Counted from the stretch's first letter, positions 1 to 35,064 are shown. The stretch: DNA of 35,064 nucleotides from an uncultured virus (IMG/VR IMGVR_UViG_3300013121_000021) (IMGVR_UViG_3300013121_000021), one strand, 5' to 3'. Program-made: numbers and translations. Notes: generated from the sequence alone by a model not told the origin.

Positions 1-735
1 TCATCTATTTCTAATCTACGCCAGTGTTAAAATTCTCAGCATTATTTCTGATCACCTCTGCCGTTAAAATACCGATTGTTATTTCTGATTCGATTTTTTG
101 TTAAAATGACTGGCCCTATTTCTGATCGGGCCGAATGTTAAAATAACCTGCTTTATTTCTATTTGGGGGAGGTGTTAAAATACGGAACGTTATTTCCGAT
201 CCAACATCATGTTAAAATAACTGACCTTATTTCTAATCATTCATCCTGTTAAAATAACCAAATTTATTTCTGATTGCTAATTGTGTTAAAATAGAGATTT
301 ATATTTCTGATTATTTATATTGTTAAAATATTCCACACTATTTCTGATTGAGCCCGATGTTAAAATTAGCACCTTTATTTCTGATCAATATCAATGTTAA
401 AATAATGAGCTCTATTTCTGATCGGGCCGAATGTTAAAATCGGCTTTTTTATTTCTATTTGCGGCAGTTGTTAAAATTTATCCTCGTATTTCTGATCAAT
501 ATGTTCGTTAAAATACCGATTGTTATTTCTGATTCGATTTTTTGTTAAAATATTTCCGCATATTTCTGATTAATACTTCTGTTAAAATTAGCGACACTAT
601 TTCTGATCGAATCAAATGTTAAAATCCACCGCACTATTTCTGATCTAAGAACTTGTTAAAATCGGCTTCGATATTTCTGATTATTCATCTTGTTAAAATA
701 CCTGTTGCTATTTCTGATTTGAGTTCGTGTTAAAT
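1..735 (-). repeat. Dual-repeat array 1: 37-bp units TGTTAAAAT-N9-TATTTCTGAT-N9 (TIGR-like geometry), truncated by window edge
   Basis: GTTAAA(A)T at 26, 63, 100 ... 729: 20 copies at an exact 37-bp period; two conserved blocks alternate with two variable 9-mers. Strand inferred from the leftward promoter motif at 767-781. Confidence 0.93.
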
Positions 736-766
736 TAGAAAAAAATTTAAAAAATCTTTTCTATAA

Positions 767-781
767 AATATTATATCTATA
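767..781 (-). promoter_or_regulatory. Putative phage promoter TATAGATATAATATT pointing into array 1
   Basis: Same motif recurs upstream of about 10 transcription units in the window. Confidence 0.65.
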
Positions 782-1605
782 TCAAATAGTATAAAAATTA
801 ATCGGTAAAAACCCACCCAAATAATCAATACTTAATATTAATTATTTGGGTAAGTATAAAAATAGGTCGGTAAAAAAACCAATCCTATACTTCAATATTT
901 AATAGATTTTTTATGCTTCCGCGTCTATTAAATATAAATTTTTCGCTTTAATTATCGGCACTTTCCTTTTATTTTTGTATTTAAACCGATACAAATTCGG
1001 GTTTCAACGGATTATCATAGAGTTTTATATAAAAACTATTATACTTATCCTTGCTGTGGTACTCTCGTCTTCAACCGATACCCCACTATCCACAACTCTT
1101 TCATATCTCATACATTCCTATGTACTTCATATAACTAGTGTCATTTTTCAACGCACAACTTTGACGTGCTAGCCTCTACTCAGTAACTTTCCCGGATATT
1201 TTCTTCTCTAGGTAGACGAATCCCCTAGTTAAGTACTTTTAGCTGCTATTTAAGACTTCCGCGCCATAGAATACTTCTATCCGTCCTACTTATTACCTTT
1301 CCGCGCTCTCTCATGTAGCTACGTAGACCCTTCCCCTATATTTTAGTCCTTGCTTTGCGTTACAGTTTATCTTTGCACATCCTCAATGGCTGTGGGATAT
1401 AAACTTTCGCCCAGTTTTAATTCCGCGCGCTACGCTGGAACAACCGTTGAACGGTCACCTCAATAATTTCTATATATAATGTGACCAAACCCAAAAATTA
1501 TACTTAAGTAACCTAAATGCTATTTTTTATACTAATACTAAAAATGTATAAATGATATATTGTACTTTCTGTTACTAACATATTTTTTTAAAACACTAGT
1601 ATAAT

Positions 1606-1688
1606 TTTTGAAAACACGGAAAATAGTAAAAAAATATTAGTAGAAAAATTTAAGTTACTAATTTTGAAAACACGGAAAATAGTAAAAA
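1606..1688 (+). repeat. 27-bp direct repeat TTTTGAAAACACGGAAAATAGTAAAAA x2
   Basis: Copies at 1606-1632 and 1662-1688. Confidence 0.85.
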
Positions 1689-3471
1689 CTATATCAAACT
1701 ATTAAAAAATAGTAATATAGTTTATAATTTTTTCCTAATAGGCTTTAAGTTAAAAGCTAGCTCTCTTGGATAAAAAAGTACTAGTATAAAAAAAATTCGG
1801 AAAAAATGCGTCCTATGACCACATAGGAACTCACTCATAAGTAGCATCTTTATCTCTTAAATACATTCCCAAAAATCCCAAAAACAAAAATTTGTTAATG
1901 TAAATTTAAGGTACTAATTCCTTCAAAAGATAAGTTTTTTATGCACCCGACGTATAAACCATCTTTTAGTCTATGTTTTTTCAGTCAAGGTTTTTTCATT
2001 TTTAACCTTTTAAAGACTAATGATATTTATACGGATAAATGTCAAATCCGGAACTACTATTATATAGATCTCGTACCACGTCTATTCGCACGGTCTCATA
2101 ATGAGAGCTTATTTGTATTGTGTAATATCCTTTAATCCATCTCTAGTTCTTAATAATTATGCCTACTAAAGTCATACGTTCTAGCCGCAATTCGCGGATT
2201 TAACTCTCACTTACACAGGGCTCTCTGGCACGTCATGTACCGAAGGAATACCCCCAGTCAGAAAATGTACCCGCCAAATTTATGCGAGCCTTAGATTCCT
2301 CGTATCTTTTGTTTTTCAGCATCTCTAGTACACAACTTAAAATAAGATTCTTCCATTTCCATTATTCTTTTCACTATATAATATAGAATAGATTGGGCTA
2401 TAAAGTTACCACCTTCCCATGGAATAATAAAGCTTCCCCTTTTGCTAAGGTTGTTCAGTATTACCCGTTTTTTATATCATCGTAGCCACTTTAACATCCA
2501 ATAAACCAATCCAAAATCGGCGACATTGATCTAATTAAAGATACATTGTCTCATACCAAAATATGGAAAATCCAAACTCTGAACGATGGGATCAGCCATC
2601 CTGTATTGGAAAACCTTGTCCATATTTTAGTGTGTCCTTATTGTCATGTATGATATCCTTATATCGGCTCACAAAGATAGAGGCCATTTTCTACCTCAGT
2701 TCTCATATTTCTTTTATACTTTTCTTTTAATTCATCCTTACTTTGTAAATCTTAGACCAAAATAAGTAGCATCCAGATTTCTGAGTAGTTTATAAAAAAT
2801 AAAAAAATAAACCACTAGTTCCATTATATTGTAAAAAATATTTTTGATTAATTTACCATATATATTAACATAAGAAATATGAGAAAATATATAAATTATT
2901 AATTACTTATAAGTATCCACTTTTCACTAATAATTCATATCGATAATAAAATTTTTATAATTCTATTATCGATAGGAAATACTAATTTTATGATGGTTTA
3001 TACGCTGGCCCCATAATTATACCCAGGGCTGTTTTTTCTAGCTCTCTTGGATATAAAAACAGATAAAAAATTAAAGACTTCTGTATAAAAATGTATTTTT
3101 ACCAAATTGAACCCGGACCCGTATAAAATTTAGTAGCTCACAAAAAATTTTTCAGCGCGCGCGGGCGGAAAATCCTATTTTTTTCTTCAATTGAAATCAG
3201 CTAACACTAGCTCTGCAATGTACCAAGGCAAACATGCTGCGCGGCGCGGAACTCTCTCTTTTTCTTCAGGGTGTTAAACAATATCCTAGGATAAAGTTCT
3301 ACCATCTCCCAAAAATGAACTTCCACAGGCGCAACTAATCTTTCTTTTATTTGAAAAGAATAAAGAGAACAATATTTATCTCTTAAATCGAAAGAATGTA
3401 TCTATAGGACCAGAATGTTATCTATTCAAATTATAACGGCGGGTTTATTTCCTCAAAATACAATTAATTTT

Positions 3472-3600
3472 GCGGAAAAATCACAATTTTTTAAAAATTT
3501 CCAAAAATACTAGCGAAAATTTTATTTTTTCAGCGGAAAAAATCTCACTTTTTAATTTCACTTCAAAAATGCGACTAAAATTGCGGAAAAAATCTCTTTT
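3472..3600 (+). repeat. Iteron-like repeats GCGGAAAAA(A)TC
   Basis: Copies at 3472, 3533, 3583; related GCGGAAAATCC near 3166. Confidence 0.65.
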
Positions 3601-3637
3601 TTAAAAAAATCTGCTAGTAACGGTCTTTTTATACGGT

Positions 3638-3771
3638 ATATATAGTATATAATAATAATATATATAATATATATTATATTATATAAAAAAAAAAAAAAAA
3701 AAATAAAAAACTCACATTACAAATTGGAACGAAGTGACAATGCAGTAATGAGGGTTTTTTATTTTTTTTTT
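3638..3771. repeat. Near pure-AT tract followed by long imperfect inverted repeat
   Basis: TATA-type tract ~3638-3686, then (A)n-TAAAAAACTCACATTAC ... GTAATGAGGGTTTTTTTA-(T)n. Confidence 0.7.
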
Positions 3772-4399
3772 GAATAGGATAAATTATAAGTTTAGTATAA
3801 GCTCATAGTAATCCATTAATTTTTATGATAAATTTATTTTTTTTAAATATTTTTTACAATATCTAAAATATACCTCTACCAAAAATTTTGAAAAAATAAT
3901 CGAAGCTTTCTGATAGGATTTTCTGTGTCTCTGCGATACAAAGCTGTACAAACCTGTACTTGGGATCGGGGGGATTTTGGGAAAGTACTGGTTTTACTAG
4001 TTTGTACTATTAAAATTTAATTTTTATTTCCAAGAAAGTCTCTAAGTAACTGGACACGGTATAATTATAGGACCCTAGTATAAAATTAGTTAAAATATTA
4101 GTTAAAACATAAGTAGAAAATAGTAGAATTAGTACTAAGATCTCTTATAAAAAAGCTAGTATAAAATGTAAAAAATCTGGGAAGGGACCCAGGGTCCACC
4201 CTGGAGGTGGGTATCTATTTTTGATTCTACCAAAAATTATACATCCCAAATATACCCTAATGCTAGTACTTTCCCGTTACTTTTTGGGATTACTTTTTTT
4301 GGGGAGGGTCATATATTTTTTGATTCCAAAAATTTTTTATACTGAGTTTATACTCAAAGGGGGTTCTCCCATATGACCCTAGTATTTTCTGAGATTTAG

Positions 4400-4414
4400 T
4401 ATAGATATTATATT
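4400..4414 (+). promoter_or_regulatory. Putative phage promoter TATAGATATTATATT
   Basis: Recurrent motif, ~45 nt upstream of ORF 4448. Confidence 0.6.
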
Positions 4415-4447
4415 GAGCATCGTTTCTAATAACTCAAAGGTAGGTAT

Positions 4448-4708
4448 ATGTCATTTTTACAATTTAATGAATCATTGAATATTGTTGCATATTTATATAA
4501 TACCTCGCAATATGATCTTAGAATATTATATAAAGAAATAATAAACTTAAATGCTTCAAATCTTGAATCATTTAAAGAAAAAATACAACAAAAATTAAAC
4601 GAATTTGATAAAGAATTTGAACATTTACCTCCATCTATATCTGTAGATGAATTCTTTGAAAGAATGAAAGATGACATGTTAAAAATGAAAGAACATTTAT
4701 CTGAATAA
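4448..4708 (+). CDS. Hypothetical protein (86 aa)
   Basis: ORF with AGGT-type RBS, upstream promoter motif and downstream terminator. Confidence 0.75.
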   Translation: MSFLQFNESLNIVAYLYNTSQYDLRILYKEIINLNASNLESFKEKIQQKLNEFDKEFEHLPPSISVDEFFERMKDDMLKMKEHLSE

Positions 4709-4722
4709 AAAATAAATAAATT

Positions 4723-4760
4723 AATCCCTAGTCTTTTTATAGGCTAGGGATTTTTATTTG
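4723..4760. terminator. Intrinsic terminator hairpin between convergent genes
   Basis: AATCCCTAGTC ... GGCTAGGGATT followed by T-run. Confidence 0.75.
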
Positions 4761-4868
4761 TTTTCTATATTATATTTCTAAAAGAAATACCATGTTTTTT
4801 CAAACCTTCAAACATTTCAGATTGTATTTTATCTGGAAGACTATTATTTTTTTCAATATATTGTAATG

Positions 4869-5465
4869 CTAAAAAACGTCTTCAACATCAAACCCCATTT
4901 TAAATTGAGATGGGTATGCAAATTTAATATTTTGTCTAGTTAAAAGATCAATCAGACCGCCTTGTGGAAGAGAAATATTTTCAATATGATGTTTTAATAA
5001 TTGTTCTTCAAGATATTCATTATATTCATCTTCAAATATTTTTGAATAGATATAAACGGCTTCTAAAACTAATCTTGGAATTGTAAATTCATCAATTATA
5101 TTTAAGAATTGTTTAAATTTATTATATTTTTCTAAAGAAAATTCTCGTTCTTCAAAACCTAGTTCTAACGGCAAAAATATATTAGTTAAACTTTCTATTA
5201 ATGGTTTAGTATCTTCCATATGATACCATGGAGTATCAGATTTATTAATATATTCATTTGCAAACCAAGATCTAAATTTAATATTTTCCCAATCAAAACG
5301 ATAATCTTCTAATTTATATTGTATAAGCCATAATGGTAATTTTAAATCTAATAAAACTGAAGAATTAAATAAATCATCTTCATAAGATATTTTTTGAATA
5401 TAATAATTTAATCTTTCAGTAGAAGATTGAAAAAGAATAATTAATTCAAGAATTGTGAAGTACAT
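4869..5465 (-). CDS. Hypothetical protein (198 aa) just downstream of array 2
   Basis: Long ORF; no recognised motif. Confidence 0.7.
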   Translation of the reverse strand: MYFTILELIILFQSSTERLNYYIQKISYEDDLFNSSVLLDLKLPLWLIQYKLEDYRFDWENIKFRSWFANEYINKSDTPWYHMEDTKPLIESLTNIFLPLELGFEEREFSLEKYNKFKQFLNIIDEFTIPRLVLEAVYIYSKIFEDEYNEYLEEQLLKHHIENISLPQGGLIDLLTRQNIKFAYPSQFKMGFDVEDVF

Positions 5466-5477
5466 AGTTATTTTGGT

Positions 5478-5508
5478 AAAAAAAATCTCCTAGATAAAAC
5501 TAGGAGAA
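5478..5508 (-). terminator. Intrinsic terminator at the downstream (minus-strand) end of array 2
   Basis: Minus strand TCTCCTAG-TTTTAT-CTAGGAGA followed by a T-run. Confidence 0.75.
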
Positions 5509-5527
5509 TTATTTAAATAATCTCTAG

Positions 5528-6299
5528 AGTGTCTGTTTATCATGCATGTTAAAATTAAACTTTTTAGATCTATTAATCTTAACTGTTAAAATTCGAAACT
5601 CTATATCTATTAATTCATGGTGTTAAAATCCCGTGTTTAGGATCTATTTTCGGGGCGCCTGTTAAAATACGTCCCATTATTTCTGTTTCTACTACATGTT
5701 AAAATCACGGATGTTGTATCTATTTTGCTGCAATGTTAAAATTCGCTTTTTTGTATCTATTCAAAGTGATTGTTAAAATACGCCCTAACATGGCTATTTC
5801 TACTACATGTTAAAATCTATTCCAATGTATCTGTTTCGGAATACTGTTAAAATCAACTTATTTGTATCTATTGGAGCTAAATGTTAAAATAGCGCAAAAT
5901 GTATCTATTTCACGAGCATGTTAAAATTAGCTACTATGAATCTATTAGTGCGGAATGTTAAAATCGGAATCTCTATATTTATTTCCAGAGATTGTTAAAA
6001 ATTATTGATCCCGTATCTATTTATATGCATTGTTAAAATCGATAACTATATATCTGATTCTACGACATGTTAAAATATTGTGGATTGTAAAGATTTACTG
6101 GTTTTGTTAAAATTCACACGAATGTAACTATTTACCCTACATGTTAAAATCAGCAACTATGAATCTATTACGATCATCTGTTAAAATATTTCGTAGTGTA
6201 TCTATTTGTGTCAGGTGTTAAAATTCCTTTTTTTGGATCTATTTCAGCTCTACGTTAAAATTTGATCTTCTGTATCTATTTTGAGAAAGGTGTTAATGA
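5528..6299 (-). repeat. Dual-repeat array 2: ~37-bp units TGTTAAAAT-N9-TGTATCTATT-N9
   Basis: 21 TGTTAA motifs from 5547 to 6291, period 37 (one 39, two 38); second block is a variant of that in array 1. Confidence 0.92.
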
Positions 6300-6538
6300 A
6301 GTCTAAATGGTGTTTGGCCTTCTCTTATTTCTTTCGTAGTGAAAGATCTGAAGAAAAGAAATTCATCTCCATTTTGATCATAAAAACTTGCAACCCATCC
6401 TTGCGATACTTTCGTCCATGGAATCAATTCCTCTATTAATTCATTTTGACGAATATAATATTTATATTCGTCTTCAGTCATCTTTACTCCATTAAAGATG
6501 TACTCTGGTTTGTCTGAGATTTCTAAATTTTCAAACAT
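6293..6538 (-). CDS. Hypothetical protein (MFENLE...), stop codon overlaps first repeat of array 2
   Basis: GGAG RBS at 6547-6550 favours the ATG at 6538 over 6589. Confidence 0.7.
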   Translation of the reverse strand: MFENLEISDKPEYIFNGVKMTEDEYKYYIRQNELIEELIPWTKVSQGWVASFYDQNGDEFLFFRSFTTKEIREGQTPFRLH

Positions 6539-6609
6539 GACTATAACTCCTTTATTTTTAATAATAAAGAAAAATGCCTTTTTGTTCAAGAAGGCTAACT
6601 TGATATTTA

Positions 6610-7068
6610 TTATTCGTACAAAGCATCACATTGACGAAAACAGCGACTTACAGTCATTGAATTTCCAATACCACCATAAGTTGCGTTACACCAATTGTAG
6701 CATCGATCCTGAGTAGCATTAGGAGCTTTTTCTCCTGTGATTGCTCTCATTTTCTGTACTTCTGGCATTGATTCCGCATTTTGTTGGATATTATTTAGAT
6801 CAGAGAGAAAACGCATAGCGTTTTCATTTTGTTCCCTAGCTTCTGCGGCTTTCTGTTCTGCAGTCTTCGTTGGGACAGGAGTCGAAGTCGATTTAGTAGA
6901 TACCTGTTTTGAATTAACTCCAAAACTAGACATCATGTTCTGTACCCCTCCCTGAGCTAGTAACTGCCTGGCAACTCCCTGCCAAGCCATATTCTGTGCC
7001 ATGTTTCGTGATGAGCATCCACCCACCAATAACATAGCTACTGATATAATAACGATATAGGTTTTCAT
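6610..7068 (-). CDS. Putative lipoprotein (152 aa) between arrays 2 and 3
   Basis: Signal peptide with lipobox-like LVGGC; AGGAG RBS; C-terminal four-Cys cluster; upstream promoter motif. Confidence 0.75.
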   Translation of the reverse strand: MKTYIVIISVAMLLVGGCSSRNMAQNMAWQGVARQLLAQGGVQNMMSSFGVNSKQVSTKSTSTPVPTKTAEQKAAEAREQNENAMRFLSDLNNIQQNAESMPEVQKMRAITGEKAPNATQDRCYNWCNATYGGIGNSMTVSRCFRQCDALYE

Positions 7069-7107
7069 GATAATCTCCTAAAAGAATGTTACCACCTCCT
7101 CCTATAT

Positions 7108-7122
7108 AATATTATATCTATA
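7108..7122 (-). promoter_or_regulatory. Putative phage promoter TATAGATATAATATT
   Basis: Identical to 767-781; upstream of lipoprotein, ORF 6538 and array 2. Confidence 0.65.
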
Positions 7123-7127
7123 CCAGA

Positions 7128-7331
7128 TTATAAATAATCTTCTGGTTGAAATTCATCAACTGTTACAGATTTTAGTAGTGTAATTTTCTCTGGCTTCTCT
7201 GACTTTGGTAAAATTTCAAGTATACAATTATTTGAAGAAAGTCTTAGTTCAATATTATAATGTTCTGACTCTGCTTTAATTATTTCTACTGTTTTTTGAT
7301 TAACCAGTGGAGTAGTAATTTGGCGTTTCAT
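7128..7331 (-). CDS. Hypothetical protein (67 aa)
   Basis: ORF directly downstream of array 3. Confidence 0.6.
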   Translation of the reverse strand: MKRQITTPLVNQKTVEIIKAESEHYNIELRLSSNNCILEILPKSEKPEKITLLKSVTVDEFQPEDYL

Positions 7332-7354
7332 AAGAGTATTTTAAAAAGTAAATT

Positions 7355-7809
7355 TAAATAAAATAGTCTTCGTTGGATCTATTTTTGAAGATTGTTAAAA
7401 TCGCAGTGTGGGTGGCTATTCGCTATTTATGTTAAAATAATGCTTAGTGTAACTATTTTATCCGTCTGTTAAAATCGCCCATTTTATTTCTGATTTTGTC
7501 GAATGTTAAAATTCCCAACGTTGTTTCTGATCATTCGCACTGTTAAAATTGACCATTTTGAATCAATTAAAGATTGCTGTTAAAATTAATGCAGAATGTT
7601 TCTATTGGACCTGCATGTTAAAATTTCCAGCCGTATTTCTGATTCGGGTGTGTGTTAAAATTTCTACCAATATGTCTGATTGGTCTGCATGTTAAAATCA
7701 ATCAGTGTGTGTTTATTTTGCCTAACTGTTAAAATCATACCGGATGTTTCTATTGGATTTGCAGGTTAAAATAGTTGCGAATGAGTCTGTTATCTCAACT
7801 TGTTAAAAA
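7355..7809 (-). repeat. Dual-repeat array 3: ~37-bp units with more degenerate second block
   Basis: 12 GTTAAAA motifs from 7394 to 7802, period 37 (one 38), plus a degenerate terminal unit. Confidence 0.9.
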
Positions 7810-7887
7810 AATAGACCCCAAGTATACACCCGGGGTCTATCATGAAGAAAGTATCCAAAGTGTGGGGGGATATGGATACTCCTTCAA
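7805..7887 (-). ncRNA. Candidate ~80-nt small RNA: hairpin with C-rich loop plus terminator hairpin
   Basis: Promoter motif at 7890-7902; AGTATCCA/TGGATACT stem around TATCCCCCCACACTT; ATAGACCCC/GGGGTCTAT followed by T-run. Confidence 0.5.
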
Positions 7888-8105
7888 TATATAATATCTA
7901 TATTAAAAAAAATAAAAATAATCAATAAAAACGTATTAAAAATCATACGTTTTTATTTTAAGTCATAAGCTTCTTCCACCTATCCCGGTGATTACCAGGA
8001 CAGATATTATCATCGAAATGATAAAAAGACCAATAAAGTACAAAACTAACATTTTAATCTCCAACTACTTATAATATTATATAATATATATATTAAAATT
8101 GGAGA

Positions 8106-8140
8106 AAAACACTCCTATTAAATTAATAATAGGAGTGTTT
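8106..8140 (-). terminator. Terminator hairpin
   Basis: AAACACTCCTATTA ... TAATAGGAGTGTTT downstream of ORF 8145. Confidence 0.7.
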
Positions 8141-8144
8141 ATTT

Positions 8145-8414
8145 TTATTTCATACCTGGCTTATTTTGAAATAACAGATTAAAAATTTTACATCTTGTTA
8201 TTTCTAATGCAAAGTCATCCACTAATGTTTGAATTTGTATTTCAGTTAATGGTTCACTTTCTTTTGATAATTTATTTGAAATTACAGAAAAAAGATCATT
8301 ATTATAAGTAACGGGTAATGAAACTACTAATTTCCCCTCTTTAATTTCTATATCACCGTTTCTATGAAAAAGAGGATCCAAATCGAAAATAAATTCTTGT
8401 TTATTACTATTCAT
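8145..8414 (-). CDS. Hypothetical protein
   Basis: ORF coupled to upstream gene by ATGA overlap. Confidence 0.7.
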   Translation of the reverse strand: MNSNKQEFIFDLDPLFHRNGDIEIKEGKLVVSLPVTYNNDLFSVISNKLSKESEPLTEIQIQTLVDDFALEITRCKIFNLLFQNKPGMK

Positions 8415-8608
8415 TTGATTTTTTCTTCGGATATATAGAATTGTCCAGTGCCGTTAGAATTATTAAGCCATTCATCTAAACAATCATGAAGGAATTTTCG
8501 ATAAATATTATCAATATTTGAAAATTCACAACGTGGAGGACAAATATCAGAATGGACATTATCCCCATTAGAATTTATATATTCAATTTCAGCATGTACT
8601 TTAGACAT
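8411..8608 (-). CDS. Hypothetical protein (probable start MSKVH)
   Basis: ORF overlapping neighbours by a few nt. Confidence 0.7.
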   Translation of the reverse strand: MSKVHAEIEYINSNGDNVHSDICPPRCEFSNIDNIYRKFLHDCLDEWLNNSNGTGQFYISEEKIK

Positions 8609-9152
8609 ATTGAGTTTTTCTATATCTCTTCCAGTTATTATTAAAAACATCATATCGGGTAATATCGTCCCAATATGATGGAAGATTTAGTCTTTTTGCT
8701 CTAATATTTGGTTCTAATTCCTCTTTTATAACGGCAGAATTAAATCTACGTTCCTGAACAGTATGCATTCTCCTATGATAATTATATCGATGGCTGTATT
8801 TTCTACCAGTCCAACAATAATAATTAGGAGAATATTTTCTCTTAGTATGTTTTTTATAATGTTTTTTAAATTCTGATTGTATAAAATCTTTATTAAACTT
8901 AATCCCTTTATGATTTTCAATAGTATAACAATAAATAGGATGTATATACTTAAGATATATTTTTCTCTCTAAATCTTTAAACCAATAACCTGGCTTATAT
9001 ATCTCATATGAATTAAAAGAAAACTTTTTAATTACTTCATAATAAGTATTTGATTTAGAAAAAAATTTTATTATATCATTTAATGATTCAAAATATCCTA
9101 TTTCTTTAATTTTGAAATTTTTAGGATCAAGTTGTTTTACTACTAACATCAA
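8601..9152 (-). CDS. Basic hypothetical protein with C-terminal T-x-QERR...LPSYWDD...WKRYRKTQY motif
   Basis: ORF with GGGAG RBS; motif recalled from uncharacterised phage/bacterial proteins. Confidence 0.75.
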   Translation of the reverse strand: MMLVVKQLDPKNFKIKEIGYFESLNDIIKFFSKSNTYYEVIKKFSFNSYEIYKPGYWFKDLERKIYLKYIHPIYCYTIENHKGIKFNKDFIQSEFKKHYKKHTKRKYSPNYYCWTGRKYSHRYNYHRRMHTVQERRFNSAVIKEELEPNIRAKRLNLPSYWDDITRYDVFNNNWKRYRKTQYV

Positions 9153-9239
9153 ATTCTCCCACTAGTTTAATACGCTAGTGGAAAGAACATCTCCCATTAA
9201 ATAAATAATAATTCATACGAACCTCTTTCAAAAAAGAAA

Positions 9240-9386
9240 AATAACCCCCTTTCTCAAATATTCCATGAGAAAGAGGGTAAAGCATTCATCTCAACCAGAC
9301 GGGTAGGTTTTTAAATGGCATTTTAAAAATAATTTAGCGGTTTCTCCTCGTGCTAAATTTGCCAACTACCCCGGGAGAGCTTTCAA
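9240..9386 (-). ncRNA. Candidate structured small RNA with own promoter and terminator
   Basis: Nested stems GGGTAG/CTACCC, TGGCA/TGCCA, AATTTAGC/GCTAAATT; promoter motif 9391-9404; terminator hairpin 9244-9278. Confidence 0.55.
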
Positions 9387-9468
9387 CTCTATATTATATC
9401 TATATATAAAAAATAAAAACATAAATGGGTACATCCTAAAGATATACCCATTTCTGGTGATAATGAGA

Positions 9469-10104
9469 CTATACGTCGATTGTTGTTCGAGCGTTAATCT
9501 CGGATAAAGCGAAATCTACTTCCTCCATAAAGGAAGAGATCTTCTTATCGATCTCATCGATCTGTTTCTGAATCCCAATAGGATCCAGGAGAGCTGCGCC
9601 ATGTTTGGCGATTCGAGGCGCTGCGATTGCAGCATACTGGTCTTCACTGACCTTCCCCTTCTCGTTACCATAGGCAACTTGAACTGCACGCTCGATTTCT
9701 GCATCGAGTTGAGTATTGGAGTTGGTGATTACCATCTCCGCGCGCATCTTTGCTTGACGAAGATTGGTTAATAGCACTCGATCCATCTCCAAGCTGTTCT
9801 TATATTCGATCGCTTCCGCGATCGTCATTTCGATGTTGTGGATTTTGACCTTGACTGTAGAATTCGCCAGGGTCAATAACCGGCGTAGTTTCAACCGTTC
9901 CTCAATCTTGTCGAGTACTGAGCGAAATTGCGATTGAATCCGTTCTTCCATATCCTTTACGGAAGAAGACGAATTCACTATGATCCGGCTTTCACCATGA
10001 CCTTTCGTCACAGCTACCGGTTCCAACAATTCTATCTCTTTACCGATCGACTTTTTCAGAGTCGAAATCCGGGAAAGGACGCGGGTCAGAGTCATCTCTG
10101 CCAT
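9469..10104 (-). CDS. DIP1984/DUF6847-like coiled-coil protein (211 aa)
   Basis: Motifs AN-x-TV...MTIAEAI and LLDP...EVDFALSEINARTTI; GAGGGG RBS; markedly higher GC than flanks; terminator 9423-9453. Confidence 0.7.
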   Translation of the reverse strand: MAEMTLTRVLSRISTLKKSIGKEIELLEPVAVTKGHGESRIIVNSSSSVKDMEERIQSQFRSVLDKIEERLKLRRLLTLANSTVKVKIHNIEMTIAEAIEYKNSLEMDRVLLTNLRQAKMRAEMVITNSNTQLDAEIERAVQVAYGNEKGKVSEDQYAAIAAPRIAKHGAALLDPIGIQKQIDEIDKKISSFMEEVDFALSEINARTTIDV

Positions 10105-10139
10105 TTCTTATATTCCCCTCTTTGAGTTTTAAGTTTTAA

Positions 10140-10390
10140 CAAGTTAAAAGAAGAAGTATCCATATACCAGCCTCCACGCGGTTTAAGGTCGAATTTACAG
10201 TTCACCTTTTTCACGTCTTCCTGGAGGATTTAATGATCTTTCAGGTTTATAAGTTTAGACTTTAAAGTTTCCCACTTTGAAGTTTTCACCGTTAACCTTT
10301 CGATCTTTCACCTTTATAATTTATAGAGTTTTGAATGCCCGCCAACTCCATATAATTCCTCGTAAGGTTTCATATGTTTCATGGCAATAC
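10140..10390 (-). ncRNA. Candidate RNA with 7-8-nt periodic AAAG/AAAC repeats upstream of the DIP1984-like gene
   Basis: Minus strand ATAAAG GTGAAAG ATCGAAAG GTTAACG GTGAAAA CTTCAAAG TGGGAAA CTTTAAAG TCTAAAC TTATAAAC CTGAAAG, then CCTCCA/TGGAGG stem. Confidence 0.6.
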
Positions 10391-10411
10391 ATGTTTATCT
10401 ATAAATATAGT

Positions 10412-10530
10412 ATGCAATTAAAAGTTGCACCATATAAAGGTAGGCAATGTTTAAACTTATTGATCCCAAAAACATTGCCAAAAATGGGAAGTAAATGTTC
10501 TAAACCTTTCGGTATAGAACACTTCTTCTT
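10412..10530 (-). ncRNA. Candidate three-hairpin small RNA
   Basis: Promoter motif 10537-10549; AAGTGTTCTA..ACC-GAAA-GGT..TAGAACATTT; GGCAATGTTT/AAACATTGCC; TGCAA/TTGCA. Confidence 0.45.
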
Positions 10531-10557
10531 CAAAATAATAATATCTATATAAAATTT

Positions 10558-10839
10558 TTAAAAACGCAAATAATTCTTTAAATCGGATACTTCTAATAGT
10601 TTTTCAGTTTCTACTAAAAAGTAGTATTTTGGTCTTTTATCTTGGGTTTCAACAAAACAAGCATATTCTTCAAAATTGAAAGCAATTGCTGCTGCTGTAA
10701 ATGCGCCGTTATGAATCCAAATTACTAATTTTTTATCTGATGGGATATCTTCATATCTTGGTATTTTATCTAATTTTTCACCTTCTCGATCTAAAAATTC
10801 TTCTTTGGATTCATTCGGTGGGTTGATATATGATCCCAT
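10558..10839 (-). CDS. Hypothetical protein
   Basis: ORF in minus-strand operon. Confidence 0.8.
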   Translation of the reverse strand: MGSYINPPNESKEEFLDREGEKLDKIPRYEDIPSDKKLVIWIHNGAFTAAAIAFNFEEYACFVETQDKRPKYYFLVETEKLLEVSDLKNYLRF

Positions 10840-11302
10840 GTAGTTTTTTCTCTATGTTTAATGGATATTTTAATAAATAATTAATCATTGTTTGTAATTC
10901 TTTTTCCCAAGCAGGTTTAATATCATCTCTAACGGCAAGTTCATTAGTAATATAATAAACAGCAGATTTTAAATAATCTTCAGTATAAAATTTACTAAAT
11001 TCATATTTTTTAAAATGTTTAAATTGAGCATCTAACGGCATAGTATGATTCCATATCATTCTAAGCGTATAGAAAAGATGCCTTGTTTGCATTTCACTTG
11101 GTAAGAAAAAATTTCCTTTTCTATCTCTCCATCTAAATGCTTGTATAATTCTATTTTTTAAAGAAAAATCTTTACAATTAGTGTCTTTAAATGGAAAACT
11201 ATTTAAGTTCATTACACTTGGCCGTTTGATACAAACATAATGCCAAATATTAGATTCTAATTCTTTTAAAAAATGTTTACATTCTTCACATTTATTGGGC
11301 AT
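10811..11302 (-). CDS. Hypothetical protein with N-terminal CxxC (probable start MPNKCEEC)
   Basis: ORF; start moved from 11332 because an upstream small gene occupies that stretch. Confidence 0.75.
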   Translation of the reverse strand: MPNKCEECKHFLKELESNIWHYVCIKRPSVMNLNSFPFKDTNCKDFSLKNRIIQAFRWRDRKGNFFLPSEMQTRHLFYTLRMIWNHTMPLDAQFKHFKKYEFSKFYTEDYLKSAVYYITNELAVRDDIKPAWEKELQTMINYLLKYPLNIEKKLHGIIYQPTE

Positions 11303-11465
11303 CTTTACAGTTGATATGGTATCCACCACCACTATTATAAGTTATATTAATTTCTTTATGTAAAGAGGTGCAATTTTCAGCAGCAGCTTTTACCATTTCA
11401 TCACTTGGAGGTTCAACACAAGCTAATAATAAACAACTGATAAAAAATATAGAAATTATTTTCAT
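11292..11465 (-). CDS. Small putative lipoprotein (57 aa, not in ORF track)
   Basis: MKIISIFFISCLLLAC lipobox; fills the gap with ATGA coupling to the upstream gene. Confidence 0.7.
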   Translation of the reverse strand: MKIISIFFISCLLLACVEPPSDEMVKAAAENCTSLHKEINITYNSGGGYHINCKDAQ

Positions 11466-11725
11466 ATTTTAAAATCACTTAAATAGATAAATTCATATGT
11501 GAAAATAGTTTTTATACTATGTTCTGAAATATCTTTTTCAAATCTATATACTACTAAACATGGGAAATATATAGGTATATTATTCTTTAAAATTTGCCTC
11601 TGTTGTAATTCAATTCGTTTACCAATATGACCATGACTATCGCAATATTTAACATGGCTAACCCATTTTAAATATTGATGTTCAGACTTTACCAGTTTTT
11701 TTAACATCGATAAAAAATGGTGCAA
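11462..11725 (-). CDS. Hypothetical protein
   Basis: ORF in operon. Confidence 0.65.
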   Translation of the reverse strand: MHHFLSMLKKLVKSEHQYLKWVSHVKYCDSHGHIGKRIELQQRQILKNNIPIYFPCLVVYRFEKDISEHSIKTIFTYEFIYLSDFKI

Positions 11726-12005
11726 TACTAAAATTAATATTCCTATATAATTCAGTTAGTGATTTATAACATTTATGTTTTGGTACTGGTTCAATTGGAT
11801 CTAATATATATTTCCAATTATCTAATCTTAATATTATTTCTTTTAAAATAGAAATAATCTCATCAATTGATTTACAAAAGAAATTTGATAAAAGATCAAT
11901 TTCTACATATGAATTGGATGCACATTCTTCTGCGATAAATCTTATCTCATTTTCATGTGGTAAAGTACAAAGGAATGCCCAGGTTTTACTTGATTCATAA
12001 TCCAT
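11682..12005 (-). CDS. Hypothetical protein, paralog of 15543-15863
   Basis: YES-x-KTWAFLCT and NW-x-Y-x-LDPIE-x-x-PKHK shared with paralog. Confidence 0.8.
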   Translation of the reverse strand: MDYESSKTWAFLCTLPHENEIRFIAEECASNSYVEIDLLSNFFCKSIDEIISILKEIILRLDNWKYILDPIEPVPKHKCYKSLTELYRNINFSIAPFFIDVKKTGKV

Positions 12006-12291
12006 CTTCTCCACCATTATTTATCCAATCATCAGTTTCTATATCCCAATGCCTACTATCATATATTTTAAAATCAAAATTCAATCCAAATAATCCTATT
12101 TCTAATTTAGGACCAGCATGATCATGTCCTTCATAATCAGTAGAAATAGTTATTTCTAAAAGATAATAACTATATTTATAAAATTCTATACAAATATTTT
12201 TATTTTTTGTAAGTCGAAATTCTTTACAAAATATACCTTCAAATTTATCTTTTGTAAAAGGGTTTCGAATTGATATATTAATATTAAACAT
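11995..12291 (-). CDS. Hypothetical phage protein
   Basis: ORF with DHAGP...YDSRHWD motif. Confidence 0.75.
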   Translation of the reverse strand: MFNINISIRNPFTKDKFEGIFCKEFRLTKNKNICIEFYKYSYYLLEITISTDYEGHDHAGPKLEIGLFGLNFDFKIYDSRHWDIETDDWINNGGEDGL

Positions 12292-12292
12292 T

Positions 12293-12619
12293 TTAATTAA
12301 AAACTCTTGAATCGTCTACTAAAACTTCACCAGCTCCCAATAATTTATATTTTTCTTGGCAGATTGGGTCATTTATAAAATTAACTTCATTCCCTTCAGG
12401 ATCTATAAAATAAACATCTTTTAAAAATTCTTCTTCTAACCATTGTAAAAACATTGGATTTACTGTATGTAAAACAGTAGATATTTGAAATTTATAAAAA
12501 TTAGCTAATGCATTAACTGTAGTTTCATATGAATAACCAAATGCTTCTAAATATTGACTAAAAGTTTCATCGATATTGACATATGAAGTTTTAGGTATTC
12601 TTCCAAAATATATTTTCAT
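12293..12619 (-). CDS. Hypothetical protein
   Basis: ORF, translationally coupled. Confidence 0.75.
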   Translation of the reverse strand: MKIYFGRIPKTSYVNIDETFSQYLEAFGYSYETTVNALANFYKFQISTVLHTVNPMFLQWLEEEFLKDVYFIDPEGNEVNFINDPICQEKYKLLGAGEVLVDDSRVFN

Positions 12620-12882
12620 TTTTTAAGTTCTTCTATTTGTTTTTCATAATGTTTAATAGTATTTTCCCACTTATTAATTGTATCTCTCCAATTTGACATT
12701 ATTTCTACTATAATAAGACCAAATACAATTACTATTATTGAAAGTAAATCTATTATAAAATGTAATGAAACAAGATTATCTGATAATGAAGTCGTTATAA
12801 TATTTATTAATATTGCAATATTTAAAAAATTAATAATATATTTTAATTTATTTGTTGTATCTTTGGACTGAATTTTCCACAT
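12616..12882 (-). CDS. Small membrane protein (two hydrophobic segments)
   Basis: Hydrophobic stretches followed by short coiled coil. Confidence 0.7.
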   Translation of the reverse strand: MWKIQSKDTTNKLKYIINFLNIAILINIITTSLSDNLVSLHFIIDLLSIIVIVFGLIIVEIMSNWRDTINKWENTIKHYEKQIEELKK

Positions 12883-13151
12883 ATAAATTGCTGTCTCATT
12901 AATTCAATTGCAGGCGTTGGCCATGGAGTATAATTTTTTGGATCATAATTTTCTTTATTTAAACGGCGTTCTCTAATTGTTTTAGCACGACATTTAACAC
13001 ATCCTGTATAATTTTTAAGATTATAAATTGATGCATATTTTAATTTTCGTTGGTGTTCACAATTATTACATTTTACAATCCAATAATTATTTTCTAATTT
13101 TTCTAATACTGTTGAATTACCAAAAATATCACCAATATTAATTCCTGCCAT
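12843..13151 (-). CDS. Zn-binding protein resembling the N-terminal module of HNH homing endonucleases
   Basis: GDIFGNSTVLE...WIVKCNNC...GCVKC pattern; no HNH core seen. Confidence 0.6.
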   Translation of the reverse strand: MAGINIGDIFGNSTVLEKLENNYWIVKCNNCEHQRKLKYASIYNLKNYTGCVKCRAKTIRERRLNKENYDPKNYTPWPTPAIELMRQQFICGKFSPKIQQIN

Positions 13152-13393
13152 TATTCACCTATTTCTTCAATACATATTTGTGCAGCTAATTCTAAAATAT
13201 CTTTTACGTGTTCATTAATAAAGCGTTGTTCAGCTATATTGACAAATTGCATTCTAACAGCACTTCGTTCACTTGAATCAGCTGCTGAACCATGATATAA
13301 TCTAGTTTGATCATAATTAGTTGCAGTTTTTATAAATTCAGCATCTTGTTTATATAATTCAGCTTCTCTTCGGTATCTTTCTTTTAATGTCAT
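13151..13393 (-). CDS. Hypothetical protein
   Basis: ORF in operon. Confidence 0.75.
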   Translation of the reverse strand: MTLKERYRREAELYKQDAEFIKTATNYDQTRLYHGSAADSSERSAVRMQFVNIAEQRFINEHVKDILELAAQICIEEIGE

Positions 13394-13395
13394 TT

Positions 13396-13563
13396 TTAAT
13401 CATCCATTGGATTAGTTTCTTCATCTCCTAATATCCATCGAATAGCACTTTCTACACCTTCTTCATAACTCATACCAGGAAATTTACTTTTTGATTTATC
13501 AATATTATCAGAACATTTATTAAGAACTTCATTAATTTCTTGTTCAGATGGATAAATTTGCAT
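13396..13563 (-). CDS. Hypothetical protein (probable start MQIYPS)
   Basis: GAGG RBS; FPGMSYEEGV motif. Confidence 0.75.
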   Translation of the reverse strand: MQIYPSEQEINEVLNKCSDNIDKSKSKFPGMSYEEGVESAIRWILGDEETNPMDD

Positions 13564-13753
13564 TATATTGTTCCTCAGATTGCGAATTAGTAATTTCAAA
13601 TTGAACCCATTCTCTTAATTCTTCAGCAAGAATTTTATCAGTAGATTCAATTTTATCAGCAAACATTAACATTGCAGCACGAGAAGCTTCAGCAAATGGA
13701 TGGTTTTTCTTTCCGGCTGGTTTCAAAACAAAATATTTCATTTTTAGAGGCAT
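13544..13753 (-). CDS. Hypothetical protein
   Basis: AGGAGGAG RBS. Confidence 0.75.
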   Translation of the reverse strand: MPLKMKYFVLKPAGKKNHPFAEASRAAMLMFADKIESTDKILAEELREWVQFEITNSQSEEQYNANLSI

Positions 13754-13776
13754 ATTACTCCCTCCTACGATTTTTA

Positions 13777-13989
13777 TTATGTATCTTGTTCTAATATATG
13801 AACTTCTATATTTTTAATTTTTTCTTTTATAATTTCATCTGAAATATCTAATTTATCTTGTAAATGAAAATTTTGTGTTATAACTTTTACACCAAAAGAT
13901 TCTAAAAATCTTTTGATTACAACTACTATATATGATTTTTTTGAATGAACATGTCCTTGTACAGTAATGATTATATACATAAAAACCAA
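13777..13989 (-). CDS. Hypothetical protein
   Basis: ORF in operon. Confidence 0.6.
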   Translation of the reverse strand: MVFMYIIITVQGHVHSKKSYIVVVIKRFLESFGVKVITQNFHLQDKLDISDEIIKEKIKNIEVHILEQDT

Positions 13990-14417
13990 GAAAAAAATTT
14001 TTTAAAAATATTTGTTTTCTTTTTCTCTTCTTGTAATTTTGTCTGGTAATCTATTGCAACTAATGCTTCAAGCATACCTACAGGTATTCCTTGTCGTATT
14101 TTATCACTTATTTCTTCAATATATTGTTTACTTTCTTCAATATATTTTTTATAAATTTCTAAAACTACTGCTTTTCGACGAGTAGTATTTTTATCCATTT
14201 TATAATCATAGAAAAATTCAAGAGTGTTGCCTGCGCATATACTATCATCATACCATTTAATATTTATATTTCGAATTGTTTCTAATTCAAAACAATCTGA
14301 ATTATTTTTTAAAGGATTCCAATATCCATCATCAGTACATTTTGTTCCATCTTCCAAAGTAGAATTATATTTAATCTTTGCAATTTTAGCTGCCGCCTCT
14401 ATTAATTCTTTATCCAT
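13971..14417 (-). CDS. Hypothetical phage protein (WNPL motif; probable start MDKEL)
   Basis: ORF with ELIEAAAK...WNPL...RKAVV pattern. Confidence 0.75.
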   Translation of the reverse strand: MDKELIEAAAKIAKIKYNSTLEDGTKCTDDGYWNPLKNNSDCFELETIRNINIKWYDDSICAGNTLEFFYDYKMDKNTTRRKAVVLEIYKKYIEESKQYIEEISDKIRQGIPVGMLEALVAIDYQTKLQEEKKKTNIFKKFFSWFLCI

Positions 14418-14586
14418 TATTTTCAATCTCAATATTTTCCCATTGACTATTAATATATCGGGTTGGAGAATCTGCTACAGAAACATCAAATAAATCTATA
14501 ACTCCTTCATCAGCTGCTCGTTTATCAGCATCTGATATTTGAGGAACTAAAACTGAATTACCATCTTCAAAAATAATTAAATACAT
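14410..14586 (-). CDS. Hypothetical protein (58 aa, not in ORF track)
   Basis: MYLIIFEDG... fills the gap between neighbours. Confidence 0.65.
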   Translation of the reverse strand: MYLIIFEDGNSVLVPQISDADKRAADEGVIDLFDVSVADSPTRYINSQWENIEIENNG

Positions 14587-14591
14587 ATGGT

Positions 14592-14792
14592 TTAATTAGA
14601 TAAAGGATCAATATTATGAATTATATAATGGTTAGTTTTACTATCCATTTCATATACTTGAATTTTTATTCCATTTTCATCAAATATATCAATAAAATCT
14701 TGGTTTAATTGTATTGCATCTTTAATATTAAAGAAAATTCTATTAGGAGAATCACCATTACTTGGTATAAAGTATTTACCTGGATTATTCAT
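14592..14792 (-). CDS. Hypothetical protein
   Basis: ORF, probable start MNNPG. Confidence 0.65.
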   Translation of the reverse strand: MNNPGKYFIPSNGDSPNRIFFNIKDAIQLNQDFIDIFDENGIKIQVYEMDSKTNHYIIHNIDPLSN

Positions 14793-14909
14793 AACTTTAA
14801 GTATAGTGGGCAAAGCTGGGAGCTACCCAGCTTATACCATTATTATATAATAACAATCCTATTTAGAATTATTTTATACAATAAGTAGTTGCCCATAAAC
14901 TATTATAAG

Positions 14910-15007
14910 TGGAGTGGGGTGGGCTAGGCGCGACCTAGCTTTTAACCGCCATTAACGTGCTGACAACCCTACATGGTGATCGCCCTCCGTAATGGTCAGC
15001 CACCCCA
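14910..15007 (-). ncRNA. tRNA-like RNA (~98 nt), no clear anticodon arm
   Basis: Acceptor-like GGGGTGG/CCACCCC, adjacent hairpin GCTAGG-TCGCG-CCTAGC, 3' end ...ACTCCA. Confidence 0.55.
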
Positions 15008-15020
15008 TAAACTTTATGAT

Positions 15021-15120
15021 TGGAGCAGATCGTACGCTACCACGATTTTACTCTCTTAATCTTTTCAAGTACCGTTTATAAGACGGATGTCATTAAGACT
15101 TCAATTAAGATGCATGCTCC
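15021..15120 (-). tRNA. Atypical tRNA-like RNA with TAT (Ile, AUA-reading) anticodon loop
   Basis: GGAGCA/TGCTCC-A acceptor; CCGT-CTTATAA-ACGG anticodon arm; non-canonical T arm ATCGT-GGTAGCGT-ACGAT; long extra region. Confidence 0.45.
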
Positions 15121-15130
15121 ATAAAATCTT

Positions 15131-15550
15131 TTATACTCTTTCGTGTGCTTGAATTAAATTATTCAAGATAGCATCTTTTCGTTCTTCTGTTAAAATAGTT
15201 GCCGTTACCATTGCAGACAAACTATCAATTACAGATTGTAAACCAAGGTCTACATATTCTGCAGTTGCAAGATCATCTAACCAAACTTGCATAGTGATAT
15301 TTTGAGCAGCAGCCGTATAAATAGCAACTTTCTCCTCTATTGTAAATCTATTGCGAAAGGCAAACTTTGTAATGAGTTTATAATTAGGTGGAAAAAATCC
15401 AGGGTCACCTACATTTTCTCCAGAATATACATCTGGAACTCCTGTTATATTTAAATAAGTAACTCCCTCCATTGGTTCATAATCACCAGGTAAACCTGGA
15501 ACAATATTAATTACTTGACCATTTACATCAACTAATGCAGTTCTATTCAT
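15131..15550 (-). CDS. Phage protein resembling tail-fibre-associated small proteins
   Basis: ITKFAFRNRFT-x-EEK-x-AIY...YVDL motif recalled from genes beside tail fibres. Confidence 0.6.
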   Translation of the reverse strand: MNRTALVDVNGQVINIVPGLPGDYEPMEGVTYLNITGVPDVYSGENVGDPGFFPPNYKLITKFAFRNRFTIEEKVAIYTAAAQNITMQVWLDDLATAEYVDLGLQSVIDSLSAMVTATILTEERKDAILNNLIQAHERV

Positions 15551-15863
15551 TTTTAACTCTCTTTATATAATCAAATTTTACTAATTCATCATATAATTCT
15601 TTAGAAATTTGATCTAATGGTTTTAAATATTTGTGTTTTGGTAATGTTTCAATTGGATCCAAAACATAATTCCAATTTTTAATTCTATCTAATATTTCCT
15701 GGCAAATAATTTTAATATCATCAATTGATTTATTAAGAAGCTCAGATATTTCTTCTAAATCAATTATTGAATTCATTGCACAATGAGAAGCAATCCCATG
15801 GATTTCAGAATCTTCCAACATTGTACATAAAAATGCCCATGTTTTTTCAGATTCATAACTCAT
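15543..15863 (-). CDS. Hypothetical protein, paralog of 11682-12005
   Basis: Shared motifs with paralog. Confidence 0.8.
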   Translation of the reverse strand: MSYESEKTWAFLCTMLEDSEIHGIASHCAMNSIIDLEEISELLNKSIDDIKIICQEILDRIKNWNYVLDPIETLPKHKYLKPLDQISKELYDELVKFDYIKRVKNE

Positions 15864-15865
15864 AA

Positions 15866-16246
15866 TTAAACCTTCTTAATCATTTTACGGTTCATAAATT
15901 TTTTAGCTATTCTACGTTTAAAATGTAATGTAGCTAATTGATTAGTCATAATACAATCAGAAGGATATATAACCTGGTAATGAGGAAATTTTTCTTCATG
16001 TGTAAAAGAAATTATAGATCCATATAAATCAGATTTCTTTTTTAAATATAAAATATCAACTCTTAACCATGATTTTTCATGATGATAAAAACCTTCTTCA
16101 TCATAAATTTTAGTCATGTCATAATCATATCTTATATCTTCTAATAATTTAAAAGATATAAGACTTTTATTTAACGTATTAAAAGTCCAAAATACTTTTC
16201 CTTTTTTAAGATGCTTTAATTTAACTTCAGAAAGTGGTTTGTTCAT
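15866..16246 (-). CDS. Hypothetical protein
   Basis: ORF in operon. Confidence 0.75.
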   Translation of the reverse strand: MNKPLSEVKLKHLKKGKVFWTFNTLNKSLISFKLLEDIRYDYDMTKIYDEEGFYHHEKSWLRVDILYLKKKSDLYGSIISFTHEEKFPHYQVIYPSDCIMTNQLATLHFKRRIAKKFMNRKMIKKV

Positions 16247-16248
16247 AT

Positions 16249-16557
16249 TTAAAAAATAATTGATGAAACTTGTGAAATTATTTCAATATTATTATTTTCA
16301 ATATGTTTTACTGCTTCATATTCATCATAAAATATAGGAGGATCTGCAATTATAAATAAATCCGATAATCTATCAGGTTGTAATAAAGTAATATCTGAAG
16401 GTTCATTTCTTTTTAAAGATATATGATTAAATTTAGTTTGAATTTTTAACGGTGGTGGAGTATTTGGAGGACTTTTAACCCATTCATATGCTTCTTCATC
16501 AATAAAGAAACATTCAGTTATTCTTGAATTAGATAATATTACAAAATGTAATTTCAT
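16249..16557 (-). CDS. Hypothetical protein
   Basis: ORF in operon. Confidence 0.75.
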   Translation of the reverse strand: MKLHFVILSNSRITECFFIDEEAYEWVKSPPNTPPPLKIQTKFNHISLKRNEPSDITLLQPDRLSDLFIIADPPIFYDEYEAVKHIENNNIEIISQVSSIIF

Positions 16558-17075
16558 TAGAAATCAGATATATTTTCAGTTGCTTGACATTTATGAAATA
16601 ATAATTCCCATTCGTCCAATAATTCAATATATTCGGGTTTTAATTTATCTATTATTATATCTAAATAATTTATTATTGGTTTATAAACAGAATTAACTGT
16701 GTTTCCCGTTCCAAAAGAAGGGAAGAAATTTTTTGTTCTATCAATATAATACATCATTTCAATTATATAATTTGATATCTCACCTTTTCTTTTTGGAGAT
16801 ATATAATATATTGTTTTAGTTAATTCTTCTTTAATATCAATTGTTTTTTTTACTTTTTCAAAAATTTTTAGTAATTGATGTTCTACATCTTTTTTCTTTT
16901 TATCTAAAAATTCAAGATCATTTTTACAAACTATACATTTGTAAATTGGTTTATCTAATACTTTTGGCCTTAAATCATAAACAGGTGCAATAAAAATAGG
17001 TAATATAGTCCCTAAAACAATTTCTGCTTCGATGGGTTTTATTTTACCTATTTGTGATATTAAATGATTATTCAT
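16557..17075 (-). CDS. Hypothetical protein
   Basis: ORF in operon. Confidence 0.75.
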   Translation of the reverse strand: MNNHLISQIGKIKPIEAEIVLGTILPIFIAPVYDLRPKVLDKPIYKCIVCKNDLEFLDKKKKDVEHQLLKIFEKVKKTIDIKEELTKTIYYISPKRKGEISNYIIEMMYYIDRTKNFFPSFGTGNTVNSVYKPIINYLDIIIDKLKPEYIELLDEWELLFHKCQATENISDF

Positions 17076-17484
17076 AATTAGTAAATTGAATTTCTAATTC
17101 ATGAAAAAATTCATTATTCCATTTAGTCTTATAATCCGTTATAATTATTATTTTAGATTTTTGTTCTAAATATTTAATCAACTTATAACTAGTTCCTTCT
17201 CTAGCATTTAATGAAACAATACTATCCTTATAAATATTTTTAAGATAGAGATAAATACCTCTTAATTGTTTAAAATTTAATGGTAAAATTGATGCAAAAT
17301 CAATTATTGTTGTTGGTGTTGTTATCAAATAACCAGTCTTCCAGAATTTTATTTTTATTCTTTCATCCTCACAATACTGTTTTAAATGTTCAAATGAATC
17401 AATATCTTCCATCATCCTAAACTCTTTAGGATAAATAGAAGATTCCAAATTCCTAATTTTTTGAATTAATGATTTACGATACAT
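17068..17484 (-). CDS. Hypothetical protein, possibly GNAT-like fold
   Basis: E-x-x-IYP...DFAS...AREGTSY motifs; fold is a tentative recollection. Confidence 0.55.
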   Translation of the reverse strand: MYRKSLIQKIRNLESSIYPKEFRMMEDIDSFEHLKQYCEDERIKIKFWKTGYLITTPTTIIDFASILPLNFKQLRGIYLYLKNIYKDSIVSLNAREGTSYKLIKYLEQKSKIIIITDYKTKWNNEFFHELEIQFTNYE

Positions 17485-17543
17485 TTTTTTAAAAAAAGCA
17501 TTTAATATTATTATATAATATCTTTATATTTTTCAGAAAAAGA

Positions 17544-17556
17544 TATAGATATTACA
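17544..17556 (+). promoter_or_regulatory. Putative phage promoter TATAGATATTACA
   Basis: Recurrent motif upstream of ORF 17591. Confidence 0.6.
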
Positions 17557-17590
17557 TAATATTAATTAAAAAATTCTGAGGAGAATTAAA

Positions 17591-19228
17591 ATGAAAGAGA
17601 AAAATGCCGTTCAAAAAGAAATCAATGAAGGAATTGAAGAACTTAATGAACATTCTTTTTTAGATTCGGATTCTGATTTTTATGATGAAGATTTCGTATT
17701 TCCAAAAAAAGAAAATAATGTAGCATGGATTGTAGGGACATTAGCCAAAATATTTTCTAATAATCCTAGTTTTGCTAGTGCATATCAAAAAATCCTTCAT
17801 AACCTAGTTTTTCTACATAAACATAGATTTGAATCAAAAAATGAAATCAAAAAATTAATAAAATTTGCTCAAAATTTGAAAAATTGGATGGACACAAGTC
17901 CATATTTATCAAAAATGAGTTATAGAAGAATTTTATTAAAATTTATGGTTCTATATTTTCAATATGGGACTGTAAAGAAAATGCAAAGGGATTTCAAAAA
18001 AAGAACTAAAATAATCAATAGAGATTATTTAGTTCCTCTATATGGAAGAGAGTATTTTCATGGGGAGTTAATATTCAAACTTTTAACGTCAATCGATAAT
18101 CTTGGAGAAATCGATAATGAAAAGATTGCGAATTCTATTCATCGCAATGGAAGGAGGAATCATTTAATCCATGATATTATTCCGAAAAAGGTTGAAAAAA
18201 ATATTCGTCAATCAATTGCGAATTTCTATTCAATCTATGAATGGCATTCATCGATAAAAGAAAATGTCGGAATCATTCGATCATTAACATATAAATATTT
18301 AGAATCAAAAGGTACTAAATATGGGCTTCATGATATAAATTCTATCATTAATGTAGTAAAACTATTTCGTGAAAGATCTGATGACTACATTAAAAGAATG
18401 ACAACTCATGGGGTTAGTGTTCATGATTGTATGAGTTCCGAATGGTCAAAAATTGAAAAATTAACAGAGGATCAAATAGAATGGATTTTTAAAATAGATC
18501 CTTTACATGCGCAAAACGCATATACTATTTTAAATAAATGGGATCTCTTAACTGAAAAAGGATGGAATCATACAAAAAAGGATTCATATGATAATGCGAA
18601 TTTGATTCTTTCATTACTTACTTATAAGAATGTGAAAGATGAAAATTTTGCAAAGGAATCATCAAAATGGAAAATTGATGAGCAGCAATTCTATCTTAAT
18701 GAGAATTGGTGGATTGAATCTAGAAAAGATTTAACCTATCAATCAATTCCGGCTCCTGGAGGAATCAATGGAATAAAATTGGATGATTATAAAATTATCC
18801 AATTACATAAAGACGATGTAAGAGTCCCTTACATTGGTTATTATACAGGATGTTGCCAGCATTTGGGAGGATATGGAGCAACTTGTGCAAGACATTCAGT
18901 GAAATCCCCAGAAGGGGCAGTATGGGTAATAGAATTTAAAAATTCTATTATAGCTCAAGCCTGGGTTTGGAGAACGGCAGATATTCTATGTTTGGATAAT
19001 GTAGAAATTGGTCGTGTTGCTGAATGTAGAGAACATATTGAAAAAATAAAGGAACTAGTTATCCTAGCATGTAAAAATGTAAAGGATAAACTAGAGATAA
19101 GTACTATATATATTGGTACTGGTTATACTATGTTTCAACTTCCAGAATATGAGATTATCAACTTTGAGTTGAAACCAGATGATTATTATGGATATTCCGA
19201 TGCCTATCGGGCATGGAAAATCTTCTAA
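17591..19228 (+). CDS. 545-aa protein with C-terminal PcfJ/GNAT-like domain
   Basis: GYYTGCCQHLGG...C...AQAWVW...LDNVE...IGTGY...YSDA; GAGGAG RBS; terminator 19231-19257. Confidence 0.65.
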   Translation: MKEKNAVQKEINEGIEELNEHSFLDSDSDFYDEDFVFPKKENNVAWIVGTLAKIFSNNPSFASAYQKILHNLVFLHKHRFESKNEIKKLIKFAQNLKNWMDTSPYLSKMSYRRILLKFMVLYFQYGTVKKMQRDFKKRTKIINRDYLVPLYGREYFHGELIFKLLTSIDNLGEIDNEKIANSIHRNGRRNHLIHDIIPKKVEKNIRQSIANFYSIYEWHSSIKENVGIIRSLTYKYLESKGTKYGLHDINSIINVVKLFRERSDDYIKRMTTHGVSVHDCMSSEWSKIEKLTEDQIEWIFKIDPLHAQNAYTILNKWDLLTEKGWNHTKKDSYDNANLILSLLTYKNVKDENFAKESSKWKIDEQQFYLNENWWIESRKDLTYQSIPAPGGINGIKLDDYKIIQLHKDDVRVPYIGYYTGCCQHLGGYGATCARHSVKSPEGAVWVIEFKNSIIAQAWVWRTADILCLDNVEIGRVAECREHIEKIKELVILACKNVKDKLEISTIYIGTGYTMFQLPEYEIINFELKPDDYYGYSDAYRAWKIF

Positions 19229-19404
19229 AAAAAATTGACAAGGATGTCAATTTTTATTTTTTATTAATGCTTCAGCTATATTATCTCGAACTATTATTGT
19301 TTCATTAGGAACAAATAATTTTACAATATATCTTGCATGCTCCATCGTTTTTGGTCTTTGAAGCATTTTAGATAAAATTACTTGTGCGACTTCTTGACAT
19401 TCAG

Positions 19405-19731
19405 TCATAAAAAACTATCAATAACTTTCTGTTCAGCTTCTTCAAGTTTAGTTATTATTTCTATAAATATTGGCAAATCATCTTTATGGAGAGTTCTAAG
19501 TGACATAAACATAGGATAACCGTTTATTGTTCGTGGCAAAGCTTCACGTATATACTCATAAATTAATCCTACATCATTAAAAGATTCTCTATCTTCTGGT
19601 TCTATAAAAATAAGTGGCATAAATATAGATCTAAGTAATATAGGATCCTCTACCATCTCTGAATGAAAAACTAAATTATTTTTAATATCTTTTGCTAAAG
19701 TAAGTAACTCTTCAGTTGAAAGTCTATTCAT
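19405..19731 (-). CDS. Hypothetical phage protein
   Basis: IYEY...PRTINGYPMF motif; probable start MNRLS. Confidence 0.75.
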   Translation of the reverse strand: MNRLSTEELLTLAKDIKNNLVFHSEMVEDPILLRSIFMPLIFIEPEDRESFNDVGLIYEYIREALPRTINGYPMFMSLRTLHKDDLPIFIEIITKLEEAEQKVIDSFL

Positions 19732-19733
19732 TA

Positions 19734-19979
19734 TTAATCTTTTTCCATACATTCAATTTTATCAATCATAAATAATTTGACAATTTCATCTTGATTTTTA
19801 TATAACCAATCAAATAATATAGCTGAAGATACAATATCCCCATTTAATTTTAGTTTATCATAATTATTGGAATTATACCAATGTTGAAATTTAATATATA
19901 ATTCACATTTAATAGCATCTTCATATATAGTATGTGTAATACCATCTGATGTTTTCCAAGCATCTACTTTTTCAAGCAT
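19734..19979 (-). CDS. Hypothetical protein
   Basis: ORF, probable start MLEKV. Confidence 0.7.
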   Translation of the reverse strand: MLEKVDAWKTSDGITHTIYEDAIKCELYIKFQHWYNSNNYDKLKLNGDIVSSAILFDWLYKNQDEIVKLFMIDKIECMEKD

Positions 19980-20155
19980 TTTTGTCGACCATAATGTATT
20001 AAACGCCAATATTCAATACCGAAGTGTTCATTATCTGGATCTTGTCCAGTACATGCTTCGCCAGATTTAGCTCCACAAACCACACAATTATTTTCTTGAC
20101 CTTCACCTTTTTCTGAAATAGGTATAAGGTTGTAATTATTTTGATTTAAAGACAT
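19964..20155 (-). CDS. Small Zn-finger-like protein
   Basis: CVVCGAKSGEAC...H-x-x-R pattern. Confidence 0.65.
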   Translation of the reverse strand: MSLNQNNYNLIPISEKGEGQENNCVVCGAKSGEACTGQDPDNEHFGIEYWRLIHYGRQKCLKK

Positions 20156-20333
20156 TATTAACATTTTTTATTTGTTGTTTTAGTGCATCTTCCCATGCTA
20201 AACCTGCTTCTTGTTTAAATCTTTCAGGAGTCCAACCAGCATTAATTGCTTCCTCAACAGCTTCCCAAATTTGATCTTCAACTTTAGAAGGGTTAATAAT
20301 TTGAAAATTATGAGATATACCAAGTGGTTTCAT
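20136..20333 (-). CDS. Hypothetical protein
   Basis: ORF with ATGA coupling. Confidence 0.7.
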   Translation of the reverse strand: MKPLGISHNFQIINPSKVEDQIWEAVEEAINAGWTPERFKQEAGLAWEDALKQQIKNVNNVFKSK

Positions 20334-20683
20334 ATTGGATCTCTAGGAACTATTGCTGACGATCTAGGATCTTTATCATACCAAGCTTTACGTTGTTGTA
20401 CTGCTACATCGTAAGCATCCAGACAAGAATTTAAATATTGTGCAAGTATAAAATCGGATGTATTACTTGTATTCTTTTTTGATTGAGAGTTAATAATACG
20501 TCTTAACGTTTCTTCAAATTTGCTTTGATTATTATTTGTTATTGATACTTTCTGCGTTAACTCTTTAAAATTAAAATACATAGCTATCAAAAATGCTATT
20601 ATACTGAAACTAGTGATCAGTGTAATTCCTAAAATCATACTATCCTCATAAATTGAATCGATCAGAAACAAACCTTTCTCCAA
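20330..20683 (-). CDS. Hypothetical membrane-anchored protein
   Basis: N-terminal hydrophobic segment; SNT-x-DFILA-x-YL motif. Confidence 0.7.
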   Translation of the reverse strand: MEKGLFLIDSIYEDSMILGITLITSFSIIAFLIAMYFNFKELTQKVSITNNNQSKFEETLRRIINSQSKKNTSNTSDFILAQYLNSCLDAYDVAVQQRKAWYDKDPRSSAIVPRDPI

Positions 20684-20756
20684 TTAACTTATCATTACGC
20701 TCAATACTTTAGAGTAGTTTTAGTAGCTTCTCTCTTAGTTATTCTAGGTTTATTCC

Positions 20757-20936
20757 TTATCTAGGAAAACTTTGTAAAATTTCAGTACATTCTTTAATTT
20801 TATGTGGGCATTCTGTTGGCATACCTTCTTTAAATATTATACAACAATCAGAACAACACCAGGCACATAATCCTTTAGCAGCATCAAGTTCCCATTGATG
20901 AGTTTTTTCTGTTAAATTATCAATTATATCTTTCAC
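20757..20936 (-). CDS. Small Cys-rich protein (59 aa, GTG start, not in ORF track)
   Basis: CAWCCSDCC...CPH...C; GTGA overlap with upstream gene. Confidence 0.6.
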   Translation of the reverse strand: MKDIIDNLTEKTHQWELDAAKGLCAWCCSDCCIIFKEGMPTECPHKIKECTEILQSFPR

Positions 20937-21157
20937 ATATATCCTTCTTGTTTAAGTTTTTCTTCTATTAAACTTGCTGTTACTGGATCAAAACTTCTAT
21001 GTAATAAAGTATATAATTTAATTATAAGTTTTGAATTCTCATCACCTTCTACAGACTTCTCACCAATTAATTTACCATTATTTAATAAAACTGGTAATAT
21101 ACGTGATTTAAAATCAGCTAAACAATCAACCCATGGATGAATTTCATTATTTAACAT
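20933..21157 (-). CDS. Hypothetical protein
   Basis: ORF, probable start MLNNE. Confidence 0.65.
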   Translation of the reverse strand: MLNNEIHPWVDCLADFKSRILPVLLNNGKLIGEKSVEGDENSKLIIKLYTLLHRSFDPVTASLIEEKLKQEGYM

Positions 21158-21327
21158 AAAAGTGAAAGAATTGTTAATGTAGATAATAAACACATTATAA
21201 ACCCAGATATTGCTAATACTAATGGATGTGCATAAATGGTTCTATTGTCAAATATTAAAACTGTTTGTATTGCAAACCAAAATGCAAATATAGCTTGAAG
21301 AACTACGACACCTTCATGAATTGACAT
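21151..21327 (-). CDS. Small membrane protein
   Basis: Two hydrophobic segments; start moved to 21327 to avoid the tRNA-like RNA. Confidence 0.6.
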   Translation of the reverse strand: MSIHEGVVVLQAIFAFWFAIQTVLIFDNRTIYAHPLVLAISGFIMCLLSTLTILSLLC

Positions 21328-21348
21328 TTTTTCTAAAATAAATTTAAG

Positions 21349-21508
21349 GGTGGAACGGGCCGGATTGGTTACCGACTTGTGCCTGCTCTGCCAACCAGCA
21401 CTCATCATATATGTCATAACCAAGTATGTAACTTTCCTAGCAGTTCGTACTTATTACAGTTGGTGCCTCTCCCTCATACATGCACGTGTCTATCCACGTC
21501 GCCGCTCC
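21349..21508 (-). ncRNA. tRNA-like RNA (~160 nt) with a large insert replacing the anticodon arm
   Basis: Acceptor GGAGCGG/CCGTTCC-ACC; D-like arm ACGTG-GATAGA-CACGT; T-like arm GTCGG-TAACCAAT-CCGGC. Confidence 0.6.
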
Positions 21509-21539
21509 AAAAAAAATAAACATTGAAACTATATATTTT

Positions 21540-21770
21540 TATTAGCGCAATTTCGGCTGTCACTGCACCGTCTCATAACTCTCGGCGTATGAGCTTGCCG
21601 TTATATAGTTGAACGGTCAGATTAGACTATATAAATAATAATAATGTTTCTCTACAACATCGTTATTGTAGAAAACTACCTAACCGTTCAAATATATATA
21701 AAAAATGATAGGGGAATGATGGGACCTATATTAAATTAAAATCTCTTACGAGCTACCACTCCCCTATCAT
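21540..21770 (-). ncRNA. Candidate structured RNA(s) downstream of promoter 21771-21785
   Basis: Stems ATGATAGGGGA/TCCCCTATCAT (21705-21770), TTGAACGGT/ACCGTTCAA (21609-21691), CTCATA/TATGAG. Confidence 0.45.
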
Positions 21771-21792
21771 AATATTATATCTATATTAATTT

Positions 21793-23418
21793 TTATAAAA
21801 AATAATCGATATATTCTATTTTACTTTGGTCCAAATCATAGATCATTGGAATTAAAACTTGATATAAAAGAAAAAGTTCTATTTTTGAACTTTCATCTTT
21901 AATAAATGGACGAATATATTTTTCTAAAATCACTAATGTTGAATTTGTATATTTCAACATTTCTCTAAAATCACTAGTAAGTGATTTATAAATTCGGTTT
22001 AATAAAATATCACAATATTTTGAAATAACGGGATGGACTTTTATTTGATTTAATGTAATTAATGAACTTTGATAATGTATATGTAATAAATGTAAATATG
22101 GTTCAGAAATTACATGATGTCCTTGATATTTAGAATTTATATTTTTATAAGCTAACAAATAATTAGATTCTGAATTTTCATCTTCAATAAATTTTGTAAT
22201 ACATAAAATTTTAGGTTCTGTAAATAATAATTTATCATTTACATTGGTTTCTTTTTTATTAGTTCTAAAATCTGTATTAAATACATTTTGTATAAATGAT
22301 TCTTTATCTATATTTAATAGATATCTATACTTTTGAATAGTTACATTTAAACTATTCATCTCTATAAGTTTAGATGAATCTTCTACGAATTCAAATTGAA
22401 TATATGGAACATCAGGAGCTTTATCTTTAATTGATATAATATATTTTTTAAAATAATTATTTATACTTGTTCCATAATATCTTTTTAAATTAAGAGGATA
22501 TTCAAAAGAAATGTTATTAGATAACATTTTATTTGATCCTAATTTAATACCATATATAAAAATTAAAAATGTTAATATTTGTAAACTTATAGATTTATCA
22601 TAATTAGACATTTCCTTATCTTTAATAACTGCCGTTATATCTCTTGACGTAGCCATTAATTTAGAAAATGATTCTTGAGGATCTAATAATTCTATCATTT
22701 CTGCTATATTTTTAAAATGTAGAATACTAAATCCAGTTAACCCTAATTTTATTAAAGGTGTTAATCTAATCGTTGTATAGTTATTATTTTGTATTTCCTC
22801 ATAATATGAATCATTATCTTCTAAACATTTAATAATAAATCTATTAATAATTTTACTACTAGATAAATTCATTAAGATTTCTTCAATGTAATCTGCCGGT
22901 TTTAAAACAGTTGATTCTGCGGTTGGTTGATTAATAATTTCATTATTTGTTTCTAAAACCTTAACTTCTTTTGGTGAATTTTGTATAATAGTTTGAAGAG
23001 AAATTTTTATCCCTTCATAATTATTACAAAAAGGTTCAAAAAACGATTTTAAAATATTAATCTGAATAATATTTAAATATGAAGTAATTGTATCAATTTT
23101 AACTTCATATAATTGATTTACATCAAAGTTTGAGCTATTTGCCTGAATCAAATGATTTAGGATATAATATATTTCCAACGCGCGATGTTGAGATAAAAAA
23201 ATATTTACTAATAATGAAGTTGGGATTGTTTTTATTATCTGTTCATTATCAGGATTATCTTTTACTGTATTTTCAAAAATATTTATTAAATTAAGATTTG
23301 TAATTTGATAATAATTACATTCAATTTGTAATGATGTCCCTACAAAAATATATTTTAATTTTAATATAAAATAATATCCACTATAATTAATTAGTAGAAT
23401 CTTTACTGGGGTATTCAT
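21793..23418 (-). CDS. Hypothetical protein (541 aa)
   Basis: Long ORF, no recognised motif. Confidence 0.8.
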   Translation of the reverse strand: MNTPVKILLINYSGYYFILKLKYIFVGTSLQIECNYYQITNLNLINIFENTVKDNPDNEQIIKTIPTSLLVNIFLSQHRALEIYYILNHLIQANSSNFDVNQLYEVKIDTITSYLNIIQINILKSFFEPFCNNYEGIKISLQTIIQNSPKEVKVLETNNEIINQPTAESTVLKPADYIEEILMNLSSSKIINRFIIKCLEDNDSYYEEIQNNNYTTIRLTPLIKLGLTGFSILHFKNIAEMIELLDPQESFSKLMATSRDITAVIKDKEMSNYDKSISLQILTFLIFIYGIKLGSNKMLSNNISFEYPLNLKRYYGTSINNYFKKYIISIKDKAPDVPYIQFEFVEDSSKLIEMNSLNVTIQKYRYLLNIDKESFIQNVFNTDFRTNKKETNVNDKLLFTEPKILCITKFIEDENSESNYLLAYKNINSKYQGHHVISEPYLHLLHIHYQSSLITLNQIKVHPVISKYCDILLNRIYKSLTSDFREMLKYTNSTLVILEKYIRPFIKDESSKIELFLLYQVLIPMIYDLDQSKIEYIDYFL

Positions 23419-23737
23419 AAGGAATTAATTTATAATCATAATCATCGATATATCCAGTTTCCCAATCTCTTGATTCATTTACAATTATTAATTCGTATAC
23501 TCCATCTTTACATGTATTAAGATTAATAATCCTAGATATTACATCTTCAGCACCAATATTACCAATATCTTCCATTAAAAAATTATAACCTTTACTTAAT
23601 TTTTTTAAATAAGTAATTTCTTTTTTTAGAATAATTTTATTTCTAGAAGATATATAACTATTAGTATTTAATCTACAAATTACAATATTTTTTTCCTTTT
23701 TTTCTTCGGTTTCCAGGTTTTCAAATATATTACTCAT
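23387..23737 (-). CDS. Hypothetical phage protein
   Basis: DGVYEL...SRDWETGYIDDY motif. Confidence 0.8.
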   Translation of the reverse strand: MSNIFENLETEEKKEKNIVICRLNTNSYISSRNKIILKKEITYLKKLSKGYNFLMEDIGNIGAEDVISRIINLNTCKDGVYELIIVNESRDWETGYIDDYDYKLIPYEYPSKDSTN

Positions 23738-23753
23738 AAAAATAATCAGGTAA

Positions 23754-23797
23754 AAAACTAGCGGAATATATAATCCATTGAATATTCCGCTAGTTTT
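23754..23797. terminator. Long inverted repeat, likely terminator
   Basis: AAAAACTAGCGGAATAT ... ATATTCCGCTAGTTTTT. Confidence 0.75.
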
Positions 23798-23832
23798 TAT
23801 TTATTTAAAAGGTAAGGAGATGTTTTATTAAA

Positions 23833-24015
23833 TTAATCTGGTTTTTTATGTTTTGTTTTATGTTTATGGCTCCGTTTCTCGCAATTAGAACATTTATTTC
23901 CCGCTAATTCTGTTCCGCAATTGCTACATAATCTTTTATTAGATTCGATAGAGTTTGCTTTAAAGCGACTACCTCTATTATATTCTAAATATTGATTTGC
24001 GAGATTCTTAGCCAT
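23833..24015 (-). CDS. Small Zn-ribbon protein
   Basis: CSNCG...CSNC with basic tail. Confidence 0.65.
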   Translation of the reverse strand: MAKNLANQYLEYNRGSRFKANSIESNKRLCSNCGTELAGNKCSNCEKRSHKHKTKHKKPD

Positions 24016-24282
24016 ATTCTTTTTGTTTCACTACCATCCAAAAATAAAATAATTTTACACAATTGAATGAAAATTAATCCATTCATATAATTTATTTCTA
24101 TATGAAAAAATTGAAAACTTGGAAAATCGTATAATCATTTTGATTCTATTGATAAATAACACCAATTGGGTTTTTGATTTTTTGGTATAGATATAAATAA
24201 ACGAGAGTATAATAATGCTCTCAATTTTTTAACTGCAATCCTTTAATGGGTTGCAGGTTTTTTTACAATTTTTTTATTTTAA

Positions 24283-24804
24283 ATGGCAAGAGTAACAAGA
24301 TATAATCCTACTAAAGAAGAAGATACCACTTCAACAAATCCATTATTACAAGGAGAAATTGTTGAAAATATAGTTAATTCAGAACCTACACCTGAACCAG
24401 AACCAATTCCAGCTCCTGAACCTATTCCTGAACCTATTCCAGAACCTGCAATAGTAATTTCTCCAGAACCTATTCAAGAACAAAATAATATGGCCGCTGA
24501 TACTAAAAAAATTATTATTAAATTAGAAAAACCTGCTTATATTACTTTCATAATTCAAAATACTGGAGAAGTTTCTCCAAGAATTATTCATGATCAAAAA
24601 TTTGCGTTATCAAGAGGAACTGTTTATAAAGTTCCCGTTTCAGATTCAACATTAGATTTACAAACATCTTATGTAATTCGTCCAAAAGAAAAATTTGCAG
24701 ATTCAATTCGTATTTTAAATATTAAAGATGGACAAGTAACTATCGAACCATTAATCCATGGTGTGATTTTAAATAACGACGACTATATTGCAGATTTAAT
24801 CTAA
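24283..24804 (+). CDS. Hypothetical protein with PEP(I/E) repeat linker
   Basis: ORF with Pro-Glu repeats; promoter motif at 24186. Confidence 0.8.
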   Translation: MARVTRYNPTKEEDTTSTNPLLQGEIVENIVNSEPTPEPEPIPAPEPIPEPIPEPAIVISPEPIQEQNNMAADTKKIIIKLEKPAYITFIIQNTGEVSPRIIHDQKFALSRGTVYKVPVSDSTLDLQTSYVIRPKEKFADSIRILNIKDGQVTIEPLIHGVILNNDDYIADLI

Positions 24805-24821
24805 TATAAATTGAAACTATT

Positions 24822-25999
24822 ATGGAGTCAATTGATTTTGAAAAACTTCCAATTGTTTCGTCTCCAAAATTATTTTCTGATAAAAACTTTAAAATTCCAC
24901 ATCCAGAAGGAATATTAAGTGAACAAATATTTGGCCCGTTACAAAATTGGCGGTGTCAATGTGGAAAATATAGTACTAAGATATTATATGATAATTTAAG
25001 ATGTGATGCGTGTGGTGTATTATGTACTCATAACAGTATAAGATACACCACATTTGCTAAAATTATCTTATATTTTAAAGTTATAAAAAAACAAAAACTG
25101 CCTATCTTTCAAAAATGGTTAAAATCTAAAAAATTAATATTAGATCCATTACAACGAGATTTATATAGTAGTATCGGAATATATTTAAAATATGTTAACG
25201 ATGATACTATTGAAATATGTGATTATTATGATCCAAATAATGTAAATATAATACCTCTATCAATAACTGGAATTTTTACATTATATATTGGTTTATATTG
25301 TATAGCTAAAATATTCGATTGTAATAGAGCAAAAGAATTACTTAGTTATTTTACTGATGAAGTATTGGTAACACCTCCTTCTACAAGACCATCTATTATA
25401 ACAGATACTCTTGGAGTTAAAAAAGGTGTCACTTCAATTATTCATTCAGATTTAGATCAAGCATATGCAAAATTATTATCTACTAATCAATATAATCTTA
25501 AATATAAAGAATTAGCAGATGTTTCAAATTATTATAAAATGATTTTATCCAGTATTAATTTAAATACTGGGGTTGCTATTTGTGATGAAGAATTAAAATT
25601 ATTTGATGAAGTTAATAGCTTCTATCAATATTCATATAATCAAATATATGATATAGCTAGTAATATTTTAACTGGTAAAACTGGAATAATCAGATCTAGC
25701 TTTTTAGGTAAATCAGTAGATTTTAGTTCAAGATCTGTTATTATTAATGACCCATCATTACTAACTTATCAAATAAGAATTCCAAAAGCTACATTTATTA
25801 AATTATACTTTATTGAATATTTAAGATTTCTTCAAACTATAAAACAATCAGATTATAAAATATTAAGACAATTAATAAAAAATTCTGAAAATAATATCCA
25901 TAATTCGCAACTCGATCATTTAGATGATTTTATTGAGTATTTCTTTACTCAAACAGCTAGAAAAGATCGGTTACTTATAATGAATAGAGTACCGTCGCT
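24822..25999 (+). CDS. rpoC: RNA polymerase beta' subunit, exon 1 of 4 (spliced CDS 3072 nt, 1023 aa)
   Basis: GILSEQIFGP, CQCGK...CDACGV Zn finger, GKTGIIR...LGKSVDFSSRSVI, NRVPSL. Confidence 0.92.
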
Positions 26000-27160
26000 T
26001 AACTAATAAGGTGACGTTAAATTTCATTAATTGCTGGAAACCCCTTAGAGCTTTAATCGCTACAACGTAAGATAAAAATCTAAACGTGAATGCTTGAAAA
26101 GATTAAAGATTGGGCAATCAGCAGCCAAGCGGGTGTAAAATCCTGAAGGTTCAACGACTAGTGCTTAGCACGTAGGGTTTATTGGAATGTAAACCCGAAA
26201 AATGAAATAGTTAGTTCTAATTAATATATTCTTTTAACATACTTGTTTTGTATTTTTTATAATATGCCATTATATAAAATCGATGACATTATTAATAATT
26301 GGAAAATTATATCTATTTTAGGTCGAAATAAATATAATGCCCAATTATATGAGTGTGAATGTATATGTGAAAACAAAACGATTCGTCAAATTACAGAATA
26401 CACATTAAAAAAAGGTCGTAGTAAAAGTTGTGGTTGCTTACAAATAAATAAAAATAGTACTCGTTTACTAAATCAAATATTTGAAAATTTATTAGTTATA
26501 AGTCTTAATGGTAAAGACAATAATAATAGATTAGTATGGGATTGTGTTTGTATTTGTGGTAATACATGTAAAGCTACTACTGCTGATTTAATATCAGGGC
26601 ATGTTAAATCTTGTGGTCATTTAAAATATGAACCAAAAACATTAACTCATGGAATGAGTAAATCTCCAGAATACTATTGTTTTTATAAAATGAAGCAAAG
26701 ATGTTCTGATCCTAATCATCATCAATTTATAAATTATGGAGCCCGCGGTATATCCGTTTGCGAAAGATGGTTAGATGAAGAAAATGGATTTATAAATTTT
26801 ATACAGGATATGGGATTACGACCAAAACCCAATTATTCTATCGAACGATTAGATAATAATAAAGGTTATGAACCATCTAATTGTAAATGGGCAACTTCAA
26901 AAGAACAAAATAGAAATAATAGAAATGTAATTATTTCCTCAATGGATGAAGCGAATGAAATTCGTAGATTGTATTCCACTGGAAATTATACATATTCTGA
27001 TCTAGCTGACATTTTTGAATGTAGTCCTGATAATATTGGCATGATTGTAAGAAAACAATCATGGACATAATTACTTATTAGTGTATTTGAAAGAACTAAC
27101 TAAAGATATAGTCTATTCTTATGGGAAACCATAAGCGGTTTATGGATGAACAATATAAAG
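26000..27160 (+). mobile_element. Group I intron 1 in rpoC, carrying an HNH endonuclease
   Basis: P1 CGTCGCT/GGTGACG with U-G at the splice site; AATTGCTGGAAA, AATCAGCAG, GTTCAACGACTA, AAGATATAGTC core; terminal G; splicing restores NRVPSLWKH. Confidence 0.92.
26264..27070 (+). CDS. Intron-encoded HNH homing endonuclease
   Basis: Two CxC...KSCG modules, MKQRC...YGARGISVCERW, SIERLDNNKGYEPSNCKWAT; C-terminal HTH-like segment; ATG at 26264. Confidence 0.88.
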   Translation: MPLYKIDDIINNWKIISILGRNKYNAQLYECECICENKTIRQITEYTLKKGRSKSCGCLQINKNSTRLLNQIFENLLVISLNGKDNNNRLVWDCVCICGNTCKATTADLISGHVKSCGHLKYEPKTLTHGMSKSPEYYCFYKMKQRCSDPNHHQFINYGARGISVCERWLDEENGFINFIQDMGLRPKPNYSIERLDNNKGYEPSNCKWATSKEQNRNNRNVIISSMDEANEIRRLYSTGNYTYSDLADIFECSPDNIGMIVRKQSWT

Positions 27161-27266
27161 TTGGAAGCATTCTCTCCCCATTGTTGAAGTAGTTTCACCG
27201 TTACATGAAGAATTGGTTATTAGCATTTCTAGTCTAATAATTGAATCTATGAATGCGGATTTCGAT
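27161..27266 (+). CDS. rpoC: RNA polymerase beta' exon 2 (106 nt)
   Basis: Reads WKHSLPIVEVV...ESMNADFD in frame. Confidence 0.9.
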
Positions 27267-27578
27267 GTATAAAATTGTCGAATAAAAATTCTATTAATTG
27301 CTGGAAACTCCTTAGAGCCTATTTAACTACAAAGTAATCTGAAAAGATAAGCTTGAATGTTTGAAAATAAATAGGATTGGGCAATCAGCAGCCAAGCGGG
27401 TATAAAATCCTGAAGGTTCAACGACTAGTCGTAAGACGTAGCTAGAAGTGCCAGCTAGCGAAATGTAGAATTTTCAAAATTTAACATTTTGAAAAAAGAT
27501 ATAGTCTGATCTTATAGGAAACTATAAGCTGGGGTAATTTCCCGGGTAATGATTGGCATTCATTACTGAACATAATTG
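27267..27578 (+). mobile_element. Group I intron 2 in rpoC (312 nt, no ORF), inside NADFD/GD
   Basis: P1 TTCGAT/GTCGAA; same core motifs as intron 1; terminal G before GGT GAC. Confidence 0.92.
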
Positions 27579-28413
27579 GGTGACACAGTAAGTCTCTTCA
27601 GAGTACATTCTGAAGAAGGGAAAAGAGAACTTGAAAAGAATGCTTTCGTAGTACATACTCTACAATTTGATCATAATAATAATTATCAACATACTATTCT
27701 TGATGAAGCTGTATATGCTTTTCATACATTAGCATCTTGCAAAATAAATAATAATCTTTCTGGATTAAAAATTAATTCATTAGATGATTTACCATTTGAT
27801 TATAATATATTCCATAATTATTTAAATGCTCCAATTACTATTCATAATCATACATATTCATATGGATTATGTTTATTAAATAAAATAATTGGACTTAAAG
27901 AAATTCATGTAAATAATAAAACCAATCTGCAAAAATTATCTCAAATAATTCACAATTTATCTTCTGATAATTTTGATTATCATTATAGATTATGTGAATT
28001 AAATAGAAAATTAAATTGGTTAGTTTCAACTCATCCAGATAAAACGCTAACATTACCAATCAATGAGTCTTTGGAAATATTAGAAGCTAATCAAAATGAT
28101 AAAGTTTTAAATAATTTGCCTGAAAATCCATATATTGGAATGCATATTTATAATGCTAAATTAGATAATGTTTTTGAAAATATTAATGTAGAATCTAACT
28201 TATCTAGTTTATTGAAAGCTAAGAATAAAAAAGCCCAATTTTCCCGTTCTATATTGAGTATTGGGTATATTGCTGATGATAAAAATGTTGTAAATAGTAG
28301 ACCTATTAATTCTAATTTAATGGGTGGACTAAATGAAGATGATTTTTTCTTATCTTGTCAAGGTTCAAGAAAGGGTATAACGGATAAACACAAATTGACC
28401 CCTGCAAGTGGTT
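27579..28413 (+). CDS. rpoC: RNA polymerase beta' exon 3
   Basis: GDTV...GLNEDDFF...GSRKGITD...TPASG (bridge helix region). Confidence 0.9.
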
Positions 28414-28653
28414 AGTACTAATTGATCACTATAAATTTTATTAATTCGGTGAAACTCCTAACGCTAAGGACAATACCGAGCCAAACTAGATTAAATCTAG
28501 AAGGTGTAACGACTATTCCTTCGGGAAGTACACTCAAGCGAGTGGAAATGTAAAATAGTTTCTTTTAACTAAAGAGATAGTCTAATCTTATAGGCAACTA
28601 TAAGCTGGGTAAAATCCCGGGTAAAGAGTAGCGATCTTTACTGAATATAAATG
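28414..28653 (+). mobile_element. Group I intron 3 in rpoC (240 nt, no ORF)
   Basis: P1 AGTGGTT/GATCACT; AATTCGGTGAAA, AATACCGAG, GTAACGACTA, GAGATAGTC; splicing restores SGYLERSL. Confidence 0.92.
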
Positions 28654-29606
28654 ATCTTGAACGCTCACTAGCAATGGCTTTATCTGTTGTAGAACTGGAT
28701 GAAGAAGATTGTGGTACAAGATATGGATTTACTATAACTGTTTTAAGTGAAAAACATGGTAAATCATTAATTGGTAAATATTATAAACAAAATCCAGAAG
28801 AAGATTGGAAATTATTTACTTCTTCCGATATTCATAAATATATTAATACTTCATTAATATTTAGATCTCCAATTACATGTTTTAATAGTCATTATAAAAT
28901 ATGTAAAAAATGTTTTGGTTACTATCCGCGAATTCAAACGCCTTTTGTGGGAATTATTAGCGGCCAAGTAGTGTCAGAAAAAACTACCCAACTTACATTA
29001 AGATCATTCCACACTAGTGGTTCAAGCACCCTTACAATTAATAATAAATTAAAGAATTATATTAGAGAGCATTTAATTGATATAATATTAGATAAAAATT
29101 TCTGTACTCTAATATTTAATGAAAATATAGATGAAGAATATTCAGAAATAATTTCTTCAGTTCCAGGGTGTATCCAACTTTATGCAAATACATGTCAATT
29201 TGACTATATTTATAATATAGAAAATGAAGATGTTGGAAAAGTTATAAAAGATTTAAAGAATTGTTTATTAACAGAAAAAGGTGATGTTACATGTACATTA
29301 CAAACTTATAATAAATTGATAGAATCAATTTTATCTGTTGGTAATATATTTTCATCTTTTATTGAAATAATTCTTTGTAATTTATATACTAATAATAAAA
29401 ACAAAATAATTCGATATCAACTTAGAGATAATGATATTCTTGAAATCACTAAAAAATATAGTGTATATCATATTCATAGTTTGTTATCTCCAACATTAAA
29501 TTTACTATACAAACCAAATCTAAATACGATTTCCGAATATTATAATACAGTTGTGAAAAATTGTCATAAACCATCTATATTCGAAAAAATCTGGTTAGAT
29601 ATCTAA
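28654..29606 (+). CDS. rpoC: RNA polymerase beta' exon 4
   Basis: EDCGT, RSPITC...ICKKCFG, VGIISGQVVSEKTTQLTLRSFHTSG (trigger loop). Confidence 0.9.
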
Positions 29607-29610
29607 AAAT

Positions 29611-29646
29611 AATAGCGGGTATAAAAATAACATGCCCGCTATTTTT
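29611..29646 (+). terminator. Terminator after rpoC
   Basis: AATAGCGGG ... CCCGCTATT followed by T-run. Confidence 0.7.
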
Positions 29647-29662
29647 CCATAATTTACTGATT

Positions 29663-30109
29663 ATGATTCTAGAAAAATTAAATAATCTTTTTATTCGTAT
29701 AACAAAACAAAAATCTGATTTATTACAATTAGTTAGTGATTCTTATTGTATAGAAACTGAAATTCAAAAATATAATACAAATATTATAGAATTAAATGAA
29801 ATAAGATCTCAATTAATTAATACAGAATTAAATTTAAAATCTGCTTTAAATTTAATTGAAGAAGAAATAATAAAAATAGATGAAATAAACCAAAAAATTC
29901 TAAATTTTAGTCCTGTAATTTTTGAAAAGAAGTCTTTAAGAACTGATAATATTAATAAAATAATAAGTGAAACTGAACGTATTTTAGATTATGTAGATGA
30001 TACTAAAAAAATAGTTCATAATAATAAAAAAATAACATATAGAATATTTTTTTCAATTATTTGTATATTAATTTTGTTAGTTCCAATATTGATGTTATTT
30101 AGCGATTGA
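29663..30109 (+). CDS. Coiled-coil protein with C-terminal membrane anchor
   Basis: Heptad-like body, hydrophobic C-terminus. Confidence 0.75.
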   Translation: MILEKLNNLFIRITKQKSDLLQLVSDSYCIETEIQKYNTNIIELNEIRSQLINTELNLKSALNLIEEEIIKIDEINQKILNFSPVIFEKKSLRTDNINKIISETERILDYVDDTKKIVHNNKKITYRIFFSIICILILLVPILMLFSD

Positions 30110-30116
30110 GAAGAAA

Positions 30117-30317
30117 ATGGACGAAATTGATTTAATGCAAAAAACTGAAGAACTTGAGTTCAAAGGTAATATTAAAAAATCAAAAGATACTTTTCGCGTT
30201 GGTCCAAAAAAATGCATTAAATGTAATGACTATAATGACCGAAGCGAAGATGGTTTCGGAGTATGTTCAGATTGTATGGAAATAATGGAAGAATCCGCAG
30301 TTCTAAGTATTAACTAA
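30117..30317 (+). CDS. TraR/DksA-like C4 zinc-finger protein
   Basis: N-terminal DEID acidic motif; CIKC...CSDC. Confidence 0.6.
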   Translation: MDEIDLMQKTEELEFKGNIKKSKDTFRVGPKKCIKCNDYNDRSEDGFGVCSDCMEIMEESAVLSIN

Positions 30318-30361
30318 AAATAATAAGAGGGGTAATTAAAAAATTATCCCTCTATAAAAAT

Positions 30362-30898
30362 ATGTTAGATAATCTATATTTAAGAACTGAATTTGAAAAA
30401 GCTTGTCAAAATAATGAAAACATAACTACACTATTTGAATATGCTGTAAAATGTTGTCATGTAACCTGTTTTAATTCTAAATGTGATTTATCTACAATTG
30501 TTTTTTTATATACTGGTAATATTACTCGTTCATATAATATAATTATAGATAACGATATAAAAATAGTAGTAGATGAATTAATAGAAAAATGTAAATGGGA
30601 TTTAGTTTATGAAAAATCTGAAATCCTAGAAAAAGAAATCGAAATTACAGATTTATTATATATTAGTTCAGCTACTTCTTTTTATATTTTAAATAAAGCA
30701 TTAAATAAATACCATAATAATGTAAATAAATATATAGTAATATACAATACCCATAAATATGCAATAAAAGGGAAATATAATAATGATCCTGGTTTATTAC
30801 CTGCTATTATTAAATTCATAATGTTTCATAATAATTGGAAAATATGTTTTTATGACATTTGTAATGATGGAATTACTATTTTGGAGAAACAATCTTGA
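30362..30898 (+). CDS. Degenerate class I SAM-methyltransferase-like protein
   Basis: TLFEYA...HVT...ST, TDLLYI, VNKYIV, GLLPAI...W...NDGITILEK pattern of Methyltransf_24-like proteins. Confidence 0.55.
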   Translation: MLDNLYLRTEFEKACQNNENITTLFEYAVKCCHVTCFNSKCDLSTIVFLYTGNITRSYNIIIDNDIKIVVDELIEKCKWDLVYEKSEILEKEIEITDLLYISSATSFYILNKALNKYHNNVNKYIVIYNTHKYAIKGKYNNDPGLLPAIIKFIMFHNNWKICFYDICNDGITILEKQS

Positions 30899-32019
30899 AT
30901 TTAATAAATAGATCATTAAAGTATGAAAAATCTGATATATTATATTTTAGAGAATATCAATACAATTTAATTTATTCGTTTATTGAATTATGTATTGAAT
31001 ATTTAATAAAGTTAGGTTTAGAAATTGATAAAAATATATTTTCTATTAATATTATTGAAGATGTAAATTATCATTCAATAAATCATTTTGCATGTAAATT
31101 AGTTAAAATAAAAATAAATAATAACTCAAAAGAATTATTTTTAAATTTAACAATTCCTAAATTAATAGATGGAATGTTTTTTAAATTAAACGGAGTTTAT
31201 TATATACCAGGGTTTTATATAGTAGATGAACCAATAATAGTTAAGAAGAATAGTTCATTATTATTTTCTTTATTCACGCCAATAACTTTATATACTAAAG
31301 AAAACAGAGCTATTATTTTAGGAAATAATATACCATTAACAAGATTGTTTAGAATATATTATTCTGAAGATGAAATTCAGGAATTAGCAAATTTACTTTC
31401 TTTTGATTATTTTCCTGAAAAATTAGAATTATCGGTTTTACAATTAGCTGATAAACTTTCTTGTATTCCAGATAAAGAACATGTTCAAAATAGATTGGAA
31501 ACTCTATTTTTTGATTCATGGACTAAAGAATTATATGAAACTTATTATAATATTGAGAATATTAGTTTAAAAAAAGTTTTTAATCAATTATTAATTAATT
31601 ATGAAAATAAAGATAATAAATCATTTATTGATTTAAAATATAAAAGATTGGTATTTACTGAATTTTTATTATCTCCTATTTTCAAATCTGTTTCATTAGC
31701 TATCCCAAGTTTATTAAAAGGAATACAAATCTATAAACTAAATGTTGGGTTAGGTGATATAATTGATTATTTTTATAATAAACTAAATAGATTTAATTTA
31801 TATGATTCAGTAAATGGGTATAGTGGTTTATTAGGATTAAAAGCTACATTTAATAATCCTTCGTCAAACGGCGAATTACCATCAACAGTAGCTTCTATTC
31901 ATAATTCATATAAAGGAAAAATTGATCCAATAAGTATATCAAACGCAGATCCAGGGAAAAACATTTCGTTAATACCACAACAAAAGATAGATTTAAAGTA
32001 TGGCATCTTCATTGATTGA
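30895..32019 (+). CDS. rpoB: RNA polymerase beta subunit, N-terminal fragment (374 aa)
   Basis: IPKLIDGMFFKLNG and SIHNSYKGKIDPISIS...PGKNISL correspond to beta motifs IP-x-M...F-x-ING and DVH-x-SHYGRICPIETP..NIGL. Confidence 0.75.
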   Translation: MNLINRSLKYEKSDILYFREYQYNLIYSFIELCIEYLIKLGLEIDKNIFSINIIEDVNYHSINHFACKLVKIKINNNSKELFLNLTIPKLIDGMFFKLNGVYYIPGFYIVDEPIIVKKNSSLLFSLFTPITLYTKENRAIILGNNIPLTRLFRIYYSEDEIQELANLLSFDYFPEKLELSVLQLADKLSCIPDKEHVQNRLETLFFDSWTKELYETYYNIENISLKKVFNQLLINYENKDNKSFIDLKYKRLVFTEFLLSPIFKSVSLAIPSLLKGIQIYKLNVGLGDIIDYFYNKLNRFNLYDSVNGYSGLLGLKATFNNPSSNGELPSTVASIHNSYKGKIDPISISNADPGKNISLIPQQKIDLKYGIFID

Positions 32020-32332
32020 ATCCTACTATAATCTAGAAAATAAAGAAGAGATCTTAAATTTTTTGGAAAAATATCCAAAAATACATAAATTCTTAGAAAC
32101 AAATATCAATAACTTTAATAATGTAATTAATTGTCCAATTAGTTTAAAATTAAATACATCGAAACCGTGTAATTGTACACATGAGGAGGATAATTTATTA
32201 TGGATCTTTGCAGAAAGTAAAGGTCATTTTACTGATAGATTAGCCGAACAAATTGAAGATTATATATTTGATCATATTATTAGTCCAGCATGGTTTGATA
32301 CTAATGGTATGATAGGCTTTTCAGTAAGATAA
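32000..32332 (+). CDS. Hypothetical protein
   Basis: ORF; hairpin 32343-32374 downstream. Confidence 0.7.
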   Translation: MASSLIESYYNLENKEEILNFLEKYPKIHKFLETNINNFNNVINCPISLKLNTSKPCNCTHEEDNLLWIFAESKGHFTDRLAEQIEDYIFDHIISPAWFDTNGMIGFSVR

Positions 32333-32454
32333 TAACAAATAAAATGGAGTGAGATAGAATATATCTCACTCCATTGGATTTATTTTTTAAATTATATTAT
32401 ATTTATAAATTCAATATAGATATAATATGATTTTAAACTAAACTAAAATCTACA

Positions 32455-32703
32455 ATGAGTAAATCAATATTGTCTTGGGAAAAATTTACAGTACATGGTG
32501 ATAGTAAAAGTATTGAAGAAGTTGAACGTTTATTAGATATTACTCAAAATGATTTTACAATAAAAGAACATAGTATACGAAGAGAATGTGCTGAAATTTG
32601 TCTTAAAATTCTTAAAAAATATGAAAATAATATGACTGCTGCAATAGCAGCAAATGAATGTGCTAATGAAATATTGAACTCAATAGGTAAATCAAATGGC
32701 TGA
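32455..32703 (+). CDS. Hypothetical protein
   Basis: ORF; promoter motif at 32415. Confidence 0.7.
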   Translation: MSKSILSWEKFTVHGDSKSIEEVERLLDITQNDFTIKEHSIRRECAEICLKILKKYENNMTAAIAANECANEILNSIGKSNG

Positions 32704-32896
32704 TAAATCTCAAAAAAATAAAGATAAAAAGGATAAAAAACCAAAACAAGACAAAAAGGATAAAAAAGTTAAAAAGAAATGAAATTTATTGTTCGTAAAT
32801 GGAGCGAATTTTCACCAAGATTTGGAAATGAATCAAAATATATGCATCCATTTTATAGATTAATAAGTTTCATTTTAAGTAATTTATTTTTAAGAC

Positions 32897-33148
32897 ATGT
32901 TGATTAATGAAATTGGAACTAAAGTAACATATAAATGTACAGAATGTGGGCATATATATTCTATTCATTTAACTAAAAAATGTCCTAAATGTAAAAATAT
33001 ATATGTTGATGCCTATATTGATATAGGTGTTAAAATTAATAGATTAATTGATCAAATTCAATTAAATTTGGAAATAAACAAAAATGCCGATAAAACAAGT
33101 TTTATACAGATCGGATCAGAAAGTTCCTGTAAAAATTTGGACCGATGA
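32897..33148 (+). CDS. Zn-ribbon protein
   Basis: CTECGH...CPKC. Confidence 0.65.
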   Translation: MLINEIGTKVTYKCTECGHIYSIHLTKKCPKCKNIYVDAYIDIGVKINRLIDQIQLNLEINKNADKTSFIQIGSESSCKNLDR

Positions 33149-34268
33149 TATAGATTATAAATCATTAGAACAACTTGCAAATATAGCTGAATTACCATTT
33201 ATATTTAAACATATAGCAGTAATGCCAGATGTTCATTTAGGAATTGGAGCTACTGTAGGTTCAGTTATTGCAACACAAAAAGCTATTATTCCAGCAGCTG
33301 TAGGAGTTGATCTTGGTTGTGGAATGAATGCTATTAGATTATCTATAACGGCAAATGATTTACCTGATAATTTATCTGAGATTAGAAATCAGATAGAAAA
33401 AGCTATTCCATTAGGAGCTGGAGCTCATAGACAAGAAAATCATCTATCAAATACAAAACTTAATTTAGGATATGAAAAAGTATTTGATAAAATAGGTTTT
33501 GGATTTAAAGAATTTAAAAAAGCTGCATTACAATTAGGTACATTAGGATCTGGAAATCATTTTATTGAGATTTGTCTAGATCAAGATAATTATGTATGGG
33601 TAATGTTACATTCTGGTAGTCGTGGAATTGGAAATATGATTGGATGTCATTATATTTCCATTGCTAAAAAAGAAATGGAAAAAATGTTTATTAATCTACC
33701 AGATAAAGATTTAGCATATCTAGTTGAGGGCGATTCTAATTTTAATAATTATGTTGAAGCTGTTAAATGGGCTCAAGATTATGCATTAGAAAATCGCCAT
33801 TTAATGATGAAAACTATTTTAGAAATATTAAAAAATATATTTCCGCCGTTTAAAATAATAGATGAAGGAGCAAATTGTCATCATAATTACATTGATATAG
33901 AAAATCATTTTAATAACAATGTTTATATTACCAGGAAAGGAGCTATAAGAGCTAGAGAAGGAGATATCGGAATTATACCTGGTAGTATGGGTGATAAAAG
34001 CTATATTGTTAGAGGAAAAGGTAATAAAGAATCATTTTGTAGTTGTTCCCATGGGGCAGGTAGACGATTATCTAGAAATTCAGCAAAAGAACAATTTACA
34101 ATTGAAGATTTAATAGAACAAACTCAAGGGATTGAGTGTAAAAAGGATGAAAGTGTATTAGATGAAATTCCTAAAGCTTATAAACCTATCGATGAAGTAA
34201 TGGAAAACCAATCGGATTTAGTAGAAGTTCTATTTACATTAAAACAAATTTTGAATATAAAAGGTTAA
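33084..34268 (+). CDS. rtcB: RNA-splicing ligase RtcB
   Basis: MPDVH, VGVDLGCG, GTLGSGNHF, HSGSRG, HHNY, PGSMG, SHGAGR, DEIPKAYK motifs. Confidence 0.96.
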   Translation: MPIKQVLYRSDQKVPVKIWTDDIDYKSLEQLANIAELPFIFKHIAVMPDVHLGIGATVGSVIATQKAIIPAAVGVDLGCGMNAIRLSITANDLPDNLSEIRNQIEKAIPLGAGAHRQENHLSNTKLNLGYEKVFDKIGFGFKEFKKAALQLGTLGSGNHFIEICLDQDNYVWVMLHSGSRGIGNMIGCHYISIAKKEMEKMFINLPDKDLAYLVEGDSNFNNYVEAVKWAQDYALENRHLMMKTILEILKNIFPPFKIIDEGANCHHNYIDIENHFNNNVYITRKGAIRAREGDIGIIPGSMGDKSYIVRGKGNKESFCSCSHGAGRRLSRNSAKEQFTIEDLIEQTQGIECKKDESVLDEIPKAYKPIDEVMENQSDLVEVLFTLKQILNIKG

Positions 34269-34341
34269 TATAGATATTATACGATGGGTGTGTAATAAAT
34301 GATGACACCCTCAACTCAATTGAAAGAGATAGGAGTATATA

Positions 34342-34725
34342 ATGACCATTTCCGATTCAAAAAAGAATCTTTTATATAAATCCATTTATAGAACTGTCAG
34401 ATCTTTAAATGGAGCTAGTAATGATATAGCTACAATAAAAGTTATATCTGAAAATAATGGTGAAAGTTTTGAAGTACATATTGTTAATAACAGTAATGAT
34501 AGTATGTACAAACATTCTGCCCATTGGAGTTTTACGAAAGGATTTTCAGAATCAAGTAATCGAGTATATTATACTGGAAAATTGATTTTGATGGATTGTA
34601 ATGATGGGCCATCAGGTGATTATTCACCATCAATAGTAAAAATTTCGTCAGTATTAGATGCTGCGAAATTTTGTAATATACAATTAAATCTACTGAGTTT
34701 ACGAGCTGGTAGATTTTTAGATTAG
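34342..34725 (+). CDS. Hypothetical protein
   Basis: AGGAG RBS; promoter motif at 34269. Confidence 0.75.
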   Translation: MTISDSKKNLLYKSIYRTVRSLNGASNDIATIKVISENNGESFEVHIVNNSNDSMYKHSAHWSFTKGFSESSNRVYYTGKLILMDCNDGPSGDYSPSIVKISSVLDAAKFCNIQLNLLSLRAGRFLD

Positions 34726-34768
34726 CTAAGCTATGCCAAGGATGGCATTTAATTTTTTTGTTATTTAT

Positions 34769-35056
34769 ATGAAAAAAAGACAATTTTTTATATGTCATTG
34801 CGATGATGCCCAACATCAATATTCTTTAACTTATTTTATAGATGATAAATTTCCAGATAAATTTTTGTATTTAGATATTCATCTAAATAAAGAATATTCA
34901 ATATTTAGACGTATAATATATGCGTTTAAATATATTTTTGGTTATCAATGTAAATATGGGGCGTTTGATGAAATTGTAATTAGTAAAGAGACTGCAGAGG
35001 AGACTAAAAAGTTTATAGAAGAATTTCTTTTGGAAAAAGAAAATGATAGTTTCTAA
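34769..35056 (+). CDS. Hypothetical phage protein
   Basis: CHC...H motif; probable start MKKRQ. Confidence 0.7.
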   Translation: MKKRQFFICHCDDAQHQYSLTYFIDDKFPDKFLYLDIHLNKEYSIFRRIIYAFKYIFGYQCKYGAFDEIVISKETAEETKKFIEEFLLEKENDSF

Positions 35057-35064
35057 CTCATTAT

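Follow-up and report, generated by a model that had tools for sequence, protein, structure and literature searches.

Dual-repeat TIGR arrays, in the description given with the TIGR-Tas systems, consist of two alternating 8–12-nt repeats with 9-nt spacers in a unit of ~36 nt, and a terminator after the array is one of their published features (PMC12045711). Two characterized systems of this type, SpTIGR-TasH from Salicola phage CGphi29 (PDB 21kl, 9w03, 9w04; PMC13421893) and TaTIGR-TasR (PMC12045711), carry an HNH or RuvC nuclease domain. We analyzed a 35,064-nt stretch of DNA from an uncultured virus (IMG/VR IMGVR_UViG_3300013121_000021), referred to here as the window, which has a GC content of 27% and makes up 22% of a 159-kb contig (~124 kb lie outside it). 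The window contains three TIGR-type arrays that resemble SpTIGR-TasH and TaTIGR-TasR in their phage-borne, dual-repeat organization, their 36-nt class guides and the putative box C/D-like ends of both repeats; in those two systems, unlike the window arrays, edge and loop alike have UG/CCA boxes. The window arrays are one more phage TIGR locus of the kind published in 2025–2026.

The three arrays occupy positions 1–736 (array 1), 5528–6299 (array 2) and 7355–7809 (array 3), all in minus-strand sense. Allowing at most one mismatch, we located 52 edge anchors (20 at 25–728, 20 at 5547–6253 and 12 at 7393–7801), spaced by 37 nt in 46 of 49 intervals, by 38 nt in two and by 39 nt in one. Read on the plus strand, a unit comprises TGTTAAAAT (9 nt), nine variable nucleotides, a 10-nt block (TATTTCTGAT in array 1; consensus TGTATCTATT in arrays 2 and 3) and nine further variable nucleotides. 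The pattern TGTTAAAAT-N9-TNTNTCTNNT (at most one mismatch) has 42 matches, all on the plus strand and within the three arrays, versus 0.09 expected from 100 shuffles. In RNA sense (minus strand), the edge repeat is AUUUUAACA and the loop repeat is AUCAGAAAUA in array 1 and AAUAGAUACA, as a consensus, in arrays 2 and 3; the repeats and orientation chosen in an initial annotation of this DNA were correct.

Array 1 contains 20 or more 37-nt units (edge, 9-nt spacer, loop, 9-nt spacer), begins with a degenerate first edge at 728–736, and is clipped by the window start, with positions 1–24 forming the tail of another unit. Array 2 has ~21 units, and its truncated first edge overlaps the stop codon of ORF 6293–6589. 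Array 3 has ~12 units, with the most variable loops of the three arrays, and a truncated edge at its end, just before ORF 7128–7331. Half-units push array 2 down to ~5528 and array 3 down to ~7355. The extents and the tally of about 53 units in the initial annotation (which had placed the end of array 1 at 735) hold, as 52 anchors plus half-units. Altogether ~50 units follow the dual-repeat TIGR layout of edge (9 nt), spacer (9 nt), loop (10 nt) and spacer (9 nt), 1 nt over the typical 36.

Edges differ from their consensus at 2/171 positions in array 1, 1/162 in array 2 and 1/90 in array 3 (4/423 in total; ~99% conserved). The corresponding values for loops are 6/190, 23/180 (13%) and 25/100 (25%), and spacers differ at ~55–60% of positions, which bears out the earlier description of a near-invariant 9-nt block, a more variable 10-nt block and two variable 9-mers. 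Array 1 is almost perfectly regular, and the 50 parsed units comprise 49 different sequences, with the unit at 62 repeated exactly at 506. Neutral decay would have altered the edge as well as the loops, which vary by 13–25% in arrays 2 and 3. The presence in one genome of three arrays with an invariant edge and differing, partly degenerate loops suggests that the edge, not the loop, bears the sequence constraint in this clade.

We scanned contig collections for three copies of GTTAAAAT at 36–38-nt spacing, which gave 13 loci in viral_contigs and at least 107 in metagenome_contigs. Among the matches listed, arrays with variable spacers were present in only four distinct contigs (L009, identical to L015; L011, identical to L020; L013; and L052), all with edge TGTTAAAATC and loop TGGTTCACTC. 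The invariant block of the window is identical to the edge of these arrays at 9/9 positions. In 4/4 of these contigs a Tas gene (HMM E ≤ 1e-140) precedes the array by 0–2.9 kb and runs in the AUUUUAACA sense. Faure et al. 2025 list the Tas proteins of L009, L011 and L013 in their Tas catalogue (PMC12045711, supplement file 3). L009 Tas matches solved TasH structures (21kl_A, E = 7.8e-17; 9mty_A, 6.5e-12); Tas of this type aligns to the TasH Nop domain, and Pfam detects no nuclease domain in it. A metagenome contig, L056, additionally encodes a more distant Tas (HMM E = 3.9e-26 / 8.4e-34) 2.3 kb from a 37-nt array whose edge contains UUUUAACA; with it included, Tas lies within ~3 kb of an array in 5/5 Tas-linked relatives. 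Viral, metagenome and genome contigs contain no exact match to the window repeat pattern, the window repeat strings are absent from the supplements of PMC12045711, and these searches found no close relative with the window's own loop repeat. Repeat homology to TIGR arrays is provided by the edges of the four Tas-bearing contigs. The initial annotation was right to see TIGR-like dual-spacer guide arrays here; its headline of a candidate new guide-RNA array family is unsupported, because the invariant block is identical to Tas-adjoining edge repeats.

The published frame for box C/D-like motifs runs box C (3 nt), spacer (9 nt), box D (2 nt), gap (4 nt), as laid out in a preprint (10.64898/2026.09.09.750476), and we assigned it to the window by inference from the description of TIGRFinder. 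By our reading in this frame, the loop of the Tas-linked relatives is AG/UGAA/CCA and their edge AU/UUUA/ACA, a G:C to U:A exchange between loop and edge; the window edge, likewise, is AU/UUUA/ACA. In dual-repeat TIGR arrays, both repeats are expected to start with box D (UG) and finish with box C (CCA), or to have diverged motifs covarying between edge and loop. The canonical UG/CCA boxes are absent from the window repeats, with neither CCA nor UG in loops AUCAGAAAUA and AAUAGAUACA. The last three bases are ACA in the loops of arrays 2 and 3 and AUA in that of array 1, with the final A of box C nearly invariant across the window repeats; to fit the 9-nt frame, the array 2 loop has to be shifted by one base. 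The initial annotation had counted the missing CCA...UG boxes against a TIGR assignment. The boxes are indeed missing, but the objection probably falls away, since in the Tas-linked relatives only the loop repeat carries CCA/G and the edge carries ACA/AU. Judged from sequence, the ACA/AU boxes appear to be a clade variant that keeps a U:A pair and is common to the edge of the Tas-linked relatives.

The arrangement of signals on the minus strand suggests that arrays 1 and 3 would be transcribed from phage promoters of their own and array 2 as the tail of an operon. The promoter motif TATAGATATAATAT occurs 13 times in the window versus 1.16 expected. One copy (768–781) precedes the first array 1 edge by 31 nt, and at least six other copies lie ~27–60 nt upstream of a same-strand start codon. 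Upstream of the array 1 promoter, a terminator-like hairpin with a T run (812–854) would close the preceding transcript. The operon leading into array 2 (6293–7122) comprises a promoter motif (7109–7122), ORF 6610–7068, encoding a 152-residue lipoprotein (we read a signal-peptide-like N terminus ending VGGC), and ORF 6293–6589, which is small (82–98 residues); neither ORF is Nop-like. Array 2 terminates in a degenerate last edge followed, ~20 nt further on, by a Rho-independent terminator on the minus strand (hairpin 5507–5486, with an 8-bp stem and T8), as published for TIGR array ends. The end of array 1 falls outside the window, and between the truncated last edge of array 3 and ORF 7128–7331 there is no terminator. 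The array 3 leader (7810–7902) has a promoter motif (7889–7902) and then two strong hairpins (z = −5.55), the second of which (7841–7810) has a U7 tail running into the first edge. The array 3 promoter is separated from its array by a terminator-like hairpin. No notable fold is predicted for the array 2 transcript by itself (z = −0.96), as we would expect because dual-repeat guides take shape on the protein.

Of the 4.8 kb separating arrays 1 and 2, a 3.7-kb stretch is free of ORFs, and recoding of 736–4440 (TAG=Q, table 4, TAA=Q) gave no long ORF. Rfam searches found nothing in the arrays or in 700–4500, and no tRNAs were found in the window. All or part of the stretch occurs in 11 sequencing runs, of which just one contains at least half of the words sampled from the stretch, and no RNA run is listed among them. 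Megablast and blastn of the window against phages gave no match, and its RNAP β' gene is only ~25% identical to that of any deposited phage. ORF 4869–5465 and ORF 9469–10101 have no close relatives in viral_contigs. RtcB relatives were found at 27 loci, in smaller phages, and the edge pattern occurred in 0/5 of the records behind RtcB loci L122–L126.

No Nop or Tas gene is recognizable in the window, as the initial annotation had stated: Pfam gave no match to PF01798 or PF02371 at E < 0.01 among 55 window ORFs, and two Tas profile HMMs (built from 120 and 143 sequences; positive controls E ≤ 1e-111) gave best E values of 1.4 and 1.1 against 654 six-frame segments. Nor is there a Tas in the 27 kb rightward of array 3. 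Because the window is only part of the contig and array 1 overruns its edge, the effector is probably outside the window. We consider it likely that a large uncultured phage carries these three dual-repeat TIGR arrays and encodes its Tas on the same contig, possibly just beyond array 1. By analogy with characterized TIGR-Tas systems, minus-strand array transcripts would be cut inside the edge repeat to yield ~37-nt tigRNAs, each with half an edge, 9-nt spacer A, the loop, 9-nt spacer B and half an edge. A Nop-domain Tas dimer would bind the box C/D-like ends of edge and loop (ACA or AUA with AU), the two spacers would pair with neighboring segments of the target DNA, one on each strand, and the target would be blocked or cut by the guided Tas. 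Points against this reading are the lack of Tas in 35 kb when the five Tas-linked relatives have it so near an array, the absence of CCA and UG from the loops, the one-base shift of the array 2 loop, the 37-nt unit, the terminator-like hairpin ahead of array 3, and the lack of a paired-spacer target excess.

The spacers have a GC content of 0.44 versus 0.27 for the window, and the same bias is seen in the Tas-linked relatives (0.45–0.48 versus 0.34–0.36 for their own sequences). L009 and L013 have no units in common among the 28 and 13 parsed, though their Tas proteins are 93% identical. The initial annotation had proposed looking for an excess of paired-spacer targets; within the window there is none, with 17 matches (two geometries, gaps of 0–2, both strands, at most three mismatches) versus 8–32 in 20 re-paired controls. 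For an 18-mer we calculate that ~17 chance matches are expected in 596 Gb, a point about chance 18-mer matches that is also made in preprint 10.64898/2026.09.09.750476. Complementarity of spacer A to spacer B is not enriched overall (2.30 versus 2.23, permutation p = 0.36). Two units have 7/9 complementarity between their spacers.

Alternatively, the phage may have no Tas at all, and guides made from its promoters may load onto the Tas of a host, prophage or co-infecting phage, redirecting or saturating that effector. The Tas-free 35 kb would fit such a role, given that the five Tas-linked relatives keep Tas within ~3 kb, as would the arrays' own promoter motifs and the conserved edges, which make the arrays look functional; the word 'orphan' is absent from the TIGR papers searched. 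Nevertheless, a Tas gene may adjoin the clipped array 1 in the 78% of the contig beyond the window, published arrays can flank tas on either side or on both, and a trans-acting Tas is without supporting evidence. We regard this explanation as unlikely. In a weaker variant, a Tas is present but may be too divergent for profile HMMs.

We give little credence to the idea that the arrays are relics, decaying and unused since the loss of Tas. The degenerate loops of arrays 2 and 3 and the lack of Tas in the window would be expected of such relics, but neutral decay would strike edge and loop alike, and the edges are ~99% intact in all three arrays, the promoter motifs and the terminator are intact, and array 1 is almost perfectly regular.

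A separate guide-RNA family with a non-Nop effector adjoining the arrays, such as the product of ORF 4869–5465 or ORF 6293–6589, is a reading close to the headline of the initial annotation and is very improbable. The flanking ORFs are orphans without assigned function, ORF 6293–6589 stops exactly where array 2 starts (the position of Tas in L009 and L052), and the loops lack canonical boxes; against this stands the full identity of the edge to Tas-linked arrays of four contigs. The initial annotation had suggested that flanking ORFs be searched for Nop/IS110-like folds. ORF 6293–6538 is predicted to form a small α/β domain (pLDDT 82.8 in one of five models) with no PDB fold match at E ≤ 0.001. 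For ORF 4869–5465 there was no homologue among 5.8 billion proteins, no PDB sequence match and no match in the protein atlas, and its AF2 model is unusable (pLDDT 35.7). The remaining neighbor, ORF 6610–7068, is the lipoprotein.

A tandem repeat without guide function (iterons, a promoter cluster or a protein repeat) is scarcely credible: the edge contains TTAACA, which is similar to a −35 hexamer, and the arrays include several promoter-like matches, but these matches are not enriched (56 versus 52.2 ± 8.0 in shuffles), two conserved blocks strictly alternating with two 9-nt hypervariable GC-rich segments are unlike iterons, and a protein repeat is ruled out by the period of 37, as the initial annotation had argued, and by the lack of any ORF of at least 60 residues within the arrays.

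On our preferred reading, in which Tas is encoded elsewhere on the contig, the window would provide an example of variant boxes (AU...ACA or AUA, keeping a U:A pair, in a 37-nt unit), and we infer that such arrays might escape a finder anchored on motifs and seeded with CCA/UG in the vicinity of tas genes. The spacers of the window and of the Tas-linked relatives, 10–17 GC points above their carrier genomes and with fast turnover, bear on the origin and targets of TIGR spacers. Were the whole genome Tas-less, the finding would be considerably more interesting, and the phage would provide the first 'guide-only' TIGR element, with ~50 promoter-driven, edge-conserved guides and no Tas of its own. 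Phage-borne CRISPR mini-arrays offer an analogy for such an element.

CRISPR arrays themselves have a single repeat of 23–55 nt and spacers of similar size. The window arrays share with them the repeat-spacer logic, a leader promoter and a terminator, but have two repeat types of 9–10 nt, two 9-nt spacers and no Cas family among the 55 window ORFs (Pfam); they are not CRISPR arrays, in agreement with the initial annotation. Much closer are the arrays of node4347, a nuclease-less Tas clade (PMC12045711), as seen in L009, L011, L013 and L052, which have the same edge (AUUUUAACA within GAUUUUAACA) and, likewise, two alternating repeats with two short hypervariable spacers that are GC-rich relative to the genome. 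Their hosts, like the window, are large AT-rich viral contigs, and a node4347 array, like array 2, can begin directly where the gene ahead of it stops. In the node4347 relatives, the unit measures 36 nt (written as 10+8+10+8); they have a loop GAGUGAACCA with canonical CCA, Tas within ~3 kb, and one or two arrays of 13–34 units in the stretches examined, whereas the window has a 37-nt unit, loops without CCA, no Tas in its 35 kb, and three arrays with ~50 units. L056 resembles the window in its 37-nt period, in its edge and in a loop unrelated to the CCA type, and differs in its UUCGAGA-like loop, its only ~10 units and its Tas gene 2.3 kb away. L056 shows that loop sequence and unit size vary among Tas-linked arrays with this edge.

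The three arrays of the window (array 1, positions 1-736; array 2, 5528-6299; array 3, 7355-7809) share a strict 37-nt period. Read on the plus strand, each unit consists of TGTTAAAAT, 9 variable nt, a 10-nt block (TATTTCTGAT in array 1; consensus TGTATCTATT in arrays 2 and 3) and 9 further variable nt. In the RNA sense, that of the minus strand, these become an edge repeat (AUUUUAACA), a spacer, a loop repeat (AUCAGAAAUA and AAUAGAUACA among others) and a second spacer. Edge anchors with at most one mismatch number 20, 20 and 12 in arrays 1, 2 and 3, spaced by 37 nt in 46 of 49 cases, by 38 nt in two and by 39 nt in one. With one mismatch permitted, the unit pattern matched 42 times (0.09 expected), always on the plus strand and within the arrays. 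The window start truncates array 1, which continues beyond it. Array coordinates, number of units and repeat sequences on the minus strand all came out of the re-parsing as given in the initial annotation. Its recognition of a likeness to TIGR-Tas systems, which combine guide arrays of two alternating repeats with a Nop-domain effector (Tas), was correct, and the feature is real.

All but one of the 50 parsed units are distinct. The few duplicate or near-duplicate units, together with 111-nt higher-order repeats, suggest that the arrays grew as units were duplicated and then diverged. Edge conservation is ~99%, with 4 mismatches over 423 positions, whereas the loops of arrays 1, 2 and 3 deviate from consensus at 3%, 13% and 25% of positions, respectively. 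This contrast would be a sign of function, since an edge repeat would not be expected to escape neutral decay while the loops drift. Spacer GC content is 44%, against 27% for the window. In two units (5808 and 7764) spacer B is the reverse complement of spacer A at 7 of 9 positions (~0.12 such units expected among non-cognate pairs); by the pairing rule of TIGR guides, a guide with such self-complementary spacers would address a direct 9-mer repeat.

Arrays 1 and 3 and the operon that ends in array 2 are each preceded by a copy of the motif TATAGATATNATAT, which occurs 13 times in the window (1.16 expected). The copies are intergenic and on the strand of the downstream gene, and comparison with the ORF list places at least six of them ~27-60 nt upstream of a same-strand start codon. 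Examples lie at 4400-4413, 9391-9404, 17544-17557 and 32415-32428; on the minus strand, the copy at 768-781 is 31 nt ahead of array 1, that at 7109-7122 precedes the operon ORF152-ORF98-array 2, and that at 7889-7902 precedes array 3. The motif is probably the promoter consensus of the phage. Array 2 is followed on the minus strand by a terminator (hairpin plus T8, 5507-5486), and a terminator after the array is part of the TIGR layout as described in PMC12045711. The array 2 transcript itself folds unremarkably (z = -0.96). Between the promoter motif and the first edge of array 3 are two strong hairpins (minus strand, 7796-7890; MFE -36.8 kcal/mol, z = -5.55), the second of which is terminator-like and carries a U7 tail that also serves as the first edge repeat. 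Together they may form a short leader RNA, or an attenuator that controls array 3. Array 2 forms the 3' end of a minus-strand operon (6293-7122) encoding a 152-aa lipoprotein and a protein of 82-98 aa, and the stop codon of the latter overlaps the first edge repeat. For a guide array, such a companion is unusual.

We found no Nop or IS110-type domain among the 55 window ORFs in a Pfam search. Two Tas profiles, built from 120 close and 143 diverse sequences, gave best E-values of 1.4 and 1.1 against 654 six-frame window segments with all filters off; as positive controls, the same profiles recovered the Tas proteins of related arrays at E ≤ 1e-111 and a distant Tas on the metagenome contig L056 at 1e-26 to 1e-34. 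The statement that no Nop-domain Tas gene is recognisable in the window therefore stands. As candidates for Tas, ORF 6610-7068 was rejected as the lipoprotein and ORF 6293-6538 as a predicted small alpha/beta fold with no PDB match. ORF 4869-5465 is an orphan for which no homologue was found, and its structure model was unusable; the search for Nop-like folds in the flanking ORFs, which the initial annotation had proposed, yielded none, with 6293-6538 modelled and 4869-5465 not interpretable. The window is 22% of a 159,064-bp contig, array 1 runs on past its edge, and in published systems an array can be on either side of tas; most simply read, the Tas gene is located beyond the window. That the arrays are Tas-less, as the empty profile searches of the window might be taken to mean, is rather unlikely.

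The initial annotation had looked to an excess of paired-spacer targets; within the arrays-masked window, the part of the sequence covered, there was none over re-paired controls. Searches with 18-mers beyond the window would drown in chance matches (10.64898/2026.09.09.750476), and the TIGR literature drawn on here does not yet name the natural targets of these systems.

The position where related arrays would have Tas is occupied by a 3.7-kb stretch (736-4440) between array 1 and ORF 4448. This stretch contains no ORF longer than 65 aa under table 11 and none above ~150 aa when recoded (TAG=Q, table 4, TAA=Q). It has higher-GC patches, a marked plus-strand skew of C>G and internal repeats (TTTTGAAAACACGGAAAATAGTAAAAA twice, exactly; CTAGCTCTCTTGGATA twice; TAGTATAAAAA..TCGG(T)AAAAA three times), and it matched no Rfam family and nothing among deposited phages. 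Non-coding RNAs of unknown kind may be clustered here.

The window is otherwise phage-like and includes an ORF of a tail-fibre family. Two RNA-polymerase beta' pieces (24822-26003 and 28674-29603) lie ~2.7 kb apart, and between them are two ORFs (26243-27070, which gives a weak HTH_7 match, and 27576-28415) as well as a group I intron (27219-27528; 70.5 bits); this looks like invasion of the polymerase gene by an intron and homing endonucleases. A full-length RtcB RNA ligase gene (33084-34265; Pfam E=8e-128) has homologues of 52-56% identity in several smaller viral contigs. The source contig was not found in the viral, metagenome or genome collections, nor among deposited phages. Eleven public DNA runs, all labelled sludge or digester metagenomes, contain the stretch or part of it; only one holds at least half of the sampled words, and most shares are small.

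Scanning for three GTTAAAAT at 36-38-nt spacing gave 13 loci in viral_contigs and at least 107 in metagenome_contigs, which were sorted by information content. The majority of loci listed are plain tandem repeats; true variable-spacer arrays were present on four distinct contigs among the matches listed (L009, identical to L015; L011, identical to L020; L013; and L052). All four have the edge TGTTAAAATC, the loop TGGTTCACTC and a 36-nt period, and all four have a ~305-aa protein 0-2.9 kb upstream, on the strand of the AUUUUAACA reading. Its best structural counterpart by sequence is the Nop domain of TasH, a Tas of solved structure (21kl_A, E=7.8e-17), with a further match to 9mty_A (E=6.5e-12); it belongs to a family for which separate searches gave 2,403 matches and 6,081 representatives at 50% identity. 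The L009, L011 and L013 proteins appear in the Tas catalogue that Faure et al. 2025 (PMC12045711) provide as a supplement. Spacers in these relatives show the same GC bias as those of the window (45-48% against 34-36% for the genome, ~11-14 points). The Tas proteins of L009 and L013 are 93% identical, yet these two loci share none of their parsed units (28 and 13), and L011 and L013 share 4 of 13, so that spacer turnover is quick. L056 carries a more distant Tas homologue (3580-4575) and an array (976-1290) with a 37-nt period, an edge with UUUUAACA and a UUCGAGA-like loop very unlike the others; Tas-linked arrays with a common edge core thus differ in both their loop sequence and the length of their unit.

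For comparison, TIGR systems are described in PMC12045711, PMC13421893, 10.64898/2026.09.09.750476 and 10.64898/2026.08.11.744272. The dual-repeat frame comprises box C (3 nt), spacer (9), box D (2) and gap (4), with CCA and UG as the respective canonical boxes and the leading C of box C paired to the G of box D (PMC12045711; 10.64898/2026.09.09.750476). In this frame the relatives' loop reads AG, UGAA, CCA and their edge AU, UUUA, ACA, with a U:A pair replacing the G:C pair of the loop. The window edge is likewise AU, UUUA, ACA. Window loops end in ACA in arrays 2 and 3 and AUA in array 1, the terminal A being near-invariant. Their frame assignment is inferred, that of array 2 needing a one-base shift to fit; in array 1 the gap of the loop measures 5 nt, which explains the 37-nt unit. 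CCA...UG is indeed absent from the window repeats, the point on which the initial annotation hesitated. The edge of Tas-linked relatives also has AU and ACA, and the missing boxes would be a clade variant already found in Tas-linked arrays. Being identical to the edge of arrays adjoining Tas, the invariant block is the edge repeat of a TIGR clade that is already known and linked to Tas, and the proposal of a new guide-RNA array family falls. The TIGRSafari catalogue, if released, could already contain arrays of this type. The window arrays are a further member of the known dual-repeat TIGR kind, set apart by non-canonical boxes, a 37-nt unit, ~50 guides in three arrays that have one common edge and differing loops, and no Tas gene in view.
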